Counted from the first letter of the stretch, positions 1 through 64,000 are shown. The stretch: DNA of 64,000 nt from Trueperaceae bacterium (GCA_035703635.1 DASSXV010000044.1:37974-101973), one strand, 5' to 3'. Notes: generated by a model not told the origin, from the sequence alone. Program-made: numbers and translations.

Positions 1-131
1 GCATCATCGTGCCGAACGGTGAGACCGTCATCCAGCCAGGCGATCACCTCTACCTCGTTACGACTCCAGACTGCGTCGGGGAAGTCGAGGAGTGGCTGGA
101 CGAGCGTAGGAGCAGGAAGCCGGTCGGGTGA
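1..131 (+). CDS. trkA: K+ uptake protein TrkA, C-terminal (RCK_C) fragment; 5' end lies outside the window
   Basis: Frame 3 reads [42 protein letters not shown], a typical TrkA-C ending. Its TGA (129-131) overlaps the GTG start (128) of the trkH-like gene. Confidence 0.6.
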   Translation, partial: IIVPNGETVIQPGDHLYLVTTPDCVGEVEEWLDERRSRKPVG

Positions 132-1627
132 CGACCACGGCGCGCACGCAGCCGCAACGCACCCGGCGCGACACGAGCCGCGGCAAGTTCTTCCCGTACG
201 TGCTAGGAACGGGCTTCATGGCGTTGAGCTTCGCCGCGACGGCGTTCGCCATCTACGCCCTCGCGGTTGGTGAGCCATTCCACGGCTTCGCGGCCACCGT
301 ACTCGTAGCGCTGCCCGCCGGACTTTACCTCCGTAGGCTGGGCAGCCCAGATGCCGACCCTAGCAGACGCGAGGCACTGATCACCGTGCTCCTCTCCTGG
401 CTCTTCCTCCCAGCGTTAGGCGCCATCCCCTACGTCTTCGGCGGGCAGTTGCCGCCACTCGACGCCTTCTTCGAGTCGATGAGCGGTTTCACCACGACCG
501 GCGCAACGACGATCCAAGACTTCTCGCTCGTGCCTGACTCGCTGCTCTTGTGGCGGGCCGTCTCCCAGTGGGTTGGTGGCGTCGGCATCCTCGTGCTGTT
601 CTTGGCCGTCTTCCCGCAACTAGCCATCGCTGGCAGGCAGATGTTCCACGCGGAGATGCCGGGACCGAGCCAGGAGCGCTTCACGCCGCGCCTGCGCCAG
701 ACGGCGTTGGCCGTCGTGGCGCTCTACGCTGCCCTTACCATCGCGTGCGCGGCGGCATACGCCGTCGCCGGCATGGCGCCGTTCGACGCCCTCGCGCACG
801 CCTTTGGCACGCTGGCAGCCGGGGGCTTCAGCGCCAACGCCGCGAGCTTCGCGGACTACAGCGCACCCGCGCTTCAGTGGATCGCGATCTTGTTCATGAC
901 CCTGTCCGGGGCGAGTTTCATACTCGTGTTCAGGGCCGTCTCCGGGCAGCCAAGGGCGCTGCTGCGCGACGCGGAGTTCCGCGTCTACATCGGCATCCTC
1001 GTCGTAGGGGGCGGCATACTCGCCATGCTCCTTGCCGGCGAGTACGGCACGGCCGATGCCATCCGCCACGGCTTGTTCCAGTCGGTGAGCATCGTGACGA
1101 GCACCGGTTTCGCCTCGGCCGACTTCCGGGAGTGGGGCCTGCCCGCCCAGGGAGTGATCCTCGCCCTCCTGTTCGTAGGGGGTTGCGGCGGTTCCGCCAG
1201 CGGCGGCGTGAAGGTAGTCCGGTGGTTGATCATCGCCAAGCACACGGCGCGGGAAGTGCGTCATGCGATCCACCCGCGCGCCGTGCTGCCCGTGCGCGTC
1301 GGCGACCGTATCGTCTCCGAGGACGCCATCAGGGCCGTGGGCGCGTTCATCACCCTCTACGTCGGCCTCTTCGCCTTCACGACCATAGCGCTCGTGTTCC
1401 TCGGCGCGGACTTCACGAGCGCCTTCAGCGCCTCCATCGCCTCCCTTGGGAACACCGGACCCGGCCTCGGGCCTTACGCGCCGATTGGCCAGCTCGACGA
1501 GCTGTCGGCGGTAGGGAAGCTCCTGCTCATGTTCGCCATGTACGCAGGGCGGCTCGAGGTAGTGACGGTGTTCGTCATCTTCACGCCCGGCTGGTGGCGC
1601 CTGCCTCGAGTCTGGTCACGCGGGTGA
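128..1627 (+). CDS. trkH: TrkH/KtrB-family potassium uptake membrane subunit
   Basis: 499-aa polytopic ORF with repeated pore-loop motifs ([27 protein letters not shown]). Coupled to the upstream trkA fragment. Confidence 0.85.
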
Positions 1628-1736
1628 GGCTCACGGCCTCCGGCCGGCCGCTTTGACGTGGGATATGCTGCCCCTCAGTAAACCATTCGCTGCCAGTCAC
1701 GCCGCCTTGAGTGGCGCGCGGCTATTTGGAGGACCC

Positions 1737-3686
1737 ATGGCCGACACCATCGAATCCGTACTGCAAGAGGCACGCCAGTTCCCGCCTCCTAAGTCGTTCC
1801 AGCGCACCGCCCTCATAAAAAGTTCCGAGGAGTACGAGAGGCTGTACCGCCAGTCGCTAGACGAGCCAGAACTATTCTGGGGCGAGGCGGCCAAGCGTCA
1901 TCATTGGTTCGAGCCGTGGACCAGCGTCATGGAGTGGGAAGAGCCGCACGTCAAGTGGTTCGTTGGCGGCAAGACGAACCTCGCTTACGACTGCCTCGAT
2001 CGACAAGTCGCCGAGGGCAAGGCCAACAAGGTGGCGTTCTTCTGGGAAGGTGAGCCTGGTGACAAGCGCACCATCACCTACGGCCAGATGCTCACAGAGG
2101 TCAGTCGCTTCGCCAACGTCCTGAAGGGCAAGGGCGTGAAGGTCGGCGACCGCGTCGCCATCTACATGCCCATGATCCCGGAGGCCATAGTTGCCATGCT
2201 GGCGTGCGCCCGCATAGGCGCGACGCACTCGGTCGTGTTCGGAGGCTTCTCGTCTCACGCGCTCTCCGACCGCGTCAACGACGCTCAGGCGAGCGTAGTC
2301 ATCACGGCAGACGGCGGCTTCCGCCGCGGCGCCGTCCTCCCGCTCAAACCGGCGGTCGACGAGGCCCTAGCTACGACGCCGAGCGTCAAGCACGTCATAG
2401 TCGTCAGACGCGCCGAGAACGTCGTAGACATGGAGGCCGGCCGCGACGAGTGGTACCACGAGCTCATGCAGGGCGCCTCGCCAAACTGCCCGGCCGTGCC
2501 GGTCGATGCGGAGCACCCCGCTTACGTGCTCTACACTTCCGGCTCGACTGGCAAGCCGAAGGGCGTGCTGCACACGACCGGCGGCTACCTCGTCCACACT
2601 TCCCTGACGGCGAAGTACGTGTTCGACCTGCAAGAGAACGACGTGTTCTGGTGCACGGCCGACATCGGGTGGGTGACGGGCCACTCGTACGTCGTCTACG
2701 GCCTCATGTCCAACGGCGCCACGCAGGTCATGTACGAGGGCAACCCGACGTACCCGGCGCCTGACCGCTTCTGGGAGATGATCGAACGCTACGGCGTGAC
2801 CATCTTCTACACGGCCCCAACCGCCATCCGCGCCTTCATCAAGCTTGGCAGGGAGTACCCGGAGAAGCACGACCTCTCTAGCCTGCGCCTCATCGGCACG
2901 GTCGGCGAACCCATCAATCCCGAAGCGTGGATGTGGTACCGCAGCGTCATCGGTGGCGACCGCTGCCCGATCGTCGACACGTGGTGGCAGACGGAAACGG
3001 GCGCCATCATGATCTCGACGTTGCCTGGCGTGCACACGACGAAGCCCGGCTCGGCCGGCGTTCCGCTTTTCGGCATCGACGCGGCCGTCGTGGACGCTGA
3101 CGGTAACGACGCAGGCGTCGACCAGGGCGGTTACCTCGTCATGCGTCGCCCGTGGCCCGGCATGCTGCGCACCGTTTACGGCGACGACGACCGCTACCGC
3201 AACCAGTACTGGGGCGAGGTGCCACACACCTACTTCTCCGGCGATGGGGCGCGGAAGGACGCGGACGGCTACTTCTGGGTGATGGGCCGCGTCGACGACG
3301 TGGTGAACGTGTCGGGCCACCGCCTCGGCACCATGGAGGTCGAGTCTGCGCTCGTCTCGCACCCTGCCGTGGCCGAGGCGGCCGTCGTTGGCCGCCCCGA
3401 CGAGCTGAAGGGTCAGGGGATCGTGGCGTTCGTGACGCTCGAGCAAGGTTTCGAGCCGAGCGACAAGTTGCGCGACGAACTGCGCAAGCACGTCGCTGCC
3501 GAGATCGGCGCCATAGCGCGGCCGGACGAGGTGCGCTTCGCGGACGCGCTACCGAAGACGCGTTCCGGCAAGATCATGCGCCGCCTCCTCCGCAGCGTGG
3601 CTTCCGGCCAGGAGTTGATCGGTGACACGAGCACGCTAGAGGACCGCGGGGTCGTCGAGCAACTGCAGCGCAGCGGGAACGAGTGA
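1737..3686 (+). CDS. acs: Acetyl-CoA synthetase (AMP-forming)
   Basis: Motifs [18 protein letters not shown] and [14 protein letters not shown], with Acs-like length. Start moved to ATG 1737 ([10 protein letters not shown]), which is preceded by GGAGGA. Confidence 0.93.
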
Positions 3687-3728
3687 CGACGCAGGCTCGC
3701 CGTCACGCCAACGCGGGTTAGAGACCGC

Positions 3729-4526
3729 ATGCGAGGCTCTAAGCGCCTCAACATCGGCTTGCTCATGACTTATAACGAGCAAGACGTCATCGAGGAGATG
3801 CTGCGCCACAACGGGCCCGGCGTCGACGCCATCTTCGCGCTTGACGGGTCAGACGACGCCACGCCCGCCATCTTGCGCGCGGACCCGCTCGTCAAGCTCG
3901 TGCTGCGCGACGAGGACGTAGCTGGCGTAGGCAAGGTGCGCGACTACCACCGCCAAGCGCTCTTAGACGCCGCCAGGGCCGAGTACGGAGTAGGACACTG
4001 GTACACGCTCATGCACGGCGACGAGTTCTTCCACGACGACCCGCGGGCAGTGGCGCAAGCTGCGCAGGCGCAGGGCGCGGGCCGCGTCAACTGGGCAGCC
4101 ATGCAGTTCTTCTTGCACCCAAGCGACCGCCCAGTAGTGGGCGCGGGTGTGCAAGAGAACGTGCGCTGGTACTCCCCGTTCTGGGTCGAGATCAGGCAGT
4201 TCAGGGACGCGCCGGGCGCCGGCTACCGCACCGGTGAGCACGGCCGCGTGTTTCCGCACGGCGTTAGTTGGGTGCCTTACTGGAAGATGCCCCTCTTCAA
4301 ACATTACCCTTACCGTTCTGAGGCTCAGACGCGCGCTCGCCTCGAGGCCATGGCAGCAAGGGGATTCTCTGGCACGCGAGCGACGGACGACGTGTACCGC
4401 GACCGCTACGCCCCCGAGTACCGCGAAGCGGCCCGCTTCACTGGCGACTTCGGTGAGTTCGAGTTGGCGCGGCAGGGCAGTTTGTTGAACATGCTGCTGC
4501 GCTGGAGGCGGCTGGTGCCTAGGTGA
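3729..4526 (+). CDS. Glycosyltransferase family 2-like protein (Glyco_tranf_2_4-type), specific function unknown
   Basis: The N-terminus LNIGLLMTYNEQDVIEEML...DAIFALDGSDDATPAIL resembles the NE / DxSxD pattern of small GT2 proteins. The rest has no recognisable motif. Confidence 0.45.
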   Translation: MRGSKRLNIGLLMTYNEQDVIEEMLRHNGPGVDAIFALDGSDDATPAILRADPLVKLVLRDEDVAGVGKVRDYHRQALLDAARAEYGVGHWYTLMHGDEFFHDDPRAVAQAAQAQGAGRVNWAAMQFFLHPSDRPVVGAGVQENVRWYSPFWVEIRQFRDAPGAGYRTGEHGRVFPHGVSWVPYWKMPLFKHYPYRSEAQTRARLEAMAARGFSGTRATDDVYRDRYAPEYREAARFTGDFGEFELARQGSLLNMLLRWRRLVPR

Positions 4527-4533
4527 GAGGCGC

Positions 4534-5418
4534 CTAGCTGCGGCCCAGGTCGCCACCGGGGCGCTGGGTTGCTGGCAAGCGCCCCTCGGCGAGAACCATG
4601 GCTACCAGGATGAGGCTGGCGCCAAGCCACCCGAGGGTGCCCAAGCGCTCACCTATGAGCAGCATGGCGAAGCCGGCCGCGAACACGGGCTCGAGTACGA
4701 AGATCAGCGCGGCGAGGTGAGCCGGCACGACCCGTTGCGCGTACGTCTGGATCACGGCGACAAGGGCGGTGGCCACCACGGCCAGGTAGAGGATCGCCAA
4801 GTAGGTGCCGATCGGCACGCTCGCCAACTTGCCGACTTCTGGCGCGGCCCACAACCACGCGAGGGCAGCCATCGGCAGGTGCTGCATCATGGCGAGGGAC
4901 GTGCCCCTCACCTTGCCAGCCACCTCGCCGAGGTACACGATGTACATGGCGTAAGTGAGGGCGGTGACGAGCACGAGGAGGTCGCCGGCGTTGACGGCCG
5001 CGAAGCCGTTGCGCAAGGTCATGAGGCCGAGGCCAGCAAGCGCGACCGAGGCCGCGAGCAGTACGCGGGCGCTCAGGGCACGCTTCAGCCACACCCGCGC
5101 GACTAGCGGCGTGAGTATCACTGACAGGCCTGTAATGAAGGCCGCGTTAGAGGCGCTGGTGATGGCGAGGCCGGCCGTTTGGGTGGCGAAGCCGGCGAAC
5201 GAGAGCAACCCGAGCACTAGCGCCGGGACTAGCGCGCGCCTGTCCCACTTCGCCCAGGCGAGCAGCAACGCGGCGAGCGTGAAACGCACCGCTAGGAGTA
5301 ACGCCACCGGGATGGTGTCGAGCGCCTCCTTGACTACGACGAAGGTCGTACCCCAGATGACCGTGACGAGTACCAGTGAAATGACGCCCACGGCCGGAGA
5401 CACGAGCCTCATTGTCAC
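4534..5418 (-). CDS. EamA/DMT-family transporter
   Basis: 294 aa, about 10 TM helices, two-fold EamA-like repeat organisation. Confidence 0.8.
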   Translation of the reverse strand: MTMRLVSPAVGVISLVLVTVIWGTTFVVVKEALDTIPVALLLAVRFTLAALLLAWAKWDRRALVPALVLGLLSFAGFATQTAGLAITSASNAAFITGLSVILTPLVARVWLKRALSARVLLAASVALAGLGLMTLRNGFAAVNAGDLLVLVTALTYAMYIVYLGEVAGKVRGTSLAMMQHLPMAALAWLWAAPEVGKLASVPIGTYLAILYLAVVATALVAVIQTYAQRVVPAHLAALIFVLEPVFAAGFAMLLIGERLGTLGWLGASLILVAMVLAEGRLPATQRPGGDLGRS

Positions 5419-5507
5419 ACGCCGCGGCTAGCACCTGCAGTCGCGAGGGTCGGGTCGAGAGAGTCAAGTCGCGGAGTCAACCAGACCCCAATTGTTACTA
5501 TCGGCCA

Positions 5508-6041
5508 ATGATGCAGGAGTTCAGGGTTGGCCACGGTCAGGACGCGCACCGGCTGGTGGCGGGCAGGCAGCTAGTGATCGGGGGCGTGCCGGTGGAGAGC
5601 CAGCGCGGCGCGGACGCCCACTCAGACGGCGACGTGCTCCTCCACGCGCTGGCGGACGCCCTGTTATCCGCTTACGCTCTCGGGGACATCGGTCGGCTCT
5701 TCCCGCCGAGCGACGCACGCTTCGCGGGGATGGACAGCCGCGACATCGTGGCGCAAGTCCTGGAGAAGCTGCGCGTGCATACGCCCGGCGTTCGCGTTGT
5801 CAACGTGGCCGCGGTCGTGACCCTCGACACTCCGAAACTTGGCGCCGCCCGCGACGCGATGAGCACGGTCATCGCTGAGCTGCTCGAGCTGCAGGCTGAC
5901 TCGGTCGGCATCACCTTCAAGACTAGCGAGGGGCTCGCGCCCGACCACGTGCAGGCGAGCGTGGTGCTCGGCCTGCTGCAAGCCGAGCTCACCTTATACG
6001 AGAGTGCGCCGCGAACCGCCAATGGGTTCGCGGCGCACTAA
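5508..6041 (+). CDS. ispF: 2-C-methyl-D-erythritol 2,4-cyclodiphosphate synthase
   Basis: FRVGHGQDAHRL...GADAHSDGDVLLHALADALL...GDIGRLFP is the IspF signature. Start set to ATG 5508, which lies 6 nt after an extended -10 (TGtTACTAT, 5493-5501). Confidence 0.92.
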   Translation: MMQEFRVGHGQDAHRLVAGRQLVIGGVPVESQRGADAHSDGDVLLHALADALLSAYALGDIGRLFPPSDARFAGMDSRDIVAQVLEKLRVHTPGVRVVNVAAVVTLDTPKLGAARDAMSTVIAELLELQADSVGITFKTSEGLAPDHVQASVVLGLLQAELTLYESAPRTANGFAAH

Positions 6042-6055
6042 CAGCCGTCGTTGAA

Positions 6056-6403
6056 TCAGATTTCCTGCAGCGTCACCTGCACGCGGCCGGCCACTTCGGC
6101 CACCTGGAAGAGTTGGATCTTCTTGACGGCAGGCAGCGTGGCGCGGCCGGTGGTCAAGTCGAAGGTGGCGCCGTGGTGAATGCAGCGGATCTTGCCTTCG
6201 AGCAACTCGCCGTCGTTGATCGGGTAGCGCTGGTGGGTGCAGCGGTCGGGGAGCGCGTAGAACGCGCCCCCCTGCCTGACGATCACGATATCGGTGCCGC
6301 CCACCACGCGGGCGGTGATGGAGTCCTCCGGGAACTCATCGACGGCACCCACGTCGAACGACGCCGCCGCAACGGCTGCTCCGGCCGCCTCCTCCTCGCT
6401 CAC
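6056..6403 (-). CDS. Rieske [2Fe-2S] ferredoxin (non-haem oxygenase ferredoxin-type) coupled to the suf operon
   Basis: Contains CTH-x16-CIHH (C-x-H ... C-x2-H). The GTG start overlaps the sufD TGA. The longer 185-aa ORF N-terminus is Arg/Pro junk that overlaps sufD. Confidence 0.8.
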   Translation of the reverse strand: MSEEEAAGAAVAAASFDVGAVDEFPEDSITARVVGGTDIVIVRQGGAFYALPDRCTHQRYPINDGELLEGKIRCIHHGATFDLTTGRATLPAVKKIQLFQVAEVAGRVQVTLQEI

Positions 6404-7722
6404 AGCTTCTCCTTCACCCCTGGCACGCCGAGCTTGGCCTGCACGACGCGCTCGACGTACTCCGCCACCTTCGGCAGCGTCACGCGGCTCATGACCTCGT
6501 AGAGGAAGCCCGTGACGAGCACGTGCTCTGCTACTTCTGGGTGGAGTCCGCGGCTCATGAGGTAGAAGCGCTGGTCCTCCGGCACCGGGCCGGTGGTGGA
6601 GCCGTGTGAGCACTTGACGTCGTTGGCCGCGATCTCGAGTTGCGGGATGGAGACGACCTCGGAATCCTCGTCGAGGAGTAGGTTGCGGTTCGTCTGGTAA
6701 GCGTCCGTCTTCTGGGCGCCAGGGTCGACGACGATCATGCCGGAGTAAACGGCTTGGCTGGCGTCACGGACGGCGCCCTTGAAGAGCACATCGGAGAACC
6801 CGCGCTCCGTGGCGTGGTGCTGGAGGGTGAACTGGTTGAAGTGCTGGCCCTCGTCCGCGAAGTACAAGCCCAGCATCTCGCTCTCGGAGCCTGGACCTTC
6901 GAGGCGGCTCTCGACTTCGGCGCGGGCGGCGTCCGCCCCGAGGCTGACGGTCACGGACTCTAGGCGAGCGTCGCGGCCGAGGTGCGCGCGGAGCTTGTTG
7001 ATGTGCGCTACGTTGCGGCTCCAGTTCTGGAGGCTCACGTAGCGCAACTTGGCGCCATCTTGCAGGACGATCTCGGTGGCGGCGTCGAAGAACAGTCGCT
7101 CGTCGAACGGTTCGCTCGTGAACTCGTCGATGAAGGTGAGGCGCGCGTTAGCGCCGAGCACGATAAGGGCGCGCCCGAGCCCGATACCACCGGAGTCCGC
7201 CGTGGTGAACGCGCCTAGCGGCAGTTCGACCTCGACGTTCTTCGGGACGTACACGAAGGTGCCGTTCTCCCATAGCGCCGAGTTGAGCGCCGTGAACTTC
7301 GTTTGCGTGGCGTTGACCACGCTGTAGAGGTGCTCCTTGACGAGTGCCTCGTGCTCGCGTACGGCCGTGCGCAGGTCGGTGAAGATGACGCCTGACTCGC
7401 TGATGCTCGCCTCGTGCAACACGACCTGGTTGCCCTTGTGCACCATGACGCCTTCTGCGTCGGAGTCGGCGATGCGCATGCTGATGCGCTCCGACACTGT
7501 CGAGTCGCGCGGCGCCTTGGCAAGCTCGAGGCCGGCGTAAGCGAAGCGCGCCAGCTGCGTGTAGCGGTACTCCTCGGTGCGCTCTGTCGGGAACGGCTGT
7601 GCGTCGTAAGAGCGGAGTGCTGCCCTGCGCTCCTCAGCCAGCCAGGCGGGTTCGGCGTACGCGTCGATGATGTGTTCGACGGCGGCGGCGCTGATGACGG
7701 GGTTGTCTACCAGGGTCGCCAT
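6400..7722 (-). CDS. sufD: Fe-S cluster assembly protein SufD
   Basis: 440 aa from MATLVDNPV. SufB/SufD beta-helix family, placed between sufB and the Rieske gene. ATG is 2 nt after the sufB TAG. Confidence 0.88.
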   Translation of the reverse strand: MATLVDNPVISAAAVEHIIDAYAEPAWLAEERRAALRSYDAQPFPTERTEEYRYTQLARFAYAGLELAKAPRDSTVSERISMRIADSDAEGVMVHKGNQVVLHEASISESGVIFTDLRTAVREHEALVKEHLYSVVNATQTKFTALNSALWENGTFVYVPKNVEVELPLGAFTTADSGGIGLGRALIVLGANARLTFIDEFTSEPFDERLFFDAATEIVLQDGAKLRYVSLQNWSRNVAHINKLRAHLGRDARLESVTVSLGADAARAEVESRLEGPGSESEMLGLYFADEGQHFNQFTLQHHATERGFSDVLFKGAVRDASQAVYSGMIVVDPGAQKTDAYQTNRNLLLDEDSEVVSIPQLEIAANDVKCSHGSTTGPVPEDQRFYLMSRGLHPEVAEHVLVTGFLYEVMSRVTLPKVAEYVERVVQAKLGVPGVKEKL

Positions 7723-7724
7723 GC

Positions 7725-9173
7725 CTAACCTACGCTCCCTTCCATCTCGAGCTCGATGAGGCGGTTGAGCTCGACCGCGTACTCGAGCGGTAGCTCCTTG
7801 GCAACGGGGTCTAGGAAGCCGCGCACGATCAACGACATGGCCTCCGCCTGCCCAAGCCCCCGCGTCATGAGGTAGAAGATCTGCTCGTCGTCTAGCTTGC
7901 TGACGGTGGCCTCGTGCCCCACGTGGGCGGTCTTCTCGTTGATCTCGATGTACGGGAAGGTGTCGGTGCGGGCGTTCTCGTCGAGCAGCAGCGCGTCGCA
8001 CTCCACGTTGGAGCGGGCGTTGGTGGCGCCCTGATGGATCTGCACCAGACCGCGGTAGCTTGAGCGGCCCGTGCCCTTGCTGATGGACTTGCTGACCACG
8101 CTGCTGGTGGTGTTCGGGGCCACGTGGATGACCTTGGCGCCGGCGTCCTGGTGCTGGCCGTCAGTGGCGAAAGCGATGGAGAGGACCTCACCGTGGGCGC
8201 CCTCACCAACCAGGTAGGTGCTCGGGTACTTCATGGTGGTCTTGGAGCCGAGGTTGCCGTCCAGCCAGCCCATGCTGGCGTTGGCGTGCACCATGGCGCG
8301 CTGCGTGACGAGGTTGTAGACGTTGTGAGACCAGTTCTGGATGGTGGAGTAGCGCACGTGACTGTTGTCCTGGCACACGATCTCGATGACGCCAGAGTGG
8401 AACGAGTTGCTCGTGTACGCCGGGGCCGTGCAGCCCTCGATGTAGTGGAACTTGGAGCCTGGCGCCCCGATGATGAGGGTGCGCTCGAACTGGCCGATGT
8501 TCTCGGCGTTGAGCAGGAAGTACGCCTGCAGCGGCACGTCGACGTGGACGCCTTCCGGCACGTACACGAACGAGCCGCCAGACCACACCGCGGAGTTGAC
8601 CGCCGCGAAGTAGTTGTCCTCGGGCGGGATGACCGTCGCGAAGTACTCCTTGAAGATCTCGGGGTGCTCCTTGAGACCGGTGTCGGTGTCGAGGAAGATG
8701 ACGCCGAGCTTCTCCCACTCCTCCTTGAGCTTGTGATAGACCATCTCGGACTCGTACTGCGCGCCGACACCCGCCAGCGCGCGCTGTTCGGCCTCCGGTA
8801 CGCCCAAGCGGCGGTAGGTCTCGCGCACTTCTTCTGGGATGTCGTCCCATGAGCCCGCCGTGCCTTGCTTCTCGTTCGGCCTCACGTAGAAGAAGATGTC
8901 GTCGAAGTTGAGGCCGCCGAGGTCGGGTCCCCACTTGGGGCGGCCCTTCTTCTCAGCGATCTCGAACGCGCGCAGGCGGAACTTGAGCATCCACTCTGGC
9001 TCGTTCTTGAAGTAGCTGATCTGCTCGACGACGCGGCGTGTCAGGCCGCGGTCTGACTTGAAGAAGTAGTCCTCGGTGAGCTTGAAGTCGTACTGCTTGG
9101 TGTGCTCCATCCCCTCGAGCTTGGCAGCGTCGGGGTGGACGTCTTTAGTAATTTGGTTCGTCAGGTCGGACAC
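7725..9173 (-). CDS. sufB: Fe-S cluster assembly protein SufB
   Basis: 482 aa, highly conserved SufB sequence (FYLMTRGL, KISKGTGRSSYRGLV-like core). Confidence 0.95.
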   Translation of the reverse strand: MSDLTNQITKDVHPDAAKLEGMEHTKQYDFKLTEDYFFKSDRGLTRRVVEQISYFKNEPEWMLKFRLRAFEIAEKKGRPKWGPDLGGLNFDDIFFYVRPNEKQGTAGSWDDIPEEVRETYRRLGVPEAEQRALAGVGAQYESEMVYHKLKEEWEKLGVIFLDTDTGLKEHPEIFKEYFATVIPPEDNYFAAVNSAVWSGGSFVYVPEGVHVDVPLQAYFLLNAENIGQFERTLIIGAPGSKFHYIEGCTAPAYTSNSFHSGVIEIVCQDNSHVRYSTIQNWSHNVYNLVTQRAMVHANASMGWLDGNLGSKTTMKYPSTYLVGEGAHGEVLSIAFATDGQHQDAGAKVIHVAPNTTSSVVSKSISKGTGRSSYRGLVQIHQGATNARSNVECDALLLDENARTDTFPYIEINEKTAHVGHEATVSKLDDEQIFYLMTRGLGQAEAMSLIVRGFLDPVAKELPLEYAVELNRLIELEMEGSVG

Positions 9174-9241
9174 TTACCGTCCCTCCGCCCTTCTAGTTGC
9201 ATGAGTAGCCCGGTCGTTGCGTACGGGCGGCACGGGTGGGT

Positions 9242-10003
9242 TCAGGCGCCCACTGCTTCGCGGACCCACTCGTAGCCCTTCTGGTCGAGCTCCATCGCAA
9301 GCTCCTTCGGGCCGGTCTTGACGATGCGGCCGTGCACCATCACGTGGACGACGTCTGGCACGATGTGGTTGAGGAGGCGCTGGTAGTGGGTGATCACGAG
9401 GGCGCCGAACTCGGGCCCGCGGGCCGCGTTCACGCCTTGGGAGACGACCTTGAGGGCGTCGACGTCGAGGCCGGAGTCCGTCTCGTCGAGGATGGCGTAG
9501 CGCGGTTCGAGGACGAGCAGCTGCAGGATCTCGGAGCGCTTCTTCTCCCCGCCCGAGAAGCCCTCGTGCAGGTTGCGTTCGATGATCGACTCGTCCCAGT
9601 TGAGTTCCTTGACCGCGCGCTGCAGCTTCTTGTAGAACTCCATGACGCCGATCTCGTCGCCGTCCTCACGCCTGGCGTTGAGGGCGAGGCGCAAGAAGTT
9701 GGCGATCGACACGCCTGGAACTTCTACGGGGTACTGGAAGGCGAGGTAGAGCCCCTCGCGGGCGCGTTCGTCCGGCTCCATCTCGAGGATGGACTGGCCC
9801 TCCAGTAGGATGTCGCCCGCCGTGACCTCGTACTGCGGGTCGCCAGCGATGACCTTGGCTAGGGTCGACTTGCCTGAGCCGTTGGGACCCATGAGCGCGT
9901 GGACCTCGCCACGCGGCACCACTAGGTCTACGCCCCTCAGGATCTCGTCGCCGCCGACGATGCGGGCGTGTAGACCTTGGATCTCCAGCTTCTTGTCGCT
10001 CAT
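9242..10003 (-). CDS. sufC: Fe-S cluster assembly ATPase SufC
   Basis: From [13 protein letters not shown]. Walker [13 protein letters not shown] signature FSGGEKKR, Walker [11 protein letters not shown]. Confidence 0.95.
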
Positions 10004-10211
10004 GTGCACACCTCTCGTGAAGGATCTCTGGTGTCGTTGATGGGCCGCGCCGCTTGCGCAGCTGCGCACGAACGGGCCCATAACTAGGACTCGTTCCGAT
10101 TCTAACTCGTTAGCTTGAGACGGGGTGCTGCATACTTGACCGCCCAGCTAGGCGTTAAGGCTACCAGGTAGGCGGTTCACCGACTGTTCTGATGAACGCA
10201 AGCTGCCGCCG

Positions 10212-11171
10212 TCACTCGCGAGAGCGCTTCAACCACCCGAAGATGCCACCCTGCTTGCGCTCGGTCGCCTGCTCGTCATCCTTGCGCACGTCTGTCGGCA
10301 CGGCCGTTGCGCGCCCAGCGCGGCCAGTGACCTTGGCAGCCGGCGCATCCGCCGCGCCAGCGCCGGCCACGACGGCACCGTTAGTGACGCCAGAAGCAGC
10401 CATCAGCGCGACCGCGAAGTCCCTGGCGGTCGCGTAGCGCCGCGCCGGGTCGCGCATCATGGCGTGAGACACGACGCGCACGACCTCGATGGGCAGCCCT
10501 GAACGCAACGAACGCAACTCCTTTGGCACGCCGGTTCGGTGCGCGACCATCAGCGCGTCGTAAGAGGCCCCTACGAACGGCCGCTCGCCCGCGATCACCT
10601 CGTACGCGAGCACGCCTAGTGAGTAGATGTCCGACCGCACCCCAGCCGACTTGCCCTCGAACACTTCAGGCGCCATGTAGAAGGCGGTGCCTACGCGGTC
10701 GACGCCCTCGTCGCCCATGAACACGCCAGTGCCGAAATCGCCTAGCTTCGCCTGCCCCTCCGCCGTGAGGAACACGTTGGCCGGCTTGACGTCGCGGTGC
10801 AGGACTTGGCGGTCGTGACTATGCATGAGCCCAGTTGCCACGTCGAGGACGAAGCGGTAGCACCGCTCGAGAGGCAAGCGGCCCTTCTCGAGCAGATACT
10901 GGTCGAGAGTACCGCCCTGGCAGTACTCCAGCGCGAGGAACGCGCCCTTGCCAGTGGGGAAGCCCTCGTACGCCGTCACGACGTTCGGCGAGGCGAGCTT
11001 CACGGTGATGGCGACCTCGTTCTCGAACATCTTCTTGAGTACCGGCCGCTGCGCTAGTTCGGGACGCGGGATCTTGAGCGCCACCTCGCCGTAGACGGGG
11101 TGCCTCGCCAGGTACACGAACGCCGTCTGCCCCGAACCGAGGCGACTGATGACCTCGTAGCCCTCTGGCAC
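10212..11171 (-). CDS. Hanks-type Ser/Thr protein kinase
   Basis: GSGQTAFVY...ALK (ATP site), HRDVKPANVFL (catalytic loop), DFG, APE. Ala-rich linker and basic amphipathic C-terminus (GGIFGWLKRSRE). Confidence 0.9.
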   Translation of the reverse strand: MPEGYEVISRLGSGQTAFVYLARHPVYGEVALKIPRPELAQRPVLKKMFENEVAITVKLASPNVVTAYEGFPTGKGAFLALEYCQGGTLDQYLLEKGRLPLERCYRFVLDVATGLMHSHDRQVLHRDVKPANVFLTAEGQAKLGDFGTGVFMGDEGVDRVGTAFYMAPEVFEGKSAGVRSDIYSLGVLAYEVIAGERPFVGASYDALMVAHRTGVPKELRSLRSGLPIEVVRVVSHAMMRDPARRYATARDFAVALMAASGVTNGAVVAGAGAADAPAAKVTGRAGRATAVPTDVRKDDEQATERKQGGIFGWLKRSRE

Positions 11172-11197
11172 GTAGCTTGGTGAGCCGTTGCTGTCCT

Positions 11198-11872
11198 TCA
11201 GAACGCGGCTTCCTCACCGGGGGCGAGCACGACGCACGACGAGGACGTCGCTTCCTCGACGGCGAGCTTGAACGCTTGAGCGTCTTGCGCGATCAGGGGG
11301 AACGTGTCGTAGTGCACGGGAACGACGACCTTGGGCTTCAGGAGCTTGACGGCCTCGACTGCCGCGGCGGGGCCCATGGTGAAGTTGTCGCCGATCGGGA
11401 GGAAAGCGAGGTCGATCGGCTCGCGCCCGATGAGGCTCATGTCGGAGAACAGCGCCGTATCGCCCGCATGGAGCACGCGCTTGCCCTCGACCTCGAGCAG
11501 GATGCCGGTTGGCATGCCGCCGTAACTGCCGTCTGGGAACGAGCTGGAGTGCCAGGCAGGCGTCAGGGTCACCCTCCCGAAGCCGAACTTCATGCTCCCG
11601 CCGATGTTCATGGCGTGGCTCTCGAGGCCTAGCCGCTCCGCGTACTTCGCTATCTCTGCCGTTGCGATCACCACCGCGCCACTGCGCTTGGCAAGCTCGG
11701 GGGTGTCACCCCAATGGTCGCCGTGGGCGTGGGTGATCAGCAGGTAATCGGGATCGAGTTCCGCTAGCGTCACGCCGGCGCGCGGGTTGCCGCTGATGAA
11801 CGGGTCGAAGACGAACTCCGTGCCTCCAGCCACGATCTGCAGGGCCGAATGTCCTAGATAGCGCACCTTCAA
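11198..11872 (-). CDS. UPF0173-family metal-dependent hydrolase (metallo-beta-lactamase fold)
   Basis: MKVRYLGHSALQI...ITHAHGDHWGD motif. About 224 aa, as for the YtkL/UPF0173 family. Confidence 0.85.
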   Translation of the reverse strand: MKVRYLGHSALQIVAGGTEFVFDPFISGNPRAGVTLAELDPDYLLITHAHGDHWGDTPELAKRSGAVVIATAEIAKYAERLGLESHAMNIGGSMKFGFGRVTLTPAWHSSSFPDGSYGGMPTGILLEVEGKRVLHAGDTALFSDMSLIGREPIDLAFLPIGDNFTMGPAAAVEAVKLLKPKVVVPVHYDTFPLIAQDAQAFKLAVEEATSSSCVVLAPGEEAAF

Positions 11873-11958
11873 CTAGCTCAACTCCTTAGGCCGCCGTCAA
11901 CCGACGCGACCGCCTCACGACTACTCGCTGGCGGCTGCGATCGGTGGCGGGCCTTGCC

Positions 11959-12312
11959 TCAACGCACGCCGACGTGTAGCTGGACCAACGCGAGGTAGTA
12001 GACGATCACTAGCAGCGTCGGAAGTCCAGCCATGCCAGCCGCTTCCTTGAAGCGCTTGAGCATGAAGAGCCCGAGGGCAAGGACTACCGAACCTGCCGCA
12101 ACTATCGGAAAGATCCAGAACAGGGTGTTCCAGATGCCCGTAAGGTGCAGCTGCACGATGAGGCCGCCGTTGTGCGTGGCCTTGAGCACCGCGCCCATGG
12201 CCCAGAAGATGCCGATCATGAAGGTGCCAAGGAAACCGGCAGCCATGCCGAAGGCGGCCAACAGGCGCTCGTTGTCTACCTCTCCGGTCGTCCTGATACT
12301 CACACTTGCCAC
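11959..12312 (-). CDS. Small integral membrane protein, unknown function
   Basis: 117 aa, 3-4 predicted TM helices, good codon bias, no recognisable motif. Confidence 0.5.
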   Translation of the reverse strand: MASVSIRTTGEVDNERLLAAFGMAAGFLGTFMIGIFWAMGAVLKATHNGGLIVQLHLTGIWNTLFWIFPIVAAGSVVLALGLFMLKRFKEAAGMAGLPTLLVIVYYLALVQLHVGVR

Positions 12313-12467
12313 GTGACCCTCCTAGTATGTGGGGCTTAGCTTAGCAGTCTCTGGCCCCTGGCGGCCCCGAAGCAACCGGCTTACAGTGGTTGCCCGCACC
12401 TCTGGTACACTGTCACGTTTGGCGCTGGCCAAGAGCGCCGCGCTGCGAAGCGTGTTAGGGAGGAACC

Positions 12468-15335
12468 TTGCAGGACCTGGTCATCCGCGGGGCACGCGCA
12501 AACAACCTCAAGAACGTCGACCTCGTACTTCCCCGCAACAAGTTCATCGTCTTCACCGGCGTGTCCGGTTCAGGCAAGTCGACGTTAGCTTTCGACACCA
12601 TCTACGCGGAGGGACAGAGGCGTTACGTCGAGAGCCTCTCGGCCTACGCCAGGCAGTTCCTCGGCATCATGGATAAACCAGATGTCGATTCGATAGAGGG
12701 CCTCAGCCCAGCCATCAGCATCGACCAGAAGACCACCAGCCACAACCCGCGGTCAACGGTCGGCACCGTAACGGAGATCCACGACTACCTGCGCTTGCTG
12801 TTCGCGCGCGTCGGCATTCCACACTGCCCGATCTGCGGTCGCGTCATCCAGCGCCAGTCGGCCAGCGAGATCGTCGACCGCCTCCTCGAGCGTTTCCCAG
12901 ACAAACGCGCCATGCTCCTCGCCCCCGTGGTGAGGGGCCGCAAGGGCGAGTACCGCAAGCTGTTCCTCGACCTCAAGAAGGAGGGCTTCGCGCGCCTCCG
13001 GGTGGACGGCGTGGTGCTCACCATCGAGCAGGCCCTCGAAGCGGACCTCGAGCGTCACGAGAAGCACGACATCGACGTGGTCATCGACCGCATTGTGCTC
13101 ATGGAGGCGGACCGCTCGCGCATAGCGGAGTCGACGGAGCTCGCGCTCACCAAGGGCGAGGGCCTCCTGCGCGCCTTCCTGCCTGACGAGGGCATCGACG
13201 AGCTCTTCAGCGAGAAGTTCGCCTGCCCAGAACACGGGACGTTCCTCGAGGAGCTCGAGCCGCGCACGTTCTCCTTCAACGCGCCTTACGGCGCCTGCGC
13301 GCACTGCAGCGGCCTCGGCTACCTGCAGCAGTTCGACCCAGAGCTCATCGTGCCAGACCCGACGCTGTCGGTATCGCAGGGTGCCATCGCGCCCTGGACA
13401 GGCAGCCGTGGAGACGGCGGCAAGGTCTTCTACTGGGACCGCCTGCGCGCGCTGGCCGACTACACGGGGTTCGACATCTCCGCAGCGTGGCAGGACCTGC
13501 CAGAGGCGGCACGAAAGACGATCCTCTACGGGAGCGACGAGCCTATCGAGGTCGTATACGAGCGCGGGGGCCGTGAGACCATGCGGTTCAGGGCCGAGTT
13601 CGAGGGCGTCATCCAGAACTTGCAGCGCCGCCTCAAGGAGGCCGCTTCGGACGCCGTGCGCGAGCGCCTCGAAGAGTACATGTCGCTCGTGCCGTGCCAG
13701 GAGTGCGGCGGCACGCGCTACAAGCCCGAGGTGCTGGCGGTCACCGTCGGCGGGCGCAACATCGCGGAGGTCAGCCACATGACCGTGCGCGACAGCCGCG
13801 AGCTCTTCAGCGACTTCGGCGTCGACGGCGCCAGCGCGAACGTGGCCAAGCCCATCCTGCGCGAAGTGAACGCGCGCCTCGGCTTCCTAGAGGACGTCGG
13901 CCTCGACTACCTGAGCCTCGACCGTAGCGCCAACACGTTGTCTGGTGGGGAGGCGCAGCGCATTCGCCTCGCCACGCAAGTCGGTAGCGGCCTAACGGGC
14001 GTGCTTTACGTGCTGGACGAGCCCTCCATCGGCCTGCACCCGCGCGACAACGAGCGACTGCTGCGCACGCTCCTCAACCTGCGCGACCTCGGTAACACGC
14101 TCATCGTCGTCGAACACGACGAGGAGACCATGCGCGCCGCCGATTTCATCGTCGACCTTGGCCCTGGCGCCGGGGTTCACGGCGGGCACATCGTCGCAGC
14201 AGCCACGCCAGGCGTGTTGGCTGAGGATCCGAACTCCCTAACGGCGAAGTACTTGCGCGGCGAACTCAAGATCGACGTTCCCAAGCGCCGCCGCGAGGGT
14301 AACGGCAAGAAGCTGACCATCCAGGGCGCTCGCGAGCACAACCTGAAGGACATCGATGTCGACATCCCACTCGGCACCCTCACCTGCGTGACGGGCGCTT
14401 CCGGGTCTGGCAAGTCGACGCTCGTTCACGGGATCCTGCACGCCGCGCTAGCCAAGCAGCTCTACCGCGCCAAGGCGCAGCCGGGGCTCCACACGCGCAT
14501 CAAGGGTGCCGAGAACATCGACAAGGTCATCGAGATAGACCAGTCGCCGATCGGCCGGACACCGCGCTCCAACCCCGCGACGTACACGGGCATCTTCACC
14601 GACATCCGCGACCTCTTCACCCGCGCGCCGGAGGCACGCAAGCGCGGCTACAAGCCTGGGCGTTTCTCGTTCAACGTCAAGGGCGGGCGCTGCGAGGCGT
14701 GCAAGGGCGACGGCACCGTCAAGGTCGAGATGTACTTTCTGCCTGACGTCTACGTGCCTTGCGAAGTGTGCAAGGGCGCGCGTTACAACCGCGAGACGCT
14801 GGAAGTGAAGATCCGCGGCAAGTCGATCGCGGACGTGCTGGCCATGACTACAGACGAGGGCGTCGAGTTCTTCGAGAACATCCCGACCATCGCCCGCAAA
14901 CTGCAACTCATGCAGGACGTCGGCCTCGGCTACCTCAAGGTGGGTCAGCCCTCACCGACGCTGTCCGGCGGTGAAGCGCAGCGCGTCAAACTCGCCAGCG
15001 AGCTCGGGCGCCGCGGGACGGGGCAAACCCTCTACATCCTCGACGAACCAACGACAGGCCTGCACTTCGACGACACCCGCAAACTCCTCGACGTACTCCA
15101 CCGCCTCGTAGAGCAGGGCAATACGCTCGTCGTCATCGAGCACAACCTCGACGTGATCAAGACCGCCGACTGGATCATCGACCTTGGCCCAGATGGCGGC
15201 GCGCGCGGCGGCACCATCGTAGCTACCGGCACGCCTGAGGACGTGGCCGCCACGCCGGCGAGCTCGACTGGTCAGTTCCTGCGGCACGTTCCTGAACTCA
15301 AGGAGCGCCTGCCGCGGGTGGCAGACGTTGCCTGA
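12468..15335 (+). CDS. uvrA: Excinuclease ABC subunit UvrA
   Basis: 955 aa with two ABC modules (GVSGSGKST and GASGSGKST) and zinc-finger Cys clusters. TTG start preceded by GGGAGGA. Confidence 0.97.
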
Positions 15336-15462
15336 TCCTGCGGTGGCTCCCGCCGCGGCGCGCGCGTCGCTTGCCGTACCGTACTCCTCGCGGTGCGCGG
15401 CACAGTAGGATGCCAACCAATGTCAGGGGGCTGCCCGGCCCCCACGCCGAACGGAGCGCAGC

Positions 15463-16005
15463 ATGATTCGCACCGCACCCATGCCACAACGCCTCTTCGC
15501 TGGGCTCTTCTTCCTCCTGGCGGCAGTGGTGTGCGCCGTTGCGCCGATGCCGGTACTGTTCCGCAGCCTCGGCATCGCGCTGTCCGCGTACCTCGGGTTC
15601 GCAGCGGCCGGCATGCCAGTGGCGTACCTCTGCGCCCTCGTCGCCCCGCCCATCGGCCTCATCGGCGGTGACCCCGACTGGCTCGTCATGCTGCCGATCG
15701 TGTTGAGCGGAAACCTGCTCGCCATGCTCGGACTCGAGTTCGGGTGGCGCTACGGCTCCATCCTCCTCTCACCCATCCTGCTGGTCGCGCCAGCCTTCGT
15801 TTCGTGGCAACTCTCGCGCAAGCCGCTCTTCGAGGTCGTGCTGCCGTGGCACGCCAGTGAAGGCACGTGGGTGGCGCTTCACTTCCTCGTCGCCGCCTTC
15901 GGCGTCCTGGTCGCGCTCTACCTCGACCGCCGCCGCGGTAACGCCACCGAGGCCCGCGCGACTGAGGAACCCCCCAGCCGCACCGCTCCCGCCCGGCCGC
16001 GCTGA
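15463..16005 (+). CDS. Integral membrane protein, unknown function
   Basis: 180 aa, 5-6 TM helices, Pro/Arg-rich tail, no recognisable motif. Confidence 0.5.
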   Translation: MIRTAPMPQRLFAGLFFLLAAVVCAVAPMPVLFRSLGIALSAYLGFAAAGMPVAYLCALVAPPIGLIGGDPDWLVMLPIVLSGNLLAMLGLEFGWRYGSILLSPILLVAPAFVSWQLSRKPLFEVVLPWHASEGTWVALHFLVAAFGVLVALYLDRRRGNATEARATEEPPSRTAPARPR

Positions 16006-16018
16006 GGCCACACTAGCC

Positions 16019-16621
16019 ATGGCGAGCGCCAAGCCCCCTTCCTTTCTGGAGCGCCTCTTCTCCCCCGTTTGGTTCATGCCGACGGCCATCTGGGTCGTGC
16101 GCGTGTTCGCGACGCTGTTCTACGGCCTGCGAGTAAGCGGCCTCGAGCACGTGCCTCAAGGCGTCGGGCTGGTGGTGGCGTGCAACCACGAGAGCAGTTG
16201 GGACCCGCCCATCGTTGGCGTGTCCATCAACCGCAAGCTTGAGTTCATGGCCAAGAAGGAGCTCTTCCAGAAGCCGTTCTCGCGCGCGATCATGCGCGGC
16301 CTGCGGGCGTTCCCCGTCGACCGTGAGGGCCAGGACATCGGCGCGATCAAGGAGGCGTTGCGGCGCCTGAAGGCCGGCAGGGCCATCGGCATCTTCGTTC
16401 AAGGGACACGGAACTCAGGCGACGCCGGCGGGCTAGACGGTGCGGCCTACCTGGCGCAGCGCGCGGACGTGCCGCTGTTGCCAGCAGCGATATGGCGTGA
16501 GGGACGCAGCTTCCGCGTGGCGTTCGGTCCGGCCATCGTGGCGCATGGCAAGACGCGCGACGACGCCAAGGCGCTCACCAGCGAAGTCATGGTGGAGATA
16601 CGGGCGCTGCTGCCACACTGA
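16019..16621 (+). CDS. plsC: 1-acyl-sn-glycerol-3-phosphate acyltransferase
   Basis: NHESSWDPP (HX4D acyltransferase motif), FMAKKELF, FPVDR, GIFVQGTR blocks. Start at ATG 16019 (MASAKPP). Confidence 0.88.
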   Translation: MASAKPPSFLERLFSPVWFMPTAIWVVRVFATLFYGLRVSGLEHVPQGVGLVVACNHESSWDPPIVGVSINRKLEFMAKKELFQKPFSRAIMRGLRAFPVDREGQDIGAIKEALRRLKAGRAIGIFVQGTRNSGDAGGLDGAAYLAQRADVPLLPAAIWREGRSFRVAFGPAIVAHGKTRDDAKALTSEVMVEIRALLPH

Positions 16622-16689
16622 TAGCAGTCAACCTGTGGACGGCCGGCTCGTGGGGAATCCTACAAAGCACGTGGCAGAGCGCATTTCCC

Positions 16690-16718
16690 TTGTCACCCTC
16701 CGCTTCGTCTGCTACAGT
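16690..16718 (+). promoter_or_regulatory. Sigma-70-type promoter of the first HU gene
   Basis: TTGTCA (16690-16695), 17-nt spacer, TACAGT (16713-16718). It lies about 37 nt upstream of the ATG, which has a GGAGGAGG SD. Confidence 0.6.
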
Positions 16719-16754
16719 GCCTCCAAGTTAGAAACTTGCTCGGAGGAGGTCAGC

Positions 16755-17081
16755 ATGGCGAAAGCCAAGGCAGCGCCTAAGTCCACGCCCTCGAAGTCCA
16801 AGACGGTCTCGAAGGCCGACCTTATCAAGGCGGTAGCAGAGAGCGCAGCTACACCGAAGAACGACGTCAAGTCCGTTCTGGACCACATGCTTCAGCGGAT
16901 CAGCACCCACCTAGACAAGGGCAAGAAAGTGCAGCTGACGGGCTTCGGCACCTTCGAAGTGCGTAGCCGCAAGGCCCGCACGGGCGTCAGGCCCGGCACC
17001 ACCGAGAAGATCAAGATCCCGGCGAGCAAGTACCCTGCGTTCAAGCCGGGCAAAGGTTTGAAGGACAAAGTCAAGAAGTAA
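16755..17081 (+). CDS. hup: HU-family DNA-binding protein with a Lys-rich N-terminal extension
   Basis: The core ADLIKAVAE...LTGFGTFEVRSRKARTGVRPGTTEKIKIPASKYPAFKPGKGLKD is a classical HU fold. It is preceded by MAKAKAAPKSTPSKSKTVSK. Confidence 0.93.
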   Translation: MAKAKAAPKSTPSKSKTVSKADLIKAVAESAATPKNDVKSVLDHMLQRISTHLDKGKKVQLTGFGTFEVRSRKARTGVRPGTTEKIKIPASKYPAFKPGKGLKDKVKK

Positions 17082-17107
17082 GCGGTCAACAACTCAAGCA
17101 GCCTGCT

Positions 17108-17143
17108 CGCGGGGCGCCAGACTTGGCGCCCCGCGCTTTCTTC
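17108..17143 (+). terminator. Rho-independent terminator after HU gene 1
   Basis: 11-bp GC stem CGCGGGGCGCC / GGCGCCCCGCG (17108-17118 / 17125-17135), loop AGACTT, then CTTTCTTC. Confidence 0.75.
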
Positions 17144-17211
17144 GCGCCGTTCGCCGTTAGCGTCAACCGGGCACGGCGCAGCTCGCTGGGCCCGAGTAAA
17201 CTTGTGACCAG

Positions 17212-17913
17212 ATGTCATTACTTGACCAGATCGGTCCCGTCATGGTGGGTCCCTCGAGTTCGCACACCGCGGGCGCCTGCCGCCTCGCCCTGCTCGCGCG
17301 CCATGTGCTCGGCGCTCAGCCGCGCCAGGCGCGTTTCGTGCTGCACGGTTCGTTCGCCAAGACGGCGCAGGGTCACGGCACCGACCTCGCGTTGGTGGCT
17401 GGCCTGCTCGGTTATCTCCCAGACGACGAGCGCATTAGAGACTCCTTCACGCACGCCGCGGCGGCCGGGCTGGAGTTCGAGTTCGCAACGGCGGACTTGG
17501 GCGACATCCACCCGAACAGCGTGCGCATGGAGCTTAGCGGCGGCCCGGACGACGAGGGCGTATCGGTGCTCGGCTCGAGCCTTGGCGCCGGCTTCGTGAA
17601 GATCGTGCAAGTCAACGGCTTCGACGTTCAGGTTTCCGGCGCGTATCACACGATCCTCGCGCTGCATACTGACCGGCCTGGGGTCATCGCACGCGTTGCC
17701 AGCGTGGTGGCCGACGATGACGGCAACATAGCCACGGCGTTCTCCGCACGCCAACGCCGCGGCGGGCACGCCATGATGTCCGTCGAGATAGACCGCCCAT
17801 TGGCGGAGTACGCCGTCACGTACTTGACGCAACTCCCGTACATCCACTGGCTCCGCACGCTGCCCGCCGTCATGGCCACGGACCCAGCTCCACAGGGCGG
17901 TGAGGCGCAATGA
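17212..17913 (+). CDS. sdaAB: L-serine ammonia-lyase (Fe-S dependent), beta subunit
   Basis: [21 protein letters not shown] signature plus a C-terminal ACT-like domain. Overlaps the alpha subunit gene by ATGA. Confidence 0.9.
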
Positions 17914-18752
17914 CTCTCGCAGACATCATGCAGTACTCGGGTAAGGCGTCGGAGTTCGTGCTGGACGACGACCTGGGCAACGACGCGGTTGCTCGCGAGC
18001 ACTTGCTCGCGACCATGCTGAGCCGCATAGGCGAGATGCGCGACTCCATCCGCCGCGGCCTGGCCACCAAGGCGGCTAGCCGCACGGGCATGGTCGGCTG
18101 GAACGCCAAAACTCTCCTTGACGCCCCCGATGTGCTTGGTGCGCCGCTGCTGAAGCGCGTGCAGGAGTACGCCATGGCCGTCAACGAGGAGAACGCCCGC
18201 ATGGGGCGCATCGTGGCAGCCCCAACGGCTGGCAGTGCAGGCACCGTGCCAGGCGCCCTGCTCGGCGTCGCAGACCACCTTGGCCTGCCAGACGAGGACC
18301 TCGTCATGCCGCTCGTGCTTGCGGCTGGCATCGGGCAGGTCATCAGCAAGAGCATGTTCATCGCTGGTTCGACGGGCGGCTGCCAGGCGGAGATCGGTTC
18401 GAGCGCGGCCATGGCCGCAGCCGCCGTGACGGAGTTGCTGGGTGGCAGCGCCAACGCTAGCGTGCACGCCGCCGCGCAGGCGCTTATGAACACCATCGGA
18501 CTGGTATGCGACCCTGTCGGCGGCTACGTCGAGGTGCCGTGCGTGTCGCGTAACGCGTTCTACGCCGTGCACGCGGTGGCCGCAGCGCAGTTGGCGTTGG
18601 CTGGCGTCGAGTCTGTCATCCCCCCTGACGAGGTCGTGTACGCCATGGCGGCGGTCGGCCGCATGCTGCCTCCCGAGTTACGGGAGACGGGGGAGGGCGG
18701 CCTGGCCGACACTCCAACTGGTCGGCGCATCGCCCTCAAGATGGCGCGCTAA
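17910..18752 (+). CDS. sdaAA: L-serine ammonia-lyase (Fe-S dependent), alpha subunit
   Basis: [24 protein letters not shown] and EVPCVSRN blocks typical of SdaAA. Confidence 0.9.
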
Positions 18753-18894
18753 TACCGGTCGAACGCTGCGTAGCCGCGGGCACGGTAATCCGCCACGGCG
18801 CTTGTACAATGTTTCACGAGGGGCTTTTGTCCCGCTCCAAGGTTACTTGCCTGAGCGGCCAGACCTACCGCGGCCCCCGTGAAAGGGGGCGGCC

Positions 18895-20259
18895 ATGGCC
18901 TCCCGCCCACGAGTAGTGATCATCGGCGCCGGTTTCGGTGGCCTGCACGCAGCCAAGCAGCTCGCCAACGCACCAGTCGACGTGCTCATGCTCGACCGCA
19001 ACAACTTCCACACCTTCCAGCCGCTCCTCTACCAGGTCGCAACGGCCGCGCTGGACAACACCGACGTGGCATATCAGGTGAGGGGCATCTTCCACCACCA
19101 GAAGAACTTCCGCTTCAGGCAGGCGGAGGTCATCGGCTTCGACCACGCCGCACGCGAAGTACTGCTCAAGGGCGGCGACAAGGTGGAGTACGACTACCTC
19201 GTGCTGGCCGCAGGGGCCGTGTATCACGACTTCGGCACCCCTGGCGTTCGTGAGAACGCCTTCGTGCTCAAGAGCCTCGAGCGGGCCGGCGTGATGCGCT
19301 CACACATCCTCAAGCGCTTCGAGGCCGCGGCTAGTGACCATGCGCTGGTCGAGAAGGGCGCCCTCACCGTCGTGATCGTCGGTGCGGGCCCGACCGGGGT
19401 GGAGATGGCTGGGGCCCTCGTAGAACTCTTCGACCGCGTGCTTGGACGCGACTACCCCGAGCTAGACATGCGCCTCGCGCGCGTCGTGGTCGTCGAGGCG
19501 GGCAACGCGGTGCTAGCGCCGTTCAAGCCCCGGTCGCAACAGTACGCCGAGCGCGTGCTGCGGCGGCGCGGAGTAGACGTGCGCTTAGGTTCCACGGTGG
19601 CTGAGGTCCGCGGCGACGCCGTCGTGCTGCGCTCCGGGGAGGTCATCCCCACTCAGACGGTGGTGTGGGCCGCCGGGGTGCGCGGCCACCCGGTAGCCGA
19701 GGCCCTCGCGAACGACGTTGGCGACGCCATGGAGCGCGGCTGGCGCATAAAGGTGGAGCCAGACCTAAGCTTGCCTGACCACCCTGAGATCTTCGCCATC
19801 GGCGACGTGGCGGGGGCGTTCGGCGCGAACGGGAAGCTATTACCCCAACTAGCGCAGGTGGCCATCCAGGGCGGCAAGCACGTGGCCCGCAGCATCATCC
19901 GGCGCCTGCAGCAACGCCCCACCGCGCCGTTCAAGTACCGCGACCTCGGGAGCATGGCGATCGTCGGTCGCAACGCTGGCGTCGCCGAGTTGTCGCCTGC
20001 GCTCCTTGGACTGGAACTGCGCGGCTTCCTCGGCTGGTTAGGCTGGTTGCTCCTCCACCTCATCTACCTACCGAGCTTCAGGAACCGCTTCTCCGCGCTG
20101 TTCACGTGGGCGTACGAGTACCTGACTTTCGACAGGCACGCACGCCTCATCCTCACTCCGCGCCCGGACACCTGGAGCGCGGAGCCCATACCAACACCGG
20201 CTTCAAGAAGCGGCGAGGTGGCGCCGGACGGTGAAGCGCTCGACGAGGTCCTCACGTAG
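18895..20259 (+). CDS. ndh: Type II NADH:quinone oxidoreductase (NDH-2)
   Basis: VVIIGAGFGGL...FQPLLYQVAT N-terminus, second Rossmann VVIVGAGPTGVE, IFAIGDVA motif. Confidence 0.9.
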   Translation: MASRPRVVIIGAGFGGLHAAKQLANAPVDVLMLDRNNFHTFQPLLYQVATAALDNTDVAYQVRGIFHHQKNFRFRQAEVIGFDHAAREVLLKGGDKVEYDYLVLAAGAVYHDFGTPGVRENAFVLKSLERAGVMRSHILKRFEAAASDHALVEKGALTVVIVGAGPTGVEMAGALVELFDRVLGRDYPELDMRLARVVVVEAGNAVLAPFKPRSQQYAERVLRRRGVDVRLGSTVAEVRGDAVVLRSGEVIPTQTVVWAAGVRGHPVAEALANDVGDAMERGWRIKVEPDLSLPDHPEIFAIGDVAGAFGANGKLLPQLAQVAIQGGKHVARSIIRRLQQRPTAPFKYRDLGSMAIVGRNAGVAELSPALLGLELRGFLGWLGWLLLHLIYLPSFRNRFSALFTWAYEYLTFDRHARLILTPRPDTWSAEPIPTPASRSGEVAPDGEALDEVLT

Positions 20260-21315
20260 GGTCACGCCGAGACCGGGCCCAGTTGTCGGAAGTCGCTGCA
20301 CGCCAGCCACGGCGTCGAGGCGCTCCTCGATGACGTCCTCATCGCCCCAGTAACGGCTCGCGCTGGAGGTATCGCCAGGCAGGGTGTAGTTCTCGAGGGT
20401 GCTCATGTGGAGGTTATGGGCGCGGCCGACGCCTAGCTCGAGCATGCCGCCACACCACACGGGCGCGCCGAAGGCCAAGGCCACGTCGTGGACGCGCCGC
20501 GCCTCCAGGTGACCCCGCACGCGGCCGAGCTTGACGTTGATGACCCTGCCAGAGTCGAGCGCCAGGCCCTTGCGAGCGTCGGCGGCGGAGTGTACAGACT
20601 CGTCTAGACAGATGGGTGTGAGGAGGAGCGACTGCAGCTTGGCGTGGTCAACCAGGTCGTCGTGCGCTAGGGGTTGCTCGATGTAGTCGAGTCCCAACTC
20701 GTCTAGCTCGTGGAACACGCGCGCGTCCGTCAGGCGGTAGGCGCTATTGGCGTCGACCGTTAGGGCAGTGTCCGGCAGCGCGGCGCGAACGGCGCGCAGG
20801 GGTACTACGTCCCAACCGGGCTTGATCTTGAACTTCAGGCGCTTGTAGCCCTCGGCGACATGCCGTTCGGCCTCGGCGACGGTGGCTTGGGCCGAAGGCT
20901 GGATGCCTAGCGAGGCGCCAACGGCGATGCTCTCGCGCACCCCGCCGAGAAGCTGCCAGAGCGGCACACCGGCGGCCTTCGCTTGCAAGTCCCAGAACGC
21001 CATCTCGAGGGCGGCAACGGCCATGTTGTGGCCCCTAATGCCGCTGACGGCGTGTAACAACTGCGCGGGGGTGCTGAACTCCTTGCCGACGACGCGCGGC
21101 AAGATGAACTCCTCTAGGGCCGTCCAGGCGACAGAGGCGGTTTCGTAACTGTATCCGGGCACTCGGTTGGCCGTCACTTCGCCGTAACCGACCAAACCGC
21201 CCGAGCGCAGTACCAACAACACCTTGTGCAGGTCGCGCTCGACCCCGAAACTCGTCTCGAACCGGAACTTAAGGTCGACTGCGAGCTCTCGCAGCTCGAC
21301 GCTCTCGATCTTCAT
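20203..21315 (-). CDS. Enolase-superfamily o-succinylbenzoate synthase / N-succinylamino acid racemase family protein
   Basis: 370 aa with a MenC/NAAAR-like layout (KFKIKPGWD, LTVDANSAY, YIEQPL, CLDES metal/base motifs). Confidence 0.85.
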   Translation of the reverse strand: MKIESVELRELAVDLKFRFETSFGVERDLHKVLLVLRSGGLVGYGEVTANRVPGYSYETASVAWTALEEFILPRVVGKEFSTPAQLLHAVSGIRGHNMAVAALEMAFWDLQAKAAGVPLWQLLGGVRESIAVGASLGIQPSAQATVAEAERHVAEGYKRLKFKIKPGWDVVPLRAVRAALPDTALTVDANSAYRLTDARVFHELDELGLDYIEQPLAHDDLVDHAKLQSLLLTPICLDESVHSAADARKGLALDSGRVINVKLGRVRGHLEARRVHDVALAFGAPVWCGGMLELGVGRAHNLHMSTLENYTLPGDTSSASRYWGDEDVIEERLDAVAGVQRLPTTGPGLGVTLREDLVERFTVRRHLAAS

Positions 21316-21372
21316 GGGCAGGCCTCCGTTCGCCCAGCATAAGGCGGAACGGCCGCTCGAAGCTCATAGACC

Positions 21373-22368
21373 TCAGAACTCGTCAGGGAAGCGCATTTCC
21401 TCGCGCGACTTGGGTGGAGGCTGCTTGGGCGGTTGACGAGTAGCCCCGTTCCTCGCCCCTCCACTACTCCCCACCTCGGCTTCGGCCGCTGAGCCGGGCG
21501 GTTGGCGCCGCAACCAGCGCTCCCCCATCGCACTCGTCACGGCCGCGTCAGACGCCTCCGCGGCAGCGTGGCTGCGCTGCATGCGCGACACGCGGTACTC
21601 CTCGACTTGCCGCTTCAGGCTGTCCGCCCGCTCCAGCGCGGCGCGCGCCAACTCCTTGCGCTTCTCGCGGCGCCTGGCGGCAAGGAACGCCTGGCGTTCG
21701 CCTACCTTGCGCGCTTGCGATGCGAGGCGCGCGACGCGCTCCGTCCGGCTCTTCAACGCCTTGACGCGGTAACTCTGCTCCCACGGCTCCCACTCGAGGG
21801 GCGCGACTAGGCGGAACGTCTTGCCCTTCAGGCGGTTGCTGTAAAGGTAAAGCTCTAGCACACCTGCCTCGCCTGCCAGGTCGCCGAGCTCCGCCGTAAC
21901 GTCGACGGCCCCGTTCGGTGGCACGACGGCGCCAGCCTCCGCCACGATCGGCAACTTGCCGCCGCGCGCGTGCACCGCCAGCTCGATGAGCTGCACCGGG
22001 TAAGGGTTCAAGTTCGAAAGGGCGAGCTTGAGGTGGTGAGGAACCCGCGGCGGCGTTACCGTTGTGGTGGCGCCAAGGGCGCCGGGAAAGGCGTAAACGC
22101 GGTCAACGCTCTCTTCAGGCCCGACCCGAATCTCGCCGTGCGAGATCATCATCTCCGGCAGCCCGCCGGTGCGCCCCCTCCGCCGCCTCTTGAACAACGG
22201 GATGGCGAGGATCACGACGAGCGCGAACGCCAGCCATGTCAACGTCGTCCACTGCCGCGGGTCGAGAACGAGACCTTGCAAGCCGCCAAGTACGCCAGTC
22301 AGCCACACCGCGAAGGCGGCGAATGTATCGGCCACGGCGTTCCAAGCTATCTCCAAAAAGCGCAACAT
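21373..22368 (-). CDS. Hypothetical membrane-anchored protein with a basic coiled-coil C-terminal region
   Basis: Start placed at MLRFLEIAW (ATG 22368, AGGTGG SD). Two N-terminal TM helices, a soluble beta-rich middle, and an Arg/Lys/Glu-rich helical region. No known motif. Confidence 0.55.
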   Translation of the reverse strand: MLRFLEIAWNAVADTFAAFAVWLTGVLGGLQGLVLDPRQWTTLTWLAFALVVILAIPLFKRRRRGRTGGLPEMMISHGEIRVGPEESVDRVYAFPGALGATTTVTPPRVPHHLKLALSNLNPYPVQLIELAVHARGGKLPIVAEAGAVVPPNGAVDVTAELGDLAGEAGVLELYLYSNRLKGKTFRLVAPLEWEPWEQSYRVKALKSRTERVARLASQARKVGERQAFLAARRREKRKELARAALERADSLKRQVEEYRVSRMQRSHAAAEASDAAVTSAMGERWLRRQPPGSAAEAEVGSSGGARNGATRQPPKQPPPKSREEMRFPDEF

Positions 22369-22473
22369 CCACCTACATTCTGACCCTAGTCTTCTAAACT
22401 TGGAGTCTAGCGGCGAACATCGTGAGAACCTTGCGCGGCCCGCCACCCGCGCTCGCGGCGGTAGCATCTCACC

Positions 22474-23193
22474 GTGGGCCCGCAGCAGGTAAGCACTATC
22501 GTCACGGCGGACGGTTCCCGCACTCTCGTGAACGCGCGCGGCGAGGGCTACAAGTCGCGCCACGGCGCCCTTGCGGAAGCGCGCGCCGTCTACCTCGAGG
22601 GGAGCGGCGCCGCCGCGCGCCTAGCCGTCGGGCGGCCGCTGAGCGTGCTGGAGGTCGGTTTCGGGGCGGGCCTCAACTTTCTCGCCACCGCCGCCGCGGC
22701 CGAGGCCGGCACCGCCGCGCTCGATTACCGTGCGCTCGAGCTGGCTCCTCCCCAGGCCGAGACCCTCGCCGCGCTGGGTTATGCGGAGCTGCTCGCCCCC
22801 TCGCCAGTGCCTGCCGCGCTCGTAGCTTGGCGCGCGAGTTTCGGCGAGACCATGGCGAGTGGGTGGCACGAGTTCGCGCACGGCAAGGTGACCCTGAAGC
22901 TGTTCGTCGGCGACGCCCTCGGCACTACTTGGGGCGAGGATGACACTTGGCGCGTAGACGCCGTCTACCACGATGCCTTCAGCCCAGCCGAGCTGCCAGA
23001 ACTGTGGACCGAGGCGTTCCTATCGCGCTTAGCCGCTCGCCTTACGCCGGGCGGCGCCATCGTGAGCTTCAGCGTGGCGGGACCCGTCAGGCGCGCACTA
23101 GCGGCAGTCGGCTTGAAGGTCAAGAAAGTAGCGGGGCCGCCAGGAGGCAAGCGTGAAGTGCTAGTAGCCAGCATGCCCGTCCCCACCCCATGA
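22474..23193 (+). CDS. MnmC methyltransferase-domain-like (MnmD/DUF752) SAM-dependent tRNA methyltransferase
   Basis: TADGSRTLVN..GEGYKSRHGALAEARAVYL, VLEVGFGAGLNF (SAM motif I), DAVYHDAFSPAELPELWT are DUF752/MnmC(m) hallmarks. Confidence 0.75.
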   Translation: MGPQQVSTIVTADGSRTLVNARGEGYKSRHGALAEARAVYLEGSGAAARLAVGRPLSVLEVGFGAGLNFLATAAAAEAGTAALDYRALELAPPQAETLAALGYAELLAPSPVPAALVAWRASFGETMASGWHEFAHGKVTLKLFVGDALGTTWGEDDTWRVDAVYHDAFSPAELPELWTEAFLSRLAARLTPGGAIVSFSVAGPVRRALAAVGLKVKKVAGPPGGKREVLVASMPVPTP

Positions 23194-24218
23194 CCGCCGC
23201 GACAACGGCACTCCACGACGTGATCGTGGTCGGCGGCGGCGTCGCGGGAGCCACCCTCAACCTCATGACCGCCCGCGCCGGCCTCGATACGCTGCTCCTC
23301 GACGAGGGCTTGACCCATGCCAGCGGCGCGTCCAGCGTTCCTGCCGCGCTTCTCAACGCGCACCGTGGCCGTAGCGGGCGCGCCTCCGCCGCGGACCTAG
23401 CCGGCCTTGCCGACTTCTGGGACCTCACCAGGGGCTTGGAGGCGCTGGGCTTCGCCACCGGAGCGTTCACGAGCGGCGTGATCCGCATCGCGGACAACCC
23501 CAAGCAAGCGCGGGCCTGGCAACGCGTTGCCGCAGGGACCTGGCTCGAACCTAACGACGTGCCTGCCGCCTACCACGCACCGTTCGGGGCGCTACTGCTG
23601 GCCACGGGAGGTTGGGTGGCGCCAAGCAAGTTGCTAGCTGCCCTCGAGGCCGCAGCTAAGGGCTACGGAGGTGCAACGCGGCGAGGCGTGCGTGTCGACT
23701 CTCTCGTCGAGGAAGCCAGCTTCGTGACCGTGGCTACGAGCGCGGGCCAACTGCGTGCGCGGCGCGTAGTCCTCTGCCTCGGTGCGGCGCGACCGCCGCA
23801 CATCAGGCTGCCGCAACTCGAGACCATCTGGGGCGAGGCGCTCGTGCTGACAGGCGCCGTGACCGCGCCCTACCCCGTAGCCGGGGCTGTCGTGGCCGCC
23901 TTCGAACATGGCACCGTCTACGTGAGTGGCGGCCACTCGAGCAGCGAGCCGCCAGAGCGCCAGGGCGCCGCCGCGCTGGGCGGCAACCGTCACCCCCTCC
24001 AACGCGCGTTGGCCTGGCAGGTGCCGGCGGTTGACGACGCCACCGCCTTCCGTCACTGGCAGGGCGCGCGGGCGAAGCGCCGGTCAGGTGAACCTGTCGC
24101 TCGGCGGCTTACGAAAGGGACTTACTACTTCGGGGCGTTAGGCGGCAGGGGTTTCCTGCGCGCAGCAACCCTTGCCACGGCGTTGGCTGCCCGCCTGCAC
24201 GAAGAGTTGACGCGCTGA
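23190..24218 (+). CDS. FAD-dependent oxidoreductase (DAO family), MnmC oxidase-domain-like
   Basis: HDVIVVGGGVAGATL dinucleotide-binding motif. 342 aa. ATGA overlap with the upstream methyltransferase gene. Confidence 0.7.
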   Translation: MTAATTALHDVIVVGGGVAGATLNLMTARAGLDTLLLDEGLTHASGASSVPAALLNAHRGRSGRASAADLAGLADFWDLTRGLEALGFATGAFTSGVIRIADNPKQARAWQRVAAGTWLEPNDVPAAYHAPFGALLLATGGWVAPSKLLAALEAAAKGYGGATRRGVRVDSLVEEASFVTVATSAGQLRARRVVLCLGAARPPHIRLPQLETIWGEALVLTGAVTAPYPVAGAVVAAFEHGTVYVSGGHSSSEPPERQGAAALGGNRHPLQRALAWQVPAVDDATAFRHWQGARAKRRSGEPVARRLTKGTYYFGALGGRGFLRAATLATALAARLHEELTR

Positions 24219-24219
24219 C

Positions 24220-24609
24220 TCAGGCGACAGCGACTTCGAACAGTTCGTCCGCGAGGCGGAAGAGCATCTCCTTCGTGAAGCGCCGCGGTCCCTCGGCCAA
24301 GCCACTGCCGTCTTTGGCGAGCGTTAGCTTGCGGTAGACGTGCGACTCGAACGGGTGCAGCACGACTTCCTTGAAGACGGACGCGCGCTGGCTGGCGGTA
24401 ACGACGAGCACGGGATCGTCCGCCTGGCTCGAGAGGCTGGCCGTCATGACTGTGGTTGGCAGGTCGTACGGGCGCGCCATGCGGTAGATGTAGTCGGTGA
24501 AGTCGGCCTGCTTCACGAACCTGACGCCCTCATTCTGGGCGGCGTACTCTCGCAACCACTCGAGAAGTTCGGCCCACGCCTGGTAGAACGCCTTGTCGCT
24601 CTCGGTCAT
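24220..24609 (-). CDS. Hypothetical protein (129 aa), no recognisable domain
   Basis: Protein-like composition. ATGA coupling to the upstream HAD gene. Its stop lies 1 nt from the converging oxidoreductase stop. Confidence 0.55.
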   Translation of the reverse strand: MTESDKAFYQAWAELLEWLREYAAQNEGVRFVKQADFTDYIYRMARPYDLPTTVMTASLSSQADDPVLVVTASQRASVFKEVVLHPFESHVYRKLTLAKDGSGLAEGPRRFTKEMLFRLADELFEVAVA

Positions 24610-25283
24610 GAGGACATTGTACTCGGCTGCGCTAGCAGGCGGCCGACCTCGGCGAGGTCACGCGCTTGCGATGCGCCCCGTGGCAATGGGCCGTCTAGCC
24701 TGCCGACGTGAATGGCGCCCAAGCCGTACTCGAGCGCGCCCGCCATGTCCGCGTCTAGGTCGTCACCCACCATGACGACGTCCTCCGGCACGACCTCGAG
24801 CGCAGTGCATGCTAGGGAGAACATGCGCGGCGCCGGCTTGCGCGCCGCAACGTCGCGGTCGCCAGACACTAGTACAGCCCGGAAGTGGCCCGCTAGACCA
24901 AGCGCTTCGAGAGCGGCCCGTTGCATGTCGTCTGGACCGTTGGTCAGAAGCGCGAGCTTCACCCCACTGGCGTCGAGTCGTGCCAGCAGCTCGGCCGCGC
25001 CAGGCAGCGGCCGGTAATCGGCCGCGTACGCCGCCACGGCGCCGCTAGCGAGGTCGGCTAGGTCGCTCGGAGGGCGTTGCTGCAGGCGCTCGAGCACGCG
25101 CCGCAGCACGAGTTCGAACGTCAGGTGGCCATCTTGTTCCAACTCGGTCGACACGAGCCGCGTGAAAGCGTTCATGTCGCACTGATGGAGGCCAAGCTCG
25201 TTGCGCACTAGCGCTACGAAGGCGGAGAAGTCGGAGGCGTAGCGCCCCAACGTGTCGTCAAGGTCGAAACAGACCGCTTTCAT
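24606..25283 (-). CDS. HAD-superfamily hydrolase
   Basis: MKAVCFDLDDTL (motif I DxD), LLTNG (motif II), GDDLDADMAGA (motif IV). Confidence 0.85.
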   Translation of the reverse strand: MKAVCFDLDDTLGRYASDFSAFVALVRNELGLHQCDMNAFTRLVSTELEQDGHLTFELVLRRVLERLQQRPPSDLADLASGAVAAYAADYRPLPGAAELLARLDASGVKLALLTNGPDDMQRAALEALGLAGHFRAVLVSGDRDVAARKPAPRMFSLACTALEVVPEDVVMVGDDLDADMAGALEYGLGAIHVGRLDGPLPRGASQARDLAEVGRLLAQPSTMSS

Positions 25284-25337
25284 GGTTCTTTCAGCCTACA
25301 CCCAGACCGGCGCGCCGCGGCGCCTAGTGCGGCGGTA

Positions 25338-27653
25338 TTGCCCATCCTGACGCAACGTCTCTCCCCGAGAGGACCGCCGTGCGAGCCTAGGTTATGCTCC
25401 GAACTCGTGTTGGAAGCCGACCTGCTAGCCCCCCTCAACGAAGAGCAACGGAGCGCCGTCGTGCACCTAGAGGGTCCCGCGCTCGTGCTGGCTGGCGCTG
25501 GTTCGGGCAAGACGCGCACTGTCGTGCACCGCATCGCTTACCTCCTTAGTCACCACGGCGTGCTACCGCAACAGGTCCTCGCCGTCACCTTCACGAACAA
25601 GGCAGCTGGCGAGTTGAGGGAGCGCGTTCAGGAACTCATCGGCCCGCCCGGCCGCGACCTGTGGGTCAGCACCTTCCACAGCGCCTGCCTGAGGGTGCTG
25701 CGCACCTACGGGGAGCGTATCGGCCTCAAACCCGGTTTCGCCATCTACGACGACGGTGACCAGCTTGACATCCTCAAGGACATCCTCGGCACCGTGAACG
25801 GCCTGACAGAGGCCAACCCACGCGCGCTGCGCTCCGTCATCGACCGCGCCAAGTCCAACTTGTGGACGTCGGAGACTTTCGCCAGCGAGGGGCAACGCGT
25901 GTGGGGGCCGCTCGTCTCAGGCTTGCCTATCGAGTTGATCGCCGAGGTCTACCAGCGCTACCAAGCGCGCCTTGCTGCCGCGAACGCCGTCGATTTCAAC
26001 GACATCCTCGGCCGCACCGTCGAGCTCTTCGACGAGCACCCGGACACGCTCGAGCGCGTGCAGCAACGCGCCGTCTTCATTCACGTCGACGAGTATCAGG
26101 ACACCAACGCCGCGCAGTACCGCCTCACCAACCAGTTGGCGAGCACGTACGAGAACCTCATGGTGGTAGGCGACCCTGACCAGAGCATCTACGCCTTCCG
26201 CGGCGCGGACGTGCGCAACATCCTCGACTTCAGGGCAGATCACCCAGCCGCCGCCGTCTACCGTCTCGAGCTCAACTACCGCTCAGTCGGCAGCGTGCTC
26301 AAGGTCGCCAACGCCATCATCGGCCACAACAAGGGCCGCATCGAGAAGAGCCTGAGGCCGGTCAAGGGTGAGGGCGAGCAGGTGCGCATCTACCGCGCCG
26401 CGGACCACCGCGCTGAGGCCGACTTCGTGGCGCGCACCATCGAGCGCATTCGAGCGGAGCGCGACTTGCCTTTCGAGGCGTTCGCCGTCCTGTACCGCAC
26501 GAACTCACAGTCGCGCGTCATGGAAGAGGCGCTGCGGCGTGCGTCCATCCCAGGCCGCATCGTAGGTGGCGTCGGCTTCTACGACCGGCGTGAGGTCAAG
26601 GACGTGTTGGCGTACGCCCGCGCCGCGCTCAACCCCGCGGACGACGTGGCGTGGCGCCGCGTACTCAACCGGCCCAAGCGTGGCATCGGCAACACCAGCG
26701 AGGAGCGGCTGGTGGCGTGGGCAGTGCGCAACGGGCGACCGTTCTCGGCCGCATGCAGGGAAGCCAACGACATCCTAGCTGGCACTCCCGGCGCCAAGCG
26801 GGTCGCCGACTTCGTGCAGCTCATGGACGACCTCGCTGCCGCCGCGGACGAGCTGCCCGCCGCGAACTTCCTCAAGTTCGTCTACGACGCCTCCGGTTAC
26901 ATCACGGCCCTCAAGACCGAGGGCACGCATGAGTCAGAGGGCCGCATCGAGAACCTCGAGGAGCTCCTCTCGGCCATCACTGAGTGGCAGGAAGAGCAAG
27001 GCGGCTCCATCGCCGACTTCCTAGACGAGGCCGCGCTGCTTGGCAGCAACGACGACCGCGCCGTCGAAGCCGTCAACGGCGAGAAGGTCGACGACGCCGT
27101 CACCCTCATGACGCTCCACAACGCCAAGGGGCTCGAGTTTCCCGTCGTGTTCCTCGTCGGCATGGAGGAGGGACTCATCCCGCACCGTAGCTCCACCGGC
27201 TCACTGCCAGAGATCGAGGAGGAGCGGCGGCTGCTTTACGTCGGCGTTACCCGCGCTCAAGAGGAGCTCTACCTAGTCCATTGCGAGGCGCGCATGACTT
27301 TCGGCCGCACCGAGCCGGCGCGTCCGAGTCGTTTCCTGGAGGACATCCCGCGCGACATGCTGATGGAGACGGATGTCTTCGGTCAGCAGTTCGCTGGCGC
27401 GCTCGCGGCCAGCAAGTTCTCGCGCGACGTCTGGAAACCGCCGACGGCCCCAGCCGCCGCCGACGCTGGCGGTGCGGGCGCCAAGGGCGGACTCACCCTG
27501 CGTGGCGGTGAGCGCGTCAAGCACCCCAAGTTCGGCGTCGGCACCGTCGTCGGCGTAAGCGGCGAGGGCGCACGCGCCGAGGTGACCGTCGTCTTCGAGA
27601 GCGCGGGCGCCAAGCGCCTCCTCGTCAAGTTCGCCGGCCTCTCCCCAGCCTGA
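25338..27653 (+). CDS. pcrA: ATP-dependent DNA helicase PcrA/UvrD
   Basis: LNEEQRSAV, AGAGSGKT, VDEYQDTN, TLHNAKGLEF and VGVTRA helicase motifs, plus a C-terminal Tudor-like tail (VKHPKFGVGTVV). The true start may be the in-frame GTG at 25407. Confidence 0.93.
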   Translation: MPILTQRLSPRGPPCEPRLCSELVLEADLLAPLNEEQRSAVVHLEGPALVLAGAGSGKTRTVVHRIAYLLSHHGVLPQQVLAVTFTNKAAGELRERVQELIGPPGRDLWVSTFHSACLRVLRTYGERIGLKPGFAIYDDGDQLDILKDILGTVNGLTEANPRALRSVIDRAKSNLWTSETFASEGQRVWGPLVSGLPIELIAEVYQRYQARLAAANAVDFNDILGRTVELFDEHPDTLERVQQRAVFIHVDEYQDTNAAQYRLTNQLASTYENLMVVGDPDQSIYAFRGADVRNILDFRADHPAAAVYRLELNYRSVGSVLKVANAIIGHNKGRIEKSLRPVKGEGEQVRIYRAADHRAEADFVARTIERIRAERDLPFEAFAVLYRTNSQSRVMEEALRRASIPGRIVGGVGFYDRREVKDVLAYARAALNPADDVAWRRVLNRPKRGIGNTSEERLVAWAVRNGRPFSAACREANDILAGTPGAKRVADFVQLMDDLAAAADELPAANFLKFVYDASGYITALKTEGTHESEGRIENLEELLSAITEWQEEQGGSIADFLDEAALLGSNDDRAVEAVNGEKVDDAVTLMTLHNAKGLEFPVVFLVGMEEGLIPHRSSTGSLPEIEEERRLLYVGVTRAQEELYLVHCEARMTFGRTEPARPSRFLEDIPRDMLMETDVFGQQFAGALAASKFSRDVWKPPTAPAAADAGGAGAKGGLTLRGGERVKHPKFGVGTVVGVSGEGARAEVTVVFESAGAKRLLVKFAGLSPA

Positions 27654-27759
27654 TGCCTGCGCCATGCGAGCGCACGACCTCACCGGGCATTAACCTGGCG
27701 CGGCGGGAGCGGATGGTATGCTCCCCCCAGCCTAGTAACCACCCAGAAGGAGTAAGACT

Positions 27760-28569
27760 GTGAACGCGAAAGCTATCGTGGTGACGTCCGGCAAGGGCGG
27801 GGTAGGAAAAACCACCACTACCGCTAACGTAGGAGCGGCGCTGGCGCGCTTGGGTGAGAAGGTCTGCGTCGTCGACACTGACGTCGGCCTGCGCAACCTT
27901 GACGTGGTGATGGGCTTAGAAGGTCGGGTCGTTTACGACCTCATAGACGTGTTCGAGGGCCGCTGCAAGCTCAGGCAGGCCATCATCCGCGACAAGCGCG
28001 TAGACACGCTGCACCTCCTAGCCACCTCCCAAACCCGTGACAAGTCCGCGCTGTCCGAGTCGCGCATGAAGGACGCCGTGCGCGCGCTCCTCGAAGAGGA
28101 GGGCTTCGACAGGGTGCTCATCGATAGCCCAGCAGGCATCGAGTCAGGCTTCCAGACTGCCGCCAGCGCCGCCACCGGCGCTCTCGTCGTCGTCAACCCG
28201 GAAGTCTCCAGCGTGCGTGACGCCGACCGCATCATCGGCCTCCTCGAAGCTCGCGAGATCCCAGAGGTGCGCCTCATCGTCAACCGCCTCCGACCCGAGA
28301 TGGTCAAGCGCGGCGACATGCTTGAAGTCAGCGACGTTCTCGACATCTTGGGCGTCAAGCTCATCGGCATCGTGCCTGAGGACGAACGCATCCTCATTTC
28401 CACCAACGTCGGCAACCCCGCCTCACTTGATGAGGGACCCAAGGTAGCTGCCGGCGCCGCGTTCCGCGACATCGCCAAGCGCATAAGGGGAGACGACGTG
28501 GCCTACCCCTCGTACGACCAGCCTAGCGGCTTCCTCGCCTCGCTTAGGCGCCTCTTCGGAGCGAACTGA
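27760..28569 (+). CDS. minD: Septum site-determining ATPase MinD
   Basis: IVVTSGKGGVGKTT deviant Walker A, DSPAGIE, C-terminal amphipathic helix (GFLASLRRLFG). GTG start after GAAGGAG. Confidence 0.93.
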   Translation: MNAKAIVVTSGKGGVGKTTTTANVGAALARLGEKVCVVDTDVGLRNLDVVMGLEGRVVYDLIDVFEGRCKLRQAIIRDKRVDTLHLLATSQTRDKSALSESRMKDAVRALLEEEGFDRVLIDSPAGIESGFQTAASAATGALVVVNPEVSSVRDADRIIGLLEAREIPEVRLIVNRLRPEMVKRGDMLEVSDVLDILGVKLIGIVPEDERILISTNVGNPASLDEGPKVAAGAAFRDIAKRIRGDDVAYPSYDQPSGFLASLRRLFGAN

Positions 28570-28808
28570 TGTTTCAAGGTCTGTTCGGTCGCCGCAAGAG
28601 CAAGGATGAACTCAAGGAGCGCCTCAAGCTCGTACTCTCATACGACCGCGCCAAGATCAGCCCGGCGAACATGGACGCCCTGAAGCGCGAGCTCGTTACG
28701 GTCATCAAGAAGTACTTCCCGTCTGACGACGGCGACCTTGACGTCAAGGTCGAGCAGCAGGGCGACCGCGTGGTGCTGATGGCCAACTTGCCGGTACCGC
28801 GCGGCTGA
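28569..28808 (+). CDS. minE: Cell division topological specificity factor MinE
   Basis: 79 aa, MFQGLFGRRKSKDELKERLKLVLSYDR, typical MinE N-terminus. TGATG overlap with minD. Confidence 0.88.
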   Translation: MFQGLFGRRKSKDELKERLKLVLSYDRAKISPANMDALKRELVTVIKKYFPSDDGDLDVKVEQQGDRVVLMANLPVPRG

Positions 28809-28844
28809 GGCAGCGCATACGACGCTGGGAGGTTTCGGTTCCGC

Positions 28845-29510
28845 ATGAGTGATCGCTTCGACGTCTTGCTGGTCGAGCCAGACGAGTTGCAGCGGCAACT
28901 TATCGACGTGCTCCTCAGCGATGCTCGCATTCACATAGCAGAAGTCACCACGGCCCGCGAAGCGCTCGAACACTTGCGCGGCGCAACGCCAGACCTCGCG
29001 ATCGTGGCGGCGGAGTTGCCTGACCTCGACGGCTTCGCGTTAGCCACCCGCATCAAGCGCGTGGCTCGCCTCTCCGGCATGCCCATGATCGTCACGGCAG
29101 ACCCTGACGCCGGTTCGGGGCTGTCACCCCGCCTGCGTTTCCGTGGCGAGGAGGCGCACGTCGACCTCGTTCTCCCCCGCCCGCTCGGCGACAAGAACCT
29201 CAAAGAGCGTGCCATGCGCCTCATGCTCACACGCGGCGAGCCGGCGCCCAGCGTTCAAGACCGCGCGCTGCGCAGTACCGTCGCGCTTGATGAGGCCATC
29301 GAGAACCTGGGGCATCACACTCTCCCCCGCTCCACGGCGGCCGACACGATCGCGGAGCCAGCTAGCCCGGCCCGCGCTCACCTACAGCGTGCGGAGCTCA
29401 AGGCCCTGGAGCGCGAGAACCTAGCGTTGAGACGCGAGAACGAAGAGTTGCGCGCCACCATTGCCCAACTCAAGCGCCAACTTCCCGGCGGCAGGAACAC
29501 GCGCAGCTGA
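28845..29510 (+). CDS. Degenerate receiver (pseudo-REC) domain protein with a C-terminal coiled coil
   Basis: CheY-like (beta-alpha)5 pattern (DVLLVEPDE...PDLAIVAAELPDLDG...PMIVTAD...). The phospho-acceptor and partner acidic/Lys positions are substituted. C-terminus has the heptad-like LKALERENLALRRENEELRATIAQLKRQL. Confidence 0.6.
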   Translation: MSDRFDVLLVEPDELQRQLIDVLLSDARIHIAEVTTAREALEHLRGATPDLAIVAAELPDLDGFALATRIKRVARLSGMPMIVTADPDAGSGLSPRLRFRGEEAHVDLVLPRPLGDKNLKERAMRLMLTRGEPAPSVQDRALRSTVALDEAIENLGHHTLPRSTAADTIAEPASPARAHLQRAELKALERENLALRRENEELRATIAQLKRQLPGGRNTRS

Positions 29511-29525
29511 TCGGTCGTTGAGGTT

Positions 29526-29915
29526 CTAGCTCAGGTCGTCGTGCGACGGCGTTACGAGGTGAGCGACGGCCCACTCGCGGATGGCGGCTATCACGACCTC
29601 GAGGTCCTGGCCTGAGTCCGTCAGCTCGTAACTGCAGCGCGGCAAGCCAGCGCCGTTCGACTCGTCGTGAAGGACCTCGCGGTGTATGACACCGAGCCCC
29701 TCCAAGCGCGCCAAGCGCTGAGTAAGCGTCGTTGGGTTGCAGCCACCCACCTCGCGTCCGAGTTCGTTGAACCCCTTCGGGCCTTCGAGTAGCGCGTGCA
29801 CGATGTGCAGCACCCACTTCTCCTGCAAGAACTCGATGGCCGAACCGGCCGCGCACCTCCGCACCGAGCCAGACCCGCGGCTGCGCTCGACGCGCAGTTC
29901 GGAGTCTTCTCTCAT
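29526..29915 (-). CDS. HxlR-family winged-helix transcriptional regulator
   Basis: C..SAIEFLQEKWVLHIVHALLEGPKGFNELGREVGGCNPTTLTQRLARLEGLGVI is the HxlR signature. Start set to ATG 29915. Confidence 0.85.
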   Translation of the reverse strand: MREDSELRVERSRGSGSVRRCAAGSAIEFLQEKWVLHIVHALLEGPKGFNELGREVGGCNPTTLTQRLARLEGLGVIHREVLHDESNGAGLPRCSYELTDSGQDLEVVIAAIREWAVAHLVTPSHDDLS

Positions 29916-30150
29916 TGGAGCGTGGACACCGGTGACGCTGCGTAAGTCTCCCACTTCCGCGAGTCTATCACCGCGGCACCGCGCAAGCTTTGTCCCGGCC
30001 TACACGCTATTCCAGCGGGACGAAAGCTGGTTCTGGCTCTCGAGGTCCGGGTGGTAAGCTTAGATCCCGGGCGCTGGCGGCCGCGGCGACCACCTGCGTG
30101 ACCGGGGGTACGGCGGCTAACAGGCAACGTGTTCGCCCGAAGGGAGCTAC

Positions 30151-30684
30151 ATGAACATCTACAAGCTGATCGGTCGCAACATTGAGGTCACGGACGCCAT
30201 GCGGCAGTACGCAGAGGACAAGCTCTCGCGGCTCGACCGGTACTCCGATCAGATCGTCGACGCCAGCGTGGTCATGGGGTACGACACCCACGAGAACGCA
30301 GCCAACCCGGCCAAGGTCGAGGTGCAGCTCAACCTGCCTGGCGGCATGATCCGCGCGGAAGAGCGCGCCCTAGACACGTACGCGGCCGTCGACTTGGTCG
30401 TCGCGAAGCTCGAACGGCAGCTCAAGCGCTTCAAGGGCAGGCTCATCGCTCAGCGCGGCGAGACGATCGCGCCGCCCGTCGACGAGCCGGAGGAGTACCG
30501 CCCAGCGCATGTTGCGCGCGTCAAGCGCCACGTGCTCAGGCCGATGGCTCCTGAAGACGCTGCCATTCAGATGGAGGCCCTCGGTCACGAGTTCTTCCTC
30601 TTCCGCAACGTCGAAACCGATCTCGTAAGCGTCATCTACCTACGCGACGACGGCGATTACGGCTTGATCGAGCCAGCCAGCTAA
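30151..30684 (+). CDS. hpf: Ribosome hibernation promoting factor (long HPF)
   Basis: MNIYKLIGRNIEVTDAMRQYAEDKLSRLDRY plus a C-terminal dimerisation domain (FFLFRNVETDLVSVIYLRDDGDYGLIEP). AAGGGAG SD. Confidence 0.92.
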   Translation: MNIYKLIGRNIEVTDAMRQYAEDKLSRLDRYSDQIVDASVVMGYDTHENAANPAKVEVQLNLPGGMIRAEERALDTYAAVDLVVAKLERQLKRFKGRLIAQRGETIAPPVDEPEEYRPAHVARVKRHVLRPMAPEDAAIQMEALGHEFFLFRNVETDLVSVIYLRDDGDYGLIEPAS

Positions 30685-30695
30685 GCAGCACTCAC

Positions 30696-31370
30696 TTAAC
30701 CGAAGTAAGGCTCATTCGCCCGCGGCGCGCTGCGGGCGACGCTCTTCGCGAGCAGCACCCCGTAGCCGAACCCGCCAACGTGCGCCCACCACGCAACACC
30801 GCCCGCGTCTGCCACGGTCGCGCCAAGCGCCTCCGTTGCCTGGATGAGCGCCCAGTAGCCAAGGAACGCCCAGGCGGGCAGCCACGGTGCGAACCATGGG
30901 CGCTGGCGGGAGAAGAGGCGCACGATGAGCCAGGGGCCAACCAGCACCGGGATGAGCGCCTGCACGTGCTGCCGCGGGAACAGCCGCATGTAGGCGCCGA
31001 GGCACGCGCTGATGGCGCCTGAAGCGCCGACCAGGGGCGTGCGGGGGTCGCCGCCGAGTAACGCCTGCGCCGTCGCGGCCACCGCCGCGCCTCCCAGGTA
31101 GAACAGCAGGAAGCGCCAGTGGCCTAACCTGTCCTCGACGTTGTCGCCGAACACGAGCAGGAAGATCATGTTGCCAAGCAAGTGCGCGATGCTGGCGTGC
31201 AGGAACGCGTGGGTGACGAGCGTGGGTATGGCGCCAGCGAAGTCCACCCCGAAGCGCGCTGGAACCAGGCCGTACTCGTAGATGAAGCGCACGGCGGCGC
31301 GGCTCTCCCCTAGGCGGAGCTGGTAAGCGAATACCGCCACGTTGACGAGCGCGATGCTCCAGGCGACCAC
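30696..31370 (-). CDS. Rhomboid-family intramembrane serine protease
   Basis: HLLGNM, GASGAISACLGAY (catalytic Ser), AHVGGFGYG (catalytic His). 6 TM helices. Confidence 0.88.
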   Translation of the reverse strand: MVAWSIALVNVAVFAYQLRLGESRAAVRFIYEYGLVPARFGVDFAGAIPTLVTHAFLHASIAHLLGNMIFLLVFGDNVEDRLGHWRFLLFYLGGAAVAATAQALLGGDPRTPLVGASGAISACLGAYMRLFPRQHVQALIPVLVGPWLIVRLFSRQRPWFAPWLPAWAFLGYWALIQATEALGATVADAGGVAWWAHVGGFGYGVLLAKSVARSAPRANEPYFG

Positions 31371-31449
31371 CGGCCACGACCGTCTCGGGTTGCGATCGCG
31401 CAGCGGGATCAGTTAGACGACCCCGCCAACTGCCTCGCCTGCGCCCGCC

Positions 31450-32112
31450 TCACGTGCGCCTGGCGGTCGTGATGTCCGGGCGGAACTTGACGATGCTGTC
31501 GGCCTCGATCACGCCGCGCACGGAGGCGCCGTGATAGACGATGGCCCGTGGCCCGATGACGGTGCCAGGAGCAGTGACGGCGTTGCAGCCGATACTTACG
31601 CCGTCGCCTAGCACGGCGCCGAGCTTGCGTAGTCCGGTAGCGTGGCCCGCGACCTTGATCTCATCACCGAACGTCTTGTAGTTCGCGAGCTTCACGCCTG
31701 CCCCGAGGTTGACATCATGCCCGATGACGCTGTCGCCAACGTAGTTGAAGTGCGGGGCTTTGGATCCACCGAGGAAGAGCGAGCGCTTGACTTCAGTGGC
31801 GTGCCCGACGTGCGCGTGGGGGCCGAGCACGACCGGTCCGCGCAAGTATGCGCCGTGGCCGATCTTGGCGCCTGGGAACAGGAGTATCGGCCCCGTCAAG
31901 TAACTGTACGGGCCCACTTCTGCGCCTTCCATGACGACGAGCGGACCTTCTACGATGGCGGTTGGGTGGACCGCGCCGATCCTGAGATCCGACAGGTTTG
32001 AGCAGAAGGCGTCTAGGCGCGCCAGCGCCTCCCAGGGGAACTCGACGTCTAGGAGCGGACCGAGTTCGTCCGGAACGCGCGCGCTCTCGAACAGTTGCGC
32101 TGGCGTGAACAT
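31450..32112 (-). CDS. Left-handed beta-helix (hexapeptide-repeat) transferase family protein
   Basis: Runs of [LIV]G-x4 hexapeptides (IGHGAYLRGPVVLGPHAHVGHATEV...). Start ATG 32112 lies 6 nt after a TACACT -10 box. Confidence 0.7.
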   Translation of the reverse strand: MFTPAQLFESARVPDELGPLLDVEFPWEALARLDAFCSNLSDLRIGAVHPTAIVEGPLVVMEGAEVGPYSYLTGPILLFPGAKIGHGAYLRGPVVLGPHAHVGHATEVKRSLFLGGSKAPHFNYVGDSVIGHDVNLGAGVKLANYKTFGDEIKVAGHATGLRKLGAVLGDGVSIGCNAVTAPGTVIGPRAIVYHGASVRGVIEADSIVKFRPDITTARRT

Positions 32113-32155
32113 GCCGCAAGTGTACCGCCGGACCCGGATACAATCGAGCGCGAAC

Positions 32156-33049
32156 GTGTTACATCTCATCTTCAACCCAGCAGCAGGTAAGGGCCGCGCA
32201 CGCAAGGCCCTCACAGAGGCGCTCGCCTTCCTCGATGCAAGGGCGGCGCCCTACATGCTTCACACGACTTCAGGCCCTGGTCACGCTACTGAGCTGGCGG
32301 CGGCTAGCCCTCCCGGCGCAACCGTGGTGGCAATGGGCGGTGACGGCACAGCTCATGAGGTGGTCCTTGGGCTCTTGCGGCGCGGCACGCCGCACGATGT
32401 GACTGGCGACCGCACCCTTGGCGTCTTGCCGTTAGGTTCCGGAGACGACTTCGCCTACAGTCTGGGTCTCTCGCGCGACGACCTGCCTGCCGCGCTGGAG
32501 CGCCTCGTGGCGGGTGAACGCAAGCGGGTTGACCTTGGTTTCGTCAACGGCGAGCCGTTCCTGAACAGCGTCGGCACTGGCTTCGACGCCGAGGTGGCGC
32601 ACCGGGTCCGCAACTCGCCGCGTTTCCTCCCCGGCCTAGCTGGCTACTTGTACTCGACTTTGGCGACCCTGGCCATCCTCGACTGCCCGCCGGTCGAGGT
32701 GTGGGTCGATGGGACGTCGGTGCACTCCGGCCCCGCCCTGCTGGTTGGAGCGCAGAACGGGCCACGCACGGGCGGCAGTTTCCTGTTCGCTCCACACGCC
32801 GTGCCGACAGATGGGCTGTTGGACGTTGTGGTGGCCAGTCGCTTGACGCACCTTGGCACCTTGCGGCTCTTGCCGTTGGTCATGCGCGGCCGCCACTTGG
32901 AGCATCCTGCCGTAGCGCTCCACCGCGGCAAGACCGTGCGAGTTCTCTGGGAGACACCGCGGCCGGGCCACGCGGACGGCGAACCGCTGCCGCTCACAAC
33001 CACGTTCGACGTGAGCGTAGCGCCTGGCGCCTTGCCGGTCATCGCCTAG
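32156..33049 (+). CDS. Diacylglycerol kinase-family lipid kinase (YegS/BmrU-like)
   Basis: LHLIFNPAAGKG, VVAMGGDGTAHEV, LGVLPLGSGDDFA motifs. GTG 32156 preferred over ATG 32111, whose start codon would interlock with the divergent gene's ATG. Confidence 0.82.
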   Translation: MLHLIFNPAAGKGRARKALTEALAFLDARAAPYMLHTTSGPGHATELAAASPPGATVVAMGGDGTAHEVVLGLLRRGTPHDVTGDRTLGVLPLGSGDDFAYSLGLSRDDLPAALERLVAGERKRVDLGFVNGEPFLNSVGTGFDAEVAHRVRNSPRFLPGLAGYLYSTLATLAILDCPPVEVWVDGTSVHSGPALLVGAQNGPRTGGSFLFAPHAVPTDGLLDVVVASRLTHLGTLRLLPLVMRGRHLEHPAVALHRGKTVRVLWETPRPGHADGEPLPLTTTFDVSVAPGALPVIA

Positions 33050-33106
33050 GAACCGCAGGCTGGGGCCCCGGCGCTCTAGTCGATGGCACGTTCGTTAGCA
33101 CAAACA

Positions 33107-33140
33107 AGGGTGAGGCCCCGCTTGCGCGGGGCCTCACCTT
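33107..33140. terminator. Bidirectional terminator hairpin between the lipid kinase gene and slpA
   Basis: Perfect 13-bp stem GGTGAGGCCCCGC / GCGGGGCCTCACC (33109-33121 / 33126-33138), loop TTGC. Flanked by AA.. on the left and TTTACTCTTT on the right. Confidence 0.8.
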
Positions 33141-33182
33141 TACTCTTTGGTTCCGGCGTAAGCCGGGTTACTGCTCCGCTCC

Positions 33183-35969
33183 TTAGAAGGAGACGGTGTA
33201 CTTGATCTGGAAGGCCTGAGCCGACGACTGAGCGCCACCGTTGTCGTTGGTGTAGACACCGTAGGCGAACTGGAGGTCGTAGTAGTCCCAGATGAGTTCG
33301 TAGCCGCTGACGGCCTGCGTGCCGGTACCGTTCATGTCGCCGCCGCTGATGTCAGTGGCGAAGTCGCCAGCGCCACGGGTGTTCGTGACGTTGTTGATGT
33401 TGGTGCCGGTCCAGCTGGCGTACTTGGCGGTGAGCTTGCTGTGGTCGAGGATGAACTCGTTCAGGACGAGGCCAACGCTCCACTGCAGTTCGCTCGCCGT
33501 GTAGACGGCCGCGTCGGAGTGGCTGGTCGTGCGGTAGTTGACCGCAGCGAGGAGGCCAGGCTTGGTGTAGACGTCGAGCGGCGTGGTGGAGAGACCAGCG
33601 CCCACGCGGAGCGTGGTGGTGTCGTCCGTGCCGGTGTCGGCGTCGTTGACCATGCGGTAGCCAACGTACGGGGTGAGCGAGACGATGGAGACGTTGAGCG
33701 CGTAGTCGGCGTCAACGAAGAGCGTCGTCTTGCTGAAGTCCGCCTCGGTCTGCGAGTAGCCGGCCGAGATGTTGAGGCCCTTGATGAGGGCGTTGGCGGC
33801 GGCGCCGTCGTGACCGAGGGTCACACCGAAGCCGGTGTCGTAGTTGTTGTCGCGCTCGACATCGGCGCCGGTGAGGGCCACTGCGGCCTCGTTGGCGTCG
33901 ACGAAGGTGCGGAGGTTGTCAACGGTCGTGCCGTTGACGGAGGCCTGGTGGTACCAGCCGCCGAGGCTGAAGCCCGCGAACAGGTCGGCGCTAGCGTCGA
34001 CACCGAAGCTCATCGCGCTGTCGCCAGCGCGCGTGCTGTAGGAGTCGAAGTACGCGTCGAGGTCGACGATGAACAGGTTCAGGCTGGCGTCAACACCGAA
34101 GCCGGCCTGGTCTTCCGCGAATGGGAAGGCGTTGGCGTCGGCACCGAGGTTGTAGTTGTTGGCGGTCCAGGCGTCGCTGATGTTGCGGTAGTTGGCGCCC
34201 AAGCCGGTGAGGATCGGGAGGCCAGCGGTGTCGACGTCGAGGGTGGCGTAGAGGACGGACTCTGCAGTCGCGCCGCCGGAGCCGTTGGCCCATTCGAAGC
34301 CGAGGTCGAAGATGCTGAGGGCAAGGCTGCCGTCAACGCCCCAGACGGTGACCTGGGCGTTGTCGGCCAGGTAGTCGTCCTTGTCAGCGGCGTTCTCAGC
34401 GTACTGAGCGAAGCTGCCGCCGATGGTGAGGCCCTCGAGGGGGCTGAGCGTGACGCGGAGACCGCGCAGGTAGTCGTCGGGCGTGTTGGGATCGTCGTAC
34501 GCCGGGGTGGTGTAGACGGCCGTGATGCCCGGGTTGAGGAAGGAGAGGAAGTCCGGGGCGCCCAAGGTGGCGACGAAGCCAGGCTCGTCGGTGGCGACGA
34601 CGTACGGCGTGAAGGCCGTTTCGACGTTCGTGCCGAACGAGAAGGTGAGCGGGTAGGCGCCGATAGGCTCGAAGGTCGTCATGAAGCTACGGATCTCGAA
34701 CCAGTTGAGACCGACGTTCATGGCGTTCGTGACGCCACCAACACGCTGCTGGTCGTCGATGGCGAGTTCAACCACGCCGCTGAAGCTGTTGAGCTTGTTG
34801 GGGCTGCCCTGGCCGTCGAAGCCGAACTTCGTGGCGAAGGAGAGGTTGAGGGTCGCAGTGACGTCACCAGAGGTCTGGGTGATGTCGTGACGGTCCTGAG
34901 CGACTTCGCCGACTTCCGTCTGGTAGTTCCTGGTGCCGCGACGGTCGCCGTCGAGTTCCGCAGCGCCCGTCGAGAAGACGGATGCGCCCATGTTGCGGAG
35001 GGAGTTGAGGCCGTAGGCGCGGTCGACATCGAACGGATCGCCGATGACGCGGCCGACGTAGTACTTGGCGGTGATGGTGCCGGAGATCCCGAGCGGGTTC
35101 TCTTCGAGCGCAGTCACGCGATCCTGAAGATCGGCGATGGCGGCGTTCTGGGCAACATCGGAAGCCTCGAGCGCAGAGACGCGGTCGCGAAGGGCGACTT
35201 GGCTGCTGCGGAGGAGGATGACGAACTCGCGGATGTTGGCGATATCGGAGCGGTTACGCTCGATGGCCGAGTTGACGCCCGCAAGGTCGACGGGGGCGCC
35301 AGCATTGCCGCCAACGCTGCCCTTGAGCCCGGCGATATCAGCCTGAACGAGCTGAAGGACGCGGTTCATGGCGGCGATGTCGTCGGCGTTCTGGCGGCCG
35401 AGGGTGTTGGCCTGGTTGGCCAAGCTGTAGGCGGCGTCTGCGCGCGCGGCAGCGGCTTCGGCCTGGGCCTGGGCCGTGTCGAGGGCGACACGCTGCGAAG
35501 CGATCTGGTTCTGCAGATCGCGGAGGACCGCCGGATCGACGCCACCGCCGGCGAGGGCGGCTTCGAGGTCGTCGAGGCGAGCGGTGTTGGCGGTCACGTC
35601 GTCGGAGAGGCCAGCGATGGCGCTCTCGGCGGCGGACAGCCGCACGCCCTGGGCAGCAACATCGGAGGCGAGTTCCTGCACGGCGTTGCGCAGCGAGTCA
35701 ACGTCAGCCTGCGTAAGAGCGAGGGCCGAGTTGACGTTGTCGTTGATCACGTCGAGAAGACGGCTGACCACGAGGGCGGCCTGGTAACGCGTGAAGGCTT
35801 CGTTGCCACGGAAAGTGCCGTCGGGGAAACCGATGACGATGCCGAGGTCGGCGATACGGTCGACAGCGTCGCCGGCCCAGTGGTTCGCCGGGATGTCCGG
35901 GAACGAGGACTGAGCTAGGGCGCCGCTGGCGAATGCAGCCGCCAGGAGCGTGATGATTAGTTTCTTCAT
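33183..35969 (-). CDS. slpA: SlpA-type S-layer / outer-envelope protein (signal peptide, SLH domain, coiled coil, beta-barrel)
   Basis: MKKLIITLLAAAFASGALAQ signal peptide, then SLH motif FPDIPANHWAGDAVDRIADLGIVIGFPDGTFRGNEAFTRYQAAL. A long Ala/Leu/Gln heptad region follows, then a Gly/Asp/Thr/Tyr-rich alternating beta region ending in ..YTVSF. Very strong codon bias. Confidence 0.9.
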   Translation of the reverse strand: MKKLIITLLAAAFASGALAQSSFPDIPANHWAGDAVDRIADLGIVIGFPDGTFRGNEAFTRYQAALVVSRLLDVINDNVNSALALTQADVDSLRNAVQELASDVAAQGVRLSAAESAIAGLSDDVTANTARLDDLEAALAGGGVDPAVLRDLQNQIASQRVALDTAQAQAEAAAARADAAYSLANQANTLGRQNADDIAAMNRVLQLVQADIAGLKGSVGGNAGAPVDLAGVNSAIERNRSDIANIREFVILLRSSQVALRDRVSALEASDVAQNAAIADLQDRVTALEENPLGISGTITAKYYVGRVIGDPFDVDRAYGLNSLRNMGASVFSTGAAELDGDRRGTRNYQTEVGEVAQDRHDITQTSGDVTATLNLSFATKFGFDGQGSPNKLNSFSGVVELAIDDQQRVGGVTNAMNVGLNWFEIRSFMTTFEPIGAYPLTFSFGTNVETAFTPYVVATDEPGFVATLGAPDFLSFLNPGITAVYTTPAYDDPNTPDDYLRGLRVTLSPLEGLTIGGSFAQYAENAADKDDYLADNAQVTVWGVDGSLALSIFDLGFEWANGSGGATAESVLYATLDVDTAGLPILTGLGANYRNISDAWTANNYNLGADANAFPFAEDQAGFGVDASLNLFIVDLDAYFDSYSTRAGDSAMSFGVDASADLFAGFSLGGWYHQASVNGTTVDNLRTFVDANEAAVALTGADVERDNNYDTGFGVTLGHDGAAANALIKGLNISAGYSQTEADFSKTTLFVDADYALNVSIVSLTPYVGYRMVNDADTGTDDTTTLRVGAGLSTTPLDVYTKPGLLAAVNYRTTSHSDAAVYTASELQWSVGLVLNEFILDHSKLTAKYASWTGTNINNVTNTRGAGDFATDISGGDMNGTGTQAVSGYELIWDYYDLQFAYGVYTNDNGGAQSSAQAFQIKYTVSF

Positions 35970-36175
35970 GAATTCTTACCCCTTGAACTTGGTGAAGTGT
36001 TCCTTGCGCAGGTCGCTTCACGAGTCCTAGGCGCTTTAGGCCGGGAGTGTCCGAGTTTCCTCTCCGGTTGGGCGTCTGGTTCTCGCTTCGCTCACTGGGT
36101 TCCTGGGTTTCCTTGGCCGGTTCAAAAGGTAGCACCTCCTTCCAGTGCGGCCACGGACGACACAGGTCCAAGCGG

Positions 36176-36205
36176 ATTAGACCACGTGCCGCGACCACAT
36201 GTCAA
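36176..36205 (-). promoter_or_regulatory. Strong sigma-70 promoter of slpA
   Basis: On the minus strand: TTGACA (36205-36200), 18 nt, TGgTCTAAT (-10 at 36181-36176). Predicts a 5' UTR of about 200 nt. Confidence 0.6.
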
Positions 36206-36348
36206 CCCGGATGAACTCTCAATGAGAGTCAGATTCTCGCTTCGGGACGGGCAAATCGCGCTCATGTTAACCGCGTCACTCACGCTATTCTAATGAGACA
36301 ACGGCGGTTTTGGCCGCTGTGCATGGGCCTCGGTTATCCTCTCGCCAT

Positions 36349-37221
36349 ATGGCTCGAATCACGGTGCCCACTGCAGAAGCCCTCCTCGATGTCGAGTTGC
36401 GCGTCCTAGACCACGGTTTCGTGAGGCTCGTCGACTATCTCGGCGGCGACGCCCGCATAGTTCAGGCCGCGCGCGTTTCCTACGGCGACGGAACCAAGTC
36501 GGTGCGCGAGGACGGCGCGCTCATCGATTACCTACTCCGCAACCGCCACACCAGCCCGTTCGAGCAGGTGATCCTGACCTTCCACGTGAAGATGCCCATC
36601 TTCGTGGCGCGTCAATGGGTGAGGCACCGGACGGCGCGCCTCAACGAGATCAGCGGGCGCTACTCCGTCATGCGCGACGAGTTCTACGTCCCGCAACCAA
36701 GCGAGGTGCGCTTCCAAGACACCCGCAACAAACAGGGCGGCGATGCCCGCGACGTGCCAGACGAACTCCGCGGCAGGGTCATCGAGCTGCTAAGAGCCGG
36801 CCAGGAACGGACTTACGGCGAGTACGAGGGCATGCTCGAGGACGACATCGCCCGCGAGTTGGCCCGCGTCAACCTGCCGCTCAGCCTCTACACCGAGATG
36901 TACTGGCAGATCGACTTGAACAACCTCTTTCACTTCCTGAAGCTGCGCCTCGACTGGCATGCGCAGCACGAGATCCGCGTGTACGGGGACGCCATGGCGC
37001 AGATCGCACGCGCGGTCGCGCCCCTCGCGTACGACGCCTTCGAGGAGCACGAGCTGTACGGCCGCGCCTTCTCGCGCACCGAGATCGAAGTACTCAAGGG
37101 GGCCCTCGACGGAACGCGCCTCGAAGAGGCGCTCGCAGCGAGCGGCCTGAGGGCAACGCGGCGCGCCGACTTCCTCAAGAAACTAGGTCCGCTCGCCATC
37201 CAGCCGGCCGACGAGGACTGA
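36349..37221 (+). CDS. thyX: Flavin-dependent thymidylate synthase ThyX
   Basis: ThyX motif QWVRHRTARLNEISGRYS. Start ATG 36349 (MARITVP) lies 8 nt after a TATCCT -10-like box. Confidence 0.92.
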   Translation: MARITVPTAEALLDVELRVLDHGFVRLVDYLGGDARIVQAARVSYGDGTKSVREDGALIDYLLRNRHTSPFEQVILTFHVKMPIFVARQWVRHRTARLNEISGRYSVMRDEFYVPQPSEVRFQDTRNKQGGDARDVPDELRGRVIELLRAGQERTYGEYEGMLEDDIARELARVNLPLSLYTEMYWQIDLNNLFHFLKLRLDWHAQHEIRVYGDAMAQIARAVAPLAYDAFEEHELYGRAFSRTEIEVLKGALDGTRLEEALAASGLRATRRADFLKKLGPLAIQPADED

Positions 37222-37230
37222 GCAACGCGC

Positions 37231-37689
37231 ATGCGCTACCGCGTGGTGGCCGTTGGCAAGCTCAAGGAGCGCTTCTACCAGGAAGCTTGCCTTCACTACC
37301 TCAAGCGGCTCGGCCACTTGACTTCTTGCGAGTTCGTGGAGGTGCGCGAGGCCCGCGCGAAGTCGGCCGACGCCGTCAGGGAGGCGGAGGGCCGGGCGCT
37401 CTTGAGTCACGTGCATGGTGCGGTGGTTGCCCTCGACGAGCGTGGGCGCGCGTTCGGCACCACCGCGCTCGCTTGGCATGTGTCGGAGTTGGAGAACCGC
37501 GGGGTAAGCAGCCTCACGCTGCTGATCGGCGGCGCCGAGGGGCACGGGCCGGAGGTTCGCAGCGCAGCGAGTGAGGCGTGGAGCCTCTCCCCGCTGACCC
37601 TCCCTCATGACCTAGCCAGGCTCGTGTTGCTCGAGCAGCTCTACCGCATTGAAACCGTGCGCGCTGGCCACCCCTATCACCGCGAGTGA
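37231..37689 (+). CDS. rlmH: 23S rRNA (pseudouridine1915-N3)-methyltransferase RlmH
   Basis: 152-aa SPOUT protein, MRYRVVAVGKLKE...LIGGAEGH...LSPLTLPH typical of RlmH. Confidence 0.9.
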   Translation: MRYRVVAVGKLKERFYQEACLHYLKRLGHLTSCEFVEVREARAKSADAVREAEGRALLSHVHGAVVALDERGRAFGTTALAWHVSELENRGVSSLTLLIGGAEGHGPEVRSAASEAWSLSPLTLPHDLARLVLLEQLYRIETVRAGHPYHRE

Positions 37690-37690
37690 T

Positions 37691-37712
37691 CTAGCTCGTT
37701 CCTAGCTCGTTG
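37691..37712. repeat. Tandem 11-bp direct repeat in a convergent gap
   Basis: CTAGCTCGTTC (37691-37701) followed directly by CTAGCTCGTTG (37702-37712). It fills the space between the rlmH stop and the converging stop at 37713. Confidence 0.8.
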
Positions 37713-38408
37713 TCAGCTGGCGTGCCGACCGGTGGCGGCCATGAGGGCGGCGTGCAGGCTGAGCATGTCGACGATGGCAGTCGCTGTCGACTCGAGCGGA
37801 AATGGCGTCTCGGCTTCGAGGGCGAGGAAGAGGCTGCGTGGGCCGATGACCACGCTTGGCGCCACCCCAGTCGCTTGGCGCGGGATGCGTTCGCGCGCCC
37901 CGCGAGCGCTACTTGCCAGCACCTGATCGGCGGAAACGAGGAGGCGCATCAACACCGTCCGTACGGGCGCGGTGAGGAGCGGCAGGGCGCCAGCGCTCTC
38001 TCGGGCGTACACGCTGATGGCGTCGTTGAACGTTGGGTCTTCTGGGCAATCTAGCCGCTGAGCTCCACTGCGGCCAGCCTCGAGCCCCTCGAGCACTGCG
38101 TGGCGTTTCGCGCTAGCGCGCAGTGAGACTTGCGTGTGGGCCTCTTGCGAGCGGATCACGACGCCCGTTCGCCACGTCGTCACGCGCCCGAGCGGTCCGG
38201 TCCTGGCATTGAACTGATCGAACGCCACGACTTGCGGTTGACCGGCTCTCGTCAACTCGTGAATGGGTGCCAGGTCGCCAGAGCCGAGGTCGTAGTGCTC
38301 ACGTAGCCGCTCTGCCAGTTCGGGTGCTGGCACCATTTCGAACTCTTGGACGACGCTCGTCCAGTCTCGTTCGCGGCGACCTTCGCGCTTGGGCGTCCAG
38401 AATGCCAT
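37713..38408 (-). CDS. Hypothetical soluble protein (231 aa), unknown function
   Basis: Protein-like composition, no TM helices, no motif recognised. Start set to ATG 38408 (MAFWTPK), 5 nt after a TACACT -10 box, which suggests a leaderless mRNA. Confidence 0.5.
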   Translation of the reverse strand: MAFWTPKREGRRERDWTSVVQEFEMVPAPELAERLREHYDLGSGDLAPIHELTRAGQPQVVAFDQFNARTGPLGRVTTWRTGVVIRSQEAHTQVSLRASAKRHAVLEGLEAGRSGAQRLDCPEDPTFNDAISVYARESAGALPLLTAPVRTVLMRLLVSADQVLASSARGARERIPRQATGVAPSVVIGPRSLFLALEAETPFPLESTATAIVDMLSLHAALMAATGRHAS

Positions 38409-38528
38409 GCGCAAGTGTAATGGCATTGTCCCTGGCTCGGGCCTTGGTTCGGGTCGAATAACGGCACGGGGCCCGGTTCGGCTTGCCGTTCCGGGCCCAC
38501 GTCGCTTTTTGGAGTTTGTTGGACTTGG

Positions 38529-38924
38529 TCAGACGTTAAAGCCGAACATGCGCATCTGCTTCTTGCCGTCGTCCGTCATCTTGGCCGTACTCCAGGGTGG
38601 CGACCACACGAAGTCGACGCTTACGGAGTTGACGCCATCGACTTTCATTGCAGCCATCTCGGTGTCGGATTGGATGAGGTCTTGCACTGGGCAACCCATG
38701 CTCGTCAAGGTCATTTCGATGTTCACGTTGCCTTGGGCGTCGATGTCGAGGTCGTATACCAACCCGAGGTCGACGATGTTGACGGGTATTTCTGGGTCGT
38801 GCACGACCTTTAGCGCTTCTAGCACTTGCTCACGCAAGGCGGAAGTGTCTGGGCCAACGGCGTCTTGTCCGCCTGCGGCTACCGCGCCCACTTCAGTGTC
38901 GTTCTGGTTCTCGCTGCTCTCCAT
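38529..38924 (-). CDS. DUF59/MIP18-family Fe-S assembly protein (SufT-like)
   Basis: VLEALKVVHDPEIPVNIVDLGLVY...TLTSMGCPV...V.FVWSPPW is the DUF59 signature. Confidence 0.85.
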   Translation of the reverse strand: MESSENQNDTEVGAVAAGGQDAVGPDTSALREQVLEALKVVHDPEIPVNIVDLGLVYDLDIDAQGNVNIEMTLTSMGCPVQDLIQSDTEMAAMKVDGVNSVSVDFVWSPPWSTAKMTDDGKKQMRMFGFNV

Positions 38925-39013
38925 GCTGGCGAAGTTAGCAGACTCGGGGGCTTAGTGGAGTAGCGCCGCGCGCAGACCGGGCGCCGCACGCCTCCATGCG
39001 GTGAGAGCGGCGG

Positions 39014-40075
39014 TCACCAGTTGACGAAGCGATCGCGGTAAACGACCCACGCGAACGTCAAGGCGGTGAGGGTGCTGACGAGGCTCGTCCCGCCGTAAGA
39101 GACCAGTGGCAGCGTGATGCCAGTGACCGGCGCCACCCCTAGCGTCACTCCTATGTTCACGAGCACCTGAAACCCGATAAGGACGACTATGCCCGTAATG
39201 AGGAGTTGGTCGCGTTCGAAGGCGCATTCCGCCGCCATGGCGAGCATGCGCCAGAACAGGAGTCCGTATAGGAGCAGCAGCGCCACCGACGCCACGAACC
39301 CGCCTTCCTCCGCGAGTACGGGGAAGATGAAGTCGGTGTGCCGAAACGGAATGAAGCCGAGCTGCGATTGCGTTCCTGCCTTGTAGCCCTTCCCAAGCAG
39401 GCCGCCTGAACCTACGGCGATGGTCGACTGGATGACTTGGTACCCGGTGCCTTGCGGGTCGCGATACGGATCGACGAATGACACGAGGCGCTCAAGTTGG
39501 TGCGGCTTGAGATTCGGCAGCAGCACCGTCGGCACCGCTATCCCCACGAGACCGACGATGACGACCAAGTGCCGCCACGGAACGCCGCGTACCAGCACGA
39601 TGCCTGCTGTTATGGCAACTAGTACGAGGGCGCTGCCGAGGTCTGGCTCGATCAGGACGAGGCCGATGGGCGGAAGCGCTAGGGCGGCAACGCGCAAGTA
39701 GTCGACGATGCGCTTTAGCGGCCGCTCGTTGAGGGCTTGTGCCAATACGAGGATGAGGGCTAGCTTGGCCAGCTCGGAAGGCTGAAACCCTGGCAACGGT
39801 CCGAGGTAAAGCCATGACTTGGCGCCGTTCACCTCGGTCCCCATGAAGTAGGTGAGGACCAGGAGCACGAGGCTCGCGCCGTAGACGTAAGGCGTGAGCC
39901 GCAACAGGCGTACTTTCCCTGCCCATACAAGCGCAGCTATGGCAACGGCTGCGGCACCGAGGAACGCTACTTGGCGCATGAACTCGTCGCTAGGAGCGGC
40001 ACTGTTGAGGGTGAACAGCCCGGCGCCCAGGATGAGCAGGGTGATGAAGGGAAGACCGAAGTCTAGTCGTGCCAC
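39014..40075 (-). CDS. SEDS-family peptidoglycan polymerase (RodA/FtsW)
   Basis: 10-TM FtsW/RodA/SpoVE pattern (FQPSELAKL, GSGGLLGKG, TDFIF..LAEE.G, PLVSYGG). GTG 40075 preferred as start. The longer ORF to 40126 would overlap the upstream gene by 46 nt. Confidence 0.85.
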   Translation of the reverse strand: MARLDFGLPFITLLILGAGLFTLNSAAPSDEFMRQVAFLGAAAVAIAALVWAGKVRLLRLTPYVYGASLVLLVLTYFMGTEVNGAKSWLYLGPLPGFQPSELAKLALILVLAQALNERPLKRIVDYLRVAALALPPIGLVLIEPDLGSALVLVAITAGIVLVRGVPWRHLVVIVGLVGIAVPTVLLPNLKPHQLERLVSFVDPYRDPQGTGYQVIQSTIAVGSGGLLGKGYKAGTQSQLGFIPFRHTDFIFPVLAEEGGFVASVALLLLYGLLFWRMLAMAAECAFERDQLLITGIVVLIGFQVLVNIGVTLGVAPVTGITLPLVSYGGTSLVSTLTALTFAWVVYRDRFVNW

Positions 40076-40080
40076 GCGCG

Positions 40081-41853
40081 TCAGCCTACCAGCCTGCGGC
40101 CGCGGACACCGGAATAGAGCCACCATTCGGCGACGAGTGCGAGCAGGCCGCCGATGACCAGCAGGACGGCCAGCTGCGACGGCGCGGTCTCCTTCGCTGC
40201 GGCGCTCGCCTCTCGACCCTGACCGCTCGCCTGAGTCGTCTGGTCAACGTTCGCCGCCTCGCTCGAGCCGCTGACTAGCGGCTGGTTCGCGAGGCGACTC
40301 TCAGCGGCTGACAGGAGTGAGACGAGTGCGACCGCACCCGTTGAACCGGTCGCTTGACCCGGAACGACACCCGCCGTTGCCGCCCGAGCTCCGCTCGCCA
40401 AGTCGAAGACCCCAGGCTCGAGCGCCGGCCCTGCCCAACCGGGCGCCGTCTCGCCAAGAGCAAGCCGCGGGGTGGCGTCGATAGCCGCCACCCAGTTGGC
40501 GATGAGGGCCGGGAATGCTGGCCGCAACACCACGTCCGATTGACTGGGGTGGAAGGCGAGCTGCAGTATCGAACCTGTCGGTGTTCGCCGTAACCGGAGC
40601 AGCGGCGTGAGGTCGTCTGCCTTGGCGAGCACTTGCCAGCCGTTGGTTTCCGAGTCCGTCCAGCGCGGCACCTCGGGGTCTATGCCAACCAGGGCGTCAT
40701 TGAGGTCGACGAAGCGCATGAGCGGTTCGACGCGGTCCTGTGTGCGCACCACGTGGTACTCCGGCGCGCGTGCCGGGGGTGGGAGCAGCAGGTAATTACC
40801 TGGCGCCAAGGCGTTGAAAGCCGCCACGGTATCGGGGATGTAACGCGAGACAACCTTGAGGTCGGCTTGAGCCAACCTGGCGTCCGCGGCACCGAATACA
40901 GTTACCCCTGGCGCCGCTTGCAGCGCCCGAAGGAGCGGTTGGTACAGGTCGTCGGTTGCAACCGTTAACGACCTGCGGCCGGCGAAAGCAACGTCATCGA
41001 GGCCAAGAGCGTCGGGCAACGGCGCCAAGATCCGCGCCTCCAGCACGCCGAGTGGGCCATCATCCTCAAGTAGCGGGAAGGTGACGCTGCCGCTGCCGCC
41101 AGCTGGCACCAAGACCGTGCTGCGCGCCAGCTCTCGTCCGCCACTGAACAACCCGACGGTGGCCTGCGCGGGCGAACGGCCGCTGGCGACCACGGCGATG
41201 AACGCCTGGCCGACTCCCACATCAAACGCGCTTATGCCAAGGTTCTCGACCGACTCGCCGACGACGACTACTTCCGTCTGCCCCAACTCGACAGGTGAGT
41301 CTGTTATGACGACCACGTCGGCGTCCGGGAGGAGTCCTTTGCCAAGGTCGACGGCCGCGAGGAGGTCGGCCTGTGAGTCGCCAGCCCGAAGCGCGTCGAG
41401 GGCGGCCAATAGTTCTGCTTGTGGCGCGTCGAGCGGCACGAGCAGCCTCGGCACCACTCCGGCGCGCACCAAAGCGATGCTCGAGCGACCAGCGAGGTGT
41501 TGACGGGCCGTAGCAACAGCAAGACTTAGCCGCGTGCCAGCCGCGGCGTCTACTTCGGCGGCGGCTGCCATGCTTGCAGACCCATCGATCACGATGATCA
41601 CACCGTCGTCAGCTGCCGCAGTCAACCTCGGACCAGCCACCCCGACCGAGGCAGCCGCGATGAACATGAGCTGCAGTGCTAGTAACCAGCTAGGCGAGAT
41701 GCGCTTGCGACGTGCGCTGTTAGCTTGTGCCCTGCGCCACAAGAAGAGCGCGGCCACGTCACGCTGGCGGCGGCGTGCGCGCAAGTAATGCAGCGCAACG
41801 ACGACTGGCAGCAGGGCAAGCAGCCACAACGCTTGGGGCGCAAGAAAGGTCAT
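40081..41853 (-). CDS. BatA-like N-terminal double-TM / von Willebrand factor A domain membrane protein
   Basis: MTFLAPQALWLLALLPVVVALHYLRARRR (aerotolerance BatA-type N-terminus), VIIVIDGSASM (MIDAS DxSxS), C-terminal TM anchor. Confidence 0.7.
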   Translation of the reverse strand: MTFLAPQALWLLALLPVVVALHYLRARRRQRDVAALFLWRRAQANSARRKRISPSWLLALQLMFIAAASVGVAGPRLTAAADDGVIIVIDGSASMAAAAEVDAAAGTRLSLAVATARQHLAGRSSIALVRAGVVPRLLVPLDAPQAELLAALDALRAGDSQADLLAAVDLGKGLLPDADVVVITDSPVELGQTEVVVVGESVENLGISAFDVGVGQAFIAVVASGRSPAQATVGLFSGGRELARSTVLVPAGGSGSVTFPLLEDDGPLGVLEARILAPLPDALGLDDVAFAGRRSLTVATDDLYQPLLRALQAAPGVTVFGAADARLAQADLKVVSRYIPDTVAAFNALAPGNYLLLPPPARAPEYHVVRTQDRVEPLMRFVDLNDALVGIDPEVPRWTDSETNGWQVLAKADDLTPLLRLRRTPTGSILQLAFHPSQSDVVLRPAFPALIANWVAAIDATPRLALGETAPGWAGPALEPGVFDLASGARAATAGVVPGQATGSTGAVALVSLLSAAESRLANQPLVSGSSEAANVDQTTQASGQGREASAAAKETAPSQLAVLLVIGGLLALVAEWWLYSGVRGRRLVG

Positions 41854-41963
41854 CTCGCGCAGTCTAGCCTCTGATTTGGAACTCTCTTGCAGTCCCTAGG
41901 CGCAAGCCTAGAGTCCGTAGGCGATAGCCGATCTCGTCCAATTAGCGCGGCACCTGCAGCGCA

Positions 41964-43667
41964 TCATGTCTGGAACACCCCGAGGCGCATCTGGCCGGGC
42001 TCGGCATCTAGTGCGCACGCTTCGAGGGCGCGCACTAGCCTGTGGCGCAGTTCCGAAGGGAGGATAACCTCATCGACCCATAGCCGCGCGGCGCCGTAGC
42101 GGATGTTGAGCGCCTCGTCGTAGTCGGCACTGATGCGGGCGTGTAGCTCAGCTAGCGCCGCGTCATCCGGCTTCTCGCCCAAGCGCTCGAGCCTCGCTGC
42201 TTGAATGTCGAGAATCGTCTTGGCCGCCTGCTGGCCGCCCATGACGCTGAAGCGTGCGCTTGGCAGCGCGAAGATGAAGCGCGGCGCGTACGCCTTGCCG
42301 CTCATCGCGTAATGCCCCGCACCGTACGAGCCACCCAGGATGACGCTGATGCGCGGCACCACGCTGTTGCTCACCGCGCTGACTAGTTTGGCGCCGCGAC
42401 GGATTATCCCCTCTTGCTCGCTGTCGCGGCCAACCATGAAGCCGTTGACGTCGTGCAGGAACAAGATGGGTACGCCCGTCTGATTGCAGTCGAGGACGAA
42501 TCGGGCCGCTTTGTCGGCAGCGTCTGCATAGATCACGCCGCCTACTTCCAGCCGCCCGCCACGCTTGATCACGAGTTTCTGGTTAGCGACTATGCCTACT
42601 GGGTAACCGCCAAGGCGGCCCCATCCCGTCACCAATGTTGGGCCGTAATCGCGCTTGTACTCGTCAAGCTCTGACCCGTCTAGTAGTCGGGCAAGCACGT
42701 GGCGGACGTCGTACGTCTGGGTTCCACCGTCGACTGGGAGGATACCTTCGAGGTCGTCGTCACTCGCTAGCGGGGCAACGGGTGCCGTGCGGTGCCGGGC
42801 CCAAGGGGCCAGCGGCCGCTCCGCATACGTTGCGGCTAGACGACGCAGGCGGGCGATGGCGTGGTGGTCGTCTGGCTCCTTGAAATCCACGGTGCCAGCC
42901 AGTTCGGCGTGCATGGCGGCGCCGCCAAGCTCCTCGCTGCTGACTTCCTGGCCGATGGCCGCGCGCACCAGAGCCGGCCCCGCCAGGTAGAGGCCGGAAC
43001 CTTCCGTCATGACGAGGGTGTCGCACATGACCGGCAAGTACGCGCCCCCAGCCACGCAGTTTCCCATGATGGCGGCGAGCTGTGGGATGCCGTGCGCGCT
43101 CATGCGGGCGTTCAGGTAGAACACGCGCCCGAAGTCGTCCTGATCTGGGAAGATCTCGTCTTGTAAGGGTAGGTAAACACCCGCGGAGTCGACCAGGTAG
43201 ATGGTCGGTACGTGGTTCTCGAACGCTATCGTCTGCGCCCTTATGACCTTCTTCGCGGTGATCGGGTAGAACGCTCCCGCCTTGACGGTGGCGTCGTTCG
43301 CGATGATCATCCACGGTCGCCCGACAACTTGACCGATGCCGGTGACGACGCCACCCGCTGGGGCGCCGCCCTCCGCCTCGTACATGCTGGCGCCCGCGAA
43401 GATCATGAGCTCGTCGAACTCGCTGCCCTCGTCTGTCAGCTCCGCGATGCGCTCCCTGGCCGTCAAACGCTTCTTGGCGTGCTGCCTGGCAGCCGCCGCA
43501 GCGCCGCCGCCTAGTGCGATGGTGCGACGCTGCTCTTCCACGAGTTCGCGTTCGACCCGCCACGCGCGCTTATTGGGGTGAAACGGGGCTTCGCGCCTGC
43601 TCTCCAGCGGCACGCCCGCGCCGAGCCGCGCTAAGTCGTCAAGTGACTTGCGCTTGGCGGCGCTCAC
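41964..43667 (-). CDS. Acyl-CoA carboxylase carboxyltransferase (beta) subunit, methylcrotonyl-/propionyl-CoA type
   Basis: 567 aa, two crotonase-like CT halves. HAKKRLTARERIAELTDEGSEFDEL and IMGNCVAGGAYLP blocks. GTGA overlap with the upstream cupin gene. Confidence 0.85.
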   Translation of the reverse strand: MSAAKRKSLDDLARLGAGVPLESRREAPFHPNKRAWRVERELVEEQRRTIALGGGAAAAARQHAKKRLTARERIAELTDEGSEFDELMIFAGASMYEAEGGAPAGGVVTGIGQVVGRPWMIIANDATVKAGAFYPITAKKVIRAQTIAFENHVPTIYLVDSAGVYLPLQDEIFPDQDDFGRVFYLNARMSAHGIPQLAAIMGNCVAGGAYLPVMCDTLVMTEGSGLYLAGPALVRAAIGQEVSSEELGGAAMHAELAGTVDFKEPDDHHAIARLRRLAATYAERPLAPWARHRTAPVAPLASDDDLEGILPVDGGTQTYDVRHVLARLLDGSELDEYKRDYGPTLVTGWGRLGGYPVGIVANQKLVIKRGGRLEVGGVIYADAADKAARFVLDCNQTGVPILFLHDVNGFMVGRDSEQEGIIRRGAKLVSAVSNSVVPRISVILGGSYGAGHYAMSGKAYAPRFIFALPSARFSVMGGQQAAKTILDIQAARLERLGEKPDDAALAELHARISADYDEALNIRYGAARLWVDEVILPSELRHRLVRALEACALDAEPGQMRLGVFQT

Positions 43668-43972
43668 TTCGCTTGGGTCGCTAGCACCACCAACAGCCCA
43701 CCGCCAGCGTTCTCGAGGGCGTGATCCTCTCCCGCCTCAATGGAGAGCAACTTGCCTTTGCCCAACCTAAGGGTTGCGTCGTCTACCCGCACAAGCGCCT
43801 CCCCCTCCAACACCTGGTATACGACGCTTGCGCTGGCGCTCCGAACGTCCTCCGCCTGCCCCGCCTCGAAGCAGATGAGTTCGACGGTGAGTCCGTCCTG
43901 GCTGATCAACGGTCGCCGCTGGACGCCTACGAGTGAGAAGCGGCGTGCGTCGCTTATGGTTACGGTCTTCAC
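43664..43972 (-). CDS. Small cupin-domain protein
   Basis: 102 aa from GTG 43972 (GGGAGGA SD 5 nt upstream). Contains the single cupin barrel motif VYQVLEGEALV...G....I.AGEDHALEN. Confidence 0.65.
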   Translation of the reverse strand: MKTVTISDARRFSLVGVQRRPLISQDGLTVELICFEAGQAEDVRSASASVVYQVLEGEALVRVDDATLRLGKGKLLSIEAGEDHALENAGGGLLVVLATQAK

Positions 43973-44039
43973 GTTGTCCTCCCAAGGGTCGGTAGTGCGG
44001 AACGCTGTAAAGCAAGCGTACATCGCGGCCGCCGCCGCA

Positions 44040-44257
44040 TGTGGAAAAGAGCGCGAGGACTGTGGATAACCGCAGACGCTTGACACGGGCGCGCCGAACT
44101 TGGTATGTGACTCACCCCACACTCCCATATCGAGTAACACCGTCAGGGACGCAAGGACCGAGATTCTCCCGTCGCCATCGGACTGTCATGGAAGGGGCCC
44201 ATGGGTGGTGTCAGCTTGTCCACAACCCTGTGGAGAACTAGTCGGCTTTGTGGATAA
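44040..44257. promoter_or_regulatory. Cluster of five DnaA-box-like 9-mers (two perfect)
   Basis: TGTGGAAAA 44040-44048, TGTGGATAA 44061-44069, TTGTCCACA 44216-44224, TGTGGAGAA 44229-44237, TGTGGATAA 44249-44257. Consensus is TTATCCACA / TGTGGATAA. Confidence 0.65.
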
Positions 44258-44301
44258 CTACGTTAGTGCGATGGTCACGGGAGGAGGAGCCAACCGCAGC
44301 G

Positions 44302-44985
44302 TCACCGGTCCAACCACTGACGGTTAGAGGCGCCGCGCGCCGCTTCGACGAACGCGTATACGGCGGCGGCATCCTTGACACCAGGGCGCGCTTCCACCCC
44401 GCTCGCCACATCTACCGCGTAAGGCCGTAACGTCCTCACTGCCACCGCTACGTTGCCTACGTTCAGACCTCCAGCGAGTATCAACCGTGGGTTGCCTCGC
44501 CAGGCGGCCGCCGTTTCCCACTCGAACGCAACACCTGAACCTGGCCGCGGGGCATCGAGGAGGTACCCGTCAGCGGGGTAGGTGGCCATGCTCTCTGGCG
44601 TAACCGCCGGTGAGAACGCCACGGCGCGCACCACGCGGGCTTCGCGCCCGATCCGCTCGGCGTACTCTGCGCTCTCGTTGCCGTGGAGTTGCACTGCGTT
44701 CAAGCGCAGGACCTTAACTAGTTCAAGCACTTCTGCCAGATCGGCGTCGACGAACACCCCCACGCGCGTGATGAAAGGCCCGACAGCCGCCACCACCTCC
44801 GCCGCACCCTCGCGAGTGATCTGGCGTTTGGAGTCCGGGACGAATATCAACCCGATGGCGTCGGCCCCAGCGCGTTCCGCGACCTCGGCATCTTCAGGGC
44901 GCGTGATGCCACAGACCTTTATCCGTACGTAACTGCGTCCGGCCTGACCGACCATCCTGGCCTTCCGTGGCGGCAAGTTCATCAC
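44302..44985 (-). CDS. trpF: Phosphoribosylanthranilate isomerase
   Basis: IKVCGITRPEDA...GADAIGLIF...S.R.I and LAGGL blocks. Start overlaps the yraN stop. Confidence 0.88.
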   Translation of the reverse strand: MMNLPPRKARMVGQAGRSYVRIKVCGITRPEDAEVAERAGADAIGLIFVPDSKRQITREGAAEVVAAVGPFITRVGVFVDADLAEVLELVKVLRLNAVQLHGNESAEYAERIGREARVVRAVAFSPAVTPESMATYPADGYLLDAPRPGSGVAFEWETAAAWRGNPRLILAGGLNVGNVAVAVRTLRPYAVDVASGVEARPGVKDAAAVYAFVEAARGASNRQWLDR

Positions 44986-45341
44986 CCGATGTCCTTGCTG
45001 TGCTCTAGTCGATAGGAGCGCTCGTCGCCGAGGATAGTCACTGCGTCGAACCGCAAGTTAGCGTCCGGCTGGCGCAGGACATAGGTAACGTAATGAAGCG
45101 CCGTCTGTTGCACGCGCTTGAGCTTACGGGCATCGAGCACTTCGGCAGGGTGGCCGTAGCGCGCGTCCTTGCGTTGCTTCACTTCTAGAACGACGACGGT
45201 GCTGCCTTCAAGCATCACCAAGTCTAGTTCTCCGCCCCTAAGGCGATAGTTGCTCGCCAGGTGCCTCAGGCCGCGGCCCTCTAAGTGGGCGCGGGCGACC
45301 CGCTCGGCCCAGTGGGGCGAGTGGGTGCGCGCGTCCTCCAT
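44982..45341 (-). CDS. yraN: YraN-family (UPF0102) endonuclease-fold protein
   Basis: 119 aa, GE..A..HLE..G......N.R...GELDLV......VVVLEVK.R pattern. Confidence 0.85.
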   Translation of the reverse strand: MEDARTHSPHWAERVARAHLEGRGLRHLASNYRLRGGELDLVMLEGSTVVVLEVKQRKDARYGHPAEVLDARKLKRVQQTALHYVTYVLRQPDANLRFDAVTILGDERSYRLEHSKDIG

Positions 45342-45838
45342 CAGATCGGCGTTACTTCCACGCGTTGAGCGTCTGCCCAGAGGCCTTCGAGGTCGTAGAA
45401 GTCCCTAGCTTCCGGGCTCATGAGGTGCACGACGACGGGACCGTAATCGAGGAGAACCCAACGGTCAGACGGACCCTCAACCCCGCGAGGGAGCCTGCCT
45501 TCCAGCTTCTGCTGGTAGTGAACGGACTCCTCGAGCGCCCGGAGTTGCAGGCTGGATTCGCCCGTGGCGACGATGAAGCAGTCGAGCGATTCGGATACGC
45601 CGCGCAGGTCAAGCACGACGACGTCAACGGCGCGCCTGTCGTCAAGGACGTTGACGATGCTCTGAACGCCCTCCGGCAAGTCGGCGATAGTCGATGGAGC
45701 CGCCTGGGTTATGGCGCTCTGCGTTACGACTTCATTGTTTTCGCTTCGGTCAGTAGTCAAGGTGAATTCCTTCTGCGGTTGCCCGCCAGCCTGGCGGTTG
45801 TCCGCCATCCTGGCGGTGTCCGCCACGCCTGTCTTCAT
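45341..45838 (-). CDS. rsfS: Ribosome silencing factor RsfS (iojap) with an N-terminal extension
   Basis: Core: DVVVLDLRGVSESLDCFIVATGESSLQLRAL...WVLLDYGPVVVHLMSPEARDFYDLEGLW. About 50 extra N-terminal residues, so the true start could be internal. Confidence 0.85.
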   Translation of the reverse strand: MKTGVADTARMADNRQAGGQPQKEFTLTTDRSENNEVVTQSAITQAAPSTIADLPEGVQSIVNVLDDRRAVDVVVLDLRGVSESLDCFIVATGESSLQLRALEESVHYQQKLEGRLPRGVEGPSDRWVLLDYGPVVVHLMSPEARDFYDLEGLWADAQRVEVTPI

Positions 45839-47130
45839 TCGGCCGTGCCTGCTTGCGCCACGGTGTGGTCGGTTGTGAGAGCCGTGCGCGCCATGGCGTC
45901 GGCGCCGAGCACGAGTTCTAGGTTGACGGTGCGCCGTTGCACCGTGTTGAAACGGTCGATCTGCTGCTTACCTACGTTCAATAGGCTTGCGAAGTAGTCA
46001 GCGTCTTGCCACGAGTCCAGGGTAGCTAGAAGCCGCGTTGGGGTAGCGTCTACGTCGCCAGAGCGGACGATGACGTTGGCGGCAGGCACACCTAACGCCA
46101 CGAGATTGTGTTGGTACCAGTCGAGCGCCCCAGGCACGCCGCTGTGGTCGGTGATCAGGATGGTGAGTTCCGGGGCGGTCGTGAACTCTCTGGCAACGCC
46201 GCCGAACGTCGCTGCCATGAAAGCGTTCACCGTCGCTGGGTCGTACTCGACGGCTCCACGGACCACGAGGCTATCCACGTTGGGCAGGGTGGCCGTCGTC
46301 GTTAGCTCCAGCGCGTTCATCCGTAGCCCGAGTTCGCGAGCGAGGGCCGGGCTGGCGTTCGTTTCAACGTCCTTGAAGAAAGTGTCGACGAGCTCTGGGA
46401 GCTTGACGACAGCGCGAACGTTCAACTCCTTGATGCGTTGCAGCAAGGCGTACGCGAGGCGCTTCACGTTATCCAACCGGTCGATGTCGCCCCTGAGCGA
46501 GTGGCGGAACCGGATGAACTCGCTAGCTGCCTTGCCGTCCATCTGCTGCGGGCCTGCCTTGAAGTGAATGTGCAGCTTGCCAACGTTGTCGTCGTAATCC
46601 ATGTTGTACGGCACGTCGACTTCGACGCCGCCTAGTGCGTCAACCAGGTTCTGGAACACGTCGAGCTTCACGATGACGTAGTAATCGATGGGCACGCCGA
46701 GGACGGTCTCGACTTGCTTCAGGAGGCCCTCTGCGCCAGAACGCTGGTAGATGGTGTTTATGCGGCGCTGATCGGCGACCAACAAGTCGCGTGGCACGGC
46801 GATGACGGAGATAGCGTCACCGTGCACGTCGACGTACAGGATGGTATCGGTGCTGGCGCCGTCCGTCCCGCGGAAGCCGCTGAAGTTCCAACCTTTGATC
46901 GTGCCGTCCTGGCGGTAGATGGGTACGGAAGGGCTGTCGTCGTACACGATGTCACGGCCGGCGACAACGAAGCTCGCATGGAACTCGTTCGGTTGCAGCC
47001 CTAGAAGCTTGCGGTGGTCGTCGCTTAGGACCTTGCGGTCGACGTCACGCGTTAACCAGAAACCGACTAGGCCGGCCAGCGCCACGAGGACGCCGAGTAG
47101 GGTTACGAGGCGCGAGGTGCGGCGCGTCAT
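45835..47130 (-). CDS. LytR-CpsA-Psr (LCP) family protein
   Basis: N-terminal TM anchor, then DTILYVDVHGDAISVIAVPRDLLV and VPIDYYVIVKLDVFQNLVDALGGVEVDVP, which are LCP hallmarks. Confidence 0.82.
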   Translation of the reverse strand: MTRRTSRLVTLLGVLVALAGLVGFWLTRDVDRKVLSDDHRKLLGLQPNEFHASFVVAGRDIVYDDSPSVPIYRQDGTIKGWNFSGFRGTDGASTDTILYVDVHGDAISVIAVPRDLLVADQRRINTIYQRSGAEGLLKQVETVLGVPIDYYVIVKLDVFQNLVDALGGVEVDVPYNMDYDDNVGKLHIHFKAGPQQMDGKAASEFIRFRHSLRGDIDRLDNVKRLAYALLQRIKELNVRAVVKLPELVDTFFKDVETNASPALARELGLRMNALELTTTATLPNVDSLVVRGAVEYDPATVNAFMAATFGGVAREFTTAPELTILITDHSGVPGALDWYQHNLVALGVPAANVIVRSGDVDATPTRLLATLDSWQDADYFASLLNVGKQQIDRFNTVQRRTVNLELVLGADAMARTALTTDHTVAQAGTAE

Positions 47131-47825
47131 GTTGGCTCCGCGTTGAGGCTGTGAAAGACGCTGAGGGTGTCCGGGTGGATGGCCTTGCCCGCGTCCCGCA
47201 GGTACTCGACCTTGGATGCGACCGCGCGCCGGTAGGCCGACTCGAGGTCGTGCATGGCCAGCTCGCGGAGGTCATCATTGACGCCACGGCCGGGTTCACA
47301 GACGTCTGCGACGTACACGCACATGCCAACACGGTGCCCTAGCGGAACCCCGAAGACGTGACCATCGATGGCCTCGAGGACTACCTGGTCGGTCACACCC
47401 CATGTTGCCGCCAACTGCTTGCTAGCACGACCGTGGAGGGTAAGGGGGTGGCTGGCCTCGAACTCGTCTACCGGCTGACCCAACCGCAATAGCTCCTCAT
47501 CAGGCAAGTCTCTGGCGGCGTCATGCAGGATGGCAGCCAACGCGATCCGATCACGATCGACCTGCGACAGCCCGTTTGCCTCCGCGATGGCAACAGCGGT
47601 TTCCGTCACGCGCTCGATGTGACCGAAGCGCTCGGCGCTGACGAGTTCGCGCACGTGGCTGCAGTATGGCGCCAGTTCGGCAGAGGCGCACACGCCTTGG
47701 TGCAGCTGGTCAGCGTTGCCGCTTTCCGAATGGTGCTGTGGTTGTCTAGCCGTCTCTTTGGTCATGGTGGTGATAGTCGACCGACTGGCGATGTTGCCCG
47801 AAGGGGTACCTAACTCTCCTCCCAA
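47127..47825 (-). CDS. yqeK: HD-domain bis(5'-nucleosyl)-tetraphosphatase YqeK
   Basis: RFGHIERVTETA...LAAILHDAARD (HD motif) in the obg / rsfS neighbourhood. The start may be an internal ATG (MTKETARQ). Confidence 0.75.
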   Translation of the reverse strand: MGGELGTPSGNIASRSTITTMTKETARQPQHHSESGNADQLHQGVCASAELAPYCSHVRELVSAERFGHIERVTETAVAIAEANGLSQVDRDRIALAAILHDAARDLPDEELLRLGQPVDEFEASHPLTLHGRASKQLAATWGVTDQVVLEAIDGHVFGVPLGHRVGMCVYVADVCEPGRGVNDDLRELAMHDLESAYRRAVASKVEYLRDAGKAIHPDTLSVFHSLNAEPT

Positions 47826-47864
47826 GCCGCCGCGCTGCGGCGCTGAGGAAAAGTTAGCACGCGC

Positions 47865-49322
47865 TTAAGGCTCCCCCGAGTCGTCCTCGGCAATTACCGA
47901 GTCGTTCTCGGCAGCTGCCCACTCATCCTCGGCTCCTGCCGCCTGACCCTCGGCGGCAACTTCGCTGTCCGAGCCGCCTTCGTCATCGCCCGCGGCGCGC
48001 GCCCGGTCGTCGAGATAGCGCTTGCCGGCGCGTTCGGCGTCCGTTTGGGTCGGGGTCGAAGTGTCTGCAGCGGTGTCATCGAAGTAGTCGAACACGGCCG
48101 CGCCGATCTGGACCTCCTCACCGGACTGCACGCCCGCACGCTTCAACAACTGGTAGAGACCGTGGTTCCTGAAGTGGTATTGCAGGTACGCAACGGCTTC
48201 AGGGTTGACGGCGTCGAAGCGCGCAACGACCTCCTCGAGTTCACTGCCTGTCACGATCCAGCCGTTGCCCGTCATGTCGCGCCTGATCTCGATCGGCGTT
48301 ACCTGCACGCGCCGCGGCCCCATCCCCGTCACTGGCTTCGGGCGCGGTGGGAGGAGCACGAACAGGGTGGCGCGCAACGCTTCGACGCCCGAGCCCTCAA
48401 GAGCTGAGATGGCAACCAACGGCAAGCCAGCCGTGGCAAGCTCCCGCTCCTTGACCGCCAACTCGTCGGCGTCCACCAGATCGGTCTTGTTCAACACGAT
48501 CAGTGCAGGGCGTTCGAGCAGCTCGGGGTCGTACTCGCGCAGTTCGAGGCGCAAAGCGTCAAGGGTGGCCAATGGCTCGTCCGCAACGTCCAGCACGTAA
48601 ACGAGCAGGCGAGTACGGGAGATGTGCCTGAGGAACTCGAGACCAAGGCCCTTACCCTTGTGGGCGTCCTCGATGATGCCGGGGATGTCGGCCATCGTGA
48701 AGCGCTGCATGTCCAGGTCGACGACGCCGAGGTTCGGGCTGAGGGTAGTGAAGGGGTAAGAAGCGATCACCGGCCGCGAGTTCGACAACACGGCGAGGAG
48801 GCTCGACTTGCCCGCGTTAGGGTAGCCGACGAGGCCGACATCCGCGATAGTCCTAAGTTCTAGGCGCAGCAGGCGCGACTCACCGAGCGTGCCCTTCTCC
48901 GAGAAGCGCGGCGCGCGACGTGTGGAGTGAGCGAAAGCCGCGTTACCGCGTCCGCCGACGCCACCTGCGGCGACGACAGCCGTCTGCCCAACTTCGATCA
49001 GGTCGGCGATGAGCTCGCCAGTCGCGACGTCCGTTGCCATCGTGCCGACCGGCACGTCGACGTACAGGTCCTCGCCGCTGAGGCCCGCCTTGTTGCGCCC
49101 CTCACCCTGCTTGCCTACCTGTGCGCGGAACTGCGTGCGCCCGACGAGCTTCGAAAGCGACGTGATGTCGTCGACCGCACGCAGGTAGATGGAGCCACCG
49201 CGACCGCCGTGACCGCCGTCCGGACCGCCCTTGGGTATGTACTTGAGGCGCATGAAGGAGAGGCCGCCATCGCCGCCTTTTCCTCCCTGAACCTGGATGT
49301 CGAGCACGTCACGGAAAGCCAT
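47865..49322 (-). CDS. obg: GTPase Obg/CgtA
   Basis: Gly-rich Obg fold [23 protein letters not shown]...[13 protein letters not shown] motifs [20 protein letters not shown] domain and acidic tail. Confidence 0.95.
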
Positions 49323-49446
49323 TCAGTATCGCCCTAACGAGAACGCGGCCCCACCAGGAGCCGCGTTCGAGAATGTCCGGTGAGTCTGCCAGCCGCCGCG
49401 CGCGTCCAGCGCGAAAACAGGGCGCCGCTCGCGCAAGGCTGAGAGA

Positions 49447-49722
49447 TCAGTCGGCTGCGACCGCTTCGACAGCAGTCTCAATGCTGATGAAGCGGCCCTT
49501 GTCGCCTTTGTTGTGGAAGCGTACGACCCCGTCGCGGAGTGCGAAGAGCGTGAAATCAGAGCCAAGACCGACGTTGCGGCCAGGGTGAAAGCGCGTGCCG
49601 CGCTGGCGAACGAGGATGTTGCCCGCGAGAACGACCTGACCATCGAAACGCTTGACGCCGAGGCGCTGGGAGTTGGAGTCGCGTCCGTTGCGAGTGCTAC
49701 CGACGCCTTTCTTGTGAGCCAT
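49447..49722 (-). CDS. rpmA: 50S ribosomal protein L27
   Basis: [29 protein letters not shown]... Confidence 0.97.
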
Positions 49723-49740
49723 CTGCTTCTCCTAGTTGCC

Positions 49741-50046
49741 TCAGCCGCGGATGCTGGTGATCCGCACGCTGGTGAACTCTTGCCTGTGGCCGATGTGGCG
49801 GCGATAGTTCGCCTTGGCCTTGAACTTGTAGATATGAATCTTCTCGCCGCGGCCGTGCCCGATGACTTCGGCCTGCACGCTAGCGCCGTCCACGTGAGGA
49901 GCACCCACCTTGACGGCCTCGCCGCCGACTAGCAGCACCGGCAGTTCAAGGGTGGCGCCCGGCTCCGCGGCGACCTTCTCGACCCTTAGCACGTCGCCTT
50001 CGGCCACGCGGTACTGCTTGCCGCCCGCTTCAACAATTGCGAACAT
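49741..50046 (-). CDS. rplU: 50S ribosomal protein L21
   Basis: MFAIVEAGGKQYRVAEGDVLRVEK...KIHIYKFKAKANYRRHIGHRQEFT. ATG 50046 preceded by GGAGGTCGGAAG. Confidence 0.95.
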   Translation of the reverse strand: MFAIVEAGGKQYRVAEGDVLRVEKVAAEPGATLELPVLLVGGEAVKVGAPHVDGASVQAEVIGHGRGEKIHIYKFKAKANYRRHIGHRQEFTSVRITSIRG

Positions 50047-50159
50047 CTTCCGACCTCCGGTGCCCGACCTCGTGCGCCTGACGGCACCAATGTCAGCCCT
50101 AATGGGCACACTGCGCTCAGGACTCGCCTCCTGTGAGCCGGTCCGAGCGTCGAACACAG

Positions 50160-50189
50160 AGTATAGACGAGAAGACCGTCAACATACAA
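50160..50189 (-). promoter_or_regulatory. Candidate promoter of the rplU operon
   Basis: Minus strand: TTGTAT (50189-50184), 18 nt, TATACT (50165-50160). Predicts a leader of about 105 nt. Confidence 0.5.
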
Positions 50190-50314
50190 CTAGTCGCAGG
50201 GGCGCAGGCTATTGGGTCTGGGCACCAGCCTACTCTGAGTAGGCGCGCGCCTAGCTCCCCTAGTCCATCGCCGCTGGTCTCACATGTGCGGGGCTGCTAG
50301 CATCGCCACCTGAT

Positions 50315-52915
50315 ATGAACCGCCCTCCGACCATCCCCGAGCTCATGAGCCCCGCCGGCCACTGGCCGCAGTTGCGCGCCGCGGTGGAGGCGGGAGCAGA
50401 CGCCGTGTTCTTCGGCCTCACGCACTTCAGCGCCCGGTCCAAGGTTGGCTTCACGGCAACCGAACTGCCTGAAGTCATGCGTGAGCTACGTGGTCGCGCG
50501 GTCCGGGGTTACGTGACGTTCAATACCCTCGTGTTCGACGGCGAGTTGCGAGCCGCCCGCCGGGCGCTGGAGGCCATCGGCGAGGCCGGCGTTGACGCTG
50601 TCATCGTTCAGGACGTCGCCGCCGCGGCGCTGGCGCGCGAGGTTGCTCCAGACGTAGAGGTTCACGGTTCAACCCAGATGTCCATCACTAGTGCGCAAGG
50701 CGCTGAGTTGGCCAGGGCCTTCGGCTGCAGCCGGGTGGTGCTTGGCCGCGAGCTGAGCTTGGCCGACATCGCCAAGGTACGTCAGGGCACCGACGTAGAG
50801 ATCGAAGTGTTCGTGCACGGCGCACTTTGCGTGTCCTACTCTGGCCAGTGCTTCTCGAGCGAGGCTTGGGGAGGGCGCAGCGCTAACCGCGGCCAATGCG
50901 CCCAAGCCTGCCGCCTGTCATATGACCTACTGGTTGACGGCTCCCACCGCGACCTAGGCGAGTACCGCTACCTGCTCTCCCCAGGCGACCTCTACGCGCT
51001 CCACCAGGTACCCGAGCTGGCTCGTATTGGCGTTTCGTGCCTCAAGATCGAGGGCCGCTACAAAGACGCCGACTACGTAGCCCTTACCACCGCCGCTTAC
51101 CGCGAAGCGCTGGACGCACTTGCGCAGGAGAGAGCGCCAGAGATAACAAGCGAGGACGAACGCGACCTCGAGCAGGTCTACTCTCGGGGGTTAGGGCCTT
51201 GGTTCATGCATGGCACCGACCACCAGCGGGTGGTCGTCGGCCGCGCTCCGCGTCACCGCGGCGTCTTGTTGGGCGAGGTCGCAAACGTAACAAGCTCGAC
51301 CGTGACGCTACGCCCCGGAAACGACGCTCCACTCGTCAAGGCCGGTGACGGCGTCGTCTTCGACGCCGCTCAGCGCCGCAGCCCCGACGAGCCAGAGGAA
51401 GGCGGCCCTGTCGTCAAGGCTGAGCAACTGCCTGGCGGCCTCGTGCGCCTGGCGTTCCTCAGGGGCAGCGTCAACCTCGGCCGTGTAGCAGCAGGCGATT
51501 GGCTCTGGCGCACCCACGACGCCGCGATTGACTCAAAGGTCAAGCCGTACCTCAACGCGCAAGACCCGCTCTACACACGGCCCGTCAATATCGCCGTGGT
51601 GGCGCACGTTGGCCAAGTCATCACCGTCGAGGGTCGCGCTAGCGGTTCGCGCGGCGCGGTCGTCGCGCGCGTTCAAGGCTCGGAGCCGCTGCAGGCGGCA
51701 ACGCGGCACGGGCTAACGGCGGCACAGCTCGCTCAACAACTCGGACGGCTCGGCGGTACGGCGTTCCACCTTGGCGAGCTCACGGTCGACCTGGCAGGCG
51801 AACCGTTCGTGCCAGTCAGCGAACTGAACCGCCTGCGCCGTGAACTCGTGGAGGGCATCGCCGCCGCGCGAGAATCCCGGCCCGCGGCGGCGGCACAGTG
51901 GAGAGCGACACCGAACGGCGCGGCGGCGCATGGTCGTGGCGCATCCTCTCAACCCGATGCGCCGTCCAGGCTTCACCTGCTCGTCCGCACGCCGGAGCAG
52001 CTAGACGCCGTCCTTGCGCTAGTCGCAGATCACGCTGCTGCGTGGCCCGTCGCCAGCGTCACGCTCGACTACCTCGAGCTGTACGGCCTGCGCCCGTCAG
52101 TCGAGAGGGCGCAAGCGCTTGGGGTGGAGGTGCGCGTTGCGTCTCCGCGCGTCCTGAAGCCGAGTGAGCAGAACATCGTCAGGTTCCTACTTGGGCTTGG
52201 TTGCGGCATCGTGGTGCGGTCGGGCGGGCTGCTCCACGACCTCGCGCGCATCGCGCCAACTGAGCGGCCGCTGCTTGTCGGCGACTTCAGCCTCAATGTG
52301 GCGAACGCCGAGGCCGCGCGGGCATACCTCGACCTCGGACTGGCAACGATCACACCCGGTCACGACTTGAACGCCAAGCAAGTGGCCGACCTCGCCCGCT
52401 CCGTAGGGGGCACGGCCCTCGAAGTGGTGGCGTACCAGCATTTGCCCGTCTTCCACACCGAGCACTGCGTGTTCTGCCGTTACCTGAGCAGCGGTCACGA
52501 CTACCGCGACTGTGGTCACCCATGCGAGAAGCACCGTATCGCCTTGCGCGACGCGCGCGGCCGCGAGCACCCGGTCATGGCGGACGTCGGATGCCGCAAC
52601 ACCGTGTTCAACGGCGAAGCGCAGACCGCCGCCAGGCACCTGACCAGTTGGTGGCAAGCGGGCGTGCGGGACTATCGACTCGAGTTCGTTCACGAGTCAG
52701 GGGCGAACGTCACCGAGGTCGTCGCTGCGTACACCGCGGCTCTCAACGCCGTCGAGCAAGGCGCCTACCGCCCAGCCGCGCTTGAAGAGCGGTTGGCTGC
52801 AGCCGTCGGGGCGATCACCGAAGGCAGCTTGTTCGTCCCGCGCGCGGCGCAAGCGGACGAAGGCGCCCTCGCCGAACTCCTCGAACTACCCGTCTTTCAG
52901 GGCGGCGTTCACTAA
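50315..52915 (+). CDS. U32-family protein with two U32 modules (RlhA/TrhP/UbiU-UbiV-related)
   Basis: The first module carries the PROSITE-like U32 signature EVFVHGALCVSYSGQCFSS plus downstream Cys residues. The second module has HLPVFHTEHCVFCRYLSSGHDYRDCGHPC. Confidence 0.82.
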   Translation: MNRPPTIPELMSPAGHWPQLRAAVEAGADAVFFGLTHFSARSKVGFTATELPEVMRELRGRAVRGYVTFNTLVFDGELRAARRALEAIGEAGVDAVIVQDVAAAALAREVAPDVEVHGSTQMSITSAQGAELARAFGCSRVVLGRELSLADIAKVRQGTDVEIEVFVHGALCVSYSGQCFSSEAWGGRSANRGQCAQACRLSYDLLVDGSHRDLGEYRYLLSPGDLYALHQVPELARIGVSCLKIEGRYKDADYVALTTAAYREALDALAQERAPEITSEDERDLEQVYSRGLGPWFMHGTDHQRVVVGRAPRHRGVLLGEVANVTSSTVTLRPGNDAPLVKAGDGVVFDAAQRRSPDEPEEGGPVVKAEQLPGGLVRLAFLRGSVNLGRVAAGDWLWRTHDAAIDSKVKPYLNAQDPLYTRPVNIAVVAHVGQVITVEGRASGSRGAVVARVQGSEPLQAATRHGLTAAQLAQQLGRLGGTAFHLGELTVDLAGEPFVPVSELNRLRRELVEGIAAARESRPAAAAQWRATPNGAAAHGRGASSQPDAPSRLHLLVRTPEQLDAVLALVADHAAAWPVASVTLDYLELYGLRPSVERAQALGVEVRVASPRVLKPSEQNIVRFLLGLGCGIVVRSGGLLHDLARIAPTERPLLVGDFSLNVANAEAARAYLDLGLATITPGHDLNAKQVADLARSVGGTALEVVAYQHLPVFHTEHCVFCRYLSSGHDYRDCGHPCEKHRIALRDARGREHPVMADVGCRNTVFNGEAQTAARHLTSWWQAGVRDYRLEFVHESGANVTEVVAAYTAALNAVEQGAYRPAALEERLAAAVGAITEGSLFVPRAAQADEGALAELLELPVFQGGVH

Positions 52916-52937
52916 ACGCGCCAAACCGAAGCGCGCG

Positions 52938-54809
52938 CTACAAGGGGAACAACAGCGGAACGACCACCAGGCCGACGACCCCCATGAGCAATTGCAGGGG
53001 CAGCCCGACTCTCGCGAAGTCCATGAAGCGGTACTGGCCGGGGCCGACCACCAGGGTGTTGACTGGCGTCGCCATGGGCGTGCAGAACGACGACGCGGAC
53101 GCTAGCGCCACCATCATCAACACGCCCTCGGGCGACACGCCAAGCCCGGCTGCTGCGCTCAACGCCACCGGCGCCATCAACACGGCCGTGGCGGTGTTAG
53201 ACATCACCTGCCCAAGGCCCGCCGTCACTAAGTACGTGCCAGCCAGCAATACTAGCGGCCCGGAGCCTCCGAACACCCGCACGACGACATCGGCCACCAG
53301 CTGCACGCCGCCCGTGACCTCTAGGGCCGACGCTAGCGGCAACATGCCAGCGATCAACACGACCGACTGCCACTGCACGGAGCGGTAAGCCTCCTCCATG
53401 GACAGACAACCAGTCACCACCAACGCGAGAGCAGCCATCAGGACAGCGACCACTGGAGCCACCCAACCCGCTGACATGCTGGCCAGCATCAACAGCAAGA
53501 TCACCACCGCGAGTGGCGCCTTTCGGCGTTTCGGGGCAGGACGTTCACCGCCAGACTCGCTAAGCACTACCGCGTCTAAGCGCTCACCGTCGAGGCGGTC
53601 GATGGCGGAAAGCGCCCCCTGGACGAGAAGCGTGTCCCCGAAACGCAAGCGCGTCTCCGCCAGCCGTTGTGCACCGCTACCCTCGACCACCCGCTCGCCG
53701 CCGCGCTGCAACGCAACGACCTGCACTCCGAAGCGCTCGCGGAAACGCAGCGCGGCCAGGCTGTTACCTATCCAGCTCGAGCGCGGCGTCAGCAGTACCT
53801 CAGCGAAACCGAGGTTGGCAGGCACTAGGTCCTCGCCATTGACATCGACCTCTAGAAGTTCAGAGGCCGCCAGACCAGCCACCGCGCCTAACGCCTCGCG
53901 GCTGCCCTGCAACAAGATGCGGTCGCCAACGCGGAACTCCGTGTCGGGGCCGAGGCTCTTCGAGCGCCCTAGGTGGCGCCGCGAGCGCACGCCCGCCCTC
54001 ACGGCCTCCGGCTCGGTATCGATCGCTAGAACACGCACGCCGAGGCGCTCAGGCCACCGCACCTCACGCAGACTACTGCCAACAAGGGGCGAGCCAGACT
54101 GCAAGGTGAGGCGCCCCAAACGCGTTGGCAAACCGTAACGCGTTGCCACCTCGACGAGGCCCTCCGTCTCCCCTCGCGCGCCCGGTGAGGTGGGTGCGGT
54201 CGCTGGGAGCAGGAAGCGCCCCAAGGTGGCCATGTAGAGGATGGCGACGGCCAACATGACGATGCCGATGGGCGTAAAGGCGAAGAAACCGAACGGCGCC
54301 CTGCCAGCGTCCTCCAGCGTCTGCGACACCACCAAGTTAGGCGGCGTGGCGATCAGCGTGAGCATGCCACCGACGAGCGCCGCGAACGCCACCGGCAGCA
54401 GCAGCTTGCTTGGGCTCACCTTCGCGCGCCACGCCATCGACACGACGATGGGCAGCATGACCGCGACGGTGCCAGTCGAACTCATGAAGGCAGATAGCAG
54501 TCCGGTGGCCAGCATGACCGCCACGATCATCCTGGGCTCGCTCTTGCCTGCCACTCGCCCGAGAGCGTTCCCAACCGCGGCGGCCAACCCCGTGTTCACG
54601 ATGGCGAAGCCAACTACGAACAAGCCAGCGATCATGATCACCAGCGCATCGGAGAACCCAGCCAGCGCCTGCTGCGGGCTGAGCACGCCGCTGAGGGTGA
54701 GGGCAAGCACGACTAGTAAGGCAACAACGTCGATCCGGACGCGATCGGAGACGAACAGCACGATTGCCACGCCGAGAATGATGAAGACGGTGAGGGTAGG
54801 TCCGGACAT
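52938..54809 (-). CDS. SLC13/DASS-family anion:cation symporter with two central TrkA-C (RCK_C) domains
   Basis: TM halves flank soluble segments (GSSLREVRWPERLGVRVLAI...GDRILLQG and LAALRFRERFGVQVVALQR...GDTLLVQG). Start set to ATG 54809. Confidence 0.8.
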   Translation of the reverse strand: MSGPTLTVFIILGVAIVLFVSDRVRIDVVALLVVLALTLSGVLSPQQALAGFSDALVIMIAGLFVVGFAIVNTGLAAAVGNALGRVAGKSEPRMIVAVMLATGLLSAFMSSTGTVAVMLPIVVSMAWRAKVSPSKLLLPVAFAALVGGMLTLIATPPNLVVSQTLEDAGRAPFGFFAFTPIGIVMLAVAILYMATLGRFLLPATAPTSPGARGETEGLVEVATRYGLPTRLGRLTLQSGSPLVGSSLREVRWPERLGVRVLAIDTEPEAVRAGVRSRRHLGRSKSLGPDTEFRVGDRILLQGSREALGAVAGLAASELLEVDVNGEDLVPANLGFAEVLLTPRSSWIGNSLAALRFRERFGVQVVALQRGGERVVEGSGAQRLAETRLRFGDTLLVQGALSAIDRLDGERLDAVVLSESGGERPAPKRRKAPLAVVILLLMLASMSAGWVAPVVAVLMAALALVVTGCLSMEEAYRSVQWQSVVLIAGMLPLASALEVTGGVQLVADVVVRVFGGSGPLVLLAGTYLVTAGLGQVMSNTATAVLMAPVALSAAAGLGVSPEGVLMMVALASASSFCTPMATPVNTLVVGPGQYRFMDFARVGLPLQLLMGVVGLVVVPLLFPL

Positions 54810-55007
54810 GCCCCAAGTTACGACCTTGCTGGCCGCCAGAGTAGTTGAGGAACGTCCCCGCGAACGACAGGAACGCGTGACCCACGGCCCATTTAGTGTG
54901 AGCTTTCGCACATAATGGGCGCTTTTCCCTGCCCCATCATCCCGACACGTGTTTTTCTCGTGCCTGATGCCCTATACTCTCGGCGAGTTCACGAAAGGAG
55001 CTCGCTA

Positions 55008-55361
55008 ATGGCCAAAGCCAAGGCAGCACCCAAGAAGGCAGATAAGACCGTAAGCAAGGCCGATCTCGTAAGCGAAGTGGCAGAAGCCACCGGCCAGTCC
55101 AAGAAGGCCGTCAAGGAGACGATGGACTCGCTCCTCGCCTCCATGACCTCGAGCATCGCCAAGGGCAACAAGGTCACGCTCACCGGCTTCGGCACGTTCG
55201 AAGTCCGCAAGCGCAAGGCCCGCACCGGCGTCAAGCCAGGCACGACCGAGAAGATCAAGATCCCGGCGAGTCAGTACCCGGCGTTCAAGGCTGGCAAGAG
55301 CCTGAAAGACACCGTTGGCGGCAAGAAGCCAGCGGCCAAGAAGGCTGCGGCCAAGAAATAA
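55008..55361 (+). CDS. hup: HU-family DNA-binding protein with Lys-rich N- and C-terminal extensions
   Basis: Core ADLVSEVAE...LTGFGTFEVRKRKARTGVKPGTTEKIKIPASQYPAFKAGKSLKD. N-terminus MAKAKAAPKKADKTVSK. C-terminus GGKKPAAKKAAAKK. AAAGGAG SD. Confidence 0.93.
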   Translation: MAKAKAAPKKADKTVSKADLVSEVAEATGQSKKAVKETMDSLLASMTSSIAKGNKVTLTGFGTFEVRKRKARTGVKPGTTEKIKIPASQYPAFKAGKSLKDTVGGKKPAAKKAAAKK

Positions 55362-55371
55362 GGAAGTAATA

Positions 55372-55440
55372 CCCACCCGCTTGGGTGGGCGCAACTCGTT
55401 GTTGAGTATGTGGGGCGGTCACAATGACCGCCCCACTTCA
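55372..55440. terminator. Two hairpins between the converging HU gene 2 and gntK
   Basis: CCCACCC-GCTT-GGGTGGG (55372-55389) and the 12-bp stem GTGGGGCGGTCA / TGACCGCCCCAC (55410-55421 / 55425-55436), followed by TTCAATT. Confidence 0.7.
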
Positions 55441-55451
55441 ATTGCCGGCAT

Positions 55452-55958
55452 TCATACGGAGTGCAGCGCCCGCAGCGCAAGCTCGACCTGCGCTGCCGGG
55501 TCGAGCGTTGGCACGACCGTAACGTCCGGCTCGACGCTTGGGTCCGGCGCCTCCAAGGTGGCGAACTGCGAGGCGAAGAGCGCCGCCGGGAAGAAGTGGC
55601 CCTCCCTAACGCGCAAGCGCGCCTCCACGGTGGCTTGGTCGACCTCGAGGTAGATGAACCTCAGCCCGTCCCCCGCTCCGCGCAGCCGGTCGCGGTAACT
55701 GAGGCGCAGTGCGCTGCATGCGACGACCACGCCGTCGTCGCCAGCCAAACCGCGCGCAAGGGTGTCCGCAACGCGGTCAAGCCACGGCCAACGATCCTCG
55801 TCCGTGAGGGGTACCCCGGCCGCCATCTTCGCGCGGTTAGCCTCAGGGTGGAGGTCGTCGCCATCGACGAACTCGCTACCCAAGCGCTCGGCCACCCAAG
55901 CGCCGATCGTGCTCTTGCCGCAACCGGAGACCCCCATCACGACAACCGCGTGTGCCAC
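55452..55958 (-). CDS. gntK: Gluconokinase (shikimate-kinase fold)
   Basis: VVVMGVSGCGKSTIG P-loop, FVDGDDLHP..N..KM..G.PL.D.DR.PWL gluconokinase block. GTG start overlaps the upstream TAG (TAGTG). Confidence 0.85.
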   Translation of the reverse strand: MAHAVVVMGVSGCGKSTIGAWVAERLGSEFVDGDDLHPEANRAKMAAGVPLTDEDRWPWLDRVADTLARGLAGDDGVVVACSALRLSYRDRLRGAGDGLRFIYLEVDQATVEARLRVREGHFFPAALFASQFATLEAPDPSVEPDVTVVPTLDPAAQVELALRALHSV

Positions 55959-57259
55959 TACTCGCTCTTTGCGCGGTACAGGATCTCGCCCGCCTTGCGC
56001 ACTAACAACACGCCCTCGTCCTCGCGGTCGGCCCACTCCTCGACATCGATGGTGTCCGGGTCGAGGTAGCCGAGCGCCAAGGACGCACACTCTTCAGGCG
56101 ATACCCTCGACGCCAGCGTCACGCGGGCTCGCGGGAGCTCGACACCGTCGACGTAGTGGCCGTCGCCCCTAACATGTGTGGAGTGGGCCAGCACGCCGAG
56201 CGGGTAGTGCGAGAAGTCGCTCCACTGCTCCAAGAAGTACTCAAGCACGTGGTAGCCGATGGCCCTGATGTGAGTGCCGTGCACTGAACTCACGTCACTC
56301 AAGTGCGGAGCGTAGATGATCAGTTCGCCCCCCGCTTCAAGCGCGGGCTCGAGCTTGTACATGGCCTTACCTGCGGTCCACAGCTCCTCGTACATTGGCG
56401 GGGCGCACGACAAGATGCGCTTGTACGGTTTATCGACCCAACGCACGTGCCGCTCACTGGAGAGGTCCGCCGCCGCCGACCAAGCTTGCACAACGTCGCC
56501 GATGAACACGCCAGCGAGGTCGTTGCCAACGACGACGACGGCAGTCAGCGTGACTGGCGTGCTGAGCAGCTCGGCCGCGGCGTGGATCATGGCGCGCACC
56601 GGCGTGTCCTTGATGCCGATGGTGCCGCGCACGCCGGCAAGCGCACCTAGCCAATGCGTTACGTCGATCATGTCCGAGCCACTGATGCCAGGGAACAAGT
56701 ACTTGGCGCCGCCCGAGAACCCAACCACCTCGTGAGGGAACGTCGGGCCAAGTATCAGGATCTCATCGTGCTCGAGGGCCGCACGGTTGAGGCGCACGTC
56801 GACGTCGCCTCCAAGCGTTGGGTGCCAACGGTCACCAGCGATCTCCTTCACCCGCGACTGTGGCAGCGACCCGATGCTGACGAGGGTGCCTTCCTCGTAC
56901 CAGCCGTGGTTGACGATGCGCACGTTCGGGAAATCGCGCTCCTTCGTCTCGGCGGTGAGGCCGACGAGCCGTAAGAGGTGATCCGGGTCGAGGGGTACGT
57001 GCGTGCCGAGGGCCACCATGAAGGTCACAGCGCGTGCGTCGTCAAGCGCCTGCATGGTGCCGCGGAACAACAGTGGCAGAGGCACGCTACGCGTGTGGTC
57101 AGGGATCAGCACGAGCACGCTGCGGCCCGTGAACTGTCCAGCAAGGCCGGCGTTGAGGGCTTCGAGTACCTCCGTTTCTGAGAGGGTCTGACCCGCTAGC
57201 GCACGGCGCTGCACCCGGAGGCCGCCGGAAATCGACTGGTGATCGTTTGTCGTATCCAT
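55958..57259 (-). CDS. LarA-family (DUF2088, nickel-pincer nucleotide dependent) 2-hydroxyacid racemase/epimerase homologue
   Basis: LIPDHTRS, ALGTH, FPHEVVGFSGGAKYLFPG and VTHW align by eye to the LarA substrate-binding, catalytic His, cofactor-tethering Lys and Ni-ligand His contexts. Confidence 0.75.
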   Translation of the reverse strand: MDTTNDHQSISGGLRVQRRALAGQTLSETEVLEALNAGLAGQFTGRSVLVLIPDHTRSVPLPLLFRGTMQALDDARAVTFMVALGTHVPLDPDHLLRLVGLTAETKERDFPNVRIVNHGWYEEGTLVSIGSLPQSRVKEIAGDRWHPTLGGDVDVRLNRAALEHDEILILGPTFPHEVVGFSGGAKYLFPGISGSDMIDVTHWLGALAGVRGTIGIKDTPVRAMIHAAAELLSTPVTLTAVVVVGNDLAGVFIGDVVQAWSAAADLSSERHVRWVDKPYKRILSCAPPMYEELWTAGKAMYKLEPALEAGGELIIYAPHLSDVSSVHGTHIRAIGYHVLEYFLEQWSDFSHYPLGVLAHSTHVRGDGHYVDGVELPRARVTLASRVSPEECASLALGYLDPDTIDVEEWADREDEGVLLVRKAGEILYRAKSE

Positions 57260-57382
57260 CTGAGCACTACCCTAATCGTTCATGGCCGCTTCGGACAGCC
57301 TGGCAGTTCGCAAGAGTTGCTCGCCGCGAGCGCATGACAGGAGTCAACGTCACCACGCTAACCTCGGTAGTAGCATCAACTC

Positions 57383-57961
57383 GTGACGAGCACGCCCCGC
57401 TCCCCGCACGCGCCGCTGAAGGTCGTCGTGGTGTACGCCACCATGTTCGGCGCCACTGAGTTGGTGGCCGAGACGGTGGCTCACGCCCTGTCGGCCGAGT
57501 TCGGCGTCGAAGTGGCTTGCCGGGATGCCGCGTGGCTGGACTTCGCTGAGTTGCTGAACGCCGACCTCATCGTGATCGGCTCGTCGACTTGGAACATCGG
57601 GCAGCTACCGAGCGACTGGGAGCTGCGCCTGGATGAACTAGCGACGCTTGACCTGCACGGCAAGTACGTTGCGCTGTTCGGCACGGGCGACCGCCGCGGT
57701 TACCCCGACACTTACCTCGATGCCCTCGACACCATCGCCCGCGCGCTCACACCGACCGGCTGCACGCTCATCGGCGAGTGGTCGACGGCTGGTTACGTGT
57801 TCACCGGGTCCCTGGCGCTGCGCGGCGATAACTTCGTCGGGCTTGGCCTCGATGAGGACAACGACCCCGACCTCACCGCTGCTCGCGTGGACCTGTGGTG
57901 TGCGCAGTTGGCAAACGAGGTGAACGCGTTTCACGTGCTTGAGCGGGCTGGAGTCGCTTGA
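57383..57961 (+). CDS. Flavodoxin (long-chain type)
   Basis: KVVVVYATMFGATE (FMN phosphate loop), IGSSTWNIGQLPSDWE, ALFGTGDR..YPD.Y. GTG start 6 nt after a TAGCAT -10-like box. Confidence 0.8.
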   Translation: MTSTPRSPHAPLKVVVVYATMFGATELVAETVAHALSAEFGVEVACRDAAWLDFAELLNADLIVIGSSTWNIGQLPSDWELRLDELATLDLHGKYVALFGTGDRRGYPDTYLDALDTIARALTPTGCTLIGEWSTAGYVFTGSLALRGDNFVGLGLDEDNDPDLTAARVDLWCAQLANEVNAFHVLERAGVA

Positions 57962-58258
57962 GGACCGCCCTGTAGTTCTCATCCCCGGCCCGCGCCCGTG
58001 TGGGAAGAGCTCGCCATAACGGCACATCGGAGACGTGGGTGTGGGCGCAGCCCTATCGAGGGTAAGCGCCGCCGCGCTCTTTGAGGGCCAGTACGAGGTG
58101 GACGTGGTCCTGCCGCACGGTTGCGCGTTAAGGAACGCAGGCACTCGGTCGGGCTTGTTGCCGCCTATTACCAACTCGGCCTCGAGCCGCTCTGGTTCAC
58201 CTGCACCCGGTGACCACGGGCCCGCGCCCACACCGCCCCGGTTACAATCGTGAGCAAT

Positions 58259-60010
58259 ATGCGAAAAAACCAGGTGACAGTGCGCAGCGTACCGGCGTTG
58301 CTGCACGCTAGAGCCACCCAGACCGGCGTCGCCTTGCGCGTAAAGCGCTTCGGTTTGTGGGAGAAGATCTCGTGGGCGGATTACGCCGCCAAGGTGAACG
58401 CCTTGGCGCGCGAGATGATCCACTTTGGCTTGCGTGCCGGTGAGCGCGTGGCCGTACTGTGCGAGAACCGCCCTGAGTGGTTGATGGCCGACATGGCCAT
58501 CCAGAGCGCGGGCGCTGCCACGGTAGGCGTTTACACCACCAGCAGCCCTGAGCAGCTCGCGTACCACCTCAAGCATTCCGACGCGGTGGGGGTCATCCTC
58601 GAAGACGCCGAACAGCTCGAGAAGTGGCTGGCCGTGCGAGACGCCTGCCCGACGGTGCAGTGGGTCGTGGTCATCGAGCCGGAGGACGTCGAGGACACCC
58701 TCGCTTGGGACGCCGTCATGGCTAGCGGCGCAGCGCGCTACGCCGCCGACCCGCAACCGGTGGAAGACCGCTTAGCCGCCATCGACCCAGACGACACCGC
58801 CCTCTTCATCTACACCTCCGGCACCACTGGCGACCCCAAGGGCGCGAAGCTCTCGCACGCCAACCTCCTGTGGGCCATGGGTTCCCTCAACGAGGCCATG
58901 CCGCTGCAGCACGGCGACGAGCTCCTGTCGTTCCTGCCCCTTTCGCACATCGTCGAGCGGCTCATCAGCGTGGCGGCTCCCCTGCGTTACGGCTACACGG
59001 TGTCGTTCACGGAGAACCTCGACACGGTGCTCACCAACCTCCAAGAGATCCGCCCGACCATCTTCTTCGCGGTCCCGCGCATCTGGGAGAAGCTCCACTC
59101 GCTCGTCGAGCTGAAGATGAAGGACGCCAACGTCATCAAGCGCAAGGCGTACGGCGCGGCTCTCGGCGCGGCCAGACGCGGCAATCCCGTCGCGGTCGGC
59201 ATGGCGCAGTTGGCGGTGCTGAGGCTCCTGCGTTACCGCCTCGGGCTCGACCGCGTTAGGGTCGCCATCTCCGGCGCCGCGCCCATCGCGCCCGAGGTGC
59301 TGGCGTACTTCCGCGCCATTGGGGTAGACATTCGCGAGGGCTTCGGGCTCACCGAATCCACCGGCATCATCGCCATCCACCGCAGCGCAGGCCGCCTCGG
59401 CACCGTCGGCTTCCCGTTCCCCGGCGTGGACGTGAAGATCGCGGACGACGGTGAGATCCTCAGCCGCAGCGCAGGCAACTTCCTCGGCTACCACAAGGAC
59501 CCTGACGCCACTGCCCAAGCCTTAGCGGACGGCTGGTTGCATACTGGAGACGTCGGCGAGCTCGACGCAGACGGCCAACTCCGCATCACCGACCGCAAGA
59601 AGGACATCCTCATCACGGCGGGCGGCAAGAACATCGCCCCGCAGAAGATCGAGAACCAGCTCAAGTCGAGCCCCTACATCAACGACGCCGTCGTCATCGG
59701 CGACCGCCGCAGGTTCCTCACAGCGCTGCTCGTGCTCGACGAGGACAACGTCACGCACTGGGCCATGGAGCGTCAACTCGCGTACTCCACCTACACCGAC
59801 CTGGCAAGCAACCCGGAAGTGCGCGAGTTGATAGCTGCCGAGGTCGAGCGCGTTAACGCGACGCTCGCGCGGGTGGAGACGGTCAAGAAGTTCTCCATCC
59901 TCCCGAAGCGCCTCTACCACGAGGACGGCGAGGTCACCGCCACCCTCAAGGTCAAACGCTCGAGCATAGCGAGCAAGTACGAGCACCTCATCGAGGAGAT
60001 GTATGCCTGA
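58259..60010 (+). CDS. fadD: Long-chain-fatty-acid--CoA ligase (AMP-binding family)
   Basis: FIYTSGTTGDPKGAKLSH, GYGLTE-like GFGLTESTG, TGDVGELD, GKNIAPQ motifs. ATG 58259 (or GTG 58250) just downstream of TACAAT (58243-58248). Confidence 0.88.
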   Translation: MRKNQVTVRSVPALLHARATQTGVALRVKRFGLWEKISWADYAAKVNALAREMIHFGLRAGERVAVLCENRPEWLMADMAIQSAGAATVGVYTTSSPEQLAYHLKHSDAVGVILEDAEQLEKWLAVRDACPTVQWVVVIEPEDVEDTLAWDAVMASGAARYAADPQPVEDRLAAIDPDDTALFIYTSGTTGDPKGAKLSHANLLWAMGSLNEAMPLQHGDELLSFLPLSHIVERLISVAAPLRYGYTVSFTENLDTVLTNLQEIRPTIFFAVPRIWEKLHSLVELKMKDANVIKRKAYGAALGAARRGNPVAVGMAQLAVLRLLRYRLGLDRVRVAISGAAPIAPEVLAYFRAIGVDIREGFGLTESTGIIAIHRSAGRLGTVGFPFPGVDVKIADDGEILSRSAGNFLGYHKDPDATAQALADGWLHTGDVGELDADGQLRITDRKKDILITAGGKNIAPQKIENQLKSSPYINDAVVIGDRRRFLTALLVLDEDNVTHWAMERQLAYSTYTDLASNPEVRELIAAEVERVNATLARVETVKKFSILPKRLYHEDGEVTATLKVKRSSIASKYEHLIEEMYA

Positions 60011-60036
60011 GCGTCAAGGAACCATTTGGAGCACGC

Positions 60037-61014
60037 GTGCTCTTCCGTGAGCGTTACGAGAACGACCTGTGGCTCATCCGTGGGTCGCAGGCCTGGGTGA
60101 TCGCTGGCATAGCAGGAGCGGCGCTGCTTGCGCTGCCGCTCCTCGTCAAGGGTTACCTCATCTATAACGTCACGCTCTTCTTCGTTTACGCGCTAGTGGC
60201 ACTGTCGCTAGCGGTGCTCGTCGGGTTGACGGGGCAGGTGTCGTTAGGGCACGCCGGGTTCCTGGCGGCAGGCGCCTACACGCACGCCATCCTCACGCAG
60301 CAGGGCGTGCCTTACGTGCTCGCCATACTCGCGGCCGTTGCGGTGACCGCCCTGCTCGGTGTGCTGATCGGGGTGCCTGCCCTGCGGCTCGAGGGGCCGT
60401 ACTTGGCCATCGCGACGCTAGGTTTCGGCCTCGCCATCCAGCAGATCCTCAACAACTGGGCGCTAGTCGGAGCCTCGACCGGCACGCTCGTCGACAGGCC
60501 CATGCTGTTCGGCATCGACTTCTACGGCGACCGCCCCTACTACTACCTAGTGTTGGCGCTGGCTGGCTTCGTAACGTGGTTGCTATTCAACCTCGAGCGG
60601 TCGCACGTCGGTCGGGCGTTCAGGGCCACCCGCGACGCGGACCTAGCCGCGCAGATGAGCGGCATCGGCCTCGCCCGCTACAAGACCCTCGCCTTCGTGA
60701 TCTCGGCCGGCGTGGCTGGCCTAGCTGGCGCGCTGTATGGACCGCTCGTTGGCTACATCACGCCCGAAGGCTTCAACCTCATGCTCTCGATCAAGTTCCT
60801 CCTCATGACGATCGTCGGCGGGCTCGGGTTCCTGCCAGGCGCGCTGCTCGGTGCGGGTTTCATCACGGGCCTTGACGTCTACCTCTCCACCTTCCGCGCC
60901 TGGTCTCAGCTAGCGTTCGGTCTAGTCGTCATCGGCATCATGATGCTCGAGCCCGCTGGCCTTTACGGTCGCTGGCTGAAGATCAAGCGCTTCTGGAAGT
61001 CGTGGCCGCTGTGA
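60037..61014 (+). CDS. livM: Branched-chain amino acid-type ABC transporter permease (LivM-like)
   Basis: 325-aa polytopic protein, GQVSLGHAGFLAAGAY motif. Confidence 0.85.
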   Translation: MLFRERYENDLWLIRGSQAWVIAGIAGAALLALPLLVKGYLIYNVTLFFVYALVALSLAVLVGLTGQVSLGHAGFLAAGAYTHAILTQQGVPYVLAILAAVAVTALLGVLIGVPALRLEGPYLAIATLGFGLAIQQILNNWALVGASTGTLVDRPMLFGIDFYGDRPYYYLVLALAGFVTWLLFNLERSHVGRAFRATRDADLAAQMSGIGLARYKTLAFVISAGVAGLAGALYGPLVGYITPEGFNLMLSIKFLLMTIVGGLGFLPGALLGAGFITGLDVYLSTFRAWSQLAFGLVVIGIMMLEPAGLYGRWLKIKRFWKSWPL

Positions 61015-61033
61015 GAGGCGTGGGAGGGGCGCA

Positions 61034-61918
61034 GTGAACGGTCTAGACAGCCTCGTGCAAGCCCTCGTGAGCGGCGCCAGCATAGGCAGCGTCTACGCGC
61101 TGGTGGCGCTCGGGCTGGTGCTCCTTTACCGCACGACGCGCATCCTCAACTTCGCGCACGGCGACCTCGGGGTGGCAGGCACCTTCATCGCGTACACGCT
61201 CCTGACGCAACTGCGCATCCCGTTCGGCCTGTCGTTCCTCCTGGCTTTAGTCGCCGCAGCAGCGATAGGCATGCTCATCTACCTCCTGCTCGTGCGCCCA
61301 GCCAAGAACCAGAGCGAGCTCGGGCTGCTGATCCTCACCCTTGGCCTCGCACTGGCCCTCGGCGGGCTCGACGCGCTGCTGTTCGGCACCAGCAACAAGG
61401 TCGTGCCCACCCTCGTGCCCGACCAGATCCTGCGCTTCGGGGGGGTATCGCTCAGCCTCGTCTCGCTGATCACGTCGCTCTTCGGGGTGGTGCTCATGGT
61501 GGCGCTGTGGGCGCTCCTCACGTTCACGAAGCTCGGGGTGGCCATGCGCGCGGTCGCCCAGCGCGAGGACGTGGCCGAGGCCGTTGGCCTGCCGGTCCGC
61601 ACGGTGCTCATGGCCACTTGGGCGGCCGCCGCCGTCCTCGCCACCGCCGCCGCGCTCCTGTTCGCGCCAACCACGCTCCTGAACCCGACCATGATGCTCG
61701 ACCCGCTCAGTAAAGGCTTCGTGGCCGCCGTGATCGGCGGCATGAACTCGCTGCCTGGCGCCGTGCTTGGTGGTTACCTCCTCGGCATCCTCGAACTCCT
61801 CGTCGGCGTGTACATCTCGCTCGAGTTCAAGGCGTCGTTCGCGTTCCTCGTGGTGGTGTTAGTACTCGTCCTCAAGCCCCACGGTTTGCTAGGGAGGGCC
61901 GACGTGAAGCGCGTTTGA
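61034..61918 (+). CDS. livH: Branched-chain amino acid-type ABC transporter permease (LivH-like)
   Basis: 294 aa, YALVALGLVLLYRTTRILNFAHGD motif. Confidence 0.85.
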   Translation: MNGLDSLVQALVSGASIGSVYALVALGLVLLYRTTRILNFAHGDLGVAGTFIAYTLLTQLRIPFGLSFLLALVAAAAIGMLIYLLLVRPAKNQSELGLLILTLGLALALGGLDALLFGTSNKVVPTLVPDQILRFGGVSLSLVSLITSLFGVVLMVALWALLTFTKLGVAMRAVAQREDVAEAVGLPVRTVLMATWAAAAVLATAAALLFAPTTLLNPTMMLDPLSKGFVAAVIGGMNSLPGAVLGGYLLGILELLVGVYISLEFKASFAFLVVVLVLVLKPHGLLGRADVKRV

Positions 61919-62039
61919 GGCACGCGCTCCCGCTGTACCAGTTCAAGAACGTGGCGCTGCCGCGTTAACTCATGGCGTGGTACCGTTCTAGCCAAGGAAC
62001 CAATTCGAACCCCAGCCAGCGGCGGGGATAAGGAGCAGC

Positions 62040-63218
62040 ATGAAGCGGATCATCGCGGCAGTTACTCTAGCTTTCGTTATGGCGTTCGGCCACGCGGCCG
62101 AGCCAGGCATCACGGACTCCGAGATCGTCATCGGCAACTGGGGCCCCATGTCTGGGCCTGCGGCGGCGTGGGGGACGGTCACCACGGCCATAGAGGCGTA
62201 CTTCAAGTACATCAACGACCAGGGCGGTATCCACGGGCGCAAACTGGTCCTAGCAGCGCGTGACGACGGTTACGACCCGGCCCGCACGGTGGCCGCCGTA
62301 CGCGAGCTCATTGACCGCGAGAACGTCTTCGCCTTCGTCGGCGGCGTCGGCACCGCCAACGGCCTAGCCGCCATGCCGCTCATCCAGCGCGCGGGCGTGC
62401 CCTGGGTCGGGCCCGCCACCGGCTCCGAGGTCTTCTCTGAGCAGTCCAAGGGCCTGATCTACTCGACGTTCACCGATTACGTCGTCGAGGCCGTCCTCAT
62501 GACGCGCTACGCGGTGGAGACACTCGGCAGCAAGAACATCGCCATCTTCTACCAGAACGACGGTTACGGCCAGGCCGGCCTGCGCGGTCTCGAACAGGAA
62601 GTCGCCCGCCTCAAGGCGGCCGGTTACGACGTGACGGTCGGCGACAAGGTGAGCTACGAGCGCGGCACGACCAACCAGGGCGTGCAGGCGCTGCGCTTGC
62701 GCGGCTCCGGTGCAGACACCGTGCTCCTCTTCTCCGATCCGACCGCCGCCGCCACGCTAGTCAGCGAGTTCCAACGACTCGACTTCACGCCCCAGATGCT
62801 GGCGACCGTGACCCTGCTCGACCCGGCGCTCATGTCCAACCCCGGCATGCAGGGCGCGCTCTTCTCCGTCTTCCTGCGCCTGCCGAGCGTCATCGTCGGC
62901 GAGGGCAACGGCGACCCAATCGCCGACCAGATCTACCGTGACGTCGTCGTGGCGTACGCGCGCGAAGTCGCAGGGGATCCGTTCCGCGCCCTGGCAGGCG
63001 TGGCGTTCGCCCAACCGCTCGTCCTGGCGCTCGAGGCCGCCGGCCGTGACGTGACGCGCGCCTCGTTCATGGAGGCGCTCTCCAACATCTCCGGTTACAC
63101 GACGGGTCTGTACCACGACCTCACGTTCGGAGACGGCTACCAGGGCAACAACTCCGTCATGCTCCTGCAGGTGACCCCCCAAGGCCTGCGCCCAGTCTCC
63201 GACTGGCTCACGCTCTAG
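62040..63218 (+). CDS. ABC transporter substrate-binding protein (LivK / Peripla_BP_6 type)
   Basis: Signal peptide MKRIIAAVTLAFVMAFGHA, then GITDSEIVIGNWGPMSGPAAAWG, typical of type-I Leu/Ile/Val-binding-like proteins. Confidence 0.85.
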   Translation: MKRIIAAVTLAFVMAFGHAAEPGITDSEIVIGNWGPMSGPAAAWGTVTTAIEAYFKYINDQGGIHGRKLVLAARDDGYDPARTVAAVRELIDRENVFAFVGGVGTANGLAAMPLIQRAGVPWVGPATGSEVFSEQSKGLIYSTFTDYVVEAVLMTRYAVETLGSKNIAIFYQNDGYGQAGLRGLEQEVARLKAAGYDVTVGDKVSYERGTTNQGVQALRLRGSGADTVLLFSDPTAAATLVSEFQRLDFTPQMLATVTLLDPALMSNPGMQGALFSVFLRLPSVIVGEGNGDPIADQIYRDVVVAYAREVAGDPFRALAGVAFAQPLVLALEAAGRDVTRASFMEALSNISGYTTGLYHDLTFGDGYQGNNSVMLLQVTPQGLRPVSDWLTL

Positions 63219-63269
63219 GAACGGCGCTGGTGGGGCGCCCTATCGCGCGCCCCACCACTCTTATCTAAC

Positions 63270-64000
63270 GTGGCTTCACTATTGGAACTCGAGAAAGTAA
63301 CGCTCACCTTCCGTGGGCTTACCGCGCTGTCCGGCGTGTCTGCCGAGGTCGACGAGGGCGAAGTCGTGGCCGTCATCGGCCCGAACGGCGCGGGCAAGAC
63401 GAGTCTCTTCAACGTCATCTGCGGTTTCTACCGCCCGCAAAGCGGCGCGGTGCGCTGGCAAGGCCAAGAGATCACAGGCAAGCCGCCGCACATGGTCGCG
63501 CGCTTGGGCATAGGTAGGTCGTTCCAGAACATCGAGTTGTTCAAGTCACTGACGTGCCTAGACAACCTGCTCCTCGGCCGCCACCTGCACGTGAAGTCGA
63601 ACTTCGTCTCGGCCATGTTCGCGACGCGCGCCTGGGTGCGCGACGAGGTGGCGCAGCGCAGACGCGCTGAGGAACTCATGGACCTACTCGACCTGCAGGC
63701 GTACCGCGATCAGCACGTAGGGGCGTTGCCGTATGGCGTGCAGAAACTCATCGAGGTAGCGCGGGCACTGGCGGCCGAACCGAAACTACTACTCCTAGAC
63801 GAGCCGGCAGCTGGCATGACCGTGGAGGAGAAGGACGACATGATGGTCACCCTCCTGCGGCTGCGACGCGACCTCAACCTCACCATGCTCGTCGTCGAGC
63901 ACGACTTGCGCGTCGTGAGTCGCCTAGCCGACCGCGTAGTGGTGCTAGATCACGGCACGAAGATCGCTGACGGCGCCCCGCGCGAGGTGCAAGACAACCC
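63270..64000 (+). CDS. livG: ABC transporter ATP-binding protein (LivG-like), 3' end outside the window
   Basis: Not in the ORF track because it has no stop in the window. My translation is LELEKVTLTFRGLTALSGVSAEVDEGEVVAVIGPNGAGKTSLFNVI...LPYGVQKLIEVARALA..PKLLLLDEPAAGM. Start is GTG 63270 or TTG 63282. Confidence 0.85.
   Translation, partial: MASLLELEKVTLTFRGLTALSGVSAEVDEGEVVAVIGPNGAGKTSLFNVICGFYRPQSGAVRWQGQEITGKPPHMVARLGIGRSFQNIELFKSLTCLDNLLLGRHLHVKSNFVSAMFATRAWVRDEVAQRRRAEELMDLLDLQAYRDQHVGALPYGVQKLIEVARALAAEPKLLLLDEPAAGMTVEEKDDMMVTLLRLRRDLNLTMLVVEHDLRVVSRLADRVVVLDHGTKIADGAPREVQDN

Follow-up and report, generated by a model that had tools for sequence, protein, structure and literature searches.

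The window analysed here, a 64-kb stretch of DNA, belongs to a Trueperaceae-like member of the Deinococcota, since the nearest named homologues of its TrpF protein come from Trueperaceae, Truepera and Deinococcales MAGs. A minus-strand gene block comprises rplU, a gap at the expected place of rpmA, obg, an HD/YqeK phosphatase gene, an LCP transferase gene, rsfS, yraN and trpF. On the 3' side of the gap that carries the DnaA boxes, genes for a 102-aa Cupin_2 protein, an acyl-CoA carboxyltransferase, a BatA/VWA protein and RodA follow. The two genes bordering this gap lie where the original prediction had placed them: trpF (phosphoribosylanthranilate isomerase; 44302–44985, minus strand) is the usual upstream neighbour of the box module, and the Cupin_2 gene (43664–43972, minus strand) is its usual downstream neighbour. 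Public gene callers place the cupin start at ATG 44023 (119 aa), so that box E would fall within the reading frame; we place it at GTG 43972, based on the conserved N-terminus MKTVTISDAR, which is common even to a relative with 37% GC, and on the ribosome-binding site GGGAGG at 43978–43983. Additionally, in some Trueperaceae lineages an inserted Ppx/GppA phosphatase gene separates yraN from trpF (L093:1406–2932 and L218:2487–4001).

Five DnaA-box 9-mers occupy the gap, in the positions and orientations originally predicted. Together with the spacer between them, they form a module at 44040–44257 whose layout is common to every related lineage examined. In gene orientation, the first box past the trpF stop is box A (TTATCCACA, perfect; 44249–44257, minus strand), and box B (TTCTCCACA; 44229–44237, minus strand) starts 20 bp after it in the same orientation. 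Box C (TTGTCCACA; 44216–44224, plus strand) is inverted and converges with box B across a 4-bp spacer, forming the head-to-head pair TCCACA-accc-TGTGGA, and the two boxes together make a near-perfect 22-bp palindrome. At the other end of the module lie box D (TTATCCACA, perfect; 44061–44069, minus strand) and the co-oriented box E (TTTTCCACA; 44040–44048, minus strand), 21 bp from box D. Both the 20- and 21-bp distances between the starts of same-strand neighbours and the convergent pair are as they had first been read. DnaA of D. radiodurans binds TTATCCACA and TTTTCCACA in vitro (PMC7988490).

Throughout the 64 kb, matches to TTATCCACA with at most one mismatch are limited to these five, all inside 218 bp. 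Their number is not unusual for the window (5 vs 2.85 expected); the chance of five uniformly placed matches falling this close, however, is roughly 5 × (218/64000)^4, or about 7e-10 by our own arithmetic. Moreover, when the 329-bp gap was shuffled 20,000 times with its base composition kept (59.6% GC), no shuffle contained more than two matches. As had been argued, the cluster is hard to attribute to chance, and it is the clustering rather than the count that lies far beyond it.

To our sample, loci were admitted through the TrpF protein alone, without reference to the DNA motif, which makes it unbiased for the boxes; it holds ten lineages (the window species and L087, L089, L091, L093, L216, L217, L218, L219 and L220). 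With trpF 57–99% identical, and TrpF 57–90% identical in the nine lineages other than the window species, the module lies directly after trpF in all ten, and essentially all near-consensus boxes of each locus sit in the post-trpF gap. A metagenome scan with the pattern TCCACA-N14-TCCACA-N4-TGTGGADAA returned at least 120 loci, and among the matches listed are 22 further relatives of the window locus, flanked by trpF and/or the cupin gene and ranging from 37 to 75% GC. Because boxes A–C are demanded by the pattern, these 22 contigs serve as evidence for the other features only, and for boxes A–C the unbiased evidence is that of the ten protein-anchored lineages only.

Across 20 non-redundant loci, 91 boxes lie inside the modules vs 7 in the remaining 237 kb (19.4 vs 0.03 per kb), and all box deviations fall at position 3, giving TTnTCCACA. 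The layout in gene orientation is box A, N11, box B, N4, inverted box C, a spacer of 124–147 bp, box D, N11–12 and box E. Box C is opposed to boxes B and A in every lineage, and box E is missing in some lineages of 75% GC. The motifs are 0.80–1.0 identical, whereas the sequence between them is 0.34–0.42 identical; for box A, the mean pairwise identity is 0.95 (21 lineages). As a control, 79 trpF loci of other phyla showed no cluster of three boxes in 300 bp. Collectively, these results indicate that the module is very probably a real, selected and self-contained DnaA-box element.

The control set also includes a Thermaceae MAG (L001:4841–4926) with four boxes immediately past the trpF stop, in a layout and orientation unlike those of the Trueperaceae module. 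These boxes are of the TGTGGATAA type, three of them in tandem at a pitch of 11–12 bp, and are followed by AT-rich DNA and a gene that, as read by eye, is phenylacetate-CoA-ligase-like. The same MAG gave the best TrpF match in the scan of genome contigs (48% identity), which returned no close relative. The association of boxes with trpF in this MAG suggests an old link within the Deinococcota.

The spacer between boxes C and D carries two conserved elements. Its central palindrome, CGTCAGGGACG (44141–44151; family consensus CGTCCWGGACG), is the presumed site of a dimeric or architectural protein; its identity is 0.80 vs about 0.37 in its flanks, and it is degenerate in L217 and imperfect in the window. 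The second element is a promoter-like motif on the plus strand (44080–44109), consisting of TTGACA (44080–44085), N15 and TGG-TATGTG (44101–44109), that is directed at boxes C, B and A and at the trpF 3' end. Across lineages, this motif reads CTTGACA-N15-TGGTA(g)G on the strand opposite the genes (the window copy has TGGTATGTG at 44101–44109), and its distance to box D is a constant 9–10 nt. The orphan promoter that had been noticed between the box pairs is a real conserved motif.

Compared with the sigma-70 form of a TTGACA −35, a 17±1-nt spacer and a TAnnnT −10, the promoter-like motif has a perfect −35, the extended TGG, the TA and an 18-nt spacer, but the final T is absent in every lineage; the hexamer never ends in T in about 21 lineages, AT-rich ones included. 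A consensus promoter/terminator scan of the gap found nothing, and for promoters this is due to the −10 without its final T. The native promoters of the window use a TGGTAnnnT grammar, with which the module motif agrees except at the last base of the hexamer, and this extended −10 is apparently the house style of the window organism. Promoter-like sites of this type occur at 36100–36200, 12400–12420, 27720–27735 and 30055–30070 of the window, upstream of an S-layer (SLH) gene, uvrA, minD and hpf; the site of the S-layer gene reads TTGACA-N15-TGG-TCTAAT. Furthermore, the lineage of L195, L216 and L219 has lost the −35 of the module motif through an 11-bp deletion and has kept the boxes and the palindrome.

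The length of the spacer is restricted to a few values. Boxes C and D are separated by 124, 134–135, 143 or 146–147 bp and by no other distance; the arm from box C to the palindrome centre measures 58–59 or 68–69 bp, and that from the palindrome centre to box D measures 65 or 75–78 bp. The arms change by about 10–12 bp, which is about one helical turn and not a multiple of 3, in about three independent indel events. Since the spacer steps by helical turns and not by multiples of 3, the constraint appears to act on DNA rather than on RNA or protein. This phasing points to a nucleoprotein complex in which the triad of boxes A–C, the palindrome site and the tandem pair of boxes D and E would keep their relative helical faces.

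RNAalifold applied to the putative transcript in 19 lineages yielded no conserved fold (−0.44 kcal/mol, with only three pairs, all within the palindrome). Neither Rfam, at permissive thresholds and on the window gap plus three relatives, nor ARAGORN reported anything in the gap, and small ORFs on either spacer strand are not conserved; the length classes differ by 11 bp. A plus-strand match to Rfam P13, a Pseudomonas sRNA, at 44594–44663 lies inside trpF and was dismissed as chance (30 bits vs a gathering score of 70). A candidate ECF-type promoter in gene orientation, GGGAn-N14-CGTCC, was likewise rejected, because its spacing is not ECF-like and it is better explained as the palindrome region. 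As a regulon motif in the window, the palindrome is uninformative, since matches with at most two mismatches are common in GC-rich coding DNA. No degenerate extra DnaA boxes with an 11-bp periodicity were seen in the spacer on reading the aligned sequences. The IHF consensus is absent from the module, and no IHF is known from the Deinococcota.

The module survives both the loss of the cupin gene and the replacement of trpF, which indicates that it is autonomous and does not depend on either neighbour for its maintenance. In L217, a 3.79-Mb contig without the cupin gene, five perfect boxes lie where trpF and dinB converge, between their 3' ends, and a gene start adjoins the module on neither side. 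In L117, no cupin gene precedes glyA and the module is intact. About 600 bp of non-coding DNA separate the module from glyA in this contig; this stretch, about 350–800 nt past box A on its downstream side, includes a short tandem repeat, one frame of which encodes YGNTQ repeats. In L150 (37% GC), a divergent lysS stands in place of trpF, and the cupin and carboxyltransferase genes are kept.

The window offers little that would make the module an origin of replication. It had been described as not a textbook oriC in a window lacking dnaA, dnaN and parAB, and our searches agree: tblastn with two DnaA proteins as queries found no dnaA in the 64 kb, dnaN was not found there either, and the sole ParA-like ATPase is MinD. 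The module contains no AT-rich unwinding element (DUE); the high-GC lineages showed no AT-rich stretch, and in them the lowest-GC 20-mers lie mostly on or beside the boxes. No DnaA-trio periodicity was seen on reading the sequences, and no GC skew switch occurs at the module in the window. A co-directional gene block from 37.7 to 50.2 kb, rplU–obg included, runs through the module without a change of strand; in the window and in L216 and L217, rplU-rpmA-obg-...-trpF and cupin-...-rodA are co-directional across it (rpmA is not called in the window). The few boxes, the lack of a DUE and of dnaA/dnaN, and the flanking genes running straight through together indicate that the module is not an origin.

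The triad of boxes A–C also occurs outside this module. Among the triad loci listed, dnaA lies in the fetched DNA of 27 of 127, none of them of Deinococcota type. Chloroflexi-like contigs have the triad about 400 bp upstream of dnaA, and contigs of 25% GC have it upstream of dnaA-dnaN; this position next to dnaA in other phyla makes it look like a general DnaA anchoring unit. In the Chloroflexi-like contigs (L100, L160, L104, L116, L125, L163 and others; GC about 0.6), boxes lie at 0, +20, +33(−) and +121, and the triad abuts TTGACA, downstream of scpB and upstream of dnaA. The interval between this triad and dnaA contains very highly conserved non-coding blocks, for example CACTACCCCTATACGAAGC, GTATAAGCAATCGTAATAGAAAAG and TTGAAAA-N-ATGGAGTATGATCA, and the region is probably the oriC/dnaA promoter region of that lineage. 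In L145, L168 and L180 (GC about 0.40), the triad and extra boxes lie about 220 bp upstream of an HtrA-like serine protease gene, as read from the sequence, and may form an origin-proximal DnaA-box cluster of a Firmicutes-type organism. Additionally, L099, L101, L113, L115, L177, L187, L207 and others (GC about 0.62; many from human-gut samples) have five boxes in 55 bp, at −10, +11, +20, +33(−) and +45(−), with flanks of about 0.9 kb and 1.6 kb without long ORFs.

Several readings of the module other than DnaA control need to be weighed. That it is the chromosomal origin, or a secondary or relic one, is very improbable, even though its DnaA boxes are clustered and of high affinity, the identical triad adjoins dnaA in other phyla, and origins away from dnaA exist in some bacteria. 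The oriCI of D. radiodurans uses the same box words, TTATCCACA and TTTTCCACA, bound by drDnaA; however, its 13 boxes in about 500 bp, AT-rich clusters, 46% GC and location in the dnaA-dnaN region (PMC7988490) have no counterpart in a module of 4–5 boxes in 220 bp. An origin here would also make the ribosomal-protein operon face the replication fork head-on, and a relic would not keep an identity of 0.92–0.95; together with the missing DUE and skew switch, this disfavours the relic or secondary origin suggested earlier. DnaA control of the cupin operon was also suggested earlier; the boxes would then serve DnaA as operators of this operon (cupin plus carboxyltransferase/BatA) and link a metabolic function to the replication state. 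The cupin gene does follow the module in most lineages, including L150 without trpF, and its protein is unusually conserved (59% identity between organisms of 37% and 66% GC). The operon appears to have a promoter of its own outside the module, with a putative −10, TACGCT, at 44015–44020 on the minus strand; a TAnnnT motif (TACGCT, TAGGAT) is conserved 25–45 nt before the cupin start. As box E of the window overlaps the −35 position of this putative promoter, local gene regulation is possible in the window species. In contrast, boxes D/E lie anywhere between 19 and more than 100 nt from the cupin −10, depending on the lineage, the modules of L217 and L117 stay intact without the cupin gene, and the content of the operon varies, with pccB present in some lineages and absent in others. 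Moreover, operators for the cupin operon would leave the triad 190–260 bp upstream, the phased spacer and the palindrome unexplained. As a conserved role, DnaA control of the cupin/carboxylase operon is therefore disfavoured, and we rate it as improbable.

The promoter-like motif raises the further prospect that a DnaA-controlled transcription unit, with TTGACA-N15-TGGTA on the plus strand of the window as its promoter, is the real output. DnaA at boxes D and E, just upstream of the −35, would activate or repress it, and DnaA at the triad, about 100 nt downstream, would block or attenuate transcription. Such a unit would yield a non-coding or antisense RNA that extends into trpF from its 3' end or, alternatively, would work through convergent transcription as such, shielding the cupin operon from read-through. 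In most lineages the −35 and TGGTA hardly vary and keep their fixed distance from box D, a degree of conservation that could mean that a transcript is the real product; the grammar agrees with that of the native promoters, and in L150 the motif points at lysS and could be a true mRNA promoter there. However, the missing T at the end of the −10, the lineage that deleted its −35 while keeping boxes and palindrome, the downstream RNA without conserved structure, ORF or terminator, and a spacer that varies by helical turns, a constraint on DNA rather than RNA, all speak against such a unit, and we regard it as an unlikely explanation. Still harder to credit is that the 9-mers serve as sites for some other factor instead of DnaA, such as a dimeric regulator recognising the inverted repeat. 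Boxes B and C would suit such a protein, but A, D and E occur singly, each as one copy of the shared 9-mer without a palindrome, and all variation is confined to position 3 of TTnTCCACA. Furthermore, unrelated phyla have this triad alongside dnaA and origin-like regions with multiple boxes, and a DnaA from the Deinococcota, that of D. radiodurans, binds these exact words.

Among the alternatives offered by the original prediction, an autonomous locus resembling datA or DARS is the best fit, the module being independent of both neighbouring genes. By analogy with such loci, its conserved role may be that of a phased DnaA complex that affects the availability or activity of DnaA and not a gene next to the module, a proposal that we hold with moderate confidence. 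From the boxes, their conservation, their geometry and their independence from the flanking genes, we infer DnaA binding, looping and an effect on initiation. On this proposal of DnaA control, a cis-element of about 220 bp would assemble DnaA away from oriC in Trueperaceae-like Deinococcota. One anchor would be the three high-affinity boxes, in which a tandem pair two helical turns apart faces the third box across 4 bp, and the other would be the tandem boxes D and E. The spacer, constrained in length and not in sequence, would carry the palindrome as the presumed architectural-protein site together with an RNA-polymerase-like site, and would hold the three parts on fixed helical faces to give a looped or bent DnaA complex. 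The output would be control of DnaA itself, as for E. coli datA/DARS and the B. subtilis and S. coelicolor clusters, and could consist of DnaA titration or of a change in DnaA nucleotide state. The complex could possibly be cleared or timed by transcription that starts at the internal site or reads through from the upstream block of rplU to trpF.

A more specific version, which we advance only tentatively, is that the module is the functional counterpart of DARS/datA in the Deinococcota, in which an architectural protein bound to the palindrome would unite the triad and the tandem pair and switch the nucleotide state of DnaA. If this were true, control of the DnaA cycle by chromosomal cis-elements would be ancient and widespread rather than an enterobacterial speciality, and the '-> N11 -> N4 <-' triad would be suggested as a general DnaA-assembly unit. 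The Deinococcota are polyploid, and their control of initiation is poorly understood. To our knowledge, control of initiation by non-origin DnaA sites is known in detail only from E. coli (datA, DARS1/2), and in outline from B. subtilis and Streptomyces. We found no description of such an element in the Deinococcota in the literature, in line with the earlier statement that nothing of this kind has been described for the lineage. The module thus provides a short, precise and deeply conserved target, with mutational predictions for the boxes, the triad spacing, the spacer phase, the palindrome and the promoter-like site. Moreover, the palindrome points to a DNA-binding protein partner yet to be named, and the recurrence of an identical triad beside dnaA in other phyla suggests that DnaA anchoring may follow a general rule.

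Compared with known DnaA loci, the module shows the general features of a non-oriC DnaA-box cluster: at least three consensus or near-consensus boxes, clustered in non-coding DNA that is remote from dnaA/oriC and much denser there than in the background. Such clusters in B. subtilis (six DBCs) and S. coelicolor restrain initiation, and some regulate their neighbours (PMC3245932, PMC5742627). Like the module, they have consensus boxes and are intergenic and outside oriC; in contrast, a fixed two-anchor geometry, a central palindrome or quantisation in helical turns has not been reported for them, and their conservation does not reach a comparable phylogenetic depth. In DnaA-regulated promoters, such as those of dnaA autoregulation and of P. 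aeruginosa gidA/oriCII, boxes lie immediately upstream of the −35, as they do in the module, whose promoter-like site, however, in most lineages has no gene that it could drive and is without the T at −7.

In DARS2 and in datA, the E. coli locus for hydrolysis of DnaA-bound ATP, box clusters surround a site for a DNA-bending protein at optimised spacing, and datA lies between or downstream of convergent transcription units, with read-through transcription regulating it (PMC5742627, PMC10950094). Similar to the module, datA is about 200 bp long, has high-affinity boxes mostly in one direction and lies downstream of transcription units; the boxes of datA stand on both sides of the bending-protein site, with intervals that are functionally optimised. 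In the module, two box groups lie around a conserved palindrome, with arms quantised in helical turns. The differences are that this central site is not an IHF site, that the module has an internal promoter-like motif, and that the essential boxes of datA are all co-directional, whereas boxes A, B, D and E of the module are co-directional and the conserved box C is inverted.

In topology, the triad agrees with the DnaA-reactivating sequences, DARS. The module shares neither sequence nor synteny homology with the enterobacterial DARS loci (uvrB-bioD and mutH region), and the genomic context differs. DARS2 adds accessory-protein sites at conserved spacing; unlike DARS2, the module has no IHF/Fis consensus and has a different palindrome instead. 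The second tandem box pair, 124–147 bp away, is a feature of the module and not of DARS. Reading the sequences of E. coli DARS1 and DARS2 directly, we found I(+)-N5-II(−)-N3-III(−) in both, where the module has C(+)-N4-B(−)-N11-A(−). The spacer of the facing pair is accordingly 4 bp in the module vs 5 bp in DARS, and the third box starts 20 bp from its neighbour vs 12 bp, so that it stands two turns away rather than one and the spacing of the module departs from that of DARS. In DARS, the opposed pair of boxes I and II is proposed to form a head-to-head DnaA dimer from which ADP is released (PMC6868365). The I-N5-II-N3-III spacing has been proposed to suit such a head-to-head AAA+ dimer together with a head-to-tail neighbour. 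Like the module, DARS is non-coding, intergenic and away from oriC, and both have a three-box core in which one box faces the other two. In both, the facing pair is convergent, as TTATCCACn-N5-TGTGGATAA in E. coli DARS and TTCTCCACA-N4-TGTGGACAA in the module.
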